Below, in pieces: positions 1 through 64,000 of a stretch of DNA of 64,000 bases (positions within the stretch are counted from its first letter, which is position 1; every line of letters starts with the position of its first letter). Source of the DNA: Acidobacteriota bacterium (GTDB lineage: Bacteria; Acidobacteriota; UBA6911; RPQK01; JAJDTT01); the NCBI GenBank assembly GCA_965263035.1, contig OZ253580.1, forward strand, positions 4,704,001 through 4,768,000. The letters are read 5' to 3'. The position numbers were made by a program, and so were the translations under genes. The notes below the pieces were generated by a model. The model was given only the letters and a program-made list of their open reading frames with translations, had not been told where the DNA came from and did not search any database.

Positions 1-2496
1 CATCCCAGCCTCTTCGTCCGGCTCTGGGACAATCCGGACCAAGCGCCGTTCCAGGTCCGGGCCGGAGGACAGGACTTCTCCGTGGGACCGGCGGATCTGC
101 CGTTGTTCCATCCCGGGTCCCGGCTCGGAGATCGAGTGCGCGTGGAGCGGGTGCCTCCGGCGGCTCAGGTGGCTCGGGAGCGGACCGGCCAGCAGGACTA
201 TCCGGCCCTCATGGCCACCCCTTCGGGAGACCTCTGGGCCGCATGGCAGGAGTATGACGAGCGCCATCACGATTCGGTCTGCGTCCGGCGCAAGCAGGGG
301 GATGCCTGGGGACCGGTCTGGGTCCTGGCCCGGGAGGCGGACGTGTTTCGCACCGCTCTGGCGTACGACTCAGACGGCGGGGTCTGGGCTATCTGGTCCA
401 TGCAGGTGGAGGGGAACTGGGATCTGTACGCCCGCCGCCATGACGGCGGGGGCTGGTCCGGTCTTCACCGGCTGACCAGGGAGGCGGGTCCCGACATCTA
501 TCACCGGGCCGTCACCGACCAGTCGGGGAACCTCTGGCTGATCTGGCAGAAGGTCATCGAGGGACGGAGCCAGATCGTGGCCCGGAGCTACGACGGCTCC
601 GGGTGGAGTGACACGGTCCAGCTCAGTGAGGGTGTTTCCGCCGAAGGGAACAACTGGACCCCGTCGGTGGCTGCCGGCGAATCGGGGTCGGTGGCCGTGG
701 CCTGGGACGGGTATGCGGCAGGGAACTACGACGTTTACCTGAGGCGATACTCTGCCGGCGAGTGGCAGCCGGTCCAGGTGGTGGCGGGGACCGAGCGCTT
801 CGAGGCGGCCCCGACGGTTGCCGTGGACCCGCAGGACCGCATCTGGGTGGCCTGGCACGAGTCGGGCACCGAGTGGGGCAAGGACACGGGCCGTTTGGTT
901 CAACGCAAGGGGACGGAGCTGAGGGAGTCCCGTTGGTTGGGCCTGGCCTGCGTGGACGGCGAGCGACTGCTCACCACGGCGCATCCCCTGGGCGATCGCC
1001 TGGATGCGGCCCGCGAGTGGGAGCTTCCCCATCTCCAGATCGACTCGGACGGTCACCCCTGGCTGCTGGTCCGCAACGTCACCAAGCGGGGTCCTGCCGG
1101 GAGGCCTCGGTACTTCCCCATGTGGGAAGTCCACGTCACCCGCTACGACGGTTCCCGGTGGAGTGATCTGGTCCGGGTGCGGCAGAGCAGCGGGCGGAAC
1201 GACATGTCGCCGGCCACGGCTCTCGATGCGGACGGACGCGTCTGGGGCATCTGGGCCACCGACACGCGGAGCGCCAAGTCGGCATTGCCGCAGTATGGGC
1301 GAGTGATGGTCTCCCCCCTGGGATCGAGCCCGGGTCGGAAGACCCTGGCCCTGCAGCCCTGGACGCCGGCCGCGGTCGGTTCGGTGGAGCGGATCCATCC
1401 CGACGAGGCCGAGCAGGTGGAGCGGATCCGCTCCTATCGGGTGGAGGCCGGCGGGAAGACCTACTTCATCTACCGGGGCGACACCCACCGGCACACGGAC
1501 ATCTCTCTGGACGGGGGCGGCGACGGCGGTCTGCTGGACGCCTACCGGTACGCGCGGGACGCCGCCGCCATGGACTTTCTGGGAACCTCGGACCACAATC
1601 ACGAAGTGGCCGAGCCGTACGCTTGGTGGCGGACCCAGAAGTTCGCCGATCTGTTCCAGCTCGAAGACAATTTCACCGCGTTCTATGCCTACGAGCGCTC
1701 GGTGCAGTTTCCCAACGGTCACCGGAACGTCCTCTTCACCCAGCGCGGAAACAATATCCTGGAAGTGCTCACGGCGGAACGCATGGGTCTGGACGGGGCC
1801 GAGCGCCTCTTCGGTTACCTGCGTCGGACCGGGGGCACCTCCATCCCCCACACCATCGCCACCGGGGCCGGAACCGACTGGCGGGACTCCGATCCCGAGG
1901 TGGAGACGCTGCTGGAGATCTACCAGGGCATGCGCGACACCTACGAGCATCCGGGGTCCCCTCGTCCCAAGACGCTGGAGCCCACGCCGACGCTCCAGGA
2001 AAACAATTCGCCTTCCCGCCGCGACGGCACCGCGTGGAGCGCTCTGGAGAAGGGTCTCAAGCTGGGTTTCATCGCCTCTTCGGATCACCTTTCGACCCAC
2101 ATCAGCTATGCCTGTCTCATCGCGGAGCGCCTGACCCGGGAGGGTCTGATGGAGGCCATACGCGCCCGCCGGGCCTATGGCGCCACCGACAACATCGTGC
2201 TGGACGTTCGGTTCGTGGGGTCCGGCGGAGAGCATCTGATGGGGGAGATCTTCACCAGTTCTCAGCCGGTGAGAATCCAGGCGACCATACTGGGAACCGG
2301 GATTATCAAGCGGGTGGACCTGATCAAGGACAACCGGGTCCTCTACTCGGTGGAACCCGGTCAGACCACGTTCCGTCTGGACTTCGCGGACGGCGACGCG
2401 GCCGACTCGGGTGAGAGCTACTACTACATTCGGGTCCTGCAGGAGGACGGCGAGATCGCCTGGGGCTCTCCGGCCTGGGTGACCTACGAAATGTAG
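1..2496 (+). CDS. Large protein, 5'-truncated by the window: N-terminal beta-propeller-like repeats plus C-terminal PHP/DUF3604-like (CehA/McbA-type) metallohydrolase domain
   Basis: Frame open from base 1; repeated W-x-x-W / DxxGxxW blades; PHP-like motifs GDTHRHT, SDH, GHRN, PHT, ASSDH and terminal AWGSP. Confidence 0.65.
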   Translation, partial: HPSLFVRLWDNPDQAPFQVRAGGQDFSVGPADLPLFHPGSRLGDRVRVERVPPAAQVARERTGQQDYPALMATPSGDLWAAWQEYDERHHDSVCVRRKQGDAWGPVWVLAREADVFRTALAYDSDGGVWAIWSMQVEGNWDLYARRHDGGGWSGLHRLTREAGPDIYHRAVTDQSGNLWLIWQKVIEGRSQIVARSYDGSGWSDTVQLSEGVSAEGNNWTPSVAAGESGSVAVAWDGYAAGNYDVYLRRYSAGEWQPVQVVAGTERFEAAPTVAVDPQDRIWVAWHESGTEWGKDTGRLVQRKGTELRESRWLGLACVDGERLLTTAHPLGDRLDAAREWELPHLQIDSDGHPWLLVRNVTKRGPAGRPRYFPMWEVHVTRYDGSRWSDLVRVRQSSGRNDMSPATALDADGRVWGIWATDTRSAKSALPQYGRVMVSPLGSSPGRKTLALQPWTPAAVGSVERIHPDEAEQVERIRSYRVEAGGKTYFIYRGDTHRHTDISLDGGGDGGLLDAYRYARDAAAMDFLGTSDHNHEVAEPYAWWRTQKFADLFQLEDNFTAFYAYERSVQFPNGHRNVLFTQRGNNILEVLTAERMGLDGAERLFGYLRRTGGTSIPHTIATGAGTDWRDSDPEVETLLEIYQGMRDTYEHPGSPRPKTLEPTPTLQENNSPSRRDGTAWSALEKGLKLGFIASSDHLSTHISYACLIAERLTREGLMEAIRARRAYGATDNIVLDVRFVGSGGEHLMGEIFTSSQPVRIQATILGTGIIKRVDLIKDNRVLYSVEPGQTTFRLDFADGDAADSGESYYYIRVLQEDGEIAWGSPAWVTYEM

Positions 2497-2531
2497 CCTC
2501 TTCCGCGCGACAGACTTCCAAGGAAATTCCC

Positions 2532-3635
2532 ATGCTGGAAATCGTGGACCGAGGCATCCTCTCTCATGTCCCCGGGCGCGGCGCCTACTTTCCCTGCGTG
2601 AGGCCGCTTCAGGACGGATCCCTGCTGGCGGCGCAGCACGTGGGGAGCGGCTTGTGCTCTCCGGACAATCACATCGAGGTGTTGCGCTCCACCGCTGGGG
2701 GCCGCAGCTGGACCAATGAAGGCAGCATCCACGGCGGTCTCCCGGCGGATGGATGGTGCTACCGGGCGCCCATTATCGCTCCCTTGGAGGATGGCAACCT
2801 GTTGATGGCGGCCGCCCGTTATCTCCTGGACAACGACGAGATGTACAATCCGGCCACCGAGGGATTGAAGCCGACTCAGATGGTCCTTTTCCGCTCTTCC
2901 GATCAGGGCCGATCCTGGTCGGGTCCCGAGGTGGTGCCCAACCCGCTGCCTCCCGAGAAATACGTGAGCAGCCTTTCGGGTCAGCTTCTGATTCTCGCGC
3001 CCGACCGCTGGATGTTTCCGTTCGAGACCTGGAAGCCGGATGGCTACGAGGGGCCGGTGGACCAGAAGGCGGGGGCCGTTTTCTCACCGGATCAGGGACA
3101 GACCTGGGAAGAGTGGTCAGTGGTGGCCGACGACGTGGAGGAACGCCTCCACTACGGTGACCAGATGCAGACTGTGTTGCCGGATGGACGGGTCTACACC
3201 ACCCTCTGGACCCGGACCTGGGGCGTGGGACAGGGAGAGGACGTCAACGATCACTGGGTCGTTTCCGAGGACGCCGGCCGGACCTGGAGCGAACCTCGTC
3301 CCACCAACTTGCAGGGACAGCTCTGTGCCCCCATCGCGCTTCCCGACGGCCGGGTGGCGGCCATCTACAATTTTCGCCGCGAACCCCAGGGGATCCACGT
3401 CGCGATCACCGAAGATCTGGAGAATTACGACGTCGAAAACCAGGCCGTGGTGTTTCGGGCCGGCGAGGAAACCATGACGGCGAAAGCGGTGGACGAGTTC
3501 ATCGACGCCCACCAGAAGATCGCCTTCGGCCGGCCCTGGGGGATCCTCTTGCCGGATGGCGACCTGCTGGTCTACTTCTGGTGCACCGTCGAATCCGTCA
3601 CCCACAACCGCTGGGTCCGGCTCAGGATCTCGTGA
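2532..3635 (+). CDS. Sialidase/BNR (Asp-box) family protein
   Basis: Asp-box motifs STAGGRSW, SSDQGRSW, SPDQGQTW, SEDAGRTW; AAGGA RBS upstream. Confidence 0.75.
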   Translation: MLEIVDRGILSHVPGRGAYFPCVRPLQDGSLLAAQHVGSGLCSPDNHIEVLRSTAGGRSWTNEGSIHGGLPADGWCYRAPIIAPLEDGNLLMAAARYLLDNDEMYNPATEGLKPTQMVLFRSSDQGRSWSGPEVVPNPLPPEKYVSSLSGQLLILAPDRWMFPFETWKPDGYEGPVDQKAGAVFSPDQGQTWEEWSVVADDVEERLHYGDQMQTVLPDGRVYTTLWTRTWGVGQGEDVNDHWVVSEDAGRTWSEPRPTNLQGQLCAPIALPDGRVAAIYNFRREPQGIHVAITEDLENYDVENQAVVFRAGEETMTAKAVDEFIDAHQKIAFGRPWGILLPDGDLLVYFWCTVESVTHNRWVRLRIS

Positions 3636-3746
3636 CGTGCGAATAGATCTCACATGCCAGCCGGTGGGGGAATTCCCACCCGGATTCACATCTTCCAGGA
3701 TTGGGTGCGATCGGTCTCGCGGTCGTCCGTTCCCCGTATTCCGGTT

Positions 3747-3965
3747 TCAGGCGCGCTCACCGGGCTGACGGTCGTCAACGGCTGCCGGAGGCGGGACGGT
3801 GAACCTTTTTCCTTGTTCCTCGGCGGCCATGCGCGCGCGGTTCCAGGATTCCCAGCGCTTGCGCTCTCTGACACGCCCCTCGGCATGCCCCTCGGCATGC
3901 CCCTCAGTACGTCCCTTGGCGAGCCCCTTGGCGTAACGTCGATTGAGATACCATTCCGAAAACAT
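3747..3965 (-). CDS. Small 72-aa protein, stand-alone copy of the C-terminal domain of 4067-4537
   Basis: Near-identical to aa 89-156 of the upstream ORF, with one extra 12-bp EGHA repeat; own purine-rich leader AAGGGCGGGAAAA-ATG. Confidence 0.6.
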   Translation of the reverse strand: MFSEWYLNRRYAKGLAKGRTEGHAEGHAEGRVRERKRWESWNRARMAAEEQGKRFTVPPPAAVDDRQPGERA

Positions 3966-4066
3966 TTTTCCCGCCCTTAAGAAATTCCAAGCGGAAGCCT
4001 GGATACTGTCGGCCGCCTATACTCCTCTGTCGGAGATTAGGGTCCGGTTGGAATCTGAAGAATCTT

Positions 4067-4537
4067 TCACGCGCGCTCACCGGTCTGATGATCGTCAGCG
4101 GCTGCAGGAGGTAGCTTGGTGAAACTTTTTCCTTGTTCCTCGGCGGCCATGCGCGCGCGGTTCCAGGATTCCCAGCGCTTGCGCTCTCTGACACGCCCCT
4201 CGGCATGCCCCTCAGTACGTCCCTTGGCGAGCCCCTTGGCGTAACGTCGATTCAGATACCATTCCGAAAACATCCTACCCACCTCCACGGAAACCACGCT
4301 CCAGGCGGCGACCACGACGACCACGGGAGACAGCCCTCGCGCGATGGCGAGGAACGTTTCCATGTTGCCGTCCTTCGTCCCACTGGCTACCTCATGCCAG
4401 ACGACCAGAGTCGTGGTCACGATAACAAGTGCCACAAAGAGTTTGAAGTAGGTGTCCCGCCATGTCGCCGGGACGCTCCAAATCGACTCTCTGTACCTCA
4501 CCGATTCCTTCTCCATCCCGTGACCGAGGCGCTTCAA
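4067..4537 (-). CDS. Hypothetical protein: two TM helices plus (E/K)G-x-x repeat C-terminal tail
   Basis: Hydrophobic segments LFVALVIVTTTLVVW and PVVVVVAAWSVVSV; tail KGLAKGRTEGHAEGRVRE; start could be the ATG of MEKES. Confidence 0.65.
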   Translation of the reverse strand: MKRLGHGMEKESVRYRESIWSVPATWRDTYFKLFVALVIVTTTLVVWHEVASGTKDGNMETFLAIARGLSPVVVVVAAWSVVSVEVGRMFSEWYLNRRYAKGLAKGRTEGHAEGRVRERKRWESWNRARMAAEEQGKSFTKLPPAAADDHQTGERA

Positions 4538-4761
4538 GCCTTCTCCGAAGGCCGATTTGGAGTCGCGGATCTTCGATCTCGGTATTCGTTCCTACTCCCG
4601 GCAGGAGTCCCGTCAAATCTTGCCTACAATCCAGATAACGAATGAATTTAAGAATCTGCAACCGATTCTCCGGTTATCCAATCGGAACCAGTGATTTGCT
4701 CGGACCTGCGATCTATTCTACCGGATGGCGCGTGGTGAAGGTTCTCGCGGAATCGGGACCC

Positions 4762-5508
4762 TCAGCCGGAGGCGGTTCCCAAGAGGGAGGCGGATTCCCG
4801 GTCCAGATAGAGATGGCAATCGGCGTGGGTCCTCAGTATGGATGAGGGGTGCAGCGGAGTGACTTCGCCTTGCACGCAGTTGCGGACCGCCTCGGCCTTG
4901 CGGATGCCGGGAACCGTGCAGACGATGGACCTGGCCTTCAGGATCTGGCGGATGGACATGGAGACCGCCTGGGCCGGCACCTTGTCGATGCTGGCGAACC
5001 ACCCCTCGGAGACCTGCTGCTGCCGGCAGGGGGCGTCGAGGGTGACCAGGATATAGGGCTCCTCGGTCTCGAAATCGGCGGGCGGATCGTTGAAGGCCAG
5101 GTGGCCGTTCTCTCCGATGCCGATGAAGGCGACGTCGATCGGGCCCTCTTGGATGAGATCTGAGATCCGATGGCATTCGGCCTGAGGGTCGGGCGCCTCG
5201 CCCCGGATGAAGTGGACCTCTCCCGGATGCACCCGATTCACCAGGCGTTTCCGGAGATAGCGGCGGAAGCTGGCGGGGTGGGTTTCGGAGATCCCGGTGT
5301 ACTCGTCCAAGTGAAACATGGTCGTGCGGGACCAGTCGATCGATCGATCCGCGGTGAGTGCCGCCATGAAGTCGAACTGCGAGCTGCCCGTGGCCACGCA
5401 GAATCTGGCGGTCCCCTGCCGGTCGATGGCCTCCCGCAGTTTGGCTGAGGCCCTGGCGGCGGCGGCTTGGCTGGTGGTGGCCTTGTCCTTCTGTCGAACG
5501 ATCTCCAT
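4762..5508 (-). CDS. nagB: Glucosamine-6-phosphate deaminase
   Basis: Motifs ATGSS, FHLDEY, GIGENGHLAFNDP, P-x-S-x-L-x-x-H. Confidence 0.8.
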   Translation of the reverse strand: MEIVRQKDKATTSQAAAARASAKLREAIDRQGTARFCVATGSSQFDFMAALTADRSIDWSRTTMFHLDEYTGISETHPASFRRYLRKRLVNRVHPGEVHFIRGEAPDPQAECHRISDLIQEGPIDVAFIGIGENGHLAFNDPPADFETEEPYILVTLDAPCRQQQVSEGWFASIDKVPAQAVSMSIRQILKARSIVCTVPGIRKAEAVRNCVQGEVTPLHPSSILRTHADCHLYLDRESASLLGTASG

Positions 5509-5693
5509 GGGACTCCCCCCGTTGCACCCAGTTGCGATGCGTGCCCCCCCGAGGGACCGAATCCCTCACGCCCAGTCTACTACTCGGGGCCGCTCGCGGC
5601 ACTTCCAACAACCCGGTTCATCTGTGATGATATGAACTCGGCCCCGCTATCGGCAGCGGACCCGGAACCGAAGGGCGCGAAAGGAAACAGGAC

Positions 5694-6428
5694 ATGAACC
5701 GATCTGAAATGCTGAAAGAACTCAAGAATTTCGACACCCCCTCCATCACCAACGTGGTGGCCACGTATCCCGACCATCCCTTGTGCCTGGGGCTCTACAA
5801 TCCCTGGTCCACGAACTGGTACACGGACCAGTCGATTCGCTGCATGTATCCCGAATTGGGCCGGACCGTGGGTTACGCTGTCACCTGCATCTTCGGGCTC
5901 CCCGATCCCAACTACAAGCAACTGACCTTCATCGACGTGCTGGAGGCCATGGAGGCGTCCGAGCAGCCCACGGTCCTGATCTTCCAGCAGAATTTCCCGC
6001 CCGAAATTGCCGGCAAGGTGGGCCTGTCGGGAGGCAACATGACTTCCGCCCTCAAGGCCATCGGCTGCGTGGCGGCCATCTCCAACGGTCCGTCCCGAGA
6101 TCTGGACGAGATCCGTCCCATGAAATTCCAGTATCTGCTCAGCGGGGCCACTCCCGGCCACGGCCCCACGGCCCTCCACGCCGTCAACGTGCCGGTGACG
6201 GTGGCGGGCATGGACGTTTCGCCCGGCGAGATCATCCACATGGACGAAAACGGCGCCTGCAAGTTCCCCGCGGACAAGCTTGATGCGGTGCTGATGAACG
6301 TCCGGGCCATGCAGCAGGAAGAGGAGTCGCGAATGGCACGGTTGCAGGCAGCGGGCAGCGCCGCCGAGATCCGTGAGATCTTCAGCCGCCACGTCTACGG
6401 GGAGAAGCAGGAAGACGGCGGCGAATGA
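5694..6428 (+). CDS. RraA/HMG-aldolase family protein
   Basis: Motifs DTPSITN, VGYAVT, GGNM, NGPSRDLDE, VSPGEIIHMDENG. Confidence 0.8.
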   Translation: MNRSEMLKELKNFDTPSITNVVATYPDHPLCLGLYNPWSTNWYTDQSIRCMYPELGRTVGYAVTCIFGLPDPNYKQLTFIDVLEAMEASEQPTVLIFQQNFPPEIAGKVGLSGGNMTSALKAIGCVAAISNGPSRDLDEIRPMKFQYLLSGATPGHGPTALHAVNVPVTVAGMDVSPGEIIHMDENGACKFPADKLDAVLMNVRAMQQEEESRMARLQAAGSAAEIREIFSRHVYGEKQEDGGE

Positions 6429-7171
6429 ATTCGGGGCCTGACCGAAACGGCGATTGGACCAACCGGCTCCGCTGTTCGATTCTGACGTTTCTGAGCGTCG
6501 GCCTCCTGTGCGGATGCGGCGGTCCGACCTCCAGCGAGGAGCCCGGTTTCGTGTCCATCTTCGACGGCGAGAGTCTCGAGGGTTGGCGCGCCGCCGGGGG
6601 CGGGACGAGCCGGGACTGGTCCGTTCAGGATGGTCGACTGGTCGGAATCTGCCTGGGGAGGTCTTCTTACCTGCTCTGGAAGGACCAGGAACTGCGCGAC
6701 TTCGAGCTTGAGCTGAGCTACCGGCTGCTGACCGAGGCCAACACCGGGATCGACATCCGGTCCCGGGTCGACGTGACCGGGAAGCGCCCGTTCGAGAGCT
6801 ACCACGCCGACCTGGGTCACGTAGGCATTGGAAAGAACATACTGGGCTCCTGGGATTTCCACTTCGGCTCCCGCCCCGAACCCGACAATCCCCGCGGGAC
6901 CCGGCTGGTCATCGGGGCCGACGAGACCCCGCAGTTGACCGCTATCGAAGATCCGCTGACACTGGATCATGTGAACCGCCGCCCCGAATGGAATCGGGTC
7001 CACGTCATCGCCCGCGGCAACCACTGCCGGTTTTTCATCAACGGCAAGCTGTCGTCCGAATTCACCGACAACGCCGAGTCCGGACGTCTGGAGGAGGGCG
7101 GCATTGCATTGCAACTTCACGACCCGGGAGTCCACGTGGAGTTCAAGGACATCCGGCTCAAGAGATTGTGA
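6425..7171 (+). CDS. DUF1080 (3-keto-disaccharide hydrolase-like) lipoprotein
   Basis: Lipobox-like LLCGC; IFDGESLEGW, DFELEL, EWN, GGIALQLH, VEFKDI; ATGA overlap with the previous gene. Confidence 0.8.
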   Translation: MNSGPDRNGDWTNRLRCSILTFLSVGLLCGCGGPTSSEEPGFVSIFDGESLEGWRAAGGGTSRDWSVQDGRLVGICLGRSSYLLWKDQELRDFELELSYRLLTEANTGIDIRSRVDVTGKRPFESYHADLGHVGIGKNILGSWDFHFGSRPEPDNPRGTRLVIGADETPQLTAIEDPLTLDHVNRRPEWNRVHVIARGNHCRFFINGKLSSEFTDNAESGRLEEGGIALQLHDPGVHVEFKDIRLKRL

Positions 7172-7197
7172 CCGGGAGTCGCCAGGAGGAAAGAATT

Positions 7198-8211
7198 ATG
7201 AACAGAAGGTATTTCATGGTGCAGGCCGTTGCCCTGGGGAGCATTTTGGGCCTCTCCTGGTGGTTGACCGAATCCGGCGGAACCATCTCGGGGAGTGCTG
7301 CTGCACCGGATAAGGTGAACTTGGCCGTTGGTTATCAGGTCGACCCGGAATGGCCCCGTAAGCCCGCCGGTCTCGAATGGGGACAGATGCCCGGTCTGTA
7401 CGTCGATGCCAAGGACCAGGTCTGGATCTTCCATCGGGGTAAGGATCCCGTCCAGGTCTACGGGCAGGACGGGTCCCTGGTCCGATCCTGGGAAGACAAG
7501 GGCTTCAAGAGTGCCCACCATATGAAGATCGGGCCTGAGGGAAACGTCTGGCTGGCGGACGCCGGCGCCCACGCGGTCTACAAGTTCACGCCCGAGGGTA
7601 AGCTGCTCATGACCCTGGGCACTCCGGGCGAGGCGGGAGAGGACGGCCGCCACTTCAACCGTCCCACCGATATGGCCATCACGCCCGCCGGGGACATTTT
7701 CGTCACCGACGGCTACGGAAACAGCCGGGTCGTCCACTTCGACGCCGACGGCCGTTTCGTCAGGACTTGGGGAAAGTTGGGAACGGCTCCGGGCGAATTC
7801 GACACGCCCCACGGCATCGTCGTGGACTCCAAGGGCCGTCTCTATGTTGCGGACCGCAGCAACGCCCGGGTCCAGGTCTTCGAGTCCGACGGCCGCTTCC
7901 TGGCCGAGTGGCGGAACCTCCTGGTGCCCTGGGGGCTCTGGGTGACCAAGACCGACGAAATCTACGCCTGCGGGTCCTCGCCCATGCGGTGGGGAAGCGG
8001 TGGCCGCTTGGGCGCCCCGCCCAAGGACCAGATCCTCATGAAGTTCAACACGGAAGGCCGGGTCCTAGAGCACTGGACCTTTCCCCTGAGCGCGATGGGG
8101 AAGCCGGGCTCGTTGAACTGGGTCCATGCCGTCGCCGTCGACTCCAAGGGGGACGTCTACCTGGGCGACATCCAAGGCAGCCGGGTCCAGCGGATGGTGC
8201 GCCTGAACTAG
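7198..8211 (+). CDS. NHL-repeat protein (peptidyl-alpha-hydroxyglycine alpha-amidating lyase-like)
   Basis: NHL repeats (FNRPTDMA, VTDGYGNSRV, FDTPHGI, VADRSNARVQVF); AGGAGG RBS before ATG 7198. Confidence 0.8.
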   Translation: MNRRYFMVQAVALGSILGLSWWLTESGGTISGSAAAPDKVNLAVGYQVDPEWPRKPAGLEWGQMPGLYVDAKDQVWIFHRGKDPVQVYGQDGSLVRSWEDKGFKSAHHMKIGPEGNVWLADAGAHAVYKFTPEGKLLMTLGTPGEAGEDGRHFNRPTDMAITPAGDIFVTDGYGNSRVVHFDADGRFVRTWGKLGTAPGEFDTPHGIVVDSKGRLYVADRSNARVQVFESDGRFLAEWRNLLVPWGLWVTKTDEIYACGSSPMRWGSGGRLGAPPKDQILMKFNTEGRVLEHWTFPLSAMGKPGSLNWVHAVAVDSKGDVYLGDIQGSRVQRMVRLN

Positions 8212-8220
8212 GAGGGGGTT

Positions 8221-8341
8221 GGAGGGGCGATTTCCAGTCGCCCGTTTCCCCATGTTTCGTCGGGAGTTCGGCGGTTGGAAACCGCCGCTCCCATCGGCGA
8301 CTAGGAAATCGCCGCTCCTGTCGGCGGTTGGGAAATCGCCG
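8221..8341. repeat. Cluster of four GGAG-type REP-like palindromes between convergent genes
   Basis: GGAGGGGCGATTTCCAGTCGCCC, CGGCGGTTGGAAACCGCCGCTCC, CGGCGACTAGGAAATCGCCGCTCC, CGGCGGTTGGGAAATCGCCG. Confidence 0.8.
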
Positions 8342-8344
8342 TTT

Positions 8345-9943
8345 CTAAGCCGGACCCGCCTGCCGAATGCTGGCCGAGGTCCCCTGCTCGAATTTCCTGA
8401 AGTTGGCCTTGAAGAGTCCGGCCAGCTCCCGAGCCTTGCTGCGGTAGGCCCCACGGTCCGGCCAGGTCCGCTCCGGCACCATCAGCTCGTGGGGAACACC
8501 CGGACATTCGGTGATCATGTCGAAGCCGAAGTGGCTGTCCCGTACTGCCGGCGCCTGGTCCAGACTGCCGTCGTGGATCCCGTCGATAATGGCCCGCGTG
8601 TGGGGCAGCGAGAATCGGCTTCCGACACCGTAGGGACCTCCCGACCAACCGGTGTTCACCAGCCAGACCCGGGCCTGGTGGCGCTGGATCTTCTCACCCA
8701 TCAGTTCGGCATACCGGCTTGGGTGCAACGCCAGAAACGCCGCTCCGAAGCAGGCCGAGAAGGTGGCACTGGGTTCGGTGACCCCCACTTCGGTCCCCGC
8801 CACCTTGGCGGTGTAGCCGCTGATGAAATGGTACATGGCCTGGTCCGGATTCAGGCGGCTGACGGGAGGAAGTACGCCGAAGGCGTCGCAGGTCAGGAAG
8901 ATGACGTTTCTCGGATGCCCGACTTGGCACGGGATCACCGCGTTGGGAATGAAATCGATGGGATAGGCCGCGCGCGTGTTCTCCGTGACGGAGTTGTCGT
9001 CGTAGTCGACCTGACGCCGGTCCGGATCGTAGACCACGTTTTCCAGGACCGTGCCGTAGCGGATGGCCCGGTAGATCTCGGGCTCGTTCTCCTCGGTGAG
9101 GCCGATGCACTTGGCGTAGCAGCCTCCCTCGATGTTGAAGACGCCCCGGTCGCTCCAGACGTGCTCGTCGTCTCCCACGAGCCGGCGGCGCGGGTCGGCC
9201 GAAAGCGTGGTCTTGCCGGTTCCGGAGAGCCCGAAGAAGAGGGCGACGTTGTCCAGTTCGGCGGAGGTGTTGGCCGAACAGTGCATCGAGAGCTGCCCCG
9301 CCATGGGCATCAGGTAGTGCATCACGGTGAAGACGCCCTTTTTCATCTCTCCGGCGTACTCGGTTCCCAGGATCACCATCTCCCGGCGTTCGAAGCTCAG
9401 GTCGATACTGGTCTTGGAGGTCATTTCCTCGGTGTGGAGGTTGGCCGGGAAGTGGCCGGCGTTGTAGATCATGAAGTCCGGTTCGCCGAACTCTTCCAGC
9501 TCCTTCTCCGAGGGCCGGATCATCATGTTGTACATGAACAGGGCGTGGTAGGCGCGAGTGCAGATGACCCGGATCTTGAGGCGGTAACGAGGATCCCAAC
9601 CGGCGTAACCGTCGGTGACGTACAGCCGCTCGCGGGTGTTGAGGTAGTCGACGGCCCGCTCCAGGTTGATCAGGAAGTTGTTCTCCTGGAGCGGAACGTT
9701 GACGGAACCCCACCAGATCCGGTCTCTCGAATCAGGATGAACGGCGACTCGCTTGTCGCCCGGGCTGCGTCCCGTCTTGGCGCCCGAGGAGATGATCAAG
9801 GCCCCGGAATCGGCGATCGCCGAACCCCGGTCGTAATTCAGGGCCTCCTCGTAGAGCTGAGCCGGCGCGATGTTGCGCAGGACTCTTCGAACTTGGATGT
9901 CGTGATCAGTCAGATCGACGTGGTGGTCCAATGGCGGTTTCAT
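8345..9943 (-). CDS. pckA: Phosphoenolpyruvate carboxykinase (ATP)
   Basis: GRSPGDK, YAGEMKKG, MHCSAN, FFGLSGTGKTTLSAD, GDDEH, EGGCYAK, TENTRAAYP. Confidence 0.97.
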   Translation of the reverse strand: MKPPLDHHVDLTDHDIQVRRVLRNIAPAQLYEEALNYDRGSAIADSGALIISSGAKTGRSPGDKRVAVHPDSRDRIWWGSVNVPLQENNFLINLERAVDYLNTRERLYVTDGYAGWDPRYRLKIRVICTRAYHALFMYNMMIRPSEKELEEFGEPDFMIYNAGHFPANLHTEEMTSKTSIDLSFERREMVILGTEYAGEMKKGVFTVMHYLMPMAGQLSMHCSANTSAELDNVALFFGLSGTGKTTLSADPRRRLVGDDEHVWSDRGVFNIEGGCYAKCIGLTEENEPEIYRAIRYGTVLENVVYDPDRRQVDYDDNSVTENTRAAYPIDFIPNAVIPCQVGHPRNVIFLTCDAFGVLPPVSRLNPDQAMYHFISGYTAKVAGTEVGVTEPSATFSACFGAAFLALHPSRYAELMGEKIQRHQARVWLVNTGWSGGPYGVGSRFSLPHTRAIIDGIHDGSLDQAPAVRDSHFGFDMITECPGVPHELMVPERTWPDRGAYRSKARELAGLFKANFRKFEQGTSASIRQAGPA

Positions 9944-10158
9944 CTGAACTTCTCCAAATTTGCCTGCTGCCGGTTTACGGTTTCGCCAAATTCAGAATAA
10001 CGAAGAATGGCGTTGAGTGCCCGGCGTGGCAGGTTCGTGTCTGACTTGTCGGGGCTACCGTGTCTCCATACAATTCCCTCTCGAACCAGATTACCGACCG
10101 GCCTCCGGTCGAGCACCGGGGCCAATGTCCGATCTGAAACCAGGAGGCGCAACCGATC

Positions 10159-11733
10159 ATGATCCAGACGTGGACCTGCTGTCTGATTCTCCTTACATTT
10201 CTCTTTCCGGGCGGCGAGCTCCGGGGGGAAGAGAAGATTCGCGTTCTTCTGCTCGACGGACAGAACAATCACAACTGGGTGGAGACCAGCGAGTCGCTGC
10301 GCGGCGCCCTGGAGCGCGCCGGTCTGTTCCAGGTTGTCACTGCCACCAGTCCGCCCAAGGAAGCCGAACCCGGCGCCTGGCGCCGCTGGTGGCCTGATTT
10401 CCGGGCATTCGACGTCGTCGTCAGCAACTACAACGGTCAGCCCTGGCCCAGAGCGGTGCAGGAGGCGTTGGAGGAGTACGTCCACTCCGGAGGGGGTCTG
10501 GCGATCGTCCACGCCGCCAACAACGCTTTTCCCGAATGGACCGAGTACAACCGGATGATCGGCCTGGGATGGCGGGACCGGGACTACGGCGACGCCATCG
10601 CCGTCGACGACGCCAGCGGCCGCCTCTTGCGCATCTTCCGAGGCACCGGCATCGGTGCCGGACATGGGCGGCGGCATTCCTACGTGGTCCGGATCCGGAA
10701 GCCGGAGCATCCCATCATGAAGGGGATTCCGGTCCGCTGGATGCACGCCACCGACGAGCTGTATCACGGCCAGCGGGGACCCGCCTTGGACATGACCGTT
10801 CTGGCGTCCGCTTATTCGGAGCCGAAGCAAGCCGGGTCGGGGCAGCATGAGCCCTTGGTCTGGGTGATTCCCTACGGTCGAGGTCGAGTCGTCACCAATC
10901 TGATGGGGCATCACTGGCCCGGTCAGGAGCACCGGAACTCACTGCACTGCGTCGGCTTCCAGACCATTTTCACCCGTAGCGTCGAGTGGTTGGCCAGGGA
11001 TCGGGTCACGCTTCCCGTGCCCGATCGTTTCCCCACCACGACCGAGGTGGTGATGGTCGATTTGACCCCGGCGCCGGGGCCGGAAGTGCCGTCCGGGCAC
11101 CGCCTACTCTACAATCAGACCATGGGTAAAAAGGAGGCGCTCCGGGACTTCGTCTTCTCCGACGCGGGGGCCTGGCGCTACTCCGACCGAAGCCAGGGGG
11201 AACCGGCGTTGGAGCATTTCCGGCAGAGCCGGTACGAGCCTCCGCACCGTTCCCCCTTGAACATCGCGCTGGTCGATCGCCAGCAATTCGGCAGTTTCGT
11301 CGTGGACCTGCGGGTCCGGCAGACGGGCCGGGAATACGGTCACCGGGATCTCTGTTTCTTCTTCGGTTTCCAGGACCCGGCGCACTTCTACTACGCGCAT
11401 ATCTCGTCCCAGACCGACGACCACGCCCACAACATCTTTCTGGTCAATGGCCAGGCGCGGGTGAAGATCTCCACGAAGACGACCTCCGGCCACGACTGGG
11501 GCGAGAGGGATTGGCACCAGGTCCGGATCCGGCGCGATCTGGAGAGCGGCTCCATACAGGTTTTCGTCAACGACATGTCCAAGCCCATCATGAGCGCCCA
11601 AGACAAGACGTTCGCTGAGGGTTGGATCGGCGTGGGCTCGTTCGACGACACCGGCAAGGTGTCCCGGATTCGCATTTGGTCGCCGGAACTCGTGCGGAAG
11701 AACATCGACTTCTTTTCCGGTCCCGGCGATTGA
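10159..11733 (+). CDS. Secreted ThuA-like domain protein fused to a concanavalin/DUF1080-like C-terminal domain
   Basis: Signal peptide; DGQNNHNW, GGGLAIVHAANNAF, DELY, YGRGRV; C-terminal WHQVRI...GWIGVGSFDD. Confidence 0.7.
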   Translation: MIQTWTCCLILLTFLFPGGELRGEEKIRVLLLDGQNNHNWVETSESLRGALERAGLFQVVTATSPPKEAEPGAWRRWWPDFRAFDVVVSNYNGQPWPRAVQEALEEYVHSGGGLAIVHAANNAFPEWTEYNRMIGLGWRDRDYGDAIAVDDASGRLLRIFRGTGIGAGHGRRHSYVVRIRKPEHPIMKGIPVRWMHATDELYHGQRGPALDMTVLASAYSEPKQAGSGQHEPLVWVIPYGRGRVVTNLMGHHWPGQEHRNSLHCVGFQTIFTRSVEWLARDRVTLPVPDRFPTTTEVVMVDLTPAPGPEVPSGHRLLYNQTMGKKEALRDFVFSDAGAWRYSDRSQGEPALEHFRQSRYEPPHRSPLNIALVDRQQFGSFVVDLRVRQTGREYGHRDLCFFFGFQDPAHFYYAHISSQTDDHAHNIFLVNGQARVKISTKTTSGHDWGERDWHQVRIRRDLESGSIQVFVNDMSKPIMSAQDKTFAEGWIGVGSFDDTGKVSRIRIWSPELVRKNIDFFSGPGD

Positions 11734-11781
11734 CCCGGAATCATCCTTTCCCGTTCCAACGGCCGGACGCGACGATTTCGG

Positions 11782-13695
11782 ATGGATGAAATGGTGGACA
11801 TGGGGAATCAGGAGAGCTTCATGGACTCTGTGCTGGACGACCTTCGAGCCCTTCGTCAGATGCTCGAGCAGGGCAGGATCGGGTCGGGTCCACCGCGGAT
11901 CGGCATCGAGCAGGAACTCTTCCTGGTGGACGACTCTTGGCAGCCGGCTCCGGTGGGTCCGCAGATTCTGGAAGACAACCGGAATCCCCGCGTCACCCCC
12001 GAGTTGGGGCGATTCAATCTGGAGATCAACTTCGACCCTCTGGAGTTCCGGGGCGGCTGTTTGGAAGAGTTGGAGCGCCAGCTCAACGAATCGATCGAGG
12101 AGCTGGCCGTACTGGCCCGCGCTCACGGGGCGCGGATCCTGCTCGCGGGCATCCTGCCCACCCTGACCCTGTCGCAGCTCACGACTCGGAACATGAGCCC
12201 GCAGCAGCGCTACCGCACGCTCTCGGAGGCGGTCACCAATCTGCGCGGCGAGACCCATACGCTCCGCATCCGGGGGATCGACGAACTGATGGTCAAGGTA
12301 AAAACCATCATGTTGGAGGCCTGCAACACCAGCTTCCAGGTGCACCTCCAAGTGCCTCCGGACCAGTTTCCCCAGTACTACAACATCGCCCAGTTGGCGA
12401 CGGCCCCGGTGCTGGCGGCCGCCGTCAACTCTCCCCTCCTGCTGAGCAAGAGACTGTGGAAGGAAACCCGAATCGCCCTCTTCCAACTCTCCGTCGACAC
12501 GCGGAGGCCCTCCGCCTATCCCCGGAGTTCAAGACCCCGCGTCGGATTCGGGGACCGCTGGGTTCGCGGCTCGGTGTTGGACATCTTCCGCGAGGACGTG
12601 ACCCGTTTCCGGGCTCTGATGAAGGTCGAGGGCACCGAGGACCCGTTCGAGGCGCTTTCCCGCAACCGGTTGCCCAGGCTCAAGGCGCTCAGCCTGTTCA
12701 ACGGCACCGTCTACCGTTGGAATCGTCCCTGCTACGGAGTTCACCAGGGCCGGGCCCATTTGCGAATCGAGAACCGGGTCCTTCCATCCGGTCCCTCGGT
12801 GCTGGATGAGGTGGCCAACGCCGCTTTCTTCTGCGGACTGGTCACCGGCTTGGCACAGGAGCACGGGGACGTCACCCCCCGGATCTCCTTCGCCGAGGTC
12901 AAGTCCAACTTCCTGTCGGCCGCCCGATCGGGTCTGAACGCGCAGTTGAACTGGCTGGACGGAGGATCCATGTCCGCTCCCGAACTGATTCGAGAGAGGC
13001 TCCTGCCCGTGGCCAGGGAGGGTCTCCGGCACCGCGGCATCCGCGGCGAGGACATCAAGCGGTATCTGGGCGTCATCGAGAAGCGGGTGGAGAACGGGCA
13101 GACGGGAGCGGATTGGCTGCTGCGATCGTATTCCCGGATGGGAGGCGATCGGCGCCGGGGAGAGATTCTGGTGGCTCTGACGGCGGCGACCTACCATCGC
13201 CAGACGCAAGGAAGGCCTGTCCATTCATGGCCGTTGGCCCAGGCGGACGAGGGCGGGGACTGGCGGGCCCACTACAAGCGGATCGAGCAGTACATGACCA
13301 CGGAGGTCTTCACCGTCCAGCCGGAGGACCCCATCGACCTGGCGGCCAGCATCATGGATTGGGAGCGGGTCCGGCACATTCCAGTGGAGGATGAACAGAA
13401 CCGCCTGGTCGGTCTGGTCTCCTATCGGGCCATCTTCAGTTTTTTCATCCGCCAGGGCGGCGCACAACGCAAGATGGAGCCGGTTCGCCGGATCATGAAG
13501 CCGGATCCCATCACCGTGACTCCGGAGACGTTGACGGTGGAAGCCATCGCCATCATGCGGCGCGAGAAAATCGGGTGCCTGCCGGTGGTTCAGGACGGTC
13601 GACTGGTGGGCATCGTCACCTACCGGGACTTCATGGAGATCGCAGGCAAGTTGCTGGAGCAGCAGTTGAGAGCGGGAGATCAAGGCCAGGATTGA
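11782..13695 (+). CDS. Glutamate-cysteine ligase (GCS2)-family protein with C-terminal CBS pair
   Basis: GIEQEL, ELGRFNLE, SFQVHLQ, HLRIENR; tandem CBS domains (MTTEVFTV...RHIPV; MKPDPITV...GCLPVV). Confidence 0.8.
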   Translation: MDEMVDMGNQESFMDSVLDDLRALRQMLEQGRIGSGPPRIGIEQELFLVDDSWQPAPVGPQILEDNRNPRVTPELGRFNLEINFDPLEFRGGCLEELERQLNESIEELAVLARAHGARILLAGILPTLTLSQLTTRNMSPQQRYRTLSEAVTNLRGETHTLRIRGIDELMVKVKTIMLEACNTSFQVHLQVPPDQFPQYYNIAQLATAPVLAAAVNSPLLLSKRLWKETRIALFQLSVDTRRPSAYPRSSRPRVGFGDRWVRGSVLDIFREDVTRFRALMKVEGTEDPFEALSRNRLPRLKALSLFNGTVYRWNRPCYGVHQGRAHLRIENRVLPSGPSVLDEVANAAFFCGLVTGLAQEHGDVTPRISFAEVKSNFLSAARSGLNAQLNWLDGGSMSAPELIRERLLPVAREGLRHRGIRGEDIKRYLGVIEKRVENGQTGADWLLRSYSRMGGDRRRGEILVALTAATYHRQTQGRPVHSWPLAQADEGGDWRAHYKRIEQYMTTEVFTVQPEDPIDLAASIMDWERVRHIPVEDEQNRLVGLVSYRAIFSFFIRQGGAQRKMEPVRRIMKPDPITVTPETLTVEAIAIMRREKIGCLPVVQDGRLVGIVTYRDFMEIAGKLLEQQLRAGDQGQD

Positions 13696-13748
13696 GAGGA
13701 ACCGAGGTCCGGATCGCCTCCTGCCAGTGGGATGGTCTCCTACCTGTC

Positions 13749-13915
13749 CTAGGAGTCTGCGCGGTAGAAATGATCGTAGCGAGAAAGTGGGGAATCGAGG
13801 CCAGATTTTCTCGATTTTGAGGTGCATAGTTGTTCTATTCGCCGAGAAATCGGGGAAATATGGACCGATTCTACCGCTTTCGCAGTAGATCAATTTCTGC
13901 GGCGCAGGCTCCTAG
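13749..13915. mobile_element. MITE copy 1 (167 bp including CTAG flanks)
   Basis: Imperfect TIRs GGAG(T/C)CTGCG...AGAAAT flanked by TA; near-identical copies at 34933 and 54011. Confidence 0.85.
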
Positions 13916-15203
13916 TTCCCAAACTACTCCGTCCGGTCCGGCGCCCGTAACCATGGTGCAGGATGGCGGCGGCCGCGAGCCCCACGGTCGCCAGGCCCGA
14001 GAGCAGGAGGAAGTAGTGCTGATGCCCGCCGATGCCGGGTGTCGCGTCCAAAAGCCGACCGGCGATCATGTTGTAGAAGATGTCCGGCGTATAGCCCACC
14101 AGGGAGATCACGCCGACGGCGGTCCCGGTCAGCGTATGCGGAACATGAGTCTGCTCCAAGAGGGCGAAGTAGAGGCCACGTAGCGCGTACACACCGAAAA
14201 TCGTAACGATCAGGTTCGCGTACAGGATCACCACGAGTTCCGGACTCGTTCCCAGGAAAGCGAGTACGGCCCAGCTGGCGGCAAGGGACGTGAACAGCAC
14301 CGTGGTCGTCCAGGCGATCCCGAATCGGTCTCCCACGAATCCGGCGAGTATGGCGCCGCCGGGACGGAGGTAGCCCGTCGTGGCAGCGAAACCGGCGGCA
14401 TCGGTTTCGTTCATCCCCAGCACTTCGTAGTAGTAGAGGGAATAGTTGTCGAGCCCCTTGTAGCCGCAGTAGGCGCAGATCACGATGACGGCCTGCAGCC
14501 ATACCGCACGGATGCCAAGAACCTTCCTGACCTTCGACCAGGTCTGCCGCCGACGTTTTCGCGTGACGGCGGGCGTCTCCGGGATGAGCCACCACACCGC
14601 GGCGGCCGCCGCCAAGGTGGCGACGGTGTAAAAGAGGATGACCGTCTGCAGGGCGGCCGCGCGTTCGGCCGGGTCGGCGAGCGTCGGATCGGCTCCGATT
14701 CGGAGGCTGAACAGAATGACGCCGACGCTCGCGAACAGTGCCGCGATCAGACCGCGGCCACCGTCCAGGAGGCCGAATCCCCGGCCTTGAGAGAGTTGTC
14801 CCCCCCACTCCCGGGTCGCGCGGATCAGGGCGCACCAGAAAAGAAGAACACTCGTCACCCCCCAGAAGGCGTAGAGGACAGACATGCCCAGAATGCCGGG
14901 CAGGGTCATGAGATAGAGACCGCCCGCGGCCGTGACCACAAGCGAAATGCTCATCAGCTTACGGGCCGAGAAGCGGTCGGCGAGGATCCCACCCGGGAAA
15001 TAACAGAGCATCGCGGTAATGCCGTAGGGCGCGAAGATGTCACCCAGGTCGGAATTGGAAAAGTCGAAGACTTCGAGCACGGTCGGGCGGAAGAAGCGCA
15101 GCACGTTAAACGGCAGGCTGTACATCATCTCCCCGGCGAACACCAGGACGAACATGGTGAGAATACGCGAGCGCGTTTCAATCGAAATGGGATTTCGCAT
15201 CAC
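13890..15203 (-). CDS. MFS transporter
   Basis: About 12 hydrophobic segments; motif A-like GILADRFSARK; stop codon lies inside the MITE. Confidence 0.85.
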   Translation of the reverse strand: MMRNPISIETRSRILTMFVLVFAGEMMYSLPFNVLRFFRPTVLEVFDFSNSDLGDIFAPYGITAMLCYFPGGILADRFSARKLMSISLVVTAAGGLYLMTLPGILGMSVLYAFWGVTSVLLFWCALIRATREWGGQLSQGRGFGLLDGGRGLIAALFASVGVILFSLRIGADPTLADPAERAAALQTVILFYTVATLAAAAAVWWLIPETPAVTRKRRRQTWSKVRKVLGIRAVWLQAVIVICAYCGYKGLDNYSLYYYEVLGMNETDAAGFAATTGYLRPGGAILAGFVGDRFGIAWTTTVLFTSLAASWAVLAFLGTSPELVVILYANLIVTIFGVYALRGLYFALLEQTHVPHTLTGTAVGVISLVGYTPDIFYNMIAGRLLDATPGIGGHQHYFLLLSGLATVGLAAAAILHHGYGRRTGRSSLGTRSLRRRN

Positions 15204-15236
15204 ACCGGCATCCGGACGGGACGCGGCTCCGCGGAA

Positions 15237-17990
15237 TTACCTGAAGGAGAAGCTGTAGAGCTGGGCGTGACCCTCCAAACGGAATCGCAGACGGAGCGGC
15301 TCCCCGCCGTTGGGAAGACTGAGCTGTCTTTCCCCGTAGGGCCAAGAGACCGGGACCGCGAGGCCGTCTCCGGTCACGGCATTGCTCCGAGCCGCGGTCC
15401 GGTCCCCCTGCAACAGCTCCACGAGAATCCGGCCTCGGCCTCGATCGAGTCCGGTTGCATTCAGTTCCAATTCCAGGGGCGCACCCGCCGGTTTCAGCGG
15501 GATGGTGGTCCAGGAGCCGGATTCGGACCCTTCCGCCACCTCCAGGCTGACGAAGCCGTCTCTCCGGATGGTGGCCAGACCGGTGTACATGGGAGTGATG
15601 ATCCAATCGTGGAACCACCCGATGGTGGTGGCGCTGCCGGAATAGTAGAACCAGAGTTCGCCCTCGACTTCCAAGGGAACGTTCACGGGAGAGACCCAGC
15701 CGGCGTCCCATTCGCCGTTCCGTCCCAACTCGATCACGGGCCGGCCGTCGAAGACATGGACGAAATTGACTCCGTCCCGGCTGACGATCAACTGTTGGGG
15801 CATCCGGTGATCGGGTCCCCAGATGTCGAACATGCCCGGATACATGCCGGCGTCCGGCCAGACCGAGGTCAGATGCTGCTCCGCCTCCAGGCCGGCCCGG
15901 GGGACCAGGTTGGGGTTCCTGGGATCGCTGGTCCACTCCAGAAGGTCGGGGCTCCAGTAGACGCAGGTCATTCGGACCCAGCGGTAAGTCTCCTTCGCGC
16001 AGTGGGAGAAGACCTTCCAGCGCCGCTCCGGTTTCGGCTCCAGGAAGTCGTAGAAAAGGTTCCGCCGGTCGCCGAACGACATCTGGACGCGGCCACCCCG
16101 GGTCCAGTGAATGCCGTCGGGAGAATAGAGGAGTGGATTGCCCCGTGTGGCCACGATCGCCTTGTAGCGCCGGTTGGGATCCGGCTCCCGTTCGTCCTTG
16201 ACCACCATGGGCATGTAGGCGCTCCCTCCATCGCCGCTCATGTCCATGATGTTGTTGGCCTTGGACCCCTTGTATTCCACCTGGTTCAGATTGGGCTTGA
16301 CCCAGTTCACCCCGTCCCGGCTCTCCGCGTAGCCCACGTAATGGGGAGAGCGCTGGTTCGTCGCGTAGTCCTGGGAGAGGCCCGAGTACCACATCCGGAA
16401 ACGCCCCTCGTCGTAGAGAATCTCGCCGTAGGCGTGAGCGCGGAGACCGTCGAAGCTGCCCAGGGGACCGGTTCTCAGCACCGGGTTGGCCGGATGCTTC
16501 TTCATGGGATGGAAGCTCTCGACCAGTCCGTCGGTCGCGCTCACCTCCAGCATGTCCAGGAAGAGCACCTTGCGGCCCGCCTCCACCTTCAGGTCCGGGA
16601 CCGCCATCCGGTCGAAAAAGACCCCGCCGCCGGTTGAGTCGGTGGCGGCCACGGTCATTCCCAAGCTCCCGGAGCCCGGCGACATCTGCTTCTGGACCGT
16701 GTGGAAGTCGCTCAGGGCGGGTCCCGCCGACAGTTCGTTGGGAAGAATGTTCGTGGCCTCTTTGTGAAGCAGAGGGTCGCCGGCCAGAGTGCGGCTCTCG
16801 TAGGGAGCGCTGAACCCGTTTCCCAGCCAGCGCGAGTAGAAGGTATGGCCGCGGGTCGAATTGGACCAGAAGACCCAGGCGACGCCGTGTTCGTCGCGGG
16901 CCAGTTGGGGACGGTGGAACTTGTCCCGGCCGTAGTGCAGCGGTTTTCGGGTCCAGTTCCGGCCGTCGAAATAGGCGTAGAGAATGACGTGCTCCGATTT
17001 CTCGAAGACCACCAGCGCCCGTTCGCCCCAGCCGACCACGCTGTAGTTGACGAAGCCGGTTCCACTCCAGGGGCCGTGAGGCAGGATCCGGGTCAGGTCC
17101 TCGTCCCCGGCGAAGGATTTGGCCAAGTCAGGGATCTGGAGATAGTAGAGGAGCCAGGAATCGTCCCGGCTGAAGACCAGGTGGAGAGTGCCGCTGGGGT
17201 CCAGATCCATCACCGGTGCTCGAAAGGCTCCCGGAAGGGTCAGGACCTTGCGGGTCCAGCCCCGGTCCGACGGGGTGGCCATCCAGATCTCGTCCGACTC
17301 CTGGCGTCCATTGTGGCGGTTGTACACGACTCCGCCGTCCTGGAGGCGCGAGTGGCCTTCAGCCGTGGACGATGCCTGACTGTAGGCAATCCAGAGCCGG
17401 CCCGCTCCATCGACGGCCAGATCCCCCATTCGAGGGTCCTTCGCCGAGTCGTCGACTCGTTGGGCCGGCGCCCAGTTGCCGGCATCGCGGATCCTGGCGG
17501 CCGCCTCCGCTCCGGCCACCTCGCACCGGCTGTACCAGATGGCGTCGGGATCGGAGCTTTGCCAGATCAGGTGCAGCACGTCGTCGCCGTCGAGGACGAA
17601 GCTGACCGCACTGGCGTCGTTTTCGGCCCCTGCGATGCGATTCTCGGTGGACCCTCCGGCGAGGAGCACGGGCGGGTGAAAGTCGCCGGCGAACTCAGGA
17701 TCGCCGCTCTTGGAGACGGCCAGAAAGGCGGTCCTGCCGCCCGAGGACTTGCCGTCGTAGGCGACGAACCAGAGCCCGTCCTGGTTCCTTCCGATCTGCC
17801 GCCCGTTGGAGTGGGGGAAGGGAACGACACCACCGCCGCTACCGACTTTCAGGGTCACGACCGCCGGCAGGGACTCCGCCAGCAGGAGGACCGTAAACGC
17901 TGAGGCGAAAAGCCGGCTCAGGAGAGGCAGGCTTCCCGTTTCGCGTCTCCCAAGCCCAGTCGTAAGAAGATGGGAATCGGTAAGCACCAT
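15237..17990 (-). CDS. Secreted two-domain protein; C-terminal half resembles a 5-bladed beta-propeller glycosidase plus beta-sandwich
   Basis: KHPANPVL, FRMWY, YAESRDGVNWVKPNL, SPDGIHW, GLATIRRDGFVSL, terminal LYSFSFR; paralogous to 27397-29046. Confidence 0.6.
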   Translation of the reverse strand: MVLTDSHLLTTGLGRRETGSLPLLSRLFASAFTVLLLAESLPAVVTLKVGSGGGVVPFPHSNGRQIGRNQDGLWFVAYDGKSSGGRTAFLAVSKSGDPEFAGDFHPPVLLAGGSTENRIAGAENDASAVSFVLDGDDVLHLIWQSSDPDAIWYSRCEVAGAEAAARIRDAGNWAPAQRVDDSAKDPRMGDLAVDGAGRLWIAYSQASSTAEGHSRLQDGGVVYNRHNGRQESDEIWMATPSDRGWTRKVLTLPGAFRAPVMDLDPSGTLHLVFSRDDSWLLYYLQIPDLAKSFAGDEDLTRILPHGPWSGTGFVNYSVVGWGERALVVFEKSEHVILYAYFDGRNWTRKPLHYGRDKFHRPQLARDEHGVAWVFWSNSTRGHTFYSRWLGNGFSAPYESRTLAGDPLLHKEATNILPNELSAGPALSDFHTVQKQMSPGSGSLGMTVAATDSTGGGVFFDRMAVPDLKVEAGRKVLFLDMLEVSATDGLVESFHPMKKHPANPVLRTGPLGSFDGLRAHAYGEILYDEGRFRMWYSGLSQDYATNQRSPHYVGYAESRDGVNWVKPNLNQVEYKGSKANNIMDMSGDGGSAYMPMVVKDEREPDPNRRYKAIVATRGNPLLYSPDGIHWTRGGRVQMSFGDRRNLFYDFLEPKPERRWKVFSHCAKETYRWVRMTCVYWSPDLLEWTSDPRNPNLVPRAGLEAEQHLTSVWPDAGMYPGMFDIWGPDHRMPQQLIVSRDGVNFVHVFDGRPVIELGRNGEWDAGWVSPVNVPLEVEGELWFYYSGSATTIGWFHDWIITPMYTGLATIRRDGFVSLEVAEGSESGSWTTIPLKPAGAPLELELNATGLDRGRGRILVELLQGDRTAARSNAVTGDGLAVPVSWPYGERQLSLPNGGEPLRLRFRLEGHAQLYSFSFR

Positions 17991-18183
17991 CTTTCAGCTC
18001 TCCTGAGTTGTTGTGATTTGCCGTCCCGCGCCGGAAGGATCGTACCAGAGTCCGTTCGGGGAGGGGATTCGGCCGACGTCATCCCCGGTGAATGAAGGAG
18101 ATGCCGTCCCGTTCCGTCCGCTGCGGCTCGGCCGCCGGCTTTTCCTGGGTCCGGGACTTGGGTTATATTTCCAGGAGATTCCC

Positions 18184-20541
18184 ATGAGTCGCCCTCTACT
18201 TTCTCTTTTCCTGTCGTTGGTTCTCGTCCTCCAGGGAGTCGCACCGCTGGAGGCGGCGACACGGGCCAAAGCCGGAGACGACCATGCCTTTCAGGACTCT
18301 GTCCTGCCTTTCCTGAACCGGAACTGCGTCAGTTGCCATAACCGCCAACTGAAGACGGGGGGACTGGAGTTGGACGCCTTTTCCGAGTCTGGTCCCGGTC
18401 CGGGAGAGCTGGCCCTTTGGAAGCAGGTTCAAGAGAAGCTGGTCCGTGGAGAGATGCCGCCTCCCGGCCAAACTCGGCCCGAGCCCAAGGCCATCGAGGC
18501 GGTGCTGGCCTGGATCCGGAATCTGGCCGGGGCCTCAGTCGAAACGGCAGGTGCGAGCCGGCCCGACCCGGGTCGCGTCACGGCCCGCCGCCTGAACCGG
18601 GCGGAATACAACAACACCATCCGTGATCTGTTGGGTATCGATCTGAAACCCGCGGCCGACTTTCCGGCGGACGACTCGGGTTACGGTTTCGACAACATCG
18701 GAGACGTGCTCTCGTTGCCCCCGATCCTGATGGAGAAATACATGGCGGCGGCGGAGCGGATCGCCAATGCGGCCATCGTCGCCCGGCCTCCGGTGGAGGC
18801 GACCCTGGTGAAGTACCTGGCGACCCGAGAGGCGGAACACGAGGGGTTCTTTCCTGCCGGGGACTACCGGGTCGATCACGAATTCCCGACCGCGGGCGAG
18901 TACGAGCTCCGGATCCGGGTCGTGGATCGCCGGTACCGGCCCAAGAAGGATGAACCGCCTCCGCCCATGCCGGCCAACGGCATCATGGCCATTTCCTTCG
19001 ACGGGAACCGGATGAAGACCTTCGAGGTGGAACCGAACGTCTACGAGCGGGGGACCTTCGACGTCACCCTGGACGCCGACGGGCGAAAGCTGGAACTGTA
19101 TGCCCACTTCCTCTCCGACGGCATGGAGAACATCCCGCAGGTCGAGGATCCCAAGAGTTCGTACAAGGGAGAGCGGAAACTGTTCGTGGACAATTTCCTG
19201 CTCCTGGGCCCGTTGAAGGCACGGCCCCTTCCCGTGACCGAAAGCCACCGCAGGCTCATGATCTGCGGCGACCCCGCCGGCGATTACCAGCCCGATTGCG
19301 CCCGCCGGATTCTGAACCGGTTGTTGCGCCGGGCGTATCGGCGCCCGGTTTGGGAAAGGGAAGTCGAATCGGTCCTGCGGCTGGTGGAGATGGCCTGCAA
19401 GGAGGGGGATTCCTTCGCCCAGGCGATGCGGGTGGCAGTTCAAGCAGTCCTGGTCTCCCCCCACTTCCTGTTTCGGATCGAGCGGGACCCCGATCCCACC
19501 GACCCTCACCTGGTCCACGAGATCGACTCCCACGAATTGGCGGCCCGGCTTTCCTATTTCCTTTGGAGCAGCATGCCCGACGACGAGCTGTTTGGTTTGG
19601 CCGAGAGCTCGGACCTGACCGATCCCGCGGTACTGGAGGCGCAGGCTCGGCGCATGCTGGCCGATCCCAAGGCGCGGGCCCTGGCCGAAAATTTCGCGGG
19701 ACAATGGCTCGAGCTCCGAAACCTGGAGGAGATCCGCCCCGATCCGGACCTTTTCCCCGATTTCGACGCCCGGCTCCGCGCTTCCATGAGGCGGGAGACG
19801 GAGCTCTTCTTCGAAACGGTCCTGAGCGAGAACCTGAGCATTCTGGACTTCCTGGACGCCAAGTTCAGCTTTATGAACCAGCGCCTGGCGCGTCATTACG
19901 GGATCGAGGGCATCGAGGGCGACCACTTCCAGCGGGTCGAGCTCGACGGACTCCAGCGTTCCGGCATCCTGACCCAGGCGAGCATTCTCACCCTCTCTTC
20001 CTACCCCACCCGGACCTCGCCGGTGCTCCGCGGGAAGTGGCTGCTGGAGAACATTCTCGGGACACCGCCGCCGGATCCTCCTCCCGGGATTCCCGAGCTG
20101 GAAGAAGGGAAGGTGGGGTTCGAGGCGACGTTGCGGGAACAGTTGGAACAGCACCGCTCCGACCCGGGCTGTGCCTCCTGCCACATCAAGATGGACGCTC
20201 TGGGTTTCGGACTGGAGAACTACGACCCGGTGGGCGCCTGGCGAACCCGCCAAGGAAAATTCCCCATCGACTCCGCCGGGACCCTCCCGGGGGGGCGATC
20301 CTTCACCAACCCGGCCGAGTTGCGGGCCATCCTGGTGCAGGACCGGAAGGACTTCGCTCGCTGCCTGACTGACAAGATGCTAACCTATGCCCTAGGACGG
20401 GGATTGGAAGACTACGACAAGCCCGCCGTCGACAAGATCCTCCTGGGATTGGAGCAGGACTACTACCGTTTGTCCCGCTTGGTGTTGGAGATCGCCAACA
20501 GCATGCCGTTTCGGATGAGGCGGGGGGAGGAAGAGAGATGA
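18184..20541 (+). CDS. DUF1587/1595/1592/1588/1585 protein with Planctomycete cytochrome c domain
   Basis: CVSCH, RRLNRAEYNNTIRDLLG, ELAARLSYFLWSSMPD, TSPVLRGKW, CASCH; AGGAG RBS before ATG 18184. Confidence 0.85.
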   Translation: MSRPLLSLFLSLVLVLQGVAPLEAATRAKAGDDHAFQDSVLPFLNRNCVSCHNRQLKTGGLELDAFSESGPGPGELALWKQVQEKLVRGEMPPPGQTRPEPKAIEAVLAWIRNLAGASVETAGASRPDPGRVTARRLNRAEYNNTIRDLLGIDLKPAADFPADDSGYGFDNIGDVLSLPPILMEKYMAAAERIANAAIVARPPVEATLVKYLATREAEHEGFFPAGDYRVDHEFPTAGEYELRIRVVDRRYRPKKDEPPPPMPANGIMAISFDGNRMKTFEVEPNVYERGTFDVTLDADGRKLELYAHFLSDGMENIPQVEDPKSSYKGERKLFVDNFLLLGPLKARPLPVTESHRRLMICGDPAGDYQPDCARRILNRLLRRAYRRPVWEREVESVLRLVEMACKEGDSFAQAMRVAVQAVLVSPHFLFRIERDPDPTDPHLVHEIDSHELAARLSYFLWSSMPDDELFGLAESSDLTDPAVLEAQARRMLADPKARALAENFAGQWLELRNLEEIRPDPDLFPDFDARLRASMRRETELFFETVLSENLSILDFLDAKFSFMNQRLARHYGIEGIEGDHFQRVELDGLQRSGILTQASILTLSSYPTRTSPVLRGKWLLENILGTPPPDPPPGIPELEEGKVGFEATLREQLEQHRSDPGCASCHIKMDALGFGLENYDPVGAWRTRQGKFPIDSAGTLPGGRSFTNPAELRAILVQDRKDFARCLTDKMLTYALGRGLEDYDKPAVDKILLGLEQDYYRLSRLVLEIANSMPFRMRRGEEER

Positions 20542-21890
20542 TCACCGGAAAACATCTGCATCGAAGGACCTTTCTGCGCGGATTGGGAACCGCCGTCGCT
20601 CTGCCCATGCTCGATGCCATGGCGCCGGCGTTCGCCAGCCGGGGCCGTGATCTGGTGGCTGCCCCCTGCCGCCTCAGCTTCGCCTACGTGCCCAACGGCA
20701 TCATCATGGAAGGATGGACGCCGGCGGCCGACGGCGCCCGGTTCGAGATTCCAAAGATCCTGGAACCGCTGGCCTCGTCCCGCCAGGACTGGATGCTGCT
20801 CTCGGGTCTGACCCAGAACAACGGCCGGGCCCTGGGCGACGGACCCGGCGACCATGCTCGGGCGGCGGCCTCCTATCTGACGGGAGTCCACCCCAAGAAG
20901 ACCAAGGGAGCGGACATCAAGAACGGCATCTCCGTCGACCAGGTGGCGGCTGAAGCCATCGGCGACCGGACCCGCTTCCCGTCTTTGGAACTGGGGGTCG
21001 ATCATGGCCGTATGGCCGGGAACTGCGACAGCGGCTACAGTTGCGCCTACAGCAACAGCGTCGCCTGGCGCGGTGAGACCAGCCCCCTGCCACCCGAGGT
21101 GAATCCGCGGCTGGTCTTCGAACGACTCTTTGGCGCCGCGGACCGGAACACGGATCCCGCCTACCAGGCCAAGCAGCGGCGCTACCGCAGGAGCATCCTG
21201 GATTTCGTGCGGGAGGACACGCAGCAGCTGAAGAGCCACCTGGGGCCCACGGATCGGAGAAAGCTGGACGAGTACCTGCACGCCGTCCGTGAGATCGAAA
21301 AGAGGATCGACCGGGCCGAGAACGAGGTTCAGGCGGCCCCGCCCAGTCTGGACCGTCCGGCCGGAATCCCCATCGACTTTGCCGAGCACGTGCGCTTGAT
21401 GTACGACCTGCAGGTCCTTGCCTTCCAGACCGACATGACCCGCGTCATCACCTTCATGTACGGCATGGAGGGGAGCAATCGAACCTACCGTGAGATCGGG
21501 GTCTCCGGCGCCCACCACGGTTTGACCCACCACCAGGGGAACGAGGACAAGATCCGGAACATCACCAAGATCAACCGGTATCACATCGAGCAGTTCGCCT
21601 ACTTCCTGGATCGTCTCCGTTCCACGCCGGACGGCGACGGCTCATTGCTGGATCACTCCATCATCGTCTATGGCAGCGGGCTGGCCGACGGCAACAAGCA
21701 CACGCATCACGATCTGCCGGTGCTTGTGGCCGGCCGCGGAAACGGCAGGCTGCATCCGGGCCGCCACCTTCGTTACCCCGACGAGACTCCCATGACCAAC
21801 CTCTACCTCTCCATATTGGAACGGGTCGGGCTGCAACCCGAGTCTCTGGGAGACAGCAATGGAAGGTTGGGGGAGCTGACGGAACTCTGA
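20538..21890 (+). CDS. DUF1552 family Tat-exported protein
   Basis: RRTFLRG Tat motif, ALPMLDAM, YVPNG, SVDQVAA, CDSGYSC, DMTRV; canonical partner of DUF1592 genes. Confidence 0.88.
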   Translation: MITGKHLHRRTFLRGLGTAVALPMLDAMAPAFASRGRDLVAAPCRLSFAYVPNGIIMEGWTPAADGARFEIPKILEPLASSRQDWMLLSGLTQNNGRALGDGPGDHARAAASYLTGVHPKKTKGADIKNGISVDQVAAEAIGDRTRFPSLELGVDHGRMAGNCDSGYSCAYSNSVAWRGETSPLPPEVNPRLVFERLFGAADRNTDPAYQAKQRRYRRSILDFVREDTQQLKSHLGPTDRRKLDEYLHAVREIEKRIDRAENEVQAAPPSLDRPAGIPIDFAEHVRLMYDLQVLAFQTDMTRVITFMYGMEGSNRTYREIGVSGAHHGLTHHQGNEDKIRNITKINRYHIEQFAYFLDRLRSTPDGDGSLLDHSIIVYGSGLADGNKHTHHDLPVLVAGRGNGRLHPGRHLRYPDETPMTNLYLSILERVGLQPESLGDSNGRLGELTEL

Positions 21891-21914
21891 CGGCTCTGAC
21901 GTGCCGATCCGGAC

Positions 21915-22760
21915 TCAGTTGGCGGGATCGATCCGGACGCCCCATTTCTGCAGAGCGGTGAGTTGCTGGTCTTTGGCCATGTCGCTCAGAGGATTCCCCT
22001 TGAGGTAAAGGCGCAGGAAGGGGGCGAAGCTCTTCTCACCCTCGGCGTCTTCCCGAATCATCTCCACCAGATGACCGAGGTCGGCGATCTTGTTGTCCTC
22101 CAGGAAGAGCATGCTCAGCTCCTTCAGGCCCTTGAGCGGGGAGACGTCGCTGATGCCGCACTCTCGCAGATCCAGGGTCGAGACCCAGCGCAACCCGCCC
22201 AGGACACTCATGTTCTGGAGAGGATTGCCGCCCAGATAGAGGGACCAGACCTTCTGGAGGTCCTTCAGAGGCGTGATGTCGGTGATCTGGTTGCCGGCCA
22301 GGTAGAGGGCGTTGAGATTGACCAGCTTGGCCAGATGCGTCACGTCGGAGATCCGGTTCTGGGACAATCCCAGGTATTGAAGCTTGGTGAGTTCGGCAAG
22401 CGGGGAGAGGTCGGTGATCTGGTTGCCTGAGAGATCCAGGGATTGCAGGTTCTCCAGCGCCTTGACGGGCCCGATGTCGGCGATCTGGTTGTCGGAGAGG
22501 TCCACCTCGCCCAGCGAGGTGCAGTACTCGAGGCCGGTGAGATCCTTGATCTCCTTGCCCTTGGCTTTCAGGACGTAGACCTTGGTGGCGTCCTCCTTGT
22601 TCAGAGGCTCTTCGGTATTCCGTTTCTCGAACACCTGGGTCCGGACCGCCGCCTCGAGGTTCTTGTCCGGGAACACGCTGTCCTGCGCCGCACCAGGCGA
22701 CAATGCCGAGAGGCCAACCAGCAACGCGGCGCCCAGGCTGACAAAAATGTGACGTCCCAT
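21915..22760 (-). CDS. Internalin-like leucine-rich repeat protein
   Basis: 22-aa LRRs (LxxLxLxxNQIxDxxPL); signal peptide; GGAGGG RBS fits ATG 22760. Confidence 0.88.
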   Translation of the reverse strand: MGRHIFVSLGAALLVGLSALSPGAAQDSVFPDKNLEAAVRTQVFEKRNTEEPLNKEDATKVYVLKAKGKEIKDLTGLEYCTSLGEVDLSDNQIADIGPVKALENLQSLDLSGNQITDLSPLAELTKLQYLGLSQNRISDVTHLAKLVNLNALYLAGNQITDITPLKDLQKVWSLYLGGNPLQNMSVLGGLRWVSTLDLRECGISDVSPLKGLKELSMLFLEDNKIADLGHLVEMIREDAEGEKSFAPFLRLYLKGNPLSDMAKDQQLTALQKWGVRIDPAN

Positions 22761-22916
22761 CGCCAAAGCCCTCCTTTCAGGCCTCTTCCCCTCGTTCGAA
22801 TGGGGACTGCCTGTCTGGGAGGGGATTGTAGCAGACCTTCAGAAGGGCTTCGTCACCAGTTTCGAATCCGGCCCGCCTTACGCCGGAATCAAGGTTGAAT
22901 CCGTTCCTGCAACGGG

Positions 22917-23711
22917 TTGGCCGCGTCTGGTATAACGAGACCCTCTCCGGAGGCACTCTTGGCTGGAAAGCAGATCACACTGGTCGACGACCGGGACTGG
23001 CCGCAGGCGGGGTTCGGCTTCGAGCTCCCGATCCGTCCCGAGTCGTGCGCACTGGGTGTGATCGACGTTCAGCACTACGCCCTGGACAGCGAAGGCCATC
23101 TGGCCCACACCGTGAAGTCCAGCGGCAGCCCGGTCTTCAACGATTTCTCGCTTCAAGCAGAGCGAATGGTGACCAACATCCAGCAACTTCTCGCCGCGTT
23201 TCGGGAGCGTGAACGGCCGGTGGTCTATACCCGCCACGGTGCGTTCCTGCCGGGCGGCTCCGATCTGATCGTCCGGCGGCGGGGACGGGAGGAGGTGGCG
23301 GCCTCCTCCGGCGACGGCTCATCGGGCCACATGGCGGTACGCGGAGATCCGGGGCACGAGATCCTGGATCAGGTGGCGCCCTGCGGGGGAGATCTGGTCC
23401 TGGACAAGAACACCAGCAGCGCCTTCCACAGCTCCCCCATGGATCTCCTCCTGCGCAACATGAAGGTGGAGACCCTGGTCTTGACCGGTCTGGCGACGGA
23501 TCAGTGCGTCTTGGCCACGGCCATCGACGCCGCGGACCGCGGATTCCACGTCATCATGGCCGCCGACGCCTGCGCCGGTTTCGACGCCGGCAGCGCCGAG
23601 GCCGTGCAGATCCTCTTCGGCCGGGTCTGGGGCTACGTGATGCAGACGGAGGACATCATCCACTGGCTGCGAACCGGCGAGAAACCGGCCCGCACGCGCT
23701 TGCCGGCGTGA
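22917..23711 (+). CDS. Isochorismatase-family cysteine hydrolase
   Basis: VIDVQ, DKNTSSAF, GLATDQCVLAT (D-K-C triad); start uncertain. Confidence 0.85.
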   Translation: MAASGITRPSPEALLAGKQITLVDDRDWPQAGFGFELPIRPESCALGVIDVQHYALDSEGHLAHTVKSSGSPVFNDFSLQAERMVTNIQQLLAAFRERERPVVYTRHGAFLPGGSDLIVRRRGREEVAASSGDGSSGHMAVRGDPGHEILDQVAPCGGDLVLDKNTSSAFHSSPMDLLLRNMKVETLVLTGLATDQCVLATAIDAADRGFHVIMAADACAGFDAGSAEAVQILFGRVWGYVMQTEDIIHWLRTGEKPARTRLPA

Positions 23712-23735
23712 CTTCCCGCACCGCATTGACGCCGT

Positions 23736-23897
23736 AGGCGGCTTTCTTGCCGCCGAATGGGAGTGGCGACTTTCTTGCCGCCTGCTCTTCTGTCGTTACT
23801 GAAAATTCGGCGGCCGGAAGGTGTAGAGGGGGAAAGTGTACAGTGGGGACTCCGTCCCCCCTGCCCCCCTTCTCGGCGACAAGAAAGTCGCCGCTCC
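23736..23897. repeat. REP-like palindrome cluster (GGCG(A/G)CTTTCTTG(C/T)CGCC type)
   Basis: Several hairpins including CGGCGACAAGAAAGTCGCCGCTCC; duplicated at about 25938-26102. Confidence 0.75.
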
Positions 23898-23899
23898 TG

Positions 23900-25030
23900 T
23901 CAGCCCAGATCCTGGGTGCGGCCGGTCTCGGCAGACCGGTAGCCGGCGAAGATCACCCGCATCAGATGCAGGCACTCCTGGGCGGTCATGGGAGGCGGGG
24001 CCTGCCCCCGGGTGAAGTCCACGGCGGCCTGGATCAGGGTTCCGTACAGGTCGGGGTCGTCCTGGTAGTAGAAGAGTTGGACTCCCCGGGGAGCGTCCGG
24101 GTGGGTCGAGTACCACTTCAAGGGTTCACCCGAGGGCAGGTCCACGTGCATCCAGCCCTTGGAACCCCAGAGCCGGATCTGGTTCTGGTAGAAGCGGTCC
24201 AGGTAGTAGCCGGCGTTGAGCGTGCCCACCAAACCTCCCCGCATGCGAAACGTGACGACGGCGGCGTCCTCCACTTCGATGGGTTGACCTCCCACGTTCT
24301 CGCAGAGGGCCGAGATCCGGTCGATTCTGTCTTCGATCAGATACTGCAGGACGTCCAGGTAGTGGATTCCGTGGTAGATGAGCTTCCCGCCCCCCGCCTT
24401 GGCCTTGGAAGCCACCCACAAGCCATGGTATTCGGGGCGGGTCAGCCGGGTCTGGTCCGCGATCCAGTCCATGGTGGCCGAGTAGGGCTTTCCCAGGTAG
24501 CCCTTTCGGATCAGCTCCCGGGCCTTCTGTATCGCCTGACTCACCCGCGTCGACATGGCCAGCATCAGCTCCTTTTTTTGCGACTGGGCCAGCGGCACGA
24601 GCGGCTCGAAGTCTTCCAGGCGGGCGCACCCCGGCTTCTCGGTGATGACGTGACTGCCGGCCTCCAGCGCCATTCGGATGGCGGGAGGCGAGTGATGGCC
24701 TTCCAGCGTCACCACCACCAACTCGGGCCGGGCCTTCTGCAACATTTCCCGGTGGCTCCGATAAAGACCCTCCAACCGATCGCCCAGGATGGACTTGGCC
24801 TGGTCGAACTTCTTCCCGGTCGGGTCCGAGACCGCGACACGGCCCACGCCGCGGGCGCTCGCGAACCCTTGCAGATAACTGCGGAGGTGGCCGCCCGTCG
24901 CCTCGGTCAGCACTCCCGCCGAGATGGACTCTTCCGATCCAGCCCAAACCCGGTTGGCGTTGCCGGGAACGGCGGCCAGCGCCGCCAGTCCGCTGAGAGC
25001 TCTTCGTCTGGAGATTTGTTGGCGTTTCAT
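23900..25030 (-). CDS. Tat-exported Gfo/Idh/MocA oxidoreductase, copy A
   Basis: SRRRAL Tat-like signal; HVITEKP; GGGKLIYHGIHYLD; VEDAA. Confidence 0.88.
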   Translation of the reverse strand: MKRQQISRRRALSGLAALAAVPGNANRVWAGSEESISAGVLTEATGGHLRSYLQGFASARGVGRVAVSDPTGKKFDQAKSILGDRLEGLYRSHREMLQKARPELVVVTLEGHHSPPAIRMALEAGSHVITEKPGCARLEDFEPLVPLAQSQKKELMLAMSTRVSQAIQKARELIRKGYLGKPYSATMDWIADQTRLTRPEYHGLWVASKAKAGGGKLIYHGIHYLDVLQYLIEDRIDRISALCENVGGQPIEVEDAAVVTFRMRGGLVGTLNAGYYLDRFYQNQIRLWGSKGWMHVDLPSGEPLKWYSTHPDAPRGVQLFYYQDDPDLYGTLIQAAVDFTRGQAPPPMTAQECLHLMRVIFAGYRSAETGRTQDLG

Positions 25031-25116
25031 GGAGCCAGCATATCAAGGCCGCAGTGGTGCTGGCCGTCACTGCCAGCGTCGTCGCGTGGACAGAGTCCGT
25101 ACGCTTCAACCTGTGC

Positions 25117-25509
25117 TTACCGCAGCAACGCCCGTCCGAAACTGGGCGGACCCCCAACGACCCAGACAACCTCGTGCGTCAGCACCCGGGCAAAACGGCC
25201 TCCCCGCCGTTGCAACCGGTCCCATTCCTCGACGGTATAGACCAGAAGGTCGGCGGGAACCGGCAAGCACTCGTAAGGCCAGTCCCTTGCCCGTTCGAGG
25301 TACGAAGCCTCGCTGTGCTCAACGATTGCGATGAGATCGATGTCGCTTCCGAACGCTGCCTCGTTTCGCGCGTAGGAACCGAAGTAGCCAAGAGCAGCAA
25401 GGCCGGGGCGGGCTTCGGCCTGGGCATCGGCCCACTCCTTTAGTGAACTCAGCACGGTCTCAGCCACTGGCCAGCGTTTTATGTACGAAGTCGAGGACGT
25501 TACGGGCAT
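25117..25509 (-). CDS. Minimal nucleotidyltransferase (MNT) antitoxin
   Basis: FGSYARNEAAFGSDIDL matches GSx10DxD; DLLVYTVEEW. Confidence 0.8.
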   Translation of the reverse strand: MPVTSSTSYIKRWPVAETVLSSLKEWADAQAEARPGLAALGYFGSYARNEAAFGSDIDLIAIVEHSEASYLERARDWPYECLPVPADLLVYTVEEWDRLQRRGGRFARVLTHEVVWVVGGPPSFGRALLR

Positions 25510-25849
25510 TTGATACTGCCTGAGAGCTTTGAAGTGATCCGTAATGTTCAAAGGCCGGACCTTCCACGTGTCCGTTCGGATACCGCGCCGGAACGTAGTA
25601 GTTGTCCAGAGTCCGCGCTCGATCGATCAGATCGGCCGGCGGAGGAGGGGAAAGTTGGCTCAAGAGCCTCGAAATGACGTGACCCCAAGCTTCCTGGCTC
25701 TGCGCCAAGTGGAGCGCCTTAACCGCCTTCTCACCGGCTTGGTGCGCCGCAAAACACGCCCAGTCGTGTCGGCCGTCGCGTTGCGAGGCAAGGGCCTGTT
25801 CAAAATCGTGTTCCGCCTGCAAGAGCCAATCTCTCCATCGTTGAGTCAT
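25460..25849 (-). CDS. HEPN domain protein
   Basis: WLLQAEHD, WACFAAHQAGEKAVKA, WGH, YYVPARYPNGH; directly upstream of the MNT gene. Confidence 0.85.
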   Translation of the reverse strand: MTQRWRDWLLQAEHDFEQALASQRDGRHDWACFAAHQAGEKAVKALHLAQSQEAWGHVISRLLSQLSPPPPADLIDRARTLDNYYVPARYPNGHVEGPAFEHYGSLQSSQAVSNARNVLDFVHKTLASG

Positions 25850-25937
25850 GCTCGGCTCCAGTGGGGACGCTCCGGCGGAAACCGCGGAATCGTCGATCGG
25901 CCAACCCAATCTCTGCATTGTAACGTGGGCCGCCCTG

Positions 25938-26102
25938 AAGGGGCGACTTTCTTGTCGCCCACTGGGACAGGCGGCTTTCTTGCCGCCTGCTCTTCTGTCG
26001 TTACTGAAAATTCGGTGGCCGGAAGGTGTCGAGGGGGAAAGTGTACAGTGGGGACTCCGTCCCCCCTGTCCCCCTAATCGGCGACAAGAAAGTCGCCGCT
26101 CC
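25938..26102. repeat. REP-like palindrome cluster, duplicate of 23736-23897
   Basis: Same hairpins and spacer sequence (CTGCTCTTCTGTCGTTACTGAAAATTCGG). Confidence 0.75.
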
Positions 26103-27234
26103 TGCCCAGATCCTGGGTGCGGCCGGTCTCGGCGGACCGGTAGCCGGCGAAGATCACCCGCATCAGGTGCAAGCACTCCTCGGCGGTCATGGGCGGCGGG
26201 GCCTGGCCCCGCGTGAAGTCCACGGCGGCCTGGATCAGGGTTCCGTACCGCCGATTGGGGTTGTCTTGATAGTAGAACAGTTGGACTCCCCGGGGAGCGT
26301 CCGGGTGGGTCGAATACCACTTCAACGGCTCGCCTGAGGTCAGTTCCAGGTGCATCCAGCCCTTGGAACCCCAGAGCCGGATCTGGTTCTGTTTGGAGCG
26401 GTCCAGGTAGTAGCCGGCGTTGAGCGTCCCCACCAATCCTCCGCGCATGCGAAACGCAACGACGGCGGCGTCCTCCACTTCGATGGGCTGTCCGCCGACG
26501 TTCTCGCAGAGGGCCGAGATCCGGTCGATCCTGTCTTCGATCAGGTACTGTAAAACGTCCAAATAGTGGATGCCGTGGTAGATGAGCTTGCCGCCTCCCG
26601 CCTTGGCCTTGGAAGCCACCCACAAGCCGTGGAATTCGGGGCGAGTCAGCCGGGTCTGGTCCGCGATCCAGTCCATGGTGGCCGAGTACGGCTTTCCCAG
26701 GTAGCCCTTACGGATGAGGTCCCGAGCTTTCTGTATCGCCTGACTCGCCCGTGTCTGCATGCCCAGCATCAGTTCCCTTTTTTGCGACTGGGCCAACGGC
26801 ACCAGCGGCTCAAAGTCTTCCAACCGGGCGCAGCCCGGCTTCTCGGTGATGACGTGGCTGCCGGCCTCCAGCGCCATTCGGATGGCGTGAGGGGAGTGAT
26901 GGCCTTCCAAAGTCACCACCACCAGCTTGGGCCGAGCCTTCTGAAGCATCTCCTGAGGGCTCCGGTAGAGCCCTGCCAGACGATCGCCCAGGATGGCCTT
27001 GGCCTGGTCGAACTTCTTCCCGGTGGGGTCGGAGACCGCGACAGTTTTCACGCCACGGGCACTCGCGAACCCTTGCAAGTAGCTGCGGAGATGGCCGCCG
27101 GTCGCCTCGGTCAGCACGCCCGCCGAGATGGGCTCTTCGGATCCGGCCCAGACCCGGTTGGCGTTGGCGGGAACAGCGGCCAGCGTCGCCAGTCCGCTGA
27201 GAGCTTGTCGTCGGGAAATCTGTTGGCGTTTCAT
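26074..27234 (-). CDS. Tat-exported Gfo/Idh/MocA oxidoreductase, copy B
   Basis: Highly similar to copy A over its full length; C-terminus extended into the REP. Confidence 0.88.
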   Translation of the reverse strand: MKRQQISRRQALSGLATLAAVPANANRVWAGSEEPISAGVLTEATGGHLRSYLQGFASARGVKTVAVSDPTGKKFDQAKAILGDRLAGLYRSPQEMLQKARPKLVVVTLEGHHSPHAIRMALEAGSHVITEKPGCARLEDFEPLVPLAQSQKRELMLGMQTRASQAIQKARDLIRKGYLGKPYSATMDWIADQTRLTRPEFHGLWVASKAKAGGGKLIYHGIHYLDVLQYLIEDRIDRISALCENVGGQPIEVEDAAVVAFRMRGGLVGTLNAGYYLDRSKQNQIRLWGSKGWMHLELTSGEPLKWYSTHPDAPRGVQLFYYQDNPNRRYGTLIQAAVDFTRGQAPPPMTAEECLHLMRVIFAGYRSAETGRTQDLGRSGDFLVAD

Positions 27235-27396
27235 GGCGCCAACCTATATCAGGCGGCTCAACCGGGCAAATGTGCCGATCTCAGGGATTTGCAGCGTTCG
27301 CGGGACAATACTTGACCGCAGGAAAAGATCATCGGATGGTCTTGTTAGACCCGGTCCGGGTCAGGAGACGATCTGAGTCCAAAAGGAGGGGAACGG

Positions 27397-29046
27397 ATGA
27401 AAATCGAGGCTTCACGACCGGCCGCGAGCCAAAGGCGGGGGGCGAACTACAGAATCGGCTGGCTCCTGGCCGGCCTGCTCTGGTCGCTTTTCTTCCCGGA
27501 ACTGGTGGCTTCCAACTCGGCGGTCCTGGAGATCGGAAACCGGAAACAATTGTTTGTGGACCGCCACGTGGTGGAGAGTCTGACCCACGCCAAACGGGTG
27601 CTCAACCCGGCCGCCAAGCATCCGGCCAACCCCCTGGTCAAGCCGGACCGGCCCTGGGAAGGGCATTATCTCGGGCTGGGTCAGGTCCTGTATGACCAGG
27701 ACCGCAAGGTCTTCAGGATGTGGTACGGGACCACCGGACGTTTCGTGCCCAAAAAAGGAGGCGATCGGATCCGTCCCTACCGCTGGGACTGGTCGGTGGA
27801 GGATGGCCGGGCCGTCCGCCGGAAGGTGGAGGAGATCTACGGCTACAGCGAATACGCTGGCCGCAACGATTGGATCGGGCTCTACGCCGAATCTCCGGAC
27901 GGCATCCACTGGACGAAACCGAATCTGGGACTGGTGGAGTTCCAGGGTTCACGCGACAACAATATTCTGCCCGCCGGAGAATACGTTCCCGCCCATTACG
28001 ATCCCTACGAGCCGGACCCGGACAAACGCTACAAGAAGGTGGTCCGGCGCAAATCCAGCCGAGACCCGAAGAACGATCCGGGCCTCTACGCCTGGGACGG
28101 CGTGCAGGTCGACTTCTTCCATTCCCCCGACGGCATCAACTGGACTCCCTACCCGGACAATCCTCGAACCGTGGGTGAGGGTGATCCCTGGTGGCTGCGG
28201 CGCTGGGGCGGATTCGTCGGCAACTGGGACCCCATCGGGAAGCACTACGTCAAGTACCAGGAAAACTGCCTGCACCGTTACTGTCCCCTGGGAATCCGGG
28301 TCATCGGCCGGGCTCAGAGTCCCGACATGGTCCGGTGGACCGAGATGGAGACGATCCTGATACCGGACCGGGACGACTTTCCCGACACCGAGTTCTACGG
28401 CATGCCGGTCTTTTATTACGAGGGGCTCCGGATCGGGCTGGTGTGGATCTTCCGGACCACCAACACCCTGCACTATCCTCAGTTGGCCGTCAGCCGGAAC
28501 GGAGTCCGGTTCGAGCGTGAGTTCCGCGAGCCCCTGGTGAGGGTGGGGGACAACGGCGACTTCGACGAGAGCACGGTCTACGTCAGGGCTCCCCTGGTTC
28601 ATGACGGTCAGATCCGGATCTACTACTACGGGGGCAACTGGAGAGGCCCGGAGGCTCTCTACGAACAGGGAGATCGGGCCGTCTTCGCCGTGGGCCTGGC
28701 GACGCTCCCCGAAGACGGATTCGTCTCGGTGGACTCGGGAAAGATCCGCCCCGGCGAGCTGGTAACCCGGCCTCTCAGGTTCCAGGGTCAGACGTTGGTG
28801 GTGAACATGGCGGCCGCCAAGCACAATCATGGTTCCGGCCGGCCCCAGGTTCGCGTGGAGTTGCTGGGAGTCTCCCACGAACCCATCGAGGGGTTCCTGC
28901 TCCGTGAGTCCGATCCGGTCACGGCCACCGGCCGGCACGTCGTGAGTTGGCAGGGAAGAAACGACGTCGGCCGTTTGGCCGGCCAAGCCGTGCGGCTCCG
29001 GTTCTCCATGAAGAACGCCAAGCTTTACTCCTTCCAATTCCGGTAG
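27397..29046 (+). CDS. Secreted beta-propeller glycosidase-like protein
   Basis: QLFVD, KHPANPL, FRMWY, YAESPDGIHWTKPNLG, GLATL..DGFVS, LYSFQFR; AGGAGG RBS. Confidence 0.65.
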   Translation: MKIEASRPAASQRRGANYRIGWLLAGLLWSLFFPELVASNSAVLEIGNRKQLFVDRHVVESLTHAKRVLNPAAKHPANPLVKPDRPWEGHYLGLGQVLYDQDRKVFRMWYGTTGRFVPKKGGDRIRPYRWDWSVEDGRAVRRKVEEIYGYSEYAGRNDWIGLYAESPDGIHWTKPNLGLVEFQGSRDNNILPAGEYVPAHYDPYEPDPDKRYKKVVRRKSSRDPKNDPGLYAWDGVQVDFFHSPDGINWTPYPDNPRTVGEGDPWWLRRWGGFVGNWDPIGKHYVKYQENCLHRYCPLGIRVIGRAQSPDMVRWTEMETILIPDRDDFPDTEFYGMPVFYYEGLRIGLVWIFRTTNTLHYPQLAVSRNGVRFEREFREPLVRVGDNGDFDESTVYVRAPLVHDGQIRIYYYGGNWRGPEALYEQGDRAVFAVGLATLPEDGFVSVDSGKIRPGELVTRPLRFQGQTLVVNMAAAKHNHGSGRPQVRVELLGVSHEPIEGFLLRESDPVTATGRHVVSWQGRNDVGRLAGQAVRLRFSMKNAKLYSFQFR

Positions 29047-29097
29047 TTGGGAGAAATTGCCATGGGAACCCGGTGCAAAAGCGGGTAACCTGAACAG

Positions 29098-29580
29098 ATG
29101 ATCTCGTTCAAGCGCCAAGAGGCTCTGCGATTGCTGGAGGAAGCGAACCGGCGGCACCAGCGAGGCGACATCGAAGGCGCCAAGGAGAAGTACAAGGAGT
29201 CGATCCAAGTGCATCCCACCGCCGACGCCCACACCTTCCTGGGTTGGATGTATGGAATACAGGGGCGTCTCCGGCTGGCCATCCGGCATTGCAAGATCGC
29301 CATCGATCTGGATCCCGATTTCGGCAACCCCTACAACGACATCGGCGTCTATCTGATGCAGCAGAACCGGCTTGACGAGGCGGTGCCGTGGCTGCAGCGG
29401 GCCATGCAGGCCGAGCGCTACGAGCCGCGCCAGTTCCCTCACCTCAACATGGGCCGGATTCATCTGGCCCGGAAGGAGTACGGAAAGGCTCTCGAGGAGT
29501 TTCGCCGCGCGCTTCGCCACGCGCCCGAAGACCGGACCGCCGCGGCCGCTTTCCGGGACTTGGTAGGAAAGCTCAATTGA
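29098..29580 (+). CDS. Tetratricopeptide repeat protein
   Basis: TPR pattern (ADAHTFLGW, DPDFGNPYNDIG, PHLNMGRI). Confidence 0.85.
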   Translation: MISFKRQEALRLLEEANRRHQRGDIEGAKEKYKESIQVHPTADAHTFLGWMYGIQGRLRLAIRHCKIAIDLDPDFGNPYNDIGVYLMQQNRLDEAVPWLQRAMQAERYEPRQFPHLNMGRIHLARKEYGKALEEFRRALRHAPEDRTAAAAFRDLVGKLN

Positions 29581-29656
29581 CCGCCGGCCCCGGCGAATTA
29601 TGGCTTCGCCCGGTGACGCTGAGAGCCCGGGCTGAAGAGACGAACGGAGAAACCAA

Positions 29657-30916
29657 ATGACCGCAGGCGGATCCGTCTGGTACAAGCAGCTTCACTGGCA
29701 GATCGCCATCGCCATGGTGCTCGGCATTCTGGCCGGCCTGGCCGGAGGCGAGTACTTGGCGGACAAGGTGGGATGGATAGGGCAGCTCTTCATCAAGCTG
29801 CTCAAGATGGTGATCGTTCCCCTGGTTCTGACCTCCATCATTTCAGGCGTGGCCTCGGTGGGCGGAGCGGGATTGGGCCGGATGTTCGGAAAGACTCTCG
29901 GCTACTACGTGTTCACCAGCTTTTTTGCCGTCCTCACCGGATTGGTGCTGGTCAACCTCATCCAACCGGGTGTCGGGGCCGACTTGGTGGACGCGGCGAC
30001 CAAGGAGATGCCCGATGTCACCGTCGTGAGCTCTCCGGTGGATCTGATCCTGGACATCGTTCCGGAGAACATCGTCGCCGCCGGCTCCGAGACCAAGATG
30101 CTCTCGATCATCCTTTTCGCGATTCTGCTGGGCGTGAGCATCGCCAGTTTGCCCCGGCGCCACCGGGAACCCCTGGTGGGTTTCGTCGGAGCGGCCTTCC
30201 AAGCGATGATGCGTCTGACCTCGGGCATCATCCACTGGGTGGCTCCCATCGGTGTCTTCTCTCTGATCCTCACCCTGGTCGGAACCACCGGCCTGGGTTC
30301 CTTCAAGGCATTGGGACTCTACGCCTTGGTCCTGATTCTCGGGCTGTCGTTCCATCTGTTCTTCACGCTTCCGTTGACTTTGAAGCTGGTGGGCGGCATC
30401 AATCCCATCATTCATTTCAAGAACATGGTGGAACCCATGTTCATGGCCTTTTCCACCAGTTCGTCGGGCGCGACGCTCCCCGTGACCATCAACTCCGTGC
30501 ACAAGAAGGTCGGCGTCTCCAACCGGGTCACTTCCTTCGTGTTGCCCATGGGCGCCACCATCAACATGGACGGCACGGCCCTGTACGAATGCGCCGGGGT
30601 CCTGTTCATCGCCCAGGTGATGGGAGTCACCATGGGGTTCGAACAACAGGTCCTGATCGTGGTGACGGCGTTGCTGGCCTCCATCGGCGCAGCGGCCGTG
30701 CCCTCGGCCGGTCTGGTGGTGATCTTCATCGTCCTGGAGGCCGTCAATCTGACCGGACCGCAAGTGGCCTTGATCGTGGGCGCCATGCTGGCCATCGATC
30801 GTCCGCTGGACATGTACCGTACGGTGGTCAATGTCTACAGCGACTCCTGCGGCGCGGCCATCATCGCGCGCTCCGAGGGCGAGTCGGAGGTGGATACGGT
30901 GGTGGTGCGGAACTGA
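29657..30916 (+). CDS. Dicarboxylate/amino acid:cation symporter (DAACS)
   Basis: FIKLLKM, AFSTSSSGATLP, GATINMDGTALYE, DRPLDMYRTVVN. Confidence 0.92.
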   Translation: MTAGGSVWYKQLHWQIAIAMVLGILAGLAGGEYLADKVGWIGQLFIKLLKMVIVPLVLTSIISGVASVGGAGLGRMFGKTLGYYVFTSFFAVLTGLVLVNLIQPGVGADLVDAATKEMPDVTVVSSPVDLILDIVPENIVAAGSETKMLSIILFAILLGVSIASLPRRHREPLVGFVGAAFQAMMRLTSGIIHWVAPIGVFSLILTLVGTTGLGSFKALGLYALVLILGLSFHLFFTLPLTLKLVGGINPIIHFKNMVEPMFMAFSTSSSGATLPVTINSVHKKVGVSNRVTSFVLPMGATINMDGTALYECAGVLFIAQVMGVTMGFEQQVLIVVTALLASIGAAAVPSAGLVVIFIVLEAVNLTGPQVALIVGAMLAIDRPLDMYRTVVNVYSDSCGAAIIARSEGESEVDTVVVRN

Positions 30917-30998
30917 GGGAATTGCGGCTGAGACAGAGAAGCGGGGAAGCATTCCCAATGGTCGCGGGTAGGCAAAGAGACAACGCGGGGAGCGCCGC

Positions 30999-32111
30999 GT
31001 GAGTCTCGGACCGTCACGGCCGACTCGTCGAGAGTTCCTGCAGACTGCGGCGGTCGGGGCAACGGCCGGCTTCGGCCTGGCCGGGTGCGGCAGTGGCCAG
31101 CCCCCGGCGCCCGGAAAAACGGTCTCCCTGACCGTGGTGAAGCGATCGGCGGTGACCGCCGGAGCAGCCCTGCACCGTGCCTTCCCGAGTCTGACCCGCC
31201 TTCGCGACGGGACGCTCCTGGTCGTCTACCGCGAGGGGAGCGATCACTGGAGGACCGACGACTCCGTCCTCAGGGCGACCCGATCCTCCGACAACGGGAC
31301 GACCTGGTCCGAGCCGGAAACCATATTCCAAGAGCCGGGTTGGGCGGCCGGAGCCCACCATGGTCCCCTTCAGCTCGCCGACAGCAGAATTCTGGTTCCG
31401 GCGCAGTGTATCCGGCACGTGGAGAAGGGCCAGCTCCGGAACCTCGAATTCCGCGTCTTCAATCTGCGCAGCGACGACGGAGGACGGACCTGGAAGAGGA
31501 GGGAGATCGGACCGCAGACCGGTTGGTCGTGGCAGAATCAATACGGGCGCCTGAAGGAGATCGACGGCAAGCTCTGGCAGGGGGGCGGCGGCCAAAGGGA
31601 AGGGGAAGACTACTGGCGCACCGGTTATTTCGTCTCCTACGATGACGGAGAATCTTGGCCCGAGTGGCACACTATCGCGACCCATCTGCAGGACGAACGG
31701 GACATCCTGGAACTGGGCGACGGCCGGTTGCTGAGCATGATCCGCAGCGGCAACGAAACCTACCGGAGCTATTCCGCGGACCGCGGGAAAAGCTGGAGCC
31801 CGGCGGAAAAGCTCGACCTCTTCGGCCAGTGCCCCAGCTTGTTGACGTTGCCTTCGGGTCACATTCTCTTCGCCTACCGCCAAGTGCGGCCGGGGGCTCC
31901 GGTGGGGGTGGGAGCAGCCGTGTCGGGTGACGGCGGAGCAACCTGGACCGAGACCGACCCGATATACGTCTCCCCGGACAACTCCCGGGACTGCGCCTAT
32001 CCCAGCATGATTCCGGACGGCGAGCACGTGCTGGCGGCGTACTACACCACGTTCAGGGATGGAAACTCCCATATCGAGCTCGCCCGTCTGCGCGTGGAAA
32101 CGGGCGTCTGA
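30999..32111 (+). CDS. Tat-exported sialidase/BNR family lipoprotein
   Basis: TRREFL and LAGC; AFP motif; five Asp-boxes (SSDNGTTW, SDDGGRTW, SYDDGESW, SADRGKSW, SGDGGATW). Confidence 0.8.
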   Translation: MSLGPSRPTRREFLQTAAVGATAGFGLAGCGSGQPPAPGKTVSLTVVKRSAVTAGAALHRAFPSLTRLRDGTLLVVYREGSDHWRTDDSVLRATRSSDNGTTWSEPETIFQEPGWAAGAHHGPLQLADSRILVPAQCIRHVEKGQLRNLEFRVFNLRSDDGGRTWKRREIGPQTGWSWQNQYGRLKEIDGKLWQGGGGQREGEDYWRTGYFVSYDDGESWPEWHTIATHLQDERDILELGDGRLLSMIRSGNETYRSYSADRGKSWSPAEKLDLFGQCPSLLTLPSGHILFAYRQVRPGAPVGVGAAVSGDGGATWTETDPIYVSPDNSRDCAYPSMIPDGEHVLAAYYTTFRDGNSHIELARLRVETGV

Positions 32112-32139
32112 ACGGCCCATCCGGAGGCCGCGGCGTTTC

Positions 32140-32167
32140 TTGACGAGCCTTCGCCGGAGCGTATAGT
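32140..32167 (+). promoter_or_regulatory. Putative sigma70 promoter of the DUF1549/DUF1501 operon
   Basis: TTGACG-N16-TATAGT about 50 bp upstream of the start. Confidence 0.5.
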
Positions 32168-32215
32168 CTCGTCCCATTCAGTCGTTTTAAATTTCACCGT
32201 ATCGAGACAAGACAG

Positions 32216-34936
32216 GTGATGATCCGCTTCCTGACAGCTGCCTGGAGCCGGTGCACGGGGATCGCCGTTGGGATTGCTGTGGCGCTGTCGCTCGGTTGGG
32301 CCCCGGCGCACTTGCCGGGGCAGGCTTCGCCGCGGACGGCGCCAGGTGGTGAATTCCAGGTCCAGTTGTTCGAGGATCTGCCTGCCGACTGGCACCAGGA
32401 ATGGTCGTTTCAAGGACTCAAGCCCTCCTTGAGTTGGACGACGCCCGTCTTGGGATTGAATGGTCTCCCCGGGCGGATCTCCCCGGCGGGGATGACCATG
32501 CCGCGGAACCGGCCCTTCGCTCTGACGATCCAGGGCAGCCTGCACCTGCCGGGAGGCGAATATGAGTTCCGTCTCCGGAGCCGCATGCACGGCCGCTTCT
32601 TTGTCGACGACCGTTTGCTCATCCAGTCCGAGCCCCCAAAACCAAAGGACCTGACCCTGGAGGAGATCGCGGCCAAGGAGGCGGCCGACAAGAAAGTCCG
32701 GGACGAAGCGGCCCAGAAGGAAGCCGAGGCCCAGGCGCGGCAGGATCTGCTGCGGCAGAGGTTGGAAGATGCGCTGCTGGAGCAGAACGAAGAGACCCAG
32801 AAGGCCGTTGCGGCGGATCTCGAGAAGGCGAACCGGCGCCAGAAGGGTGAGCTGTCCGATACTGAACCTCCTGCCCGGATACAGGAGTCGGCAACCCGTG
32901 TGCCGCTGGAATCGGGACGTTATCGCCTGAGGATCGAGCTGACGGGCGAGCGGTTGGATCGGGAGGTTTCCATCGTCTACCGGAGGGGAGAGGAGGAGCC
33001 GCGCCTGCTGAGTCTGGGGGATCGCATCCCCTTCACCGAGAGCGGGTGGGACCAGTGGAACCAAGCCGAATCCCGGCGGAACCGGGAGCTGGAGGACGCG
33101 GTTCGGAAGCCGCGGTTGGCGAGCTGGGAGGAGTATTGGCAGCAGCGGCATCTGGAGCAGGCTCGCGCCGTTGCCGCATCCAGAAAACCAGTGGATGTCG
33201 AGCCGGCCGCCGGCATGTCCGAGTTCAACCTCATCGACCGTTTTCTCGGCGCCAGAATGGCCGCCCATGAGGTGGCGCCGGCCCCCCTAACCAACGATTA
33301 CGAGTTCGTCCGCCGGATCTATGTCGACGTCTGGGGCCTGATCCCCACCTGGGAGCAGGTCCGGGAATTCGTCAATGATTCGCAGCCCGGCAAGCGGAAC
33401 CTGCTCATCGATCGCCTTCTGGCGGACGACGGCTGGGCCGACCCCTGGGTCGGCTACTGGCAGGACCTGCTGGGAGAGAACGCCAAGCTCTACGGCGGCG
33501 TCCCGCACTCCACCGGCCCCTTCAAGGAGTGGATTCACCGGAGTTTCGTGGAGGATCGGGGATACGACCGGTTCGCCACCGAGCTTCTGCTCATGGAGGG
33601 CACTCCCGAACAGCAGGGAACGATTGGCTTTCAGCAATCCTTCGGCAGCGACGTTCCCATGGCCGAGAAGGCCCACGTGATTTCCCAGGCGTTCATGGGC
33701 GCCACCATGAAATGCGCCCGCTGCCACGACTCCCCGCTGAATCGTTACCGGCAGCGCGACCTCTTCGGGATCGCCGCCATGTTACAGGGGGAGCCGGTGG
33801 CCATACCGGAGACCAGCAGCGTCGGCGTGGTCCCGGGACGGCGCAAGCCGGCAGTTCCCATCACCAACAAGCCGGGGGACCGGATCCCCCCGTCGTTCGT
33901 CTTCGACCGCGGACGCGACCCCGCTCGGGTCGGTCCGGATGCGCGGGCTCATCGGGAAGCTCTGGCGGCATGGATGGCGTCCCAGCACCGGTTCGCCCAG
34001 GTGGGAGTCAACCGCATCTGGCAGCGGTTCATGGGCCGGGGCTTGGTCCACCCCATCGACGACTGGGACTCGCCGTCTGAAGTTTCCCATCCTGGATTGC
34101 TCGACTATCTGACCGAGGAATTCATCGGGAGTGGCTATAGTGTCCGGCATGTCCAGGAACTGATTCTCAAGTCCCACGCCTATCAGAGGCACAGGGACCA
34201 GAACCTCGCCGAATTGCGAGACGCTGCCGGCCAACCTTTTTTTGCAGCTCCAGGAGCCCGGCGAATGCGTGCTGAGGAGATCGTCGATTCGCTCCACCTG
34301 ACGGTGCGCAGGCCGTTCAAGAGCGAGCGCATCGCCTACCAGAAGGTGGACTACGGAATCCCGAAACGCACTTGGCAGATCGTCTCCCTGTCCAACGAGG
34401 AGGACGTGGCGGTCCTGGCCAAGCCGTTGTTGCAGGAGATCATCACGCTGGCCAAGGCCTTCGGTTGGCGGGACCAGCGCCCGAACCCGTTGAGTGTGCG
34501 AAATGACGATCCTCATGCCTTGCAGCCCCTGGCCCTGGCCAACGGGGATTTGATGCACCGTCTGGTCAAGCTCACCGACCGTTCGTATTACACGGAACTC
34601 TCGAGAGAAGCCGGCACGCTGGACCAATACGGAAACCGGTTGTTCCTAAACACCCTGTCGAGGCCCCCCACCGAGCGGGAAAAGAGCTGGCTCCGGAACG
34701 AGCTCGGAGCCCTCTGGAGCCGGAGACTCGTTCCCCGCGAGCTTCGGGAGGCGAGAAGGGAAGAGGCTGGAGTCGAGGCGGTGACGGTGACCGACTCCAT
34801 CGCGGCCCATCAGTACATCCTGCGGGTCCGGCAAGGGGAGCCCGCCACGACGGCCCTGACGCCGGCCTGGCGCCGGAATGCGGAGAAGGTGTTGTGGGCC
34901 GTGCTCAACTCCCCGGAGTTCATTTTCCTGCCCTAG
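32216..34936 (+). CDS. DUF1549/DUF1553 protein with N-terminal PA14-like region
   Basis: EFVRRIYVDVWGLIPT, CARCHDSP, VNRIWQRFMGRGLVHPIDD, SHPGLLDYL, RRMRAEEIVDS, LNSPEF. Confidence 0.85.
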   Translation: MMIRFLTAAWSRCTGIAVGIAVALSLGWAPAHLPGQASPRTAPGGEFQVQLFEDLPADWHQEWSFQGLKPSLSWTTPVLGLNGLPGRISPAGMTMPRNRPFALTIQGSLHLPGGEYEFRLRSRMHGRFFVDDRLLIQSEPPKPKDLTLEEIAAKEAADKKVRDEAAQKEAEAQARQDLLRQRLEDALLEQNEETQKAVAADLEKANRRQKGELSDTEPPARIQESATRVPLESGRYRLRIELTGERLDREVSIVYRRGEEEPRLLSLGDRIPFTESGWDQWNQAESRRNRELEDAVRKPRLASWEEYWQQRHLEQARAVAASRKPVDVEPAAGMSEFNLIDRFLGARMAAHEVAPAPLTNDYEFVRRIYVDVWGLIPTWEQVREFVNDSQPGKRNLLIDRLLADDGWADPWVGYWQDLLGENAKLYGGVPHSTGPFKEWIHRSFVEDRGYDRFATELLLMEGTPEQQGTIGFQQSFGSDVPMAEKAHVISQAFMGATMKCARCHDSPLNRYRQRDLFGIAAMLQGEPVAIPETSSVGVVPGRRKPAVPITNKPGDRIPPSFVFDRGRDPARVGPDARAHREALAAWMASQHRFAQVGVNRIWQRFMGRGLVHPIDDWDSPSEVSHPGLLDYLTEEFIGSGYSVRHVQELILKSHAYQRHRDQNLAELRDAAGQPFFAAPGARRMRAEEIVDSLHLTVRRPFKSERIAYQKVDYGIPKRTWQIVSLSNEEDVAVLAKPLLQEIITLAKAFGWRDQRPNPLSVRNDDPHALQPLALANGDLMHRLVKLTDRSYYTELSREAGTLDQYGNRLFLNTLSRPPTEREKSWLRNELGALWSRRLVPRELREARREEAGVEAVTVTDSIAAHQYILRVRQGEPATTALTPAWRRNAEKVLWAVLNSPEFIFLP

Positions 34937-35099
34937 GAGCCTGCGCCGCAGAAATTGATCTACTGCGAAAGTGGTAAAATCGGTCCATATTTCCCCGATT
35001 TCTCGGCGAATAGAACAACTATGCACCTCAAAATCGAGAAAATCCGGCCTCGATTCCCCACTTTCTCGCTACGATCATTTCTACCGCGCAGACTCCTAG
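34933..35099. mobile_element. MITE copy 2 (inverted orientation)
   Basis: Reverse complement of copy 1 with few substitutions; CTAG at both ends. Confidence 0.85.
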
Positions 35100-35109
35100 G
35101 AGAGACGTC

Positions 35110-36450
35110 ATGAAACATTCCAGGTCCCAGATGTATCGACGAGAGTTCCTCGGAACCACTGCGAGACTCGGCGCTGGCCTGGGGGCCTCCTCCGTTGCAG
35201 GAAATCTCCTCTCGGCAGCGGCGGCCGCCGCTGGAAGGACCGGAGCCGACTCCAAGACACGGCCGGGAGCGACCGCCGACACCTGCATCTTCGTCTGGCT
35301 GGCGGGGGGCACGTGTCATGTCGACACCTTCGACCCCAAACTCAAGGGGAACGGCCAGGAGATCGCGGGAAGCTACTACAACCCCATCGAGACCAGCGTG
35401 CCGGGTATCCGGGTTTGCGAGCACCTGCCCCGGGTCGCGGAGCGAATGGACCGCTTCGCCTTCGTGCGGTCGCTGAACCACCAGTTCACGGAACACACCC
35501 AGGCGGTCAACTTCGTACACACGGGCCGGGTGGCCAGCGGGACCATCGTCTACCCCTCCATCGGCTCCATCGTGTCCCACCAGCTGGGCGGATTCGATCC
35601 CAAGGCGCCGGCCTACGTGGTGGTGGGCAACCCCATGCAGCCGCGGGGACCGGGATTTCTGGGGGGCAAGTACAATTTCGTCTATCTGTCCGACACGGAG
35701 GCCGGTCCATCCGGGCTCCGGCTGCCCGACGGCGTTTCGGCTCAACAGTATGAGGAGTGGACCCGGACGCTGAAGAGCTTCTCCGAGCCCTATCTGGACA
35801 AGCACGCCGGCAGCCCCATGGTTCAGGCCTACGCTTCCGTCATGGACCGGGGCTTCGAAATGATGAGCCCGAAGTTCCAGAGCGCCTTCTCGGTGAAGGA
35901 CGAACCGGCGGAACTGCGCGAGGCCTACGGGAAGGAGTTCGGGCAGAGGCTGTTGTTGTCGCGGCGTCTGGTGGAGAACGGAATTCGATTCGTCGAGTGT
36001 TCGTTCAATCTGCACTTCATCAACGGCTATGGGTGGGACGCCCATGCCTTCGCCCAGAAGCGGGTCCACCTGTTGATCCGGCAACTCGACCAGGGCTTGT
36101 CCGCGCTGGTGGAAGATCTGGAACGGCGGCGCCTGCTGGACCGGACGTTGGTCGTAGTGGCGACGGAATTCGGGCGCCCGCCCGAATTCGACGGACAGGG
36201 TGGGAGAGGACACCAGTCCGCCGCCTACTCCGCCGTGCTGTTCGGAGGCGGGGTCCGGGGCGGACAGGCCATCGGGGCCACCGACGAACTGGGCCGGGAG
36301 ATCGTGGAGCGCCCCGTCTCCGTCCCCGACCTGCATGCCACGATCCATCGGGCATTGGGAGTCGATCCCGAAGAGCCTCTCATGACTCCCGGCGGCCGGC
36401 CGGTCCCCATCACGGATTTCGGCCAGCCGGTCGAAGAACTGTTCAGTTGA
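35110..36450 (+). CDS. DUF1501 family Tat-exported protein
   Basis: RREFL; WLAGGTCHVDTFDPK, SRRLVENG, WDAH, TEFGRPP, GRGH. Confidence 0.88.
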   Translation: MKHSRSQMYRREFLGTTARLGAGLGASSVAGNLLSAAAAAAGRTGADSKTRPGATADTCIFVWLAGGTCHVDTFDPKLKGNGQEIAGSYYNPIETSVPGIRVCEHLPRVAERMDRFAFVRSLNHQFTEHTQAVNFVHTGRVASGTIVYPSIGSIVSHQLGGFDPKAPAYVVVGNPMQPRGPGFLGGKYNFVYLSDTEAGPSGLRLPDGVSAQQYEEWTRTLKSFSEPYLDKHAGSPMVQAYASVMDRGFEMMSPKFQSAFSVKDEPAELREAYGKEFGQRLLLSRRLVENGIRFVECSFNLHFINGYGWDAHAFAQKRVHLLIRQLDQGLSALVEDLERRRLLDRTLVVVATEFGRPPEFDGQGGRGHQSAAYSAVLFGGGVRGGQAIGATDELGREIVERPVSVPDLHATIHRALGVDPEEPLMTPGGRPVPITDFGQPVEELFS

Positions 36451-36732
36451 AAAATCAAATACAGATGCTTGGATCGGACTCGCTCCATCATGTCATATTG
36501 CGTTGCCGTCGAATTCCGGACGCCGCTTCACCTTGCCAGCAAGTTACGGGTGAGCGTATTTCTTGACGAAGTCGTCCGTGAGCGTGTTCATAATCTAGTC
36601 TAGGCTGCGCCATGGGGAGAGCGAACTTGGTTACCATCGGACAGGCATCGCCACCATGGCGTAGAGTCGTGAATCGAAGAGCGGGAAGTAATCTGACCGT
36701 ACCCGCACCCGTACCCGTACCCCGTCCCCAAG

Positions 36733-39700
36733 TCAGCTCGGTAATTTCGCAACACGTTTGGGTTTCTCGGCTACCATCCTCCAGGACTGACCGCAGAGGA
36801 TCCATTTGGTAGCAACGCGGAACGGATTTTCGATCGGCAACACCCGGTAGCAATTGTCATCGACTTTTTCGACGATGTAGAGATACCAGGACTTCTTCGT
36901 CTGCCCAGCCGCCGCTTCGAACGCTTTGCGTACTTGTGCGCGGCTCAACTCCACGACCTCGTCTTCGACCCATAGACACCCTTTGCCCTTCACCTCGATC
37001 AGCCGGACCGCCTTGGTCTCCGGGTCGACGCTGCGGATGTCCCAGCCTGCCTGATGACGGTCGCCAAGCTCCGGCTTGCGGCCGGACTCCAGCTCGTATC
37101 GCGCGGCAACTTTTCGGTACACCTCGTCTCCAAGATCTGCGCCAGAGCTTCCACCCGTTCTCGCGGTCCTGCTCGCGTCGTCATTTTCATTGCCTAGCGC
37201 AATCTCCCCCTTCAACGAATTCTTCAACTGATCTGCGAGGGCGTTCTGTCTGGCAAGGGCCCTGCTTTTCGTATAGGAGCTGTTCGTGGAACCCGACTTG
37301 TCACGTTGGGAGCTATTGGTCGTACTGGTTCGGGTACGTGCCGCCGAGGCGTTGCCAGGCGGATCCGACTTGTCACGTTTGGAGTCACCGGCACTACGCG
37401 CCTGACGAGCCGCCCCATTCCCGCCCGACGGCTTTTCCTCTTTCGGTTTGACGGCATTCGAGGTTTGGATCGGGCCATTATTCGTGACGGATGCTTCCTC
37501 ATTGTCCAATTCGCTCTGGAACATCGCCGGCAACTCGAAGTTCGGAGTGAAAGAGCGCTGGAATTTGTCCGCAGCCAATATGAAATCGGATTCGTTGCCG
37601 ATCGTTCCCAACATTCCGGTAAGATCCGCTGCGAGGTCCCCGCGCTGGACAAAGGAGAAGTGGCGCAGTAGCTCCTTGGCCGCGTCGGCTTGGAACTGGA
37701 CCGGACGGCCCGAGATGGTCAGAGTTCCCTTGTCCAATCGCGCGTTCACCGGCACCTGCTCAGGGGAAGCGCTTCCGATACTGACCTCAAGGGCAAGTTT
37801 ACGAACGCGGAACAGTCGCAATCCCGTTCCGGCTTTGGTTCCCGTCTCGTCTCTTTCCTCACGCCCTTGCCTCCGAACCCACCCGAGAAGCTCGCAGATG
37901 AGATCGAACCTGGAACCCCAGTCACTATCAACTGGCAATGTTTCACCTTCGCTCCATTCCATAGTGACGGATGAAGATAAACGCGGCAGGCTAATCGCTT
38001 TCGCTACGCGAAGCTGGTCAGATCGGGAATTACCGAGGTGCCCACTCGTGGCTGTTCGCAAGCGGTCCTGGCTGGGATAGAAACGCCTATCTTCGAGGTC
38101 GTCGTAGTAGATATCGTCGGTCTCCGCCAAGACAATCCATTCCCGATTCGAGAAAACCGCTGCCTCCGACACGGCCGTTTCCCACTGCGCGGAGAGTGAC
38201 GGGTCCTTGGTGCGGTCCTCCAGGCAGTAGCCAAACGCGGTCGGGAGGACATCGCGCACCTCGTTCGCTAAGCCATGAGGCGACAATCGTGCCCGTTTCC
38301 AGACATCCTCTATGTAATCTAACGCTTGGCGCCCCGTGGTCGTCTCCGGGAACTCATAGGGGAAATCGGGGTGTTCCAACTCCCCTCGTAGCAGTTCTTC
38401 AATATGGTCCAGTGGGACGATCCAGCCACCGAGCGCGCCCCGAAGACGACCGCCGACCCGCTGGACGATCCGATCGAGCGGAACACGGCCGTTGTGGTTC
38501 GATGGAACCGTAAGTTCCTGTAAAACCTGCTCAAAAAGAAGCCAGTCTTCGTCCGTTGTGATCTGTTCGCGGCAATCGAGAAGAAGTTGCGCAAGCTCTT
38601 CCGCATCTAGTTGGGACCCCATCGCCGAGAGTCTGCACAGAGACGTGGCTTCGGGAATCGCGGAACCGAATTCCACCCCTTCCCGCTCCATCGCGATTAC
38701 GAGATCGGATAACAGATTTGAGACGGGTGCGTCTTCTCGCGCTGGATCAGGCTGCGGAAGGACATCCTGTGGACGCCTGAGTTCCCCGTCTTTGCAGGGG
38801 ACCCACGCGAGCTTGGAGAGCTTGACCACCCAAACGCTCGGGGCCGTTCCCGGTAGTTTGTAGGGGGTGAAGTATGTGTACGAGGATTTACGCTGTCCAT
38901 TGCCCCGCAGGGCGTGGAATCCGTCCTCGAGCCAGGAGGCAACCGCCGCACGCAGTTCTTCGGGTTGGCCCGGGTCTGGAAGATTGGGCTCAATGTCGAA
39001 GTCGATCAAGGTGTAGCCGCTGTTGTTGGATTCACCGATCGAGTCAATCTCGACACCGAGGAATTCCGCGACCTGCTCGCGATTCCATCGGCTGGCATAG
39101 TCCCTTAGTTCCCTCACTTTGAGCCCACCTTTGGCGCCGGCCTTTTCAAGGAAAGCTCGCCATTCACGGGTGTCCGCGCCCTTGGGATCCTTTTCCAGGT
39201 AGGTTGCGGAGATTACTGGTGTCGCTGGAAACAAGCGCCGCCGGTCCCGGCCGTGTTCGACGTAGGGATCGGCTAGAAGCGCCTCGCCAACCGGTACTCC
39301 TATCGGATCGTTTTCCGAGGCCACGAGCACACAGGTGAGTAGATCGGCACGATTGCGGTGCTTCGCCCAGTGTCCAAACGGCGCGAGCAGCGACCAATCT
39401 GGATTCGGCGATGACGGCAGGGCGCTCATGGCATTCTCGACAACTTCTTGGAGGCCGATGCTTCGGGCGTGTTTCACGATCCAACTCCAAGCTCGAGTCA
39501 GATTTCCCTGTTGCCATTCCTTCGCTTCTTTCGATGCCCCTTGGCGGAGCGCGTTGGTCCATGTTGCCGGCAGGCGGTTCGCCTCCGGAATGAACGGCTT
39601 GATGAACTTGAGCGCTTCGGACCCGCCCGGCTCATGATCGGCGGGAAGTGACTCTCGCAGGAACAATGCGCCGTCTACGGGGAACCATTCTCTCCTCTCC

Positions 39701-41301
39701 GATCGGACGCATGGGAGGTTCGCTTGTCGCCATTCGGTTCGAGAAAACAATTCTTCAACGGCGGCCCACAGTCGGAATAGCAGCCGTGGATGTTCCTCTT
39801 TCTCGCCGGGAAGCGTTGTCCACCAAGTCTCCAAGCCACCCTGCCATACGCGTTCCAAGTCTCGGGGAGACATTTCGGCGAGAAGACCAATCCGGCGTAG
39901 TAGTTTCAAACCATAGGGTCCAAGCAATTCATTCCTGAGTACGGAGCCTTGCAGGAGAACCGAGGGCCGTAACGCTGGTTGCTCGGCGAAAGCCTCCGCA
40001 AGGGGCGCGGGCGGGACAATGGTGTCGCTAGGCTTCGTGAACTCCAACGTACAGGCTTCCATGGTCCACACGGGCAACACCGCCGCGCCTTCGAGACAGT
40101 CTCGCAGCCTGGACAGCCAGGGCTCATCGGCAAGGCTCTCTTCAAGGCTACTCGTCTCGGTTGAAGGCGGCGTCAGTGCCTTGAACGCCGCTCCAACGGC
40201 AACTGGTTCGGAGAACGTACCGGCGACCCAAATGAGGAAGCTCGCCACTACATCTGCGATTCGGAGGACGATTTCGCGCTGCCAAGCGTTGTCTTCGATT
40301 TCTCGGAGACCGCTCCGGGATATATTCAGCAGCCAGTCGGCGTTGATGTGAAGGCCAATCGGCAGGGTGACCTGTGTGGGGAGGGTCGCGTAGACACGTC
40401 CTCTGCCCTGAGGCGTCGGTATTCCGTCGTTGTCCCGCGGCAGCACGCCCAGCACACAACGCGGTCGGGCCGCTGCCTCATACACCTTCTCCCCCTCCTC
40501 CACTCCAGGCCGGATTCTCCGGTGTTCGAGAAGACAGGCAATTGCTTTGCCGGACGGCTCGAACCGCACAGGAAAGAGCTGCCAGAGCAGGTTCTCATCA
40601 TCGGAGAGGGCGGTCGTCTCCTTGCTCCCATCAGGTTCCTCGTTGATACTCAAATCCCACACGCGGTCGTTTACCTCTAGGCGCTCCAGACCGGACGCCG
40701 CCAAGATGGCAAGCGGTGTCGCGTCATCGTCGGAGAGGAAGTGAGCCAAGTCGGAAGCCAGGTCCGATCCGGTATTCGTTCGTCGGAGTGTCTCGAAACG
40801 GGTCGTGAATCCGGGGTCGGGGTCCGGGATCGCGTCGTCCCAGATCGGAATCACTGCTCCCAAGAGGTCGGGCTGAACGTCTCCATACTTCTCACCTATG
40901 ACTTGGTCGATTTTGAAGCGGAAGGTCCAGCCCCACCCGGAAATGCGCGCCTCTTGGAACCGCAAGAATATACTCTTGAAACCGATCCCCATGAAGCCGA
41001 CGGTCGTTGCGCCTTTGGTCGATCGGAATACTTTCGAGAGTCCCTGGACATCATTTTTGTCGAGCACACAGAGTCCGTCATGCTGGAAGATGAGGCCATC
41101 GCCGTCTTCCGCCACGCGAATCGCAATGGAGCGCGCACCGGCGTCCAGAGCATTCTGGACGAGTTCGAAGACGTAGGTCCAACGATGTTCGAAGGTCAGC
41201 TCGAATGCGCGCAGGGTCCCGCGACCATCCGGCGTGTCGTAGAAATCTCCGTTTTCACGCGCCAGATTCTCCACGAAGGCTCTTCGACCGGCATCGTCCA
41301 A
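36733..41301 (-). CDS. Sacsin/NOV-like GHKL ATPase with C-terminal DUF3883 (PD-(D/E)xK-like) domain
   Basis: ELVQNALDA, HDG, GFMGIGFKS (GHKL motifs); LHINADW; C-terminal GWDIRS...LIEVKG. Confidence 0.8.
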   Translation of the reverse strand: MDDAGRRAFVENLARENGDFYDTPDGRGTLRAFELTFEHRWTYVFELVQNALDAGARSIAIRVAEDGDGLIFQHDGLCVLDKNDVQGLSKVFRSTKGATTVGFMGIGFKSIFLRFQEARISGWGWTFRFKIDQVIGEKYGDVQPDLLGAVIPIWDDAIPDPDPGFTTRFETLRRTNTGSDLASDLAHFLSDDDATPLAILAASGLERLEVNDRVWDLSINEEPDGSKETTALSDDENLLWQLFPVRFEPSGKAIACLLEHRRIRPGVEEGEKVYEAAARPRCVLGVLPRDNDGIPTPQGRGRVYATLPTQVTLPIGLHINADWLLNISRSGLREIEDNAWQREIVLRIADVVASFLIWVAGTFSEPVAVGAAFKALTPPSTETSSLEESLADEPWLSRLRDCLEGAAVLPVWTMEACTLEFTKPSDTIVPPAPLAEAFAEQPALRPSVLLQGSVLRNELLGPYGLKLLRRIGLLAEMSPRDLERVWQGGLETWWTTLPGEKEEHPRLLFRLWAAVEELFSRTEWRQANLPCVRSERREWFPVDGALFLRESLPADHEPGGSEALKFIKPFIPEANRLPATWTNALRQGASKEAKEWQQGNLTRAWSWIVKHARSIGLQEVVENAMSALPSSPNPDWSLLAPFGHWAKHRNRADLLTCVLVASENDPIGVPVGEALLADPYVEHGRDRRRLFPATPVISATYLEKDPKGADTREWRAFLEKAGAKGGLKVRELRDYASRWNREQVAEFLGVEIDSIGESNNSGYTLIDFDIEPNLPDPGQPEELRAAVASWLEDGFHALRGNGQRKSSYTYFTPYKLPGTAPSVWVVKLSKLAWVPCKDGELRRPQDVLPQPDPAREDAPVSNLLSDLVIAMEREGVEFGSAIPEATSLCRLSAMGSQLDAEELAQLLLDCREQITTDEDWLLFEQVLQELTVPSNHNGRVPLDRIVQRVGGRLRGALGGWIVPLDHIEELLRGELEHPDFPYEFPETTTGRQALDYIEDVWKRARLSPHGLANEVRDVLPTAFGYCLEDRTKDPSLSAQWETAVSEAAVFSNREWIVLAETDDIYYDDLEDRRFYPSQDRLRTATSGHLGNSRSDQLRVAKAISLPRLSSSVTMEWSEGETLPVDSDWGSRFDLICELLGWVRRQGREERDETGTKAGTGLRLFRVRKLALEVSIGSASPEQVPVNARLDKGTLTISGRPVQFQADAAKELLRHFSFVQRGDLAADLTGMLGTIGNESDFILAADKFQRSFTPNFELPAMFQSELDNEEASVTNNGPIQTSNAVKPKEEKPSGGNGAARQARSAGDSKRDKSDPPGNASAARTRTSTTNSSQRDKSGSTNSSYTKSRALARQNALADQLKNSLKGEIALGNENDDASRTARTGGSSGADLGDEVYRKVAARYELESGRKPELGDRHQAGWDIRSVDPETKAVRLIEVKGKGCLWVEDEVVELSRAQVRKAFEAAAGQTKKSWYLYIVEKVDDNCYRVLPIENPFRVATKWILCGQSWRMVAEKPKRVAKLPS

Positions 41302-41339
41302 TTGGCTTTCTCCCTATATGTAGGGTCCGTACTGAAAAC

Positions 41340-41594
41340 ACTCGATTGTCGAATGAACGTCCCGAACGTGGCGAGCGAAATCACCGCTGGGCGTTGCTCT
41401 TTCCACTTAAGGTGGTCACGGTCACCCGAGACGGTGAGTTCGGCGCGATGAACACGAGCCAAGGCTATCAGATAGTCGTCATGTGAGCCGCAAATCAGGG
41501 AAGAGATCACGTAAGCGTCAGGAACGATGACTGTGAATTCCTCCAACGTCTTGACGTAGAGGACGGCGGTCGATCGCTCGATCCAACGACGCAT
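41340..41594 (-). pseudogene. Degenerate PIN-domain toxin fragment
   Basis: DDYLIALA...VSGDRDHL resembles the C-terminal half of PIN proteins; N-terminal motif missing; frame runs into the next gene. Confidence 0.55.
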
Positions 41595-41804
41595 TCCCGC
41601 ACGAAGTATTCTGAGGAGAACCGCACCGCCATTCCCAGAACATCGTCAACCTGCTTTCAGCCCACCCCCGCATCTCAAGCCGCCTTGAACTGATTCCAGC
41701 CCAGCCTCTCCGAATTCGCCTTTACGACGGGCGATTTACCGCAGGCCACTGAGGGGATCGGCTGGCAGTGCATTTGGTGCGAACACGCCTAACGAAAGGT
41801 CTTC

Positions 41805-42206
41805 CTACGGGGAATAGACGAACGAGTCGAGCAGTGCGGCGCGCATGGACCACAGCGTTCGCTCGATTTCATCCTCGGGCTCGTCCACGTCGAACCACGG
41901 TTGCTGATACAGTTCGTCGAGCAGACGGCCATAGTTCTTCGCAACGGCAAGGTCTCGTCGACCCACCCGGGGTAAAAAATTCTTTATCGGCTTATTCGCT
42001 GCTCCGTTGATGGAGACGATTCTGTCCGGACGGGCAAGCACAAGGAGCCGAGTGGCCACGCCGATACTGAATCCGTCTTCCTTCGTGATGTCTTCAACCG
42101 CGTGTACGGCTACACCCGGGAATTCACTTGCGGAGGCATCGATGACTTTGTTTACAGCCTCTTTGATTCTTTCCCGAATCTCTTTATTTTTTTGTGTTGA
42201 TTCAAG
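41805..42206 (-). pseudogene. 3' part of the IS-interrupted PLD-family nuclease gene
   Basis: In frame with 43977-44828 after removing the IS and one TSD: ...AKNVF|LESTQKNKEIRERIK...GVATRLLVLARPD...RAALLDSFVYSP. Confidence 0.85.
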
Positions 42207-42248
42207 AAATACGTGGGGATTATATACGAAAGTGCCGAAACCTGAGCA

Positions 42249-42431
42249 TTAACGCCGGTTCCGTGGCCGGTCTATCCATCTGATATTCACGGGCTGGACC
42301 AATGCACGGGCCAGCTCCTCGAAGTCTGCTTCCACGCGCATATCCTGTTCCAGTTCGGCCTTGGTCGGTTGGTAGGAATCCTTGACCAGTTCGATGGTGG
42401 GATGTTGGGGATTGTGTCTGGGTTTCTTCAT
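42249..42431 (-). CDS. Small 60-aa hypothetical protein at the IS end
   Basis: ATGA-coupled to the upstream ORF; ends 8 bp before the TIR; sequence YQPTKAELEQDMRV. Confidence 0.6.
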   Translation of the reverse strand: MKKPRHNPQHPTIELVKDSYQPTKAELEQDMRVEADFEELARALVQPVNIRWIDRPRNRR

Positions 42432-42933
42432 GCGGCCCTCGGCATCCTAGGTTGCTTCCCCTCAAAGGAGTCTTCCGGCGTGTAGATTTGAATCTTGGGC
42501 AGGTCCATGAAGCGTCCGGCGTTGACGGCGGCATTTCTCATGCCGTTGGTCACTCTGTCTCGAAAGCAGGTGAAGATGCCGAGATCAGCTCCGGCCTGTT
42601 GACGTGCGCCGTTGAAGGCTTGGACGTGTCCGGGATTGGTAGAGCCGCCTTTGACCTGAGAAACGATGTCAATGAACCGGCCCTTGCGGACCGGGAGCCG
42701 TCCCACGCCGTCAATTCCGCCATCCCGTCTCTGGATTCGGTTCGGCTCCATACCGTCCACCAGAGCAGCAGCCCACCTCTCAAACCGGAATTTATCGATG
42801 CCGGCAAGCTCCTGAGCGTGTGTGATGGTATGGGGAAGGCCAATGTATTGGGTGTGTTCCCAACGGATTCATCCGGGACATCCTCCCGCATGACTTCAAG
42901 GTTGTCTCCAAAGATCAGTCGATTTTCGTTCAA
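42428..42933 (-). pseudogene. Internally deleted DNA methyltransferase-Mrr-like endonuclease fusion (IS passenger)
   Basis: N-terminus NRLIFGDNLEVMREDVPDESV stops just before the expected DLIYLDPPF; another frame continues with ...DKFRFERWAA...DGGIDG...SQVKGG. Confidence 0.75.
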
Positions 42934-43880
42934 CCCACCAAATCCTTGTAACGCAGCCGCTTTCCCACCATCCGGTCAGCGACCAGGGCCATTTGATCCA
43001 ACGTGTCCATGCGCCTTAGGTTGTGACGTGCGGCAAACTCTCCAACGTATCGGTCGGTGTGCTGTTCCGAGAAGTGGTGAAAGGTTCCGTGGTAACTCCG
43101 CTTCAACATGGACCAGAATGATTCGGCTCCGTTGGTGTGGCAGTTGCCTTTGACGTACTCCTGAAGAGAATGTCTGACCGTCTCGTGATGGACAAGCCGG
43201 CCGTAAGAGGTTGAATCGTCCGTGTAGATCTTGGCATCTTCTCCCACGTGCTCCAAGACGAAACGGGAGAGGGTTTCAGACTTGGTGTCAGGGACGACTC
43301 GGGCCGACACTTGGTTGGAGGGGCGATCTTTGACGGCAGCCACGGCCGTCTTTCCAACGGCTCCACGTCCCTCCAGTTTGGCGCGTTTGGCCTTCGGCAT
43401 ATGCTTCCGCTTTCCGCCGAGATACGCCTCGTCAGCCTCGACCGGGCCGGAGAACAGGGCCATTCCAGTCAGGTTCAGACCTTTCCGTATCCGGTGAGCA
43501 AGGTGCCAAGCCGTCTTCTGTGTTACGTCCAGGTCACGATGCAGCTTCATGGAGGAAACGCTCTTGAGGCTGGTAGTAAGGAGGTAGGTCGCAAGCAACC
43601 AAGTCTGATAGCCGAGTTTGGAGGACTGCATAACCGTCCCGACCCGGACGCTGAACCGCTTGCCGCAATCGCGGCAACGATACGGCATGGAAGGATGCTT
43701 GGCTCCGGTCTGGACGTTGGTAGAGCCGCAATGGACGCAACAGACTTCCTCCGGCCACCGCTGCTTTATGAACCATTCCTCAGCGGCTTTATCGTCGGGA
43801 AATCTCTTGAAGAATCCGCGCAGTGAAAGTCCCTCTCGGAACGCCTTTCCGGGTGCCTTGTTCCGTGTCTCGTAACTCAT
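42930..43880 (-). CDS. IS1595-family DDE transposase
   Basis: Zn ribbon CVHC...CRDC; TQKTAWHLAHRIR; VEADEAY, YTDD, HTNGAESFW; GGAG RBS before ATG 43880. Confidence 0.93.
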   Translation of the reverse strand: MSYETRNKAPGKAFREGLSLRGFFKRFPDDKAAEEWFIKQRWPEEVCCVHCGSTNVQTGAKHPSMPYRCRDCGKRFSVRVGTVMQSSKLGYQTWLLATYLLTTSLKSVSSMKLHRDLDVTQKTAWHLAHRIRKGLNLTGMALFSGPVEADEAYLGGKRKHMPKAKRAKLEGRGAVGKTAVAAVKDRPSNQVSARVVPDTKSETLSRFVLEHVGEDAKIYTDDSTSYGRLVHHETVRHSLQEYVKGNCHTNGAESFWSMLKRSYHGTFHHFSEQHTDRYVGEFAARHNLRRMDTLDQMALVADRMVGKRLRYKDLVG

Positions 43881-43905
43881 TGCAGTCTCCTGACTTACAA
43901 GACAT

Positions 43906-43934
43906 ATTCTATAGGAAAGTTCCGGGATTGTCAA
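43906..43934 (-). promoter_or_regulatory. Near-consensus sigma70 promoter of the IS1595 transposase/passenger unit
   Basis: TTGACA-N17-TAGAAT just inside the TIR. Confidence 0.75.
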
Positions 43935-43976
43935 CCCCTACGGGCAACCTTTTCGGCACTTTCGTATATAATCCCC

Positions 43977-44828
43977 AAATACGTTCTTAGCGATCCCGGC
44001 ACCCTTCATGGTTCCAAGCAGGCCGGAATCCAGACTGCCGTCAACGTACAAACCCAGAAGAATTCGGGCGTCCTCCTTGGGCAACTCAGACCAGTTTTTC
44101 CTCCTTGCGATGGAAAGTCCTCTTTCTATGGTATGGACCCAGCTTCGAGTCTTGCCGAATACGGACCATTTACACTTGTGATGTTTATCCCACTCATGAT
44201 TGTTCCACCATTCCTGGCATCGAGAGAGAGCTTTGACAAATCCAGACCAGTCTCTCGCTTGCCTGATGTAATCGAGCCGGTCGTCGTCTTCGAGCTTCAG
44301 CGCGCCGATCAGTGTTTTGAAAGACGACGACGGGCGATTGAGAGTCCAGCGTCTGCGGTAGTCTTCGATAGCATTCGGTGTCAACTCGCGGCATTCACGC
44401 CATCGACTTTCGAACCAACGTGAGGCGTCCTCGCCGTCGCTGGTCTCGTGAACGACCTCCTCATTGCTCGCGAAACCAGCTCGGGTGAAGTTCGCGCTAC
44501 CGATCCAGGCGCGTGACTTGCGAGTCTCCCGGAAAATAAGGACCTTTGGGTGGAACAGTTTTCTGCAGCCAACACCGAGGCGAAGCGTCCCGATTTCGTT
44601 CAGCCGGGCAAGAGCATCGGGTTCCGTGGCATTGCCGGACGTACCGACGATGGCGCGAATCTTCGCGCCCCTCTTTCGGGCGGCGCATAGCATGTCCAAC
44701 GCAGGCCCCGAAGTTGCCCATGCGGTGGCTATATCGATTTGTTCCGCGAAACGCAGGTTTTCCTCGAATTGTCGCAAGAGTTGATCGGTGGTCAAAAACA
44801 TTTGTTGAACATAACCTGCAATTCCCAA
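43977..44828 (-). pseudogene. 5' part of a PLD-family (NgoFVII-like) nuclease gene interrupted by IS1595
   Basis: IDIATAWAT, FHPKVLIF, WIGSANFT, NEE motifs; cut at the TSD. Confidence 0.85.
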
Positions 44829-44859
44829 TCCACCAACTTCCGACAGCCGATGTCGACGC

Positions 44860-46569
44860 CTACCAGAAGACGACGAACAGCAGCCAGCAGGCCACCACCA
44901 GGTAGAGTCCGATCCAGAGTTCGGGTCTCAGTCTCCAGGGCAGCGAGCCGCTTGGCGGAACCGGGAAGGGATAGCGGGGCTTGGAGGGGGCCTGAAGCAG
45001 GGTCTTCTGGAGCCAGGTTCCCTCCAGGACCTTGAGACGGCTTCCCATGAGAGACTTGAGATCCCGATCCGATTCCTTCCGGCTGTAGAGGAGCCCTTCC
45101 AGCTCCTCGTCCGTGGCCGGTCCCCGGAACAGGGTGATGATCCACGACGCGACCACCATCACCGCCGCCGGCAGGCACAGGTTCCACAGATAGGCCCACC
45201 AGAGGTTGGTGTACCAGTAGGGCAGAGGCCACTCGTAGTATTCCCCGATCAGTGCCGAGAAGCCGTAGAGCAGCCCCGCCACCAGCCCCATGGACCCGGT
45301 GGCCCGGTGGACCCGGGTGAAGACTCCCATGAGAATGACGGTCATGAGAGGCACGGCGATGGCGCCGGCCAGTCTCAGATAGAAGGCCACCATTCCCGAT
45401 TGGAGAAAGGGGACGTAGACGAAACCCAGGGCGATGATGATGGGGACCGCGATCTTTCCGACCCGCGTGTAGTGGTCGTCGGTGGCATTGCGCACCAGGA
45501 AGCGGGCGTAGACGTCCCGGACGAAGAGACTGGAGATCCCCATGCCGATGGAAGCGAAGGTCGAGTACCCGGCCGCCACCAGGCCGGCCAGAACCAGGCC
45601 CACGAGTCCGGCCGGCAGATACTCCCGGACCAGCATGGGATAGGCGGAGTCGATGATCTCCAGCCCTGGAAAGTGAGCCCGCGCCAGGGGTCCCAGGCTG
45701 ACGTTGAACCAGAGGCAGACGGCCGTGATCACGCTGGCCAGCACCGCGCCCATCTTGAAGTCCCATTCCGACCGGGCGCCCAGGAACCGGATGGCCTCGT
45801 ACTGGTTGATGACGGCGTAGGTGACCAGCACCACCACCAGCCCGAAGACCATGAGGATCGGAGTGGCGCCCTCGGGAGTGTAGCCTCCCACGTGCAGCAG
45901 TTCGCCGGGCAGGGACTCGTCCACCTGCGCCAGTTTCTCCGTGAGCCCGCTCATGCCGCCGGTGCTGAACCAGACCACTCCCCAGAGCACCATGGAAGAG
46001 ACGATCATGGCGACGGCCTGAAGGGCGTTGGTGATGACGTCCGACTCCAATCCGCCGGTCACCACATAGACCACGGCCGTGGCCGCCACCAGGACCACCA
46101 CCGCCCAGCTCCAGGTGGCGCTGAGCTCGCCGATGATGTTCAGGACCAGGTAGAGGGAGAAGAAGATGTTGCCCACCACGTTGGTGCGGGACTGGATGTT
46201 GATGAAGACGGCCAGGATCCGGGTGAGGGGGCCGAACCGGAATTCGAGCCACTCGGCGTTGGTGTAAACGCCGGAGCGGTACATGGGAATGATGACGAAG
46301 CAACTGAGTACGAACCAGCCGACGGTGATACCCAGCCACCACTGGGTGAGCTGGGAGAGGCCGAAACGGTAGGCACCGCCGGCGATGGCCACGTAGTCGC
46401 CGCTGTCCACTGCGGTTGAGAAGGCCGAGAGTCCCACCGCCCACCAGGGCAGTGACTTGGCGGCCAAGTACCAGTCGAAGCTCTTCCGGATGCCTTTGAA
46501 GGTGACGAGGCCGTAGAGGACGATGCCCAGGTTGACGACCACGACCAGCAGCCAGTCTACAAGGGTCAT
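44860..46569 (-). CDS. Sodium:solute symporter family transporter
   Basis: LPWWAVGLS, EWLEFRF, SDVITNALQ, GLVGLVLAGLVAA; many TM segments. Confidence 0.9.
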   Translation of the reverse strand: MTLVDWLLVVVVNLGIVLYGLVTFKGIRKSFDWYLAAKSLPWWAVGLSAFSTAVDSGDYVAIAGGAYRFGLSQLTQWWLGITVGWFVLSCFVIIPMYRSGVYTNAEWLEFRFGPLTRILAVFINIQSRTNVVGNIFFSLYLVLNIIGELSATWSWAVVVLVAATAVVYVVTGGLESDVITNALQAVAMIVSSMVLWGVVWFSTGGMSGLTEKLAQVDESLPGELLHVGGYTPEGATPILMVFGLVVVLVTYAVINQYEAIRFLGARSEWDFKMGAVLASVITAVCLWFNVSLGPLARAHFPGLEIIDSAYPMLVREYLPAGLVGLVLAGLVAAGYSTFASIGMGISSLFVRDVYARFLVRNATDDHYTRVGKIAVPIIIALGFVYVPFLQSGMVAFYLRLAGAIAVPLMTVILMGVFTRVHRATGSMGLVAGLLYGFSALIGEYYEWPLPYWYTNLWWAYLWNLCLPAAVMVVASWIITLFRGPATDEELEGLLYSRKESDRDLKSLMGSRLKVLEGTWLQKTLLQAPSKPRYPFPVPPSGSLPWRLRPELWIGLYLVVACWLLFVVFW

Positions 46570-46650
46570 GGAGTCCTCTCGGTCATGGTGCAGAAGAATA
46601 GCAGAGATCGGGGCGACTGCCTTGCGGTGGCACCCGATCCCGGAGATGCA

Positions 46651-47016
46651 TCATGGTCTGCGGGTGGGGAGCCGCAGGATGACGATGGGAATCACCACCG
46701 CCACCGCGAACAGGGGCGCCAGCAGCCACGGGTTCGACACCCGGTAGGCCGACCATCCCACGGTGGCCCAGAGGATCAGGACGGTCAGGATCTTGGTCCG
46801 GAGCGGCAGGCCCCGTTTCTCGCGATAGTCGCGAATGTACTCCCCGGTCCAGCGGTGGTTCATCAGCCAACGGTAGAGGCGGGGGGAACTGCGGACGTAG
46901 CAGGCGGCGGCCAGCAGCAGGAAAGGGGTGGTGGGCAGCAGGGGCAGGAAGATGCCGGCGATCCCCAGCGCCACCGAAACGCTCCCGGCGACGACAAGAA
47001 GGGATCGGATCAACAT
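46651..47016 (-). CDS. YbaN/DUF454 family membrane protein
   Basis: LGIAGIFLPLLPTTPFLLLAAACYVRSSPR; the sequence upstream of 47016 is a REP-like repeat. Confidence 0.88.
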   Translation of the reverse strand: MLIRSLLVVAGSVSVALGIAGIFLPLLPTTPFLLLAAACYVRSSPRLYRWLMNHRWTGEYIRDYREKRGLPLRTKILTVLILWATVGWSAYRVSNPWLLAPLFAVAVVIPIVILRLPTRRP

Positions 47017-47041
47017 CTCACTTGCGCCAAAACGGCGCCGT

Positions 47042-47065
47042 GGAGGGGCGACATCCTTGTCGCCC
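47042..47065. repeat. REP-like palindrome
   Basis: GGAGGGGCGACATCCTTGTCGCCC, same family as 8221 and 25938. Confidence 0.65.
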
Positions 47066-47095
47066 ATTTTGGAAAGGCGCCACTCCGAGACCACC

Positions 47096-47950
47096 TCAAA
47101 AGTAAGTAATCAGACCGATCGACACACTGGTGCCACCGGCGGTCACACTCGCGGGAACGTTCACTCTCACGTCCTGGAACGGTGTGGTCCAGCGTTCATT
47201 TCCAGACTTCGGGCGACGCACTTCCGCGCGAAACCCGATGTGGTCGCCGAGCATTTTTTCCACCCCGGCGCCGGCCACCCAGCCCCTGAAATCCTGGTCT
47301 CGGGATTCCGTTCCCGGTGTGAACTCGCCGGCTGAACACGGGATGGGATTCAGGCAGCCGTCGAAATGAGTCGTGAACTCCGCTTCAACGAGGCGGATAC
47401 CTGCGAGCCCGTAAACGCGCAGGTCCCAGAAATTCAGCGGGCCGGGGCTGCCACCCAGCTTGAACGTGACGCCGTAGCTCCTTTTTTTCTCGAATGACCA
47501 TTGGTCCGGCCAGCTCTCTCCAAGCTGATTGCGGCCAGGGGACGATCCTATCCCCGGCAATTGGCCGTCCACCGTGCCCCGGGGCAACTCGACGTCGAAC
47601 TCGGCGCTCACGAAGAAGCCGGTTCCGGGAAAGGGCAGGTGATAGCCGGCCACGAAACCGATTCCATAAGTCAGGGATTTGGACGAATCCTGGTCCTGAA
47701 AAATCTGGCCGGCCAGCGACGCAGGAACCAGAGTGCTCGGGTCGGTGTTGTCCACGGTCTTCTCGAACGTGACGTCGAGATAATCCAGGGGGGCCGTGAC
47801 GCCGACATAGAAGCCCCGGTCCGCAGCAGACGCCGGAATCATCTGAGCAAAGAAGGTCAGGAGCACGCTGACCGAAGCTGCGGCCAACCGCCGACGGATC
47901 GGGTTTCGGGTGTACTGCTTGGGTCGAACCGATTTGTTCATTCTTGTCAC
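47096..47950 (-). CDS. Outer-membrane beta-barrel protein
   Basis: Signal peptide; GFYVG; GWVAGAGVE; C-terminal aromatic strand GLITYF. Confidence 0.7.
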   Translation of the reverse strand: MTRMNKSVRPKQYTRNPIRRRLAAASVSVLLTFFAQMIPASAADRGFYVGVTAPLDYLDVTFEKTVDNTDPSTLVPASLAGQIFQDQDSSKSLTYGIGFVAGYHLPFPGTGFFVSAEFDVELPRGTVDGQLPGIGSSPGRNQLGESWPDQWSFEKKRSYGVTFKLGGSPGPLNFWDLRVYGLAGIRLVEAEFTTHFDGCLNPIPCSAGEFTPGTESRDQDFRGWVAGAGVEKMLGDHIGFRAEVRRPKSGNERWTTPFQDVRVNVPASVTAGGTSVSIGLITYF

Positions 47951-48059
47951 TCCATTCAGATCAGATCGTACGTGGGCTGGAGTATGCGAAGTGTAATCAA
48001 AGCCCCTGTCACCGGGACCGATCTGATCAGATGAGGGCCAGCCGGAGTCTGTGATCGCT

Positions 48060-48860
48060 CTACTGTCCGAAACGGTAAATCAGACCGAATCGGATGATGC
48101 CCAGCTGGTTTCGCACGTCGTAAGGGCAGGGACGACGGGGGTTTCCCGGCCCGCACCGGTTGTTCCCGGAGTGGTTGACGGTATGGGTGCTCCACCCGAA
48201 GTCCAGAAACGAACCCTCCACGCGCAGCATCCAGGCACCGGGCAGCGGAGCCTCGATGCCGGCCCCGATCACCGGACCCAGATCGGTCGAGCTGTCGCGA
48301 AAGGAATCATCCGGGTCGGTATGGGGAAGAATGTCTCGGGCCGAATCGATATCGGTGACGAAATTCGTGATTCTGCTGACTGCAGCGCCAACGGTGGCGA
48401 ATGCCGTCGCCCCGCCGACGGGTAGCTCGAAGCCGACACGTCCCGTGGCGATCCACCGGATGTCGGAACCGGCCGTCTCGTCCAACCCTGCGGGATCGAG
48501 CCGGTTCGATCTTCCGGACAGGTTGCCGAACGTGCCGTCGAATTCGATCCGGAGCCGGACACCACCGAGGCCGACCTTCGTCCCCAAGAGCGCGCCGGCG
48601 ACGAACCGGTTGTCGCCGTAGTCAAGCGTGTATCCTGGTTGTCCCCAGTTCGCGAAACCCTCGATGTCGACGATCTGGTTGCCCATCAGGCCGGAGCCGA
48701 TAAAAATTCCGGTGTAGGTCCTTGCCTCATCGGATACGGATTCGTTGCCGCCGGCGCTGAGCGGCTTGCCGGTCATGAATACACACAGCGCTATTACGGC
48801 GAGGATCAAATCACACCATGGGATGCTGGACCTGTGGGCCGGCCGGTGACTGTGTTGCAT
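48060..48860 (-). CDS. Outer-membrane beta-barrel protein (Omp25/31-like)
   Basis: WIATGRVG, GPVIGAGIE, LRVEGSFLDFG, C-terminal RFGLIYRF. Confidence 0.72.
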   Translation of the reverse strand: MQHSHRPAHRSSIPWCDLILAVIALCVFMTGKPLSAGGNESVSDEARTYTGIFIGSGLMGNQIVDIEGFANWGQPGYTLDYGDNRFVAGALLGTKVGLGGVRLRIEFDGTFGNLSGRSNRLDPAGLDETAGSDIRWIATGRVGFELPVGGATAFATVGAAVSRITNFVTDIDSARDILPHTDPDDSFRDSSTDLGPVIGAGIEAPLPGAWMLRVEGSFLDFGWSTHTVNHSGNNRCGPGNPRRPCPYDVRNQLGIIRFGLIYRFGQ

Positions 48861-48917
48861 GGCTTTCTTTCAGGGGGCTAGAATCCGTGTGAATTATGCC
48901 TCACCAGGGGGACCATC

Positions 48918-49757
48918 ATGACCAATGAGAAGAGCAGGAAGATGGCAGGCAAGCGCGTCCTGGTCACGGGAGCGGGAACCGGGATTGGACGGGGTATTGC
49001 CCTGGAGTTCGCCGCGGAGGGCGCCGCGGTCGTGCTGCACTACTGTCACAGCAGCGCCGGGTGTAAGTCTGCCGTGGAGGAGATCCACAACTCAGGCGGG
49101 CGAGCCTGGGCGGTGGGCGCCGATTTCCGGCGGGTGGAGTCGGTCCAGAGCTTGGCGGCACAATCAGTGGAGTTGCTGGGCGGAATTGACGTGCTGGTCA
49201 ACAACTCCGGCGTGACGGCGAACAGCCCGTTCGAGGAGACCACGCCCCACCACTTCGACACCCTCTTCGACATCAACTTCAAGGCCATGTTCTTTCTGAC
49301 CCAGGCGGTTCTGCCGGCAATGGTCGAACAGGAGGGGGGCGCGGTCATCAATCTGACCTCGGTCCATGCCTATGCGGGACTGGTCGAGCACTCGGTCTAC
49401 GCTGCCACCAAAGGAGCCATCGTGGCGTTCACTCGCGAGGTCTCGTTGGAGTTGATCCAGAAAGGGGTGCGGGTCAACGCTATCGCACCCGGCTGGATCC
49501 GGGTCCCGAACCAGGACAAGGTGTTGGGAGAGAACTTCGACTGGGAAGCGGCCGAGAAGACGCTGCCCGCCGGTTTCATCGGCACTCCCAGAGACATCGG
49601 CCGTCTGGCCGTCTTCCTGGCTTCCGAGGATTCGCGCTACATCGTGGGGCAGACGATGGTCATCGACGGGGGGCAACTGGCCATCATGCCCAACACCGGG
49701 GATTTCCGCGGTCACCGCCGGTTCCGGTTCGGCGAGGAATACGTGGGAATTCCCTGA
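48918..49757 (+). CDS. SDR family oxidoreductase
   Basis: TGAGTGIG, NNSG, YAATK, VNAIAPG. Confidence 0.92.
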   Translation: MTNEKSRKMAGKRVLVTGAGTGIGRGIALEFAAEGAAVVLHYCHSSAGCKSAVEEIHNSGGRAWAVGADFRRVESVQSLAAQSVELLGGIDVLVNNSGVTANSPFEETTPHHFDTLFDINFKAMFFLTQAVLPAMVEQEGGAVINLTSVHAYAGLVEHSVYAATKGAIVAFTREVSLELIQKGVRVNAIAPGWIRVPNQDKVLGENFDWEAAEKTLPAGFIGTPRDIGRLAVFLASEDSRYIVGQTMVIDGGQLAIMPNTGDFRGHRRFRFGEEYVGIP

Positions 49758-49777
49758 CTCCGGCGCGGTTTCGGAAT

Positions 49778-50665
49778 TCAGAGCCCGATGCGGGACCGGA
49801 ACTCGGGCACGCCGGCGGGACCGGGCCTGAGGACGATGAGGGCGCCGGCCGCCGGTCCCAGATCCTTGTCTTCCGGATGAGTGCCGGTGGTGACGTAGAG
49901 ATCCGAAAGATCTCTTCCTCCGAACGCCACGCTGGCAGTGAACTTGGCCGGGAGCTCGATGGTCCGCTTCCGCTTGCCGGTGGGACCGAACTGGAGCACC
50001 CTCCCGCCCATGGCCATGGCGATCCAGAGGTTATGCTCACTGTCCAGCGTCATGCCGTCAGCGTATCCGTCCACAGCCGGATCCAAGCGCAGAAACGCCC
50101 GGCGCCGGCTGAGGGCGCCGGTCCGGATATCGTAGTCGAATTCCCAGACGACGTTGTCCAGGGAGTCGATGAAGAAGAAGTGGCCGAGGTCGGAGGTGAA
50201 GGCCATTCCATTGGGGATCCCCAGCCCCTCCAGGACCACTTCGTACGATCCGTCCCGGTCCAGCCGGTAGAGTCGCCCCTGTTTCCGTTCCAGGTCTCCG
50301 AAGGGCATGGAGCCGGCGAAGACCCGGCCTACGGGGTCCGCAATGACGTCGTTGAAGCGCCGGTCGGCTTCGGCCGGGATGTGGTCCAGGAGCATGCGCG
50401 CAATCCTGCCCGCCCGCCAGACCGCCACCGTTCCCCGGTCCATGAAAAGCAGTAGCGAGCCGTCGGCCTGGAGCGTCATCCCGCCCACGATCCGTCCCTC
50501 GTAGCAGAGGTGGCTCCTGCCGCTCGCGGGTTCGTACCAGTAGAGCCGGCTCGCCAGGATGTCGGTCCAGTAGAGCCTTTCCACATCGGGGTGCCAGACC
50601 GGCCCTTCACCGACCGTGCAACGGAGGTCGGCAGCGATTTGGAATTCAGGGGACTTTCGGGTCAT
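49778..50665 (-). CDS. SMP-30/gluconolactonase family protein
   Basis: GEGPVW, RFNDVIADPVGR, IPNGMAF, ADGMTLD, SVAFGG. Confidence 0.9.
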   Translation of the reverse strand: MTRKSPEFQIAADLRCTVGEGPVWHPDVERLYWTDILASRLYWYEPASGRSHLCYEGRIVGGMTLQADGSLLLFMDRGTVAVWRAGRIARMLLDHIPAEADRRFNDVIADPVGRVFAGSMPFGDLERKQGRLYRLDRDGSYEVVLEGLGIPNGMAFTSDLGHFFFIDSLDNVVWEFDYDIRTGALSRRRAFLRLDPAVDGYADGMTLDSEHNLWIAMAMGGRVLQFGPTGKRKRTIELPAKFTASVAFGGRDLSDLYVTTGTHPEDKDLGPAAGALIVLRPGPAGVPEFRSRIGL

Positions 50666-50689
50666 TGGATCCGTTCCTTAGAGACAGGC

Positions 50690-51844
50690 TCAATACCGGC
50701 CGTACTCCCTTCCGGCCTCTGCAAACACCTGGATGTTTCCGGGAGCCGAATCCATGATCTGCCCGGTCGACCGCAGAACGTAGCGGCCACCGCCCCCGGC
50801 CGCGTCGATACAGCGTTTTACCTCGTCTCGGACCTCCTCGGGCTTACCGTTCGACAGGATGCGTTCGTTGAAGCCTCCGTTGAGAGTGATCCGGTCCCCG
50901 ACCCGGCGTTTGGACTCGGCCAGGTCGAAGTCGCCTGAGGAGGTCTTGGGAGTCAGCGTCTCCAGGGAATGGGCGCCGGTGTCGGCCATGTCCTCGATGA
51001 ACGCCTGACCGCAGCCGCAGTTGTGATAGCTGACCAGAAGCCCCGCCTCCTTGGCCGCTTCCACGACGGCCTTGTCGTAGGGGTACATGAACCGCCGGAA
51101 CTGCTGGGGAGAAAACCCGATTCCGGCCCACGACTGATCGTAGAGAATGGAGTGGACTCCGGTGGCGGCCAGATGGCGAACCCGCCGGATGGCACGATCG
51201 CGGAGGAACTCGGAGAACTTCTCCACGAATCCCGGTTGGTCGATGAGATCGCAGGCCATGGTCACGAGTCCCCGCATGTTGGCCGCCTCTCCCCAGATTC
51301 CGATGAAGCAGTGCATCCAGAAGGCCCGATCGCCGCCGGCGTCCACCATGGATTTCAGCTTCTCCTGGTTCAAGCTCTCCGGCTCCGGCAGATAGCGGAT
51401 GCAGAGGTCCAGGTCGCGCTCGTTCTTGACGGCCGGCTCCACCTCGGCCACCTGCCCCTCGCCCATGCGGTAGCTCCAAGTGACGGGTCCTTCCGGAGTG
51501 GTCGCCGTGAACCGGTGCGTGCGAAAGTTTCGGCCGTCCTCTTCTTGAACCTCCTCCCGGACCCGCCAGGTTTCCAGCGCCTCTTCCGGCCAGCTGTAGA
51601 GCAACCGGGGGTACCGGTGCATGGAGAACCGGCGCTCGTCCGGGGTCACCAGCACCGGATCCAATCCCAGGCCTTCCTGGATCCGAACCATCGTCAGCGG
51701 GTCGTTCACCAGCTCCTCCAGGACGGCGCGGGGTCCCTTCCCGGTGAGTTGGCGCAGGAGCGGCATGCCGAGCCAGGCGCAGATGGGGACCCGGTCGGTG
51801 GGTCGGCCGGTATAGGCGGCTTCGAATCGCTCGCGGGTGTTCAT
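50690..51844 (-). CDS. Uroporphyrinogen decarboxylase / MtaA-CmuA superfamily protein
   Basis: TRERF..A...DRVP N-terminus; SPQQFRRF; YHNCG; DLAESKRRVG; G.PEEV. Confidence 0.8.
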   Translation of the reverse strand: MNTRERFEAAYTGRPTDRVPICAWLGMPLLRQLTGKGPRAVLEELVNDPLTMVRIQEGLGLDPVLVTPDERRFSMHRYPRLLYSWPEEALETWRVREEVQEEDGRNFRTHRFTATTPEGPVTWSYRMGEGQVAEVEPAVKNERDLDLCIRYLPEPESLNQEKLKSMVDAGGDRAFWMHCFIGIWGEAANMRGLVTMACDLIDQPGFVEKFSEFLRDRAIRRVRHLAATGVHSILYDQSWAGIGFSPQQFRRFMYPYDKAVVEAAKEAGLLVSYHNCGCGQAFIEDMADTGAHSLETLTPKTSSGDFDLAESKRRVGDRITLNGGFNERILSNGKPEEVRDEVKRCIDAAGGGGRYVLRSTGQIMDSAPGNIQVFAEAGREYGRY

Positions 51845-52031
51845 GGGTGCTCCGAACCTCGCACAACCGGCAGAAATAGCGGCTGGCGAGGACGCTCATG
51901 GTATTCAATGTTACGGGCTTGGGCAAACGGGCAATGCGGCGCCCGAAAACGCAGTTTCGACCGGCCCGGATCCGCACGCTGGGAAATCAATCGTCTCGGC
52001 CTTGTGCTATCATTCATACTATTGAACCGCA

Positions 52032-54014
52032 ATGGTTAGGTGGATGCGGGCTGTCCGGCGTTTCTGCAAAGGATCTCCTGTCTTGCAGTTGACGAAATCC
52101 CAATCTTTGAAATCTGTTTCCCGGACCGTTACCCCGATGATTCTGCTGGTTGCCGCCATTCTCCTGATCTCTCCACTGCAGGCCGCCAAGGAGGCTCTGC
52201 CGAGCGAACCCCGGGCCCTCTACATCTATCCGGTGGGAGGACAGCGCGGATCCGCTGCGGAGGTGCAGATCGAGGGGCAGACGCTGCAAGGAACCTATGC
52301 CGTCTGGACCGACTGCCAGTCGCTGCGCGGTCGAGTGACGCGGATCGACGAGATCGATGTCCCTGAAGAGCAAGGCGCGGCGGCTCCGGCGGACTCTTTG
52401 AGCCATCGGGTCACCGTGGAAGTGGAGATCGCATCCACCGCTGCTCTGGGGGGGCATTCGCTCCGGCTGGTGTCGCCAAGGGGTGTCTCCGACCCCGTTC
52501 CGTTCCGAGTGAGCTCGGAACTGGAGCCGGTGATCAGAGAGGATTCGAGCCAGACCGGATCCGGCAAGCCGACCCGGGGCCAAGCCGTCGACTATCCGGT
52601 GGCTGTCAACGGACGGATCGGCAGGGCGGTGGGTGGCGAGGTCGACTACTACAGCTTCGATGTGGACGCGGGCCGCGAGCTCTATTTCGAGGTCTTCTTC
52701 CCGGGCATTGGCGCGCCGCTCCCCCCCAAGATGCTGCTGTATCTGTATCGGCACGAACCGAGTTGGGTGGACCCGCATCGCCTCCGGAGATTGGCATTCA
52801 ATGACGACCCCGTCGTTAACGAAGCCGGATTGTTTGCCGAGCACGGAACGGTTCACAAGGCGAGCTTGAAGCATCGATTCGTCGATTCGGGACGATATCT
52901 GATCGCGGTCAAGGGCTTCGACGACCGGGGCGGACCCCATTGGGTCTACCAACTTCGAATCGTCGACGCCACGGGTCAGGAGATCTCCGGCGACGTTCGC
53001 TCCTGGCCGCGGGCACATTCCGATCCGCACGCGTGGTACGAACGGAGGTTCCAAGCACATCTCTCCCCGGATCGCCTGCGGGAGATTGGGAAGCGAACCG
53101 TTCTCAGGGCTGGCGAGTCTCAGGCGCCATGGGGAGCTGCCGGATCGGCCGCGTCCTCGGGCTCGGGCCGGGTGTCTGACGCGACGGGACCGACTCCGGC
53201 GCCTGAAGCCATCCGGACCGCTTCCACCCATCGGATCGCTGGGAGTTCCGAGAGTGGCCGGGAATCGGCCCTGGTGACGCTACCCGCAATTGTCGAGGGT
53301 GTCATCGATCGTCCGGGCAAGGCTGACCGAGTCAGGTTCCAGGCCAGCGCAGGGCAGGCCGTGGCAGTGGAAGTGGAAACCCCCCGCGATGCAGTCCCCG
53401 TCTTTGTTCCTTGGGTTCAGGTTCTGGACGGGAACCAGGAGGTGGTCTTCAGCGCCATCTACAATCGGGTCACCGGCAACAACGTCATGCTGTTTCGGGA
53501 GCTCGAATCCAAGATGGTCTATACCTTCGACCGGGATGGAGAATTCACTCTGCAGATTCGCGAGTTGACGACCGGCCATGCGGGGTCCGGCTTCGCCTAC
53601 CGCGTGTTGATCCGGCCCCAGATCCCTCACGTCGGGCAGTTGAAGGTGGAGCCGGAGCACCTCAACCTCGCGCCGGGCCAAGCCAAGCAGCTGACCGTGA
53701 CGGTGGAACGCGAAGAGCAGTTCGACGGTGAAGTTGCTCTCGCCGTCGACGGTCTGCCGGAAGGTGTGCACGCCTACGCGACGGCGGTTCCGGAGGCGGA
53801 ACGCCCCCCCGCCTTCGACGAATCCGAGAAACACATGTTCCGTCCCGAGACCCAGAAGGTCTCCATCACGCTGATGGCCGAGGACGGAGCCTCGACTACG
53901 AGACTGCCCCGCGTCGTGCGAGTCAGAGCCCGGGCCATCGTGGGCGGGAAAACGGGACCCCTGATCCCGGTGGGCGACATCCCATTGATGGTGGTGGCGC
54001 CTCCCTCGTCGTAG
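52032..54014 (+). CDS. Secreted PPC (pre-peptidase C-terminal)-like Ig-fold protein of a DUF1549 cluster
   Basis: YPVGGQRG, PVAVNGRI, DYYSF, YQLRI, DRVRFQA motifs; start may be ATG 52137. Confidence 0.65.
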   Translation: MVRWMRAVRRFCKGSPVLQLTKSQSLKSVSRTVTPMILLVAAILLISPLQAAKEALPSEPRALYIYPVGGQRGSAAEVQIEGQTLQGTYAVWTDCQSLRGRVTRIDEIDVPEEQGAAAPADSLSHRVTVEVEIASTAALGGHSLRLVSPRGVSDPVPFRVSSELEPVIREDSSQTGSGKPTRGQAVDYPVAVNGRIGRAVGGEVDYYSFDVDAGRELYFEVFFPGIGAPLPPKMLLYLYRHEPSWVDPHRLRRLAFNDDPVVNEAGLFAEHGTVHKASLKHRFVDSGRYLIAVKGFDDRGGPHWVYQLRIVDATGQEISGDVRSWPRAHSDPHAWYERRFQAHLSPDRLREIGKRTVLRAGESQAPWGAAGSAASSGSGRVSDATGPTPAPEAIRTASTHRIAGSSESGRESALVTLPAIVEGVIDRPGKADRVRFQASAGQAVAVEVETPRDAVPVFVPWVQVLDGNQEVVFSAIYNRVTGNNVMLFRELESKMVYTFDRDGEFTLQIRELTTGHAGSGFAYRVLIRPQIPHVGQLKVEPEHLNLAPGQAKQLTVTVEREEQFDGEVALAVDGLPEGVHAYATAVPEAERPPAFDESEKHMFRPETQKVSITLMAEDGASTTRLPRVVRVRARAIVGGKTGPLIPVGDIPLMVVAPPSS

Positions 54015-54177
54015 GAGTCTGCGCGGCAGAAATGATCGTAGCGAGAAAGTGGGGAATCGAGGCCAGATTTTCCCGATTTGGAGGTGTATAGTCGTTCTAT
54101 TCGCCGAGAAATCGGGGAAATATGGACCGATTCTACCGCTTTCGCAGTAGATCAATTTCTGCCGCGCAGGCTCCTAG
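54011..54177. mobile_element. MITE copy 3
   Basis: Same orientation as copy 1; GTAG left flank and CTAG right flank define a TA duplication. Confidence 0.85.
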
Positions 54178-54208
54178 CCGGCGGCGATCCTGACGGAGAA
54201 AGGATGCC

Positions 54209-56728
54209 TTGATCAGATCGTTCCTGACCTCTATCGCTCCCCTCTTGCTCGGTCTTTCCGTAGCTCACGGGAGCCATGCAATGCCTCCGGTTCCGAGCCA
54301 CGAGCCGGCGTTGCTCTCGGCTCGGATTTTTCCCGAATCGGCCATACTTCGGGAGAAGGGAGCCTCGCAACGGTTCCTCGTGATCGGCACGTTTGCCGAC
54401 GGCCTGGAGCGGGATCTGACTTCGGCCAGCCGTTTCTACCTCGACGACTCCAGCCTCGCGGGGGTCAGCGAGGCGGGCCGGGTCATGGCGCTGGCCGATG
54501 GCGAGACCGAGTTGGAAGCCGAGATTCAGGGACACAAACTCAGAGCCGCCGTTCGGGTCTTGGACTCGGAACGGGAGCCCCCGCTGAGCTTCGAGCGCGC
54601 CGTCTCTCCCGTTCTCACCAAGAACGGCTGCAACGACAGCGGCTGTCACGGCGGCGTCAAGGGAAGAGGCGGCTTCAAGTTGTCGCTCAACTCCCTGAAT
54701 CCTCCCGAGGACTACAACTGGATCGTCAAGGGGGGCGTCTACCACGTGCTTTCGCCAGAGGCAGGCGAGCCGATGGTGCCGCGGATCGATCTGGCCGCGC
54801 CGGCCGAGAGCCTTCTGCTGAAGAAGCCGACCATGGAAATCCCCCATGGAGGCGGGCCCCGCTTCGAGACGGATTCCCAGGAATACGAGACGATCCTGAA
54901 CTGGGTCTCCAACGGCGCGCCCTTTGAGGCGAAAGGGGACGTCGACGTTCCACGGATCGAGGAGGTGTCGGTCTACCCCGAGGAAATCGTCCTGGACCAG
55001 AAGGGAGTCCATCGCCTGGCGGTCACGGCCAGGTTGTCCGACGGCCGGACCCGGGATATCAGCGATGAGGTTCGCTACGAATCCCAGAACCGGGCCGTCG
55101 TCAAAGTGGACGCCGCCGGCGTGGTCACCGCTGTGAAGACCGGTGAGACCAACGTCCTGGTTCGAGCCGCCGGCCATACGGTTCACGCCCGCATCGGTGT
55201 CATCGCCGAGCCCATTGTCGATTACCCGGACGTCCCCGAGTGGAACTTCATCGACCGGCACGTCATCGCCAAGCTGAAACGGTTTCACCTGATCCCGTCG
55301 GAGCTCTCGGACGACTCGGAGTTCCTGCGGAGGGTCTGTCTGGATGTCATCGGCACTCTGCCGCCGCCCAACCGAGTCCGCGAATTCCTGGAGGATTCCG
55401 ATCCGGACAAGCGAAACAAGCTGATCCAGATTCTGCTGGATTCGCCGGAATATGTGGACTTCTGGACCTTCCGCTTTTCCGACCTTCTTCGGGTGGTGCA
55501 GGGACCCAACTACAGCCAGCTCTACTGGGAGTGGATTCGAACCAGCGTCGCGTCCGACAAACCGTACGATCAGATGGCCCGGGAGCGTCTGAACGCCCAG
55601 GGCCGGGACCGGCCGTCAAGGCACTACTTCGAGAACAACTCGCAGCCGGAAAGGATCCTCTCCGAGGAGCTTCGCGTGTACACGGGGCGGCGCTTCGACT
55701 GCGCCCAGTGCCACGACCATCCCTTCGAGCCCTGGTCCCAGGATCAGTTCTGGGGGCTGGCCGCCTTCTTCGGAAACCTCGACTTCATCGGCTATTACGA
55801 CATGGCCTTCGACAACCCGGCCGGGGGGTATGGAGACAAGGGAAAGGCGGGGCCGTTGAAGCATCCCCGAAAGAAGACCGTGGTCCACCCGGAATTCCTG
55901 GATGGGACCCCGTTGCCGGAGGAGTTGAGACCGAACCAGCGCCGGGAACTGGCCAAGTGGCTCACCTCTCATCCCTACTTTTCCGAAGCCTTCGTCAATC
56001 GGGTCTGGGGGTACTTTTTCGGGAGGGGGATCGTCGATCCGGTGGACGATTTCAAAGCCTCCAATCCAGCGACTCACCCGGAGTTGCTCAACGCCTTGGC
56101 CGCCGACTTCCGGGAGAACGGACACGACCTCAAACGCCTGATTCGGTTGATCGTCCAATCCAGGACCTATCAACTGTCGAGCCAGCCCAACCAGAACAAC
56201 CGGGATGATCGGTTCAACTACTCTCATTACCTGCCGAGACCCCTGGAAGCGGAGGTGCTCCTGGACGCCATTTCCCAAGTGGCCGGTGTTCCCGAAGTCT
56301 TTCACGAAAAACCGGAGTCGCCGGGCGGGCAGCCTCCGGATGGGACCCGGGCCATCCAGCTGAAGGCTCCGGTGCGTTATTTCTCCCATTTTCTGGACCT
56401 TTACGGGCGCCCCATGCGGTACGCGCTGCCGGAGCGGGACGCCGGTCCCAGTGTCTCGCAGGCCCTGCATCTCTACGCCGGGAAGACATACACTGAAAAA
56501 CTGACCCGGGACGGCGGAAGAATCAGCCGGTTGCTCCAGGATGAGATGGGCCAAGGAAAAATCATCGAAGAACTCTATCTGGCGTCATTGTCCCGTTTGC
56601 CCACCGGCGACGAGAAAGATCAGTTGGAAGGAGTGCTGGCAGGAATCACCAAGCTGGATCGGAAGCAGAGGTTTGCCGATCTGACCTGGGCATTGCTCAC
56701 ATCCAGGGAGTTTGCGTATAACCATTGA
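54209..56728 (+). CDS. DUF1549/DUF1553 protein with Big_2 Ig-like domains
   Basis: GCNDSGCHG, GGFKLSL, EFLRRVCLDVIG, CAQCHDHPF, VNRVWGYFFGRGIVDPVDD, SREFAYNH. Confidence 0.88.
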   Translation: MIRSFLTSIAPLLLGLSVAHGSHAMPPVPSHEPALLSARIFPESAILREKGASQRFLVIGTFADGLERDLTSASRFYLDDSSLAGVSEAGRVMALADGETELEAEIQGHKLRAAVRVLDSEREPPLSFERAVSPVLTKNGCNDSGCHGGVKGRGGFKLSLNSLNPPEDYNWIVKGGVYHVLSPEAGEPMVPRIDLAAPAESLLLKKPTMEIPHGGGPRFETDSQEYETILNWVSNGAPFEAKGDVDVPRIEEVSVYPEEIVLDQKGVHRLAVTARLSDGRTRDISDEVRYESQNRAVVKVDAAGVVTAVKTGETNVLVRAAGHTVHARIGVIAEPIVDYPDVPEWNFIDRHVIAKLKRFHLIPSELSDDSEFLRRVCLDVIGTLPPPNRVREFLEDSDPDKRNKLIQILLDSPEYVDFWTFRFSDLLRVVQGPNYSQLYWEWIRTSVASDKPYDQMARERLNAQGRDRPSRHYFENNSQPERILSEELRVYTGRRFDCAQCHDHPFEPWSQDQFWGLAAFFGNLDFIGYYDMAFDNPAGGYGDKGKAGPLKHPRKKTVVHPEFLDGTPLPEELRPNQRRELAKWLTSHPYFSEAFVNRVWGYFFGRGIVDPVDDFKASNPATHPELLNALAADFRENGHDLKRLIRLIVQSRTYQLSSQPNQNNRDDRFNYSHYLPRPLEAEVLLDAISQVAGVPEVFHEKPESPGGQPPDGTRAIQLKAPVRYFSHFLDLYGRPMRYALPERDAGPSVSQALHLYAGKTYTEKLTRDGGRISRLLQDEMGQGKIIEELYLASLSRLPTGDEKDQLEGVLAGITKLDRKQRFADLTWALLTSREFAYNH

Positions 56729-56778
56729 CGGACCCACAGGCCCTTCTTGGGTCTGGATCGTGGAGGTGTTGGACTCGG

Positions 56779-58131
56779 ATGAAGAAAGTCGGTTGTCTGA
56801 CCTGTACCGAAGAGGAACTAGGTAGGCGGGATTTCCTGCGGGTGGGCTCGGTGGGCGCCCTCGGCCTCAGCCTGAGCCAGATTCTGCAGTGGGAAAGCCT
56901 GATGGCGAGCTCGGCCGCGCCGGCGGTTCGTGCCAAGAAGGCGGAGGCCTGCATCCTACTTTGGCTGGGGGGTGGTCCCAGTCAGATGGACACCTGGGAC
57001 CCTAAACCCACCAACAGCGCCTTCAAACCCATCGCCACCAATGTCGACGGCATCCAGGTCTCGGAGATCCTCCCCCTGACCGCCCGGCACATGGACAAGC
57101 TCTCCATCGTTCGGTCCATGCACACCGAGGAGAACAATCACCCTCAGGGACACCACTACGTCCTCACCGGGCACCGCCCCAACGCCGTCGACAAGTTTCC
57201 CAGCTTCCCTTCCATCATCACCAAGGAACTGGGACCCCGGGGCGAGGTGCCGCCCCATGTCCTCTGTCCCGGCTGGGACTCGGCCGATGCCAAGCGCTAC
57301 AACGATCTGTTTCGTTCCGCTTTCCTGGGCGCCGCCTACGATCCCATGATCCTGGCGGACCGGGGAGAGAAGGGGATCGACGTCACGGATCTGGTCCTGC
57401 CCCAGTCCTTTCCGGTGGAGAGCCTGGAGAACCGCAGTTCCTTTCTCAAGATCGTGGATCGTCACTACCGCCAGAAGGTGGAATTGGCCGAGTTCTCCAA
57501 CATGGACGGCTTCCGCGAGCAGGCTCTGCAGATGATCCTGTCTCCCGCGGTGCGGGACGCCTTCGATCTTTCTCGCGAGCCGGAAAAGATGAAGGAAGCC
57601 TACGGCAAACACAAGTTCGGGCAGAGTGTCCTGCTGGCCCGGCGTCTGGTGGAAGCCGGCAGCCGCTTCGTGACCGCCAACGGCTACAGCCACAACGTCT
57701 GGGACACGCACGGCGACAACGACGCGAAACACCGGGACGAGTTGGTGCCGCCCCTGGATCGGGCGCTTTCGACCCTGATGGAGGACCTGCACCAGAGAGG
57801 CCTCCTGGAGACGACCGTGGTCCTGGTGATGGGCGAGTTCGGCCGGACGCCCCACCTGAATCCGAACAACGGACGCGACCACTGGCCCGAATGCTGGTCG
57901 CTGGCCCTCGGTGGCGGAGGCATCCGTGGAGGTCAAGTGGTCGGCGCCAGCGACGAACGCGGCGGGTACGTGGCCGAGCGCATGGTCACCATGGGAGACC
58001 TGCACGCCACCATCTACAAGGCCCTGGGGATCGACTGGAACAAGGAATTGATGAGCCCCACGGGCCGCCCCGTCAAGATTGCCAACTCCATCGACGACCT
58101 GACCGGAGTCCCGCTCAAGGAGTTGGTCTGA
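56779..58131 (+). CDS. DUF1501 family Tat-exported protein
   Basis: RRDFLRVG; GGPSQMDTWDPKP; ARRLVEAG; WDTH; GEFGRTP; GRDHW. Confidence 0.9.
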   Translation: MKKVGCLTCTEEELGRRDFLRVGSVGALGLSLSQILQWESLMASSAAPAVRAKKAEACILLWLGGGPSQMDTWDPKPTNSAFKPIATNVDGIQVSEILPLTARHMDKLSIVRSMHTEENNHPQGHHYVLTGHRPNAVDKFPSFPSIITKELGPRGEVPPHVLCPGWDSADAKRYNDLFRSAFLGAAYDPMILADRGEKGIDVTDLVLPQSFPVESLENRSSFLKIVDRHYRQKVELAEFSNMDGFREQALQMILSPAVRDAFDLSREPEKMKEAYGKHKFGQSVLLARRLVEAGSRFVTANGYSHNVWDTHGDNDAKHRDELVPPLDRALSTLMEDLHQRGLLETTVVLVMGEFGRTPHLNPNNGRDHWPECWSLALGGGGIRGGQVVGASDERGGYVAERMVTMGDLHATIYKALGIDWNKELMSPTGRPVKIANSIDDLTGVPLKELV

Positions 58132-59171
58132 GCCGGTCCGAAATCCCGTTCTCTCGGGTCTCTCCAACTCGATCCGGAGACCGGTTCAGGCGCCGAGACC
58201 TGCTGCTGGGCGGGTCCGCCTCGGCGGCCGCACTGGTATCCGCGTGCACCCGGGCCGAGCCTGACGGGCAGCGGGAAGAGATCCGAATCTCCTTCGTCGG
58301 AGCGGTGCTCAACAACCCCTTCTGGGACCAGATAGCCCGGGGCGCCCGGGCCGCCGGCCGGGATCTGGCCGGGACGGCCGTGACCTATTCCGCGCCCGAA
58401 GAGTTCAGTCTGGCCAATATCAGCGCGCTGATCCATGGAGTGATCGCCGGGTCTCCGGACGGCATCGCCATCGACTACCGGGGACGGGAATTCGAGGAGG
58501 TCACCCGGCTGGCCCTGGATCGCGGAATCGCCATCCAGTTCTTCAACAACTTCCAGGGGTTCGATTCCGGAGATCCCAGGATCGTGCGGCTGTCGGAGAC
58601 GGCGGTTGGTCTGGACAAGATGGAGGCCGCTCGCCGGAGCGGGGAAGCGTTTCTCGAACATCTGAAGCCCGACGATCCCGTGGTTCTGTTCAACGGACTC
58701 CCGGACTCTCCGGAGCACCTGGTCATCCAGAACGCCTATCTCAAGGTATTCGCCGAAGCCGGCTGGACCCGGGAGCGGATCGAGCTGTTTCCGGTGGGAT
58801 TGGATCCGGCCCAGAACTTTCAGCTCATGAAGGTCTACCTGACGGCGCACCCCGGGACCCGCGGCATCGTCTGCTGGGATTCGCTGACGGGATCGGCGGC
58901 GGCCCGGGCCAAGGCGGACGTGGGACTGGACATCCCGGTCTTGAGCTGGAATCTGGATTCGATCACCCTGCGAAGTGTGAGGGAGGGGGCTCTGACCCTG
59001 ACTCTGAGCCAACAGCCGTACCTCCAAGCCTACTATGCGGTGGTCGCTCTCTACCTCAAGCTCAGGCACGGAGTCCTGGAAACGCCGTTCGTCGATCCGG
59101 GCCGGCTGCTCGTGGACCGATCCAACATCGACCAGGTGGAAGATCTGTTCAATCGGGGAGTCCTGGGATAG
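58128..59171 (+). CDS. Sugar ABC transporter substrate-binding lipoprotein
   Basis: RRRDLL...SAC signal; NNPFW; SQQPYLQAY; start inferred at CTG 58128. Confidence 0.8.
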   Translation: MSRSEIPFSRVSPTRSGDRFRRRDLLLGGSASAAALVSACTRAEPDGQREEIRISFVGAVLNNPFWDQIARGARAAGRDLAGTAVTYSAPEEFSLANISALIHGVIAGSPDGIAIDYRGREFEEVTRLALDRGIAIQFFNNFQGFDSGDPRIVRLSETAVGLDKMEAARRSGEAFLEHLKPDDPVVLFNGLPDSPEHLVIQNAYLKVFAEAGWTRERIELFPVGLDPAQNFQLMKVYLTAHPGTRGIVCWDSLTGSAAARAKADVGLDIPVLSWNLDSITLRSVREGALTLTLSQQPYLQAYYAVVALYLKLRHGVLETPFVDPGRLLVDRSNIDQVEDLFNRGVLG

Positions 59172-59173
59172 GG

Positions 59174-59335
59174 CAATAAGAGAAATCAACAAAAACAACT
59201 ATAAAATTATATACGCAACTAACTGCATAAGTATGTACAACTATATGCAAGTATTCAAATAGCAATATATAATATACATAAATAAATAAGTCTGAATTCA
59301 AATATAAACCTTCATATATGGGAATTGGGAAGTGA
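59174..59335. other. Extremely AT-rich intergenic segment
   Basis: 31 G+C in 140 nt (59181-59320, about 22%) within a GC-rich operon. Confidence 0.9.
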
Positions 59336-60327
59336 ATAGGGTGAGTCGCTTCCTGATGCGGGGCCTCCGGCGTCCCGAGTCGGGTCCCCTCGTGGGCTTG
59401 CTGGCTCTGGGACTCCTGTTCGAGATCCTCTCGGGCGGCAAGTTCCTGACCTTCCCCCAGCTGAGCGCTCTGGCCGCTCTCTCGGCCTCGCTGGGCATGG
59501 TGGCCCTGGGCGTGACCCTGCTCATGATCAGCGGGGAGTTCGACCTCTCCGTCTCTCAGACCTTCGCCTTGGCGCCTATCGTCATGGGCCGCCTGATCAC
59601 CGATCTGGACTGGCCGGCGGCTGCTGCCCTTGGGTTGGCGCTGGCGGCCGTGCTGCTGGTGGGTCTGATCAACGGTTTGTTGACCACGCTGGCCCGAATC
59701 CCTTCGCTGATCGTGACCCTGGGGATGTTGTTCGCCGTCACCAGCCTGAATCGGATCCTGGCCGGCGGCTATCCGGTTCAGGTCTATGGCCTGGAGAGTC
59801 CGCTGATCCGCCTCATGGGAGAGGACGTTCCGGCCACGCCCGTTGGCGCCCCCTTTCTCTGGATGTTGTCCGTGGCGGCCATTCTCTGGTTTGTCCTGGA
59901 GCGGATCGGCTACGGAAACTGGACCCGGGCCGCCGGGCACTCGGGTGGAAGCGTGGCCCGAGCCATGGGTGTGCCCGTCGCCAGAGTCAAGCTGACCAAC
60001 TTTGCCCTGTGCGCGGGGCTGGCAGGATTGGCGGGCTGTCTTCAGCTGGCGGATTTCGGGTCGTCCGGCGTGAGTTCGGGAGAAAACTCCAACCTGCTGG
60101 CCATCGTGGCCGTAGTCATGGGGGGCACCTCTCTCTTCGGGGTTCGCGGAACCATTCTGGGGACGCTGCTGGGGACCCTGATCCTGGGCGCGCTCAAGAC
60201 CGGACTGATCCTGGTGGGGACCAGGGGCGAATACTACACGGGGCTGATCGGCGTCCTGCTGTTGGTTGTGGCGGTGATCAACGCCCGAGCGGAGTCAGTA
60301 CGCCGCGGGGGTGAGAACAGCTCGTGA
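59332..60327 (+). CDS. Sugar ABC transporter permease (RbsC-like)
   Basis: GEFDLSV, IPSLIVTLG, ARAMGV, VVMGGTSLFG. Confidence 0.9.
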   Translation: MNRVSRFLMRGLRRPESGPLVGLLALGLLFEILSGGKFLTFPQLSALAALSASLGMVALGVTLLMISGEFDLSVSQTFALAPIVMGRLITDLDWPAAAALGLALAAVLLVGLINGLLTTLARIPSLIVTLGMLFAVTSLNRILAGGYPVQVYGLESPLIRLMGEDVPATPVGAPFLWMLSVAAILWFVLERIGYGNWTRAAGHSGGSVARAMGVPVARVKLTNFALCAGLAGLAGCLQLADFGSSGVSSGENSNLLAIVAVVMGGTSLFGVRGTILGTLLGTLILGALKTGLILVGTRGEYYTGLIGVLLLVVAVINARAESVRRGGENSS

Positions 60328-61106
60328 ACAGCCCAGTGGGATCCCCCCAACCGGTCGTGGAATTGATGGAGGTGTCCAAGGCCTACGGCGAAGTGGAGGT
60401 GCTGGGAAACGTCACTCTCAGCCTGGGCGCCGGGGAAGTGGTGGCGCTGGTCGGAGACAACGGGGCCGGCAAGTCCACGCTGGTCAAGATCGTCAGCGGT
60501 TATCTGAGGCCGACCTCGGGAAGGCTGGTCGTGGGGGGCCGGGAGGTCCGGTTTGCATCCCCCCGGGAAGCCCGCCGGTGCGGGATCGAGACCGTCTATC
60601 AGGATCTGGCCATCATCGGCCAGCTGAGCCTGTGGCGGAACTTCTTCCTGGGTCAGGAAATGAGGAGAAAGTGGCTCGGCGTGAGGGTCCTGGACCGGAA
60701 CGCCATGAGAAGGATCTGTCTCGAACGGCTCCGCGATTTCGGCTTGGAGAGTGTCCGCTCGCCGGACCAGCTGGCGGCGTCCCTGTCGGGAGGGGAGCGC
60801 CAGACCCTCGCCATCGCCAGGTCGGTCCACTTCGAATCGCGACTGCTGATACTGGACGAGCCGGTGGCCTCACTTTCCGTACGGGAGGTCCGCCGGGTTC
60901 ACGACACCATTGACCAGGCCAGGAACCGGGGGTTGGGCATCCTCTACATCGACCACAACATGAATCACGTGGTTCCCGTAGCCGACCGGATCGCCGTCCT
61001 GGAGCGGGGCCGCCTCAAGACGGTGGTGCACAGGGGTGAGGTGAGCGCCGCCGACCTGAACGACCTGCTGGCCCGAGAAGCGGGAGCGGCGGTTTCCAAC
61101 CGCTGA
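60324..61106 (+). CDS. Sugar ABC transporter ATP-binding protein
   Basis: GDNGAGKST, VYQDLA, LSGGERQ, LILDEP. Confidence 0.93.
   Translation: MNSPVGSPQPVVELMEVSKAYGEVEVLGNVTLSLGAGEVVALVGDNGAGKSTLVKIVSGYLRPTSGRLVVGGREVRFASPREARRCGIETVYQDLAIIGQLSLWRNFFLGQEMRRKWLGVRVLDRNAMRRICLERLRDFGLESVRSPDQLAASLSGGERQTLAIARSVHFESRLLILDEPVASLSVREVRRVHDTIDQARNRGLGILYIDHNMNHVVPVADRIAVLERGRLKTVVHRGEVSAADLNDLLAREAGAAVSNR
61082..61103. repeat. REP-like palindrome overlapping the 3' end of the ATPase gene
   Basis: GGGAGCGGCGGTTTCCAACCGC, reverse complement of the 8269 type. Confidence 0.7.
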
Positions 61107-61536
61107 ACAGGAGTATCCATGTTGCAAGTGGTGGGTGCTAATCGGTGTTTCCATCCCGTGTCGTTAGTACGTGATCTGTCCGGTCCAAAGGGCACAGGGT
61201 TAGGAGGAGCGTTCTTCCGCCGGAGGTGAGGCGGAGATCGAGCTGGATCCAGCGGGCGCCGTGCAGGGGGCGATGAGTGGACGGATCAACTGGATCGAGG
61301 GACCTGAGATCGTCGACGTCAGTCCTCCGGGAGGTCCGGATACGCCCTGGGGAGCGTCGGGTCAAGCCTCCGGCTCCTCCGCTTCGCTGCGACCCTTCGG
61401 GTGACCCGGCGCTCCCCAGGGCGTGAAGAGCTTTCATGGCCGTAAGCAAGCTTCCGGCCAGACTTGACCGGAAGTTCGACAGACGGCCATCAGGGGGTCC
61501 ACACGCTCCCTTTCCTCACGGGGTCTCTCCGTGGCC

Positions 61537-62485
61537 TCAGAAGGTCGCTCGGGGCGCTACGGGCAACCAGGTGCGGTCCTGCCGGACGAGGGTGTTGGCC
61601 AGGACGATAAGCTTGCGCATGACGGCGACGAGGGCCACCTTGCCGGGCTTTCCGCGCTCGCTCAGCCTCCGGTACACCTCGGCCAAGTCGGGGTTCCAGC
61701 GCAGGGTGGACACGGCCGGCATGTACAGGAGCCGTCGCGCCCGCGCCCGTCCGCCCCGGATGAAGGCCCGGCCCTGCCAAGCCCCCGACTCGCGCGGAAC
61801 GGCGGCCAACCCGGCCAGACTGGCGGCGGCCTTGCCGCTGAGGGCGCCCAGCTCGGGCATCTCGGCCAGCAGACCGGCGGCGGTGGTGGCCGCGATCCCC
61901 GGGATGGAGGTGAGGATCTCCAACTTGCGGGCCCGCGCCTCGTCGGCCGCAATCAGCGTCTGCAATTTGCGGTCGATGGCGCGCAGGTGGCGCTCGAACA
62001 TGTTGATCTGGATCTGGTTCTGCTGTTTGAGCAGGGGTTCGCGGAGCTGTCGGCGGCGGTTGAGCGTGGCCGTGCGCTGGCGCATCAGCGCGTCCCGGGA
62101 CGTCTGCAGATCCTGGAGCCGGCGTTGCGTTTTGGACGGCACCTGGGTCCGGCGCGGCTCCAGCGTGGCGGCCAGCTGGGCCAGTTTCCGAGCGTCTACG
62201 GCGTCGGTCTTGGCGCGGCTCCCGGTCGCCTCGGCGAAGCGCCGCGCCTGCCAGGGGTTCACCTTCGCCAGCGGCAGCTTCGCTTTGGACAGCGCTTCCT
62301 CGAGGTCCCGGTGGTAGGGGCCGGTGGCCTCGTACGCGACGCACTCGACCGGAGTTCCGATCCAATCGATCAGCGCCCGGAAGCCGGCCGGGTCATTGTC
62401 GAACTGGGCGGAATGGCCGTCGGCCAGCCGGTGCGCGTCCAGGTGCGCTTTCGAGATGTCGATGTCTAGCGGTATGCTGTTTCAT
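61537..62485 (-). pseudogene. IS110 DEDD recombinase with a +1 frameshift near codon 6-7
   Basis: IDISKAHLD, YEATG, KTDAVDA, SIPGI, RESG, GGR, AVMRKL; ATG 62485 to stop spans 949 nt (3n+1). Confidence 0.85.
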
Positions 62486-62489
62486 CTTT

Positions 62490-62652
62490 CCTGTCTCCTG
62501 TGCTTGTCATTCGGGCCTTGATGCCCTTGTATCCATTCAGGACATCGGGAAAGACGGTGGCCGACCTGACTGCTTTTCGGTTCGCAAAAGTCCGCGGCGG
62601 TACGGTCCAGCCACCGCCGTCCGGGTCGCTCATGAGCGACCCGGACGGCCCC
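62490..62652 (-). ncRNA. Predicted IS110 bridge RNA
   Basis: 5' hairpin followed by two stem-internal-loop domains carrying ACCGCCGC (target), ATGGATAC and GACAAG (donor) segments. Confidence 0.75.
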
Positions 62653-62667
62653 ATTTAAACAGACAAG

Positions 62668-62772
62668 CGGCGGTTTCCAACCGCCGACTTCCCGAGCAAC
62701 CACCGCCCGACCAGCCCGCGGGCGCACGACGGAATGGGCGTGCCGGAATGGGCGACTGGAAATCGTCCCTCC
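62668..62772. repeat. REP-like palindromes flanking IS110
   Basis: CGGCGGTTTCCAACCGCCG and GGGCGACTGGAAATCGTCCCTCC; inverted arrangement resembling 8221-8291. Confidence 0.75.
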
Positions 62773-62800
62773 AAGTCGCCCCTGGATTTTTCTCAGAGGT

Positions 62801-63601
62801 TCAATACGGCAGCAACCCGCCTTCGACGTTCATGGCGCTGGACGTGATGTAATCGGCGTCGTCAGAGCAGAGGAACGCCACCACGTTGGCCATGTCCTCC
62901 GGTTGCTGAATCCGGCCCAGGGGAATGCTGCCCACGGCTCCCGCCTTGATCGAGCCCTCGGGAACGTCCAGGATCCTGGCGGTCTCACGATCGATCAGGT
63001 CCCACATGGGAGTGTCGATGATGCCGCCGCAGATGCTGTTGACCAGGATCTGGTGGTCTGACAGCTCCAGACCCAGTTGCTTTCCGAAGCCGATCGCGGC
63101 GTGCTTGCTGGCGGCATAGGCCCCTAACGGGGTGTTCTTCCCCGGCGCGATCTTTCCGGCCCCCGAAGCGTTGATGATGATCCGCCCCCCGTGGCCTTGC
63201 CGGATCATCTGCCGAGCCGCAGCAGTGCAACAAAGGAAGACGCCCTTGGCGTTGACGGCCATCAGGCGGTCCCAGCTCGCTTCGTCGGTGTCGATCAGGC
63301 GTGCGACGATGCCGATCCCGGCATTGGCCACCAGGATGTCCAGCTTGCCGAAGGCTTCTACCGTCGCGGCAATCATGGCGTCGACGTCGCCGGATCGCGT
63401 CACGTCCGCCTGCAGACCCACGGCCTCCCCGCCCGCGGACCGAATCTCCGCCGCTGTCGACTCGGCGCCGTCCCGGTCAATGTCCGCCACCCCCACCCGG
63501 GCCCCTTCCCGGGCCAGACGCAGGGCAATGGCCCGGCCGATGCTGCGTCCGGCGCCGGTGACCAACGCTGTTTTCCCCTCGATTTCCGGATATCTGGCCA
63601 T
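62801..63601 (-). CDS. SDR family oxidoreductase (acetoin reductase-like)
   Basis: TGAGRSIG, ANAGI, YAASK, DTPMWD. Confidence 0.9.
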   Translation of the reverse strand: MARYPEIEGKTALVTGAGRSIGRAIALRLAREGARVGVADIDRDGAESTAAEIRSAGGEAVGLQADVTRSGDVDAMIAATVEAFGKLDILVANAGIGIVARLIDTDEASWDRLMAVNAKGVFLCCTAAARQMIRQGHGGRIIINASGAGKIAPGKNTPLGAYAASKHAAIGFGKQLGLELSDHQILVNSICGGIIDTPMWDLIDRETARILDVPEGSIKAGAVGSIPLGRIQQPEDMANVVAFLCSDDADYITSSAMNVEGGLLPY

Positions 63602-63644
63602 GGTGATCCGCTCCCCCGTCCGTGTTTCGGCCCGAGTCCCCTCT

Positions 63645-64000
63645 TCAGTCGGTGAACTCCATCAATTCCAGCACGAATCCATCCGGGTCCTTGAAGAAGA
63701 CGACCTTGAGCGCACCGTATTCCCACTCGTCTCCCAAGTCGAAAACAACCGGTTCGGAGACGAATTCCACTCCCGCTTCAGTGAGCTCGCGATAGGCTCG
63801 ATCCATATCCTTCACGCCAAAGCAGAAGTGCCCCTGGTTGGACATGCCCAGAACGGCGTTGGAGGGTTCTCCCGCGGGGTCGATGTAAAGCTGCAGGTCC
63901 ACCAGAATGCCGGGTGTTTCCGGAATGGCCAGTCGGACCACTTGCATCACCACGCCTTCCTTGGCCGCCATCTTGGAGATCATCTCCCCTTCCAACAGGT
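63645..64000 (-). CDS. VOC/glyoxalase family protein, 5'-truncated by the window
   Basis: HFCFGVKD, GVEFVSEP, FFKDPDGFVLELME. Confidence 0.85.
   Translation of the reverse strand, partial: LLEGEMISKMAAKEGVVMQVVRLAIPETPGILVDLQLYIDPAGEPSNAVLGMSNQGHFCFGVKDMDRAYRELTEAGVEFVSEPVVFDLGDEWEYGALKVVFFKDPDGFVLELMEFTD

Follow-up and report, generated by a model that had tools for sequence, protein, structure and literature searches.

A putative gene-within-gene family of two-helix membrane proteins with stand-alone copies of their cytoplasmic glycine-repeat helix

The window that we analysed is a stretch of 64,000 nucleotides (G000:C1:4704001-4768000) from a host genome of 6.2 Mb and 62% GC assembled as a single contig. 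Near its beginning, the minus strand carries a gene for a 156-aa protein (the large gene, L), followed by a separate gene for a 72-aa protein (the small gene, Ss) that copies the C-terminal part of the large one. The features of the locus, listed in the order of their coordinates, are as follows.

3747..3965, minus strand: small gene Ss, 72 aa, a copy of L residues 89-156, with five Gly units and the 'small-type' tail PPPAAVDDRQPGERA
3873..3926, minus strand: tetrad repeats of the small gene, G14-R31, with the 12-nt unit present twice (3880-3903)
3966..4066, minus strand: intergenic spacer from L to Ss, with a worn Shine-Dalgarno sequence AAGGGCGGG at 3970-3978 and a hairpin at 3986-4003
4067..4537, minus strand: L gene, 156 aa from TTG 4537, or 149 aa from ATG 4514-4516 (Met8)
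4067..4273, minus strand: putative nested S form of 68 aa, starting at the internal ATG 4271-4273 (Met89) and ending at the stop codon of L
4106..4174, minus strand: end motif WxxWNxxRxxAxxxGxxFxxxPP, W122-P144, whose columns are invariant or near-invariant in three family alignments
4193..4234, minus strand: tetrad (GxxxG) repeats of the L gene, G102-R115, four Gly units, from alignment and repeat count
4274..4366, minus strand: TM2 portion, residues 58-88 of a long helix 58-134 that runs into the cytoplasm (AlphaFold2 model)
4281..4286, minus strand: internal Shine-Dalgarno sequence GGAGGT, within codons V-E-V-G, 7 nt ahead of the internal ATG
4382..4468, minus strand: helix 1 (TM1), residues 24-52 (AlphaFold2 model)
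4475..4492, minus strand: N-terminal cytoplasmic RESIWS motif, residues 16-21, a cross-phylum consensus from an alignment of 52 sequences

In the AlphaFold2 model of L, made with 52 aligned sequences (mean pLDDT 74.1, and 96 over residues 121-140), a helix at residues 24-52 is followed by a single continuous helix at residues 58-134 and an extended tail. With TM2 placed at residues 58-88, this model bears out the two-TM nature that the first-pass annotation had read from the letters of the window. L is a small membrane protein of an uncharacterised family. Its anatomy comprises a cytoplasmic N-terminus with the RESIWS motif, a two-TM hairpin, and one long cytoplasmic helix continuous with TM2, in which a variable number of four-residue GxxxG units precedes the motif WxxWNxRRxxAExxGxPFxEPPP. 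Since L orthologues begin at Met8, the ATG at 4514-4516 is probably the true start, giving a protein of 149 aa. Neither window protein has a match in Pfam or NCBIfam (E<=10), the Foldseek search of the L model against the PDB gave no match at E<=0.001 (best E 3.3, which is meaningless for a helical hairpin), and a profile of the C-terminal module built from 17 sequences found nothing in the PDB by sequence at E<=10. A 252-aa frame (P0039) that might have represented another N-terminus fused to the module was rejected, as it is the L gene read in another frame upstream.

The small gene lies within a DNA direct repeat (3745-3975 versus 4065-4283) whose copies are 88% identical across 177 nt and 93% identical across 92 nt, with a single 12-nt indel, TCGGCATGCCCC occurring twice at 3880-3903 and once at 4200-4211. 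The first-pass annotation had described copies differing by one 12-bp EGHA unit and in their tails, and this description is accurate, as is its GGAGGT-N7 ahead of Met89, with GGAGGT at 4281-4286 and the spacer at 4274-4280. It had also put the beginning of the duplicated segment precisely at Met89. High identity does begin at the ATG, but a degenerate match between the copies extends about 25-35 nt further upstream and includes the Shine-Dalgarno (SD) remnant AAGGGCGGG, indicating that the small copy has a worn version of the leader in L. The 72-aa gene at 3747..3965 is indeed separate, but its leader, which the first-pass annotation had called different, is not wholly so. A promoter scan of 3550..4850 returned no promoter-like site, and the single terminator-like hairpin in the same interval, against 1.2 expected, is not significant.

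The 156-aa query matched 11 of 61 genomes at E<=0.01, namely the host, the other eight genomes of its genus (g1), and two of a sister genus with weak matches (E 0.006). L is present in all nine g1 genomes at one syntenic site, with a NagB-like gene (PF01182) on one side and a BNR_2 gene (PF13088) on the other, and one or two adjacent small copies lie behind it in six of the nine species, with Ss orthologues in five species besides the host; G004 has one additional, dispersed small copy. In the window, the flanks also contain, next to the NagB-like and BNR_2 genes, a gene for an 804-aa protein with a weak DUF3604 match (82-2496) and an RraA-like gene (PF03737; 5694-6428), and the neighbourhood looks like one for amino-sugar harvesting. 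All small copies of the genus start with M/V-FSEWY, i.e. M/V-FSEWYLNRRYAK. The sequence GTGGAGGTGGG ahead of the internal start is invariant in the large genes of all nine genomes, the internal start itself being GTG instead of ATG in G006, and at the same distance the small copies have the leader AAGGGYGGG or GAGGTCGG, which is weak in G005. The dispersed copy of G004 (L020:1417-1716) is located far from the main locus, upstream of an M3 oligopeptidase gene (PF01432), and has a GTG start with a perfect GGAGGT-N7; it has kept GGAGGTGGGAAGA-GTG, and its homology ends exactly there. A test of synonymous-site conservation in the genus yielded no separable signal and was powerless, because the entire L gene is too conserved.

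Two types of tail occur in the genus, '..AAADDHQTGERA' in large genes and '..AAVDDRQPGERA' in small genes. In G006 and G008, where small copies are absent, the large gene bears the small-type tail. In the module tree, the large gene of G006 (G006_B) groups with one of the two small copies of G007 (G007_s2; support 0.96), that of G008 (G008_B) joins the G001 and G004 small copies (support 0.95), and G007_s1 groups with the large genes. Taken together, the tail types and the tree indicate that copies are born by tandem duplication and lost by fusion-deletion, with such fusion-deletions in two species, G006 and G008. For six orthologous small copies, compared in 15 pairs, the dN/dS ratio is 0.17; for the tails of seven large genes, compared in 21 pairs, it is 0.18. 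The small ORFs are thus real genes. The number of Gly units per module ranges from 3 to 7 among the nine g1 species, and it differs between L and the adjacent small copy in 7 of 7 copies.

Sequencing runs containing all or part of the stretch number 20, from nine studies; four of them are recorded as RNA, two of which are labelled 'sponge metagenome'. Contigs from RNA libraries (X12 and X15 from one study, X19 from another) cover both genes, which attests presence, not transcription; such contigs cannot show RNA ends, and DNA carry-over is possible. The contigs break at the repeat, and portions of the stretch are without cover in single runs. The X15 contig (depth 55) has a 12-nt deletion at 4195 (4195-4211), equal to one tetrad unit of L, so the repeat number is polymorphic among near-identical strains.

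Close full-length relatives are few, with 41 proteins at E<=0.01 among 81 candidates, 38 of them at least 70% identical. With the C-terminal module profile (17 sequences) as query, the cluster representatives number 457 at E<=1e-3, of which 25 reach E<=1e-10. Common to the long members are RESIWS, a pair of TM helices, a Met, a basic stretch, (GxxE)n and WxxWNxRRxxAExxGxPFxEPPP. Many of the short members have their start precisely at this Met of the TM2 end, and in other lineages there are up to 15 repeat units. We found no informative PHROG match and no credible PADLOC match for 12 family members (the best, with E 0.005, was to a 'putative invertase' over the repeat only), and in the ESM Atlas only unnamed 'hypothetical protein' clusters, mostly from Chloroflexota. 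Viral contigs gave 52 pattern matches, none of which was confirmed by tblastn.

Of the 343 stretches that a genome scan with the pattern [AED]WN[RAN]RR[MIL]xAE returned, confirmation was obtained for 268. The best 80 of these 268 correspond to 76 loci, nearly all from Dehalococcoidia/Chloroflexota and Candidatus Poribacteria MAGs, with a few from Gammaproteobacteria. The HMM located the module in 75 of the 76 loci, in a total of 130 frames, 91 'big' and 39 'small'. A big frame is followed by one to three small frames on the same strand (patterns B-s, ss and sss) in 25 of the 75 loci derived from these best 80 stretches; four other 'small' frames lack an upstream big one, and some of them are truncated or mis-scored big genes. 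As the arrangement recurs at one syntenic locus in six of the nine species of the genus and in 25 of 75 unrelated loci, it is, on this comparative footing, more than a product of chance. In the big-small pairs, homology starts 2-15 codons ahead of the Met at the TM2 end, in varied amino-acid contexts, and the repeat number of the downstream copy differs from that of its L gene in 28 of 31 pairs. Decaying remnants also occur, such as a 40-aa frame without a start (L030) and one copy minus the repeats (L081).

The distribution is patchy. In the phylum of the window, the module was found in 5 of 401 evenly drawn genomes, all belonging to g1, which is one of 227 genera (15 best candidates per genome scored); among genomes around the Dehalococcoidia MAG G435 it was found in 22 of 301, with adjacent big and small open frames in about ten, and a gammaproteobacterial genome (G437) has three module matches. 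This patchy, multi-phylum, multi-copy pattern suggests horizontal spread of the family. G435 itself (4.6 Mb, the genome of locus L041) has 25 module-profile matches scattered over its chromosome. Of the 12 matches in a Poribacteria MAG (G436), an array of 3.5 kb (L033, pattern BsBBBs) accounts for six. Six proteins (P0044, P0045, P0048, P0053, P0064 and P0154) contain 2-4 modules per ORF and are fused arrays of one unit; in P0154 (479 aa), a unit made of a TM segment and a WxxWY..PP module is repeated four times.

We assigned Pfam families to 123 neighbouring ORFs of 33 loci (L022-L055 except L050) and searched 141 ORFs of 39 loci with PADLOC, together 264 of 284 ORFs; the remainder are ORFs over 900 aa and those of the last loci, and several of the loci are mutually orthologous. 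The neighbours are mixed, with many housekeeping genes and a minority of DNA methylases, R-M fusions, nucleases and transposases, from which we claim no enrichment. Symbiont genomes of one marine-sponge microbiome are described as generally enriched in R-M and TA genes (PMC5649159). A recurring neighbourhood is seen in the Dehalococcoidia 'MSLYQAMVNRFV' subfamily (L024, L031, L035, L043, L044, L049 and L051), with an N6_N4 DNA methylase upstream, fused to Mrr_cat or HNH in two loci, and a NUDIX NADH-pyrophosphatase-like gene downstream. Genes for eukaryotic-type leucine-rich-repeat and WD40 proteins adjoin family members in Chloroflexota and Poribacteria MAGs (L022:4465-5130, L023:4713-6293 and L046:1325-3178).

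The Met at the putative internal start is conserved. In a MAFFT alignment of the 91 big genes (best 80 of 268 stretches), the column of Met89 contains M in 80 sequences, I in five, L in three, V in two and T in one. The duplex with the 16S tail in G000 reaches -14.1 kcal/mol before Met89, compared with -7.5 before the small gene and -2.9 before Met8, and only 1.7% of the ATGs of this genome reach -11 kcal/mol. In 34 big-small pairs, the 18 nt that precede the Met bind the 16S tail at -8 kcal/mol or better in 20 of the big and 15 of the small genes; as background, this energy is attained at 7.0% of random positions (n = 6800) and at 7.6% of ATGs (n = 2881). Moreover, in 55 of the 91 big genes the strongest SD-like site outside the repeats precedes an in-frame start near the TM2 end, with 15.6 expected (in-frame start within 40 codons of the repeats, expectation taken from all windows), and since the relatives are not independent, the binomial p of this test is only a guide. 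On the other hand, 11 of the 91 genes have no Met in this column and 36 have their best SD elsewhere, and SD usage in G000 is modest by a crude test, at 16% of 1327 first start candidates versus 10% of all ATGs. The first-pass annotation had proposed to look among homologues for a conserved internal SD and ATG and for orphan C-terminal copies, and both recur, the Met in 80 of 91 big genes and the B-s (ss, sss) patterns in 25 of 75 loci. Most likely, a conserved internal SD and ATG at the exit of TM2 in the long gene gives rise to a free form of the cytoplasmic module. For the stand-alone downstream copies, comparative evidence in the form of intact frames, a conserved start position and purifying selection shows that they, too, are expected to yield a free small protein.

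Glycine repeats at every fourth residue mediate helix pairing. A helix of 45 residues that stands alone and bears a stripe of glycines, as in the model, would be expected to require a partner. When residues 82-156 of L were predicted in complex with the 72-aa protein, the ipSAE was 0.51 and that of the best of three controls was 0.02; contacts agreed between runs to at least 86%, and the pLDDT of the partner was at least 75. With 157 solved complexes and 215 mismatched pairs as the yardstick, 116 and 2, respectively, reach the mark for such scores, and scores of at most 0.60 are found in only 18 of the 157 solved complexes and in both of the passing mismatches. The verdict on this prediction, a kind of check that the first-pass annotation had proposed, was 'weak support'. 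We consider it rather probable that this is a genes-within-genes family in which a two-TM protein interacts with free copies of its own cytoplasmic glycine-repeat helix, and we infer both the separate translation of the free forms and their pairing with L. By way of the glycine-repeat face, the free forms would associate with the helix of L that is identical to their own, and this pairing would set the self-association of L. Tandem duplication generates new downstream copies, of which only those bringing along the internal start site would survive; such copies are lost again through fusion-deletion, and slippage of the 12-nt unit would change the length of the helix.

It might be argued that there is no internal initiation at all, the Met and the E-G or G-G residues being kept for the sake of the protein, and that the small genes, as ordinary partial paralogues, have expression signals of their own and begin at the Met merely because an ORF needs a start Met. 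The conserved E-G or G-G residues do supply part of the SD signal, since recodings that preserve the amino acids still have a median of -6.85 kcal/mol against a background of about -3.3; the weak genome-wide SD usage in G000 and the powerless synonymous test in the genus fit this argument as well. However, the real upstream SD beats the median of 300 synonymous recodings in 84% of the 91 big genes, being in the top quartile in 63%, where 25% are expected, and in the top decile in 29%. This indicates that codon choice, and not the residues alone, favours the SD. Furthermore, the small copies retain 2-15 upstream codons, now non-coding, that hold the SD, and the dispersed copy L020 is cut exactly at it; we thus regard this explanation as unlikely. 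It is very improbable that unequal crossing-over in slippage-prone repeats left the small ORFs behind as functionless debris: some remnants do decay, as in L030 and L081, but the dN/dS of 0.17 is on a par with that of the L tail, and intact frames with a conserved start position are found across six species and many phyla.

Other explanations accept the free forms and differ in what these do. Free S might complete a mixed L/S membrane complex by stoichiometric co-assembly rather than inhibit L, as in the channel MthK, whose free RCK domains, made from internal Met107, interlace with the tethered ones (PMC2920069). L is likewise predicted to be a two-TM protein with a tethered cytoplasmic module. 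However, no channel or RCK signature was found in Pfam, and a variable repeat number with mismatched downstream copies is unexpected for a fixed geometry, which makes co-assembly distinctly unlikely in our estimate. Alternatively, the family might be an Rpn-like toxin-antitoxin or anti-phage module, in which L oligomers would damage the membrane, a nested S with the same repeat number would hold L inactive until infection or stress removes it, and the repeat number would decide which S fits which L. All the formal hallmarks of Rpn bar homology speak for this, i.e. a putative iTIS, tetrad variation, downstream S copies and fusion loss (PMC10400941), together with up to 25 modules in one 4.6-Mb genome, the patchy occurrence in one of 227 genera of the phylum of the window and in 22 of 301 genomes around G435, and, at a minority of loci, the presence of a DNA methylase, R-M or nuclease gene within the nearest four ORFs. 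Against it stand the lack of a PADLOC or PHROG family and of confirmed members in viral contigs, the stable synteny between sugar-metabolism genes in nine of nine species, and the mostly housekeeping neighbours; the symbiont genomes of one sponge microbiome are, moreover, rich in R-M genes anyway (PMC5649159). On balance, such a module appears somewhat unlikely, and a role in toxin-antitoxin action or defence in general is for us a tentative idea drawn by analogy and of rather low probability. The same doubt applies to a bolder version, in which the family would form a second, non-homologous 'antitoxin within toxin' class: a membrane L checked by its own internally started S, the count of GxxxG tetrads serving as a length code for the fit of S to L, and horizontal spread through at least four phyla of one habitat, with 25 copies in a single genome. 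A shared habitat is hinted at by the Poribacteria and Dehalococcoidia hosts and the two 'sponge metagenome' RNA runs, which point to marine sponges.

A commentary on the Rpn work asks whether dominant-negative regulators made from an iTIS are 'a tip of a proverbial iceberg' (PMC10400984). The family described here is unrelated to Rpn and has the same hallmarks, namely a conserved putative internal start site, hypervariable tetrads in the shared helix, spawned copies and fusion-deletions, and these sit on a membrane protein, not on a nuclease, so the question becomes testable on a second system. This set of hallmarks may also serve as a search pattern for further nested regulators. The family is without a model in Pfam, NCBIfam, PADLOC and PHROGs. 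It comprises hundreds of clusters and has many copies in some symbiont MAGs. A literature search with the end motif FDEPPP found no related publication, and among the matches listed for literature from 2022 on about internal initiation, small C-terminal membrane proteins or antitoxins, only the Rpn work was relevant.

Among known systems, phage holin/antiholin dual-start genes are small membrane protein genes with two starts and opposing products. The two starts of a holin gene, however, are separated by a few codons at the N-terminus, and each of its products is a membrane protein; the present family has no PHROG match. The Yae1/Lto1 deca-GX3 family (PF09811) and the GxxxG segment of FliH are similar in having a glycine at every fourth residue of a soluble helix. 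The best PF09811 match (P0091) reached 26.0 bits against a cut-off of 27.5, the window proteins having none, and the FliH matches were also below threshold (E 0.009-0.04); only the repeat is alike, whereas the flanking motifs are unrelated and there is no family membership. The K+ channel MthK (PMC2920069, citing Jiang et al. 2002) likewise has two TM segments and, tethered to them, a cytoplasmic domain that is also produced free from an internal start and assembles with the tethered copies. It thereby offers a precedent among membrane proteins in which the role of the nested free domain is co-assembly and not inhibition. Unlike MthK, the proteins described here have no pore signature and no RCK fold, with no ion-channel or TrkA/RCK match in Pfam for the window proteins and 25 family members, and they have variable repeats and separate downstream genes.

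To our knowledge, a layout in which the tail of a protein is remade both through an internal start and by downstream copies is otherwise found in one unrelated bacterial anti-virus toxin family. This family, reported by Zhong et al. (2023, PMC10400941), is RpnL/RpnS/RpnSs, known from Escherichia coli and others. Its N-terminal part is a PD-(D/E)XK nuclease, whereas ours is a two-TM hairpin, and its post-repeat module is a three-helix DUF4351 bundle, whereas ours is a single helix with a Pro-rich tail. The Rpn S-domain (PF14261) has no match in the two window proteins or in 25 family members, and neither PDDEXK_2, DUF4351 nor the PDB gave a sequence match. The parallel to Rpn drawn by the first-pass annotation is partly supported: the genomic hallmarks have counterparts here, and homology is not supported. 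RpnS is reported to be made from an internal start, and its first helix contains 4-aa repeats whose number varies between strains; in RpnC, one extra KGIE repeat on either partner abolished the block, and an extra repeat on both restored it. If this rule applied here, the downstream copies would be poor partners of the adjacent L, as their repeat number departs from that of L in 28 of 31 pairs and, within the genus, in 7 of 7 copies. The likeness extends over a gene within a gene for the free C-terminal domain (putative in our case); a long helix with 4-aa repeats of Gly and charged residues, variable in number between close strains; a patchy, multi-copy distribution; and extra S genes directly downstream, which in Rpn derive from their own upstream gene and are removed when the N-terminal part fuses to the downstream copy (PMC10400941). 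With downstream S genes, fusion loss and variation of the 4-aa repeats all found here too, the parallel to RpnL/RpnS is closer than had been noted before.

Follow-up and report, generated by a model that had tools for sequence, protein, structure and literature searches.

Related IS110 Elements

IS621 of Escherichia coli encodes a recombinase of the DEDD plus Ser type and, in its left end, an RNA with a 5′ hairpin, a target loop, and a donor loop (available parts of PMC11208160 and PMC11208158). Its target and donor are laid out over 14 bp (7 + 2 + 5) around a CT core. The left donor guide (LDG) has 8 nt, a G lies two bases before both the left target guide (LTG) and the LDG, handshake positions occur in the RNA, a promoter is rebuilt across the RE–LE junction, and REP sequences are natural targets. 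The targeting of REPs by IS110 elements, IS621 included, is already published (PMC11208160). The element described here lies in a 64,000-nt stretch of DNA that was analyzed as a whole (the window) and resembles IS621 in all of these respects, with the five catalytic residues of the recombinase aligned and the junction promoter predicted. It differs from IS621 in that the protein alignment is moderate (phmmer E 2.5e-32), the target is ACCGCCG-CT-CC... instead of ATCAGGC-CT-AC, the LTG pairs 8 bases rather than 9, and the right target guide (RTG) apparently has 5–8 nt in most alleles rather than 4. In addition, the right end is 425 nt long with nested repeats, and the host is an uncultured Acidobacteriota lineage.

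ISCro4 (PDB 9t56), named here by the depositor's molecule name and compared by protein alone, has the highest score among solved relatives of the recombinase. In Pseudomonas putida, ISPpu9 and ISPpu10 are likewise multi-copy IS110 elements in host REPs, but differ in host phylum and targets; the occurrence of an sRNA gene downstream of the transposase in only some copies of ISPpu9 resembles the variable occurrence of a 76-nt repeat in the right end of the present element (available parts of PMC12288879 and bioRxiv 10.64898/2026.03.19.712850). Certain IS1111-group elements target the end of another mobile element, as one allele of the present element (ACCGACGC) does; those elements have long sub-terminal repeats, whereas the ACCGACGC target lies ~38 nt inside an IS with a DDE transposase. 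Because IS621, ISCro4, and ISPpu9/10 are already known, the element adds one more case of an established kind: it is very probably an insertion sequence of the IS110 group whose movement depends on recombination guided by a bridge RNA.

Element Boundaries and Empty Site

The features of the window copy are listed in Table 1. With a slash marking the boundary of the element, the left junction on the minus strand of the window is GGAAACCGCCG-CT/TGTCTG (CT at 62667-62666) and the right junction is CATGGATA-CT/CCTGTT (CT at 61113-61112). These termini are common to 12 full copies (including that in the window) and 2 partial copies in the genome, one of which retains the left end only and the other the right end only, and the flanks are otherwise unrelated. 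Among the genome copies, all 13 left junctions read ACCG(C/A)CG-CT/TGTCTG except for GCCGCCG in copy c6, a result that answers the check on other insertion sites proposed in the initial annotation, and at each of the 13 right junctions ATGGATA-CT/ precedes a C (CC in 12 copies, CT in c10). Insertion is scarless at CT: every copy has CT on both sides and no further target duplication.

The orthologous locus in a genome of the same genus (G007) is uninterrupted (...GGAAACCGCCG-CT-CCTGTTCGGCGG...) and corresponds to the left flank, a single CT, and the right flank. In the public run X16, one contig joins 61111 to 62666 with a 2-letter overlap and omits exactly 1554 bases. The initial annotation had mapped the ends to these positions and had described the empty site as an intact host REP; the shared termini, the G007 locus, and the X16 contig bear out the ends, the latter two also the empty site, and the junctions, guide strings, and stems were all located where it had placed them. 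The window copy is inserted at a CT core inside a tandem REP: it interrupts the first of two adjoining REP units, and the genes on either side encode an ABC-ATPase and a short-chain dehydrogenase. Genome-wide, the string of the empty site, ACCGCCGCTCC, was counted 91 times (11.9 expected), mostly within the consensus TCGGCGGTTGGAAACCGCCGCTCC.

Table 1. Features of the window copy (positions in the window)
Feature	Positions	Strand	Remarks
Left target	62666-62686	minus	REP hairpin CGGCGGTTGGAAACCGCCG, then core CT (62667-62666)
LT positions 1-7 (ACCGCCG)	62674-62668	minus	
IS110-group insertion sequence	61112-62665	minus	1554 bp with one CT core counted; TGTCTG... to ...ATGGATA-CT
Left non-coding end encoding predicted bridge RNA	62486-62665	minus	180 nt
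-10-like hexamer TTAAAT	62653-62658	minus	7 nt inside left end
5′ stem-loop	62616-62649	minus	15 pairs, loop CAUG
Target-binding loop	62556-62615	minus	Closing stems GGUGGC/GCCACC and GACC/GGUC
LTG ACCGCCGC	62594-62601	minus	Equals LT positions 1-7 plus first core base
RTG region CCGAAAAGCAG	62570-62580	minus	Core-proximal GCAG, 62573-62570
Target-loop handshake guide UC	62568-62569	minus	U can pair donor position 7 (A)
Donor-binding loop	62486-62553	minus	Outer stem CUUUCC/GGAAAG, inner stem UCCUG/CAGGA
LDG AUGGAUAC	62529-62536	minus	Equals last 7 nt of right end plus first core base
Donor-loop internal hairpin GGGC/GCCC	62526-62513	minus	
Right donor guide (RDG) GACAAG	62503-62508	minus	Reverse complement of left-end CT+TGTC, 6/6
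Donor-loop handshake guide CA	62501-62502	minus	C can pair target position 7 (G)
Recombinase gene, broken in window copy	61537-62485	minus	Remaining frame open to stop at 61539-61537
Right non-coding end	61112-61536	minus	425 nt; TTGCAA 61127-61122, LD ATGGATA 61120-61114, core CT 61113-61112
76-nt palindromic repeat nested in right end	61350-61425	minus	
Right target	61083-61111	minus	CCTGTTC, then second REP unit AGCGGTTGGAAACCGCCGCTCC (61104-61083)

Predicted Bridge RNA in the Left End

The predicted fold of this end has a minimum free energy of -80.9 kcal/mol (z = -5.87), a value equaled by none of 200 shuffled sequences. When 10 homologues were aligned with MAFFT, 95.3% of cells were paired and 7 pairs had changed on both sides, as against 34–54% of cells in slid controls. 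Relatives from the alphaproteobacterial group, the 5′ part of which was misaligned by MAFFT, were excluded from that alignment and re-added through a covariance model; in the resulting model-fitted alignment of 14 sequences, the paired fraction is 97.0% of cells, changes on both sides affect 18 of 39 pairs, and every one of the six helices is covered. An alignment that mixed reverse-strand partial matches was excluded from the pair counts. The 5′ stem-loop alone has 11 of 14 counted pairs changed on both sides in the homologue alignment. The fold and the covariance model of homologous ends proposed in the initial annotation reveal a structured left end with its helices covered and paired changes present; fold and pair counts agree with the 5′ hairpin and two guide loops that it had described in a non-coding end of roughly 175 nt (180 nt as measured here), and the IS621 bridge-RNA architecture that it had recognized agrees on every point checked against the available parts of PMC11208160 and PMC11208158.

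With a covariance model (R1), the RNA is recovered ahead of the recombinase gene in each of the 13 copies with a left end. An Rfam scan of 60800-63000 gave three chance-level matches only (E 0.3–0.9) and no curated family. The two 3′ strands of the donor loop cover the ribosome-binding region directly upstream of the ATG, and the relatives suggest that this region of the recombinase gene is buried in the donor-loop stems. Contigs of the RNA-library run X16 contain the left end, and their summed depth is higher over 62508-62641, as it is, more weakly, in runs X1 and X2. This rise may reflect several allele contigs piling up; since the runs consist of contigs only, the X16 depth cannot show expression, and the start, end, and strand of the RNA are not given by the contigs. 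Gaps in the cover of the window by run X19 likewise carry no weight.

Guides of the Window Copy

The LTG matches its own flank at 8/8 positions in 12 of 13 copies and at 7/8 in c6. Its ninth position is G, not the U needed to pair with the second core base. Read as DNA, the LDG is ATGGATAC (62536-62529) and matches the donor at 8/8 positions. The handshake positions agree with the IS621 rule (available parts of PMC11208158), with the target-loop U opposite donor A7 and the donor-loop C opposite target G7; in the alphaproteobacterial group, the donor-loop handshake is an A opposite target T7.

The right target guide had been considered less clear in the initial annotation, and this doubt was well founded: GCAG of the window copy mismatches target position 10, which adjoins the core (3/4 match). 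IS621 tolerates guide mismatches poorly (available parts of PMC11208160). The RTG is GGAG in 9 of the 11 other full copies (GGAG/AUGGGAG in 10 of the 12 other copies), with a match of 4/4 or more in those 9, and GCAG is found in c10 and in the partial copy c13L; the right flank of c10 (CTCTCGAG) pairs with the c10 RTG at the core only. Over the entire RTG region of the window copy, 8/11 positions agree between the reverse complement CTGCTTTTCGG and the flank CTCCTGTTCAG. If the RTG is taken to extend to as many as 11 nt, own-allele matches at target positions 12–18 number 44 of 84 (hand count). This is only suggestive of such a length, because the REP-derived flanks are non-independent and the agreement of the constant CCG with the following REP unit may be coincidental.

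Covariation of Guides and Flanks

A match between an internal string and a flank might also arise if the recombinase protein alone recognized the site and ACCGCCGC were an acquired REP fragment or a chance GC-rich likeness. The genome is 62% G+C and ACCGCCGCT occurs in it 207 times, so that a single 8-mer match is not overwhelming, and the closing stems of the target loop are invariant among the 10 closest homologues. The loop string, however, changes with the flank in at least six allele/flank combinations across three phyla-level groups, whereas the sequence between the loops is constant, and the donor loop independently matches, and covaries with, the element's own ends. Recognition by protein alone is already contradicted computationally by this covariation and is extremely improbable.

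The combinations that bear on this point come from the genome itself and from homologues. Three full copies (c9, c11, c12) have the LTG ACCGACGC and the flank ACCGACG-CT; at RTG position 14 these copies have a U that faces A14 of the target, whereas the majority allele has A opposite T14. Homologues in other Acidobacteriota, in Ca. Foliamicus, and in an alphaproteobacterium have differing guides, each matching its own flanks: for the LTG, GUCGCCGC occurs with GTCGCCG, CACGCCGC with CACGCCG, GCCCUCGC with GCCCTCG, and UUCGUGUCU with TTCGTGT-CT; for the RTG, GUCUGGAG with CTCCAGAC, CGUGAG with CTCACG, and GAGGGAG with CTCCCTC; and for the RDG, GACAAG with CTTGTC, UACAAG with CTTGTA, and GAUAAG with CTTATC. 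These pairs suggest that the RTGs of relatives span 5–8 nt. Five LTG mismatches, in the homologues L033, L040, and L045, are all U opposite a top-strand C (U.G wobbles); the others are A opposite G in c6 and 2/8 positions in subfamily 2. The guide/flank covariation on which the initial annotation had made its reading depend is therefore observed at two levels, between copies in the genome and between homologues.

The guides of L031-L046 were read off the alignment. L037, with a truncated left end, was excluded from the LTG/flank comparison, and the right junctions of L032 and L034, which lie beyond the flank examined, were excluded as well. Another IS110-like element interrupts the left end in L038 and in L039/L089; for L039/L089, the genuine left junction was located further upstream, and for L038, in which none was located, the RTG alone was compared.

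Right End and Putative Junction Promoter

At 425 nt, the right end exceeds the 180-nt left end and so reverses the pattern usual in the IS110 group, although the left-end length is typical. A longer right end is the IS1111 pattern described in the available parts of PMC11208160, and a strong hairpin is present in the right end at 61342-61424. Both points would fit an IS1111-group element with a seekRNA-type guide in the long right end, the left-end structure then being secondary. Against this assignment, both guide loops are in the left end, and close and distant relatives that share the left-end RNA have much shorter right ends (only ~18 nt in the alphaproteobacterial group, 60–160 in Foliamicus, 100 in L038); the full range of right ends among relatives is about 18 to 430 nt. 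The right-end hairpin is the 76-nt repeat, which accounts for part of the excess length, is missing from 3 of 12 full copies (c10, c11, c12) and from an X16 contig, and has related pieces elsewhere in the genome. The sub-terminal inverted repeat, which flanks the 14-bp donor, is only 3 bp (AAC/GTT), compared with 2–3 bp for the IS110 group and 7–17 bp for the IS1111 group, and among solved structures IS621 and ISCro4 match best. An IS1111-type guide in the right end is thus scarcely credible, and the left end is preferred as the source of the guide RNA.

A promoter across the RE–LE junction of IS110 elements has been described (available parts of PMC11208160). Joining the ends of the present element would place the right-end TTGCAA 17 nt from TTAAAT of the left end (read by eye), and TTGCAA or TGACA is retained at the right end of relatives. 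A promoter scan of the linear locus found no sigma-70-like site, which is expected if the promoter exists on the circle alone and is therefore no evidence either way. The circle junction string ATGGATACTTGTCTG has no occurrence in the assembly.

Recombinase

The reading frame of the window copy is shifted by a single additional base at 62469, in codon 6, and runs into a stop after 30 codons; the frameshift implied by the initial annotation is therefore real, and the extra base is absent from the contigs of all four public runs compared. Nine other copies encode an intact DEDD/Ser recombinase of 315 aa (P0001), on which, given the frameshift in the window copy, the domain, family, and catalytic-residue tests were made. 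P0001 contains PF01548 (8.9e-23) and PF02371 (9.4e-19) and scores 207 bits against NF033542, 'IS110 family RNA-guided transposase' (cut-off 140). Its nearest solved relatives by phmmer are ISCro4 (9t56; 1.4e-35, residues 3-299) and IS621 (8wt6; 2.5e-32), and D9, E52, D94, D97, and S233 align with D11, E60, D102, D105, and S241 of IS621. The earlier proposal of a natural bridge recombinase is supported, with two qualifications: the element is a new member of a kind that is well described, and the copy in the window is defective in both recombinase and RTG.

Target-Loop Alleles and Possible Retargeting

Four target-loop alleles coexist in one genome. Between two copies that are 98.7% identical, 7 of 22 differences fall within 21 nt of the target loop. 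In c10, one of the target-loop alleles forms a patch within a lineage that is otherwise foreign to it, which points to gene conversion.

The ACCGACGC allele carries two guide substitutions, C to A at LTG position 5 and A to U at RTG position 14, and its target is in the leader of an unrelated DDE-transposase IS, upstream of the start codon. Rather than retargeting, these copies might reflect one chance insertion into another IS that was then copied by transposition of the host IS. The host ISs around c11 and c12 are 99.2% identical over 400 nt and possibly represent one event. The host IS around c9, however, is only 89% identical to those of c11/c12, whereas the c9 and c11 elements are 98.6% identical, which implies that this site was entered at least twice; the remnant c14R, a fourth case, is found in still another host-IS variant. 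All four host-IS copies with the one-mismatch site ACCGAAG-CT are empty; occupancy is 4 of 6 for exact sites and 0 of 4 for one-mismatch sites, numbers too small for a test. A single chance insertion is therefore unlikely; it bears on the retargeting side claim alone, not on the identity of the element. The retargeting reading, in which the 3′ half of the target loop would be a fast-evolving, exchangeable cassette and one allele would have been retargeted by its RNA from REPs to another IS with at least two independent insertions, stands at an even balance in our judgment.

Proposed Mechanism

By homology with IS621, the element would be excised as a circle in which TTGCAA and TTAAAT are brought 17 nt apart across a single CT core to form a promoter. 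This junction promoter would transcribe ~165 nt of the left end into an RNA with a 5′ hairpin and two internal-loop hairpins, of which the first would read the host REP and the second the joined ends of the element, with the LDG AUGGAUAC pairing with ATGGATA-C and the RDG GACAAG with CT-TGTC. The DEDD/Ser recombinase, acting as a tetramer, would next carry out strand exchange at the CT core and insert the circle with no duplication beyond CT. The window copy probably lost its recombinase after landing, through the 1-nt insertion at codon 6. With a frameshifted recombinase and a mismatched RTG, it would be mobile only with recombinase, and probably RNA, supplied by intact copies.

Significance

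The kind of system is established, and the field is unchanged by this case. The supplementary tables of PMC11208160, with thousands of predicted orthologues, may include this element or its relatives. Novelty is modest and lies in the four target-loop alleles of one genome, apparently shuffled between lineages, and in the one allele that may have been retargeted to the leader of another IS. The element, from an uncultured Acidobacteriota lineage, is a natural bridge system that is complete, with all six guide segments readable and nine intact recombinase genes in the same genome, and is thereby a candidate for an orthologue panel for genome engineering. It also represents a natural experiment, in which sister alleles that differ at single guide positions sit at matching sites and one-mismatch sites are empty; these sister alleles would show how few mutations retarget such an element in the wild.

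Ends, Target Site, and Recombinase

The genome that contains the window (6.198 Mb; BLAST of the stretch) carries 12 full-length copies of the element, 95–100% identical, and two partial copies that retain only the left end (c13L) or only the right end (c14R). At each of the 13 left junctions, the sequence is ACCG(C/A)CG-CT followed by TGTCTG, except that c6 has GCCGCCG; at each of the 13 right junctions, it is ATGGATA-CT, and the next base is C (CC in 12 copies, CT in c10). Beyond these motifs, the flanks of the copies are unrelated. The orthologous locus in a same-genus genome (G007) lacks the insertion and reads ...GGCGGCTGGAAACCGCCG-CT-CCTGTTCGGCGGTTGGAAACCGCTGCTCC..., consisting of the left flank, one CT, and the right flank, which bears out the proposal of the initial annotation that the empty site is an intact host repeat (REP). 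In addition, a contig of public run X16 links window position 61111 to 62666, skipping exactly 1554 bases with a two-letter ambiguity, and contigs of runs X1 and X2 span both junctions with the element in place. The shared junctions, the empty G007 site, and the X16 contig thus define an element of 1554 bp (one copy of the CT core counted) that is inserted without duplication beyond CT. The core lies on both sides of the element and once at the empty site, as in the scarless insertion of the IS110 group.

In the genome, 91 occurrences of the empty-site string ACCGCCGCTCC were counted (11.9 expected), about 65–75 of them within the consensus TCGGCGGTTGGAAACCGCCGCTCC, which forms a hairpin; the target consists of the 3′ arm and the tail of this hairpin. 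A sister REP family, GTCGCCGCTCC, occurs 80 times. Beside the element, the frame of an ABC-transporter ATPase reaches into the second REP unit and ends 6 nt short of the IS, so the final residues of this ATPase are REP-encoded. Elsewhere (G000:C1:5976163–5976208), a 24-nt left-end tip is stranded within a REP, apparently as a remnant after deletion.

Features of the window copy and its surroundings
Feature	Position	Strand	Sequence or description
Element	61112–62665	minus	IS110-group IS
Left junction	62686–62653	minus	...CGGCGGTTGGAAACCGCCG-CT / TGTCTGTTTAAAT..., read from sequence
Right junction	61127–61101	minus	...TTGCAACATGGATA-CT / CCTGTTCAGCG..., read from sequence
Left-end RNA	62652–62486	minus	167 nt
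Left target guide (LTG)	62601–62594	minus	ACCGCCGC, matches left target ACCGCCG + C
Left donor guide (LDG)	62536–62529	minus	ATGGATAC; guide AUGGAUAC, matches right-end ATGGATA + C
Right donor guide (RDG)	62508–62503	minus	GACAAG, complementary to CT-TGTC
Right target guide (RTG)		minus	GCAG against CTCC, C-C mismatch at position 10
Variant base in RNA-library contigs	62593		base just 3′ of LTG
Purine-rich segment	62486–62500	minus	CAGGAGACAGGAAAG, before recombinase ATG
Extra base	62469		recombinase codon 6
Palindromic repeat	61350–61425	minus	76 nt, nested in right end
ATPase frame	60324–61106	plus	ABC transporter

An intact recombinase of 315 aa is encoded by 9 of the 12 full copies; the protein of c12 has 314 aa (3-nt deletion), and that of c9 stops at 274. 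In the window copy and the truncated c13L, one extra base leads to a stop after 30 codons, which accounts for the frameshift implied earlier; this base is absent from the contigs of all four public runs. The intact protein contains domains PF01548 and PF02371, scores 207 bits against NCBIfam NF033542 (“IS110 family RNA-guided transposase”; cut-off 140), and has ISCro4 (9t56, 1.4e-35) and IS621 (8wt6, 2.5e-32) as its closest solved relatives. With the IS621 chain numbering (native protein + 2) offset, D9, E52, D94, D97, and S233 align to D11, E60, D102, D105, and S241, the catalytic residues of IS621 (PMC11208158, available text). In both stems of the donor loop, the 3′ strand comes from the purine-rich segment before the ATG, so that the ribosome-binding region would be buried once the bridge RNA folds.

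Left-End RNA and Its Guides

The left-end RNA has a predicted folding energy of −80.9 kcal/mol (z −5.87; 0 of 200 shuffles as good) and three predicted parts: at the 5′ end a 15-bp hairpin, then two hairpins that each contain a large internal loop, the second of which also has an inner stem-loop. The available text of PMC11208160 gives the same layout for IS110 left-end RNAs. The structure was written as 39 pairs and counted on two alignments. With 10 homologues aligned by MAFFT, pairing holds in 95.3% of cells (34–54% when partners are slid by 1–3 columns), and both sides have changed in 7 pairs. A covariance model (R1) derived from the structure and this alignment was used to realign 14 homologues, two of them alphaproteobacterial; here 97.0% of cells pair (slid controls, 38–51%), and 18 of 39 pairs are changed on both sides, at least one in each of six helices, in an alignment fitted to the structure and biased in its favour. 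In its own genome, R1 yields 13 full-score matches, one per left-end-bearing copy, and one weak relic; a weak relic at G000:C1:5242103–5242208 (38 bits) derives from a left-end RNA of a related kind whose target loop differs. At a threshold of E 1e-15, R1 has matches in 6 of 9 searched genomes of the genus, this one included, and in none of 4 sampled from other genera of the order. Rfam holds no family for this RNA.

The guides were read by the rules in the available text of PMC11208160 and PMC11208158, with the 3′-side guides complementary to the top strand and the core included in all four. The IS621-type reading of the initial annotation holds: its guide strings, their positions, and its stems (GGTGGC/GCCACC, GACC/GGTC, TCCTG/CAGGA) are all present, and LTG, LDG, and RDG match the target and the element's own ends. 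As with G48 and G121 of IS621, a G lies two bases before LTG and before LDG. PMC11208158 (available text) describes two “handshake” positions: here, the one 3′ of RTG is U, able to pair with donor A7, and the one 3′ of RDG is C, able to pair with target G7. AAC and GTT bracket the 14-bp donor as a 3-bp sub-terminal inverted repeat. On a circle, right-end TTGCAA and left-end TTAAAT, read by eye, would lie 17 nt apart; a promoter scan found no sigma-70-like site in the linear locus, and the assembly contains no joined right and left ends. The contigs of the public runs reveal no circle junction and no transcript ends. The doubt expressed earlier about RTG was justified, and with its broken recombinase and this mismatch beside the core, the window copy probably has no activity by itself. 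In c10, the same RTG pairs with the right flank at the core only.

Target-Loop Alleles Within One Genome

The 13 left ends are near-identical outside the target loop, the 3′ half of which has four alleles: A (UUUUGCGAACCGAAAAGCAGUC; window copy, c10, and c13L), A′ (as A but with GGAG; c7), B (UGUUACGAACCGUAUGGGAGUG; c2–c6 and c8), and C (UGUUAGGAACCGUUUGGGAGUG; c9, c11, and c12). Seven of the 22 differences between the window copy and c2 (in 1554) fall within 21 nt of the target loop (binomial P 1.2e-8 for a given window; 1.8e-5 when multiplied by all window positions). Copy c10 has allele A within otherwise c9-type sequence, and left-end positions 14 and 17 occur with positions 78–98 in all four combinations, which suggests, from this one genome, that lineages have exchanged the loop. 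RNA-library contigs of X16 and X19 carry a further variant, so the population would hold more target-loop alleles than this genome.

Allele C has LTG ACCGACGC, and its three copies occupy ACCGACG-CT sites; the U in its RTG (A in allele B) faces A14 in its targets, and the corresponding base of REP targets is T14. The allele-C site belongs to another repeated element, where it is located about 38 nt in from the left end and about 38 nt before the start codon of that element's 501-aa DDE transposase (PF13751, PF05598, PF01609). Over 400 nt, the IS that hosts c9 shares 89% identity with the hosts of c11 and c12, which are 99.2% identical to each other. Because the hosts are thus diverged while c9 and c11 themselves are 98.6% identical, and c14R sits in a further host variant, at least two insertions probably occurred at this site in this genome. 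Four host copies with ACCGAAG-CT-CCTT are empty, as are two with the exact ACCGACG-CT-CC. The left leader of this multi-copy DDE-transposase IS (G000:C1:145980–146060 and other copies) is an insertion hotspot, holding the allele-C copies; at about 4172064–4173833, it contains yet another element about 15 nt further in.

Covariation of Guides and Flanks

A search for related loci returned 60, from Acidobacteriota MAG records (protein identity 84–94%), Ca. Foliamicus (64–69%), and one alphaproteobacterial MAG (36–43%), together with one Maritimibacter fragment. In line with the covariation check proposed in the earlier reading, LTG and RTG shift with the flanks both within the genome and among homologues, and RDG shifts with the left-end start among homologues.

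Guides and the flanks or ends that they face
Guide	Sequence	Flank or end	Loci
LTG	ACCGCCGC	ACCGCCG	L032, L034
LTG	GUCGCCGC	GTCGCCG	L031, L035, L036
LTG	GUCGCCGC	GCCGCCG	L033
LTG	CACGCCGC	CACGCCG	L039, L089
LTG	GCCCUCGC	GCCCTCG	L041–L044, L046
LTG	GUCCUCGC	GCCCCCG	L040
LTG	GUCCUCGU	GCCCTCG-C	L045
LTG	UUCGUGUCU	TTCGTGT-CT	alphaproteobacterial, 27/33 readable left junctions; other 6 off at 1–2 positions
RTG	AUGGGAG	CTCCCAT or CTCCCA	allele B, Foliamicus
RTG	GUCUGGAG	CTCCAGAC	L038
RTG	CGUGAG	CTCACG	alphaproteobacterial, 34/35 right junctions read
RDG	GACAAG; UACAAG; GAUAAG	CTTGTC; CTTGTA; CTTATC (left-end start)	

This comparison excludes L037 (left end truncated), L090 (a fragment), the left junction of L038 (not found), and the right junctions of L032 and L034 (beyond the fetched flank). 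The five mismatches in the LTGs of L033, L040, and L045 set guide U against top-strand C, which corresponds to U.G wobble pairing on the bottom strand. In the Acidobacteriota and Foliamicus elements, the handshake base of the donor loop is C against target G7; in the alphaproteobacterial group, it is A against T7.

In a second subfamily from genomes G006 (L103, L108, L111) and G007 (L116, L118, L120, L122), LTG (U/A)UGUAUGC pairs at 6 of 8 positions and RTG GAGGGAG at 7 of 7 (against CTCCCTC) of the target ...GGTATG-CT-CCCTC. Its donor guides are the same as those of this element, and about 335 nt of extra left end separate the tip from the RNA, which would place a junction promoter far from it. 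In two same-genus genomes (L038:1440–1500; L039/L089:1114–1775), the left end of the IS is interrupted about 20 nt from its tip by another IS110-like element, the right end of which reads TTGCAAAGCTGGAGA-CT.

Right End and Classification

Because the left end holds both guide loops, assignment to the IS1111 type was rejected. All defining features of the IS110 group that are testable here are present; the right end is longer than the left, which is atypical of the group. It measures 425 nt here and about 430 nt in L031, 320 nt in L035–L037, 157 nt in Foliamicus, 100 nt in L038, 60 nt in L045, and 18 nt in the alphaproteobacterial group, a range that makes the excess lineage-specific, as read from these sequences. 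Part of it is the palindromic repeat, which is missing in c10–c12 and in one X16 contig. Pieces 83–95% identical occur in at least four other places (G000:C1 ~1959693, 2981641, 136520, 4205342), and the repeat appears to represent a second family, of the REP or MITE type, that entered the IS.

The initial annotation proposed a new natural bridge recombinase. The IS110-group features are there, but REP targeting and a two-loop RNA are already described for IS110 in the available text of PMC11208160, together with the junction promoter, natural agreement between guides and targets, and some orthologues with longer RTGs; the element therefore adds one more case of a described system. Slightly beyond the routine are four target-loop alleles in one genome and a substitution hotspot in the loop, as well as the probable exchange of loops between lineages and the apparent retargeting of one allele onto another IS, all as inferred from a single genome.
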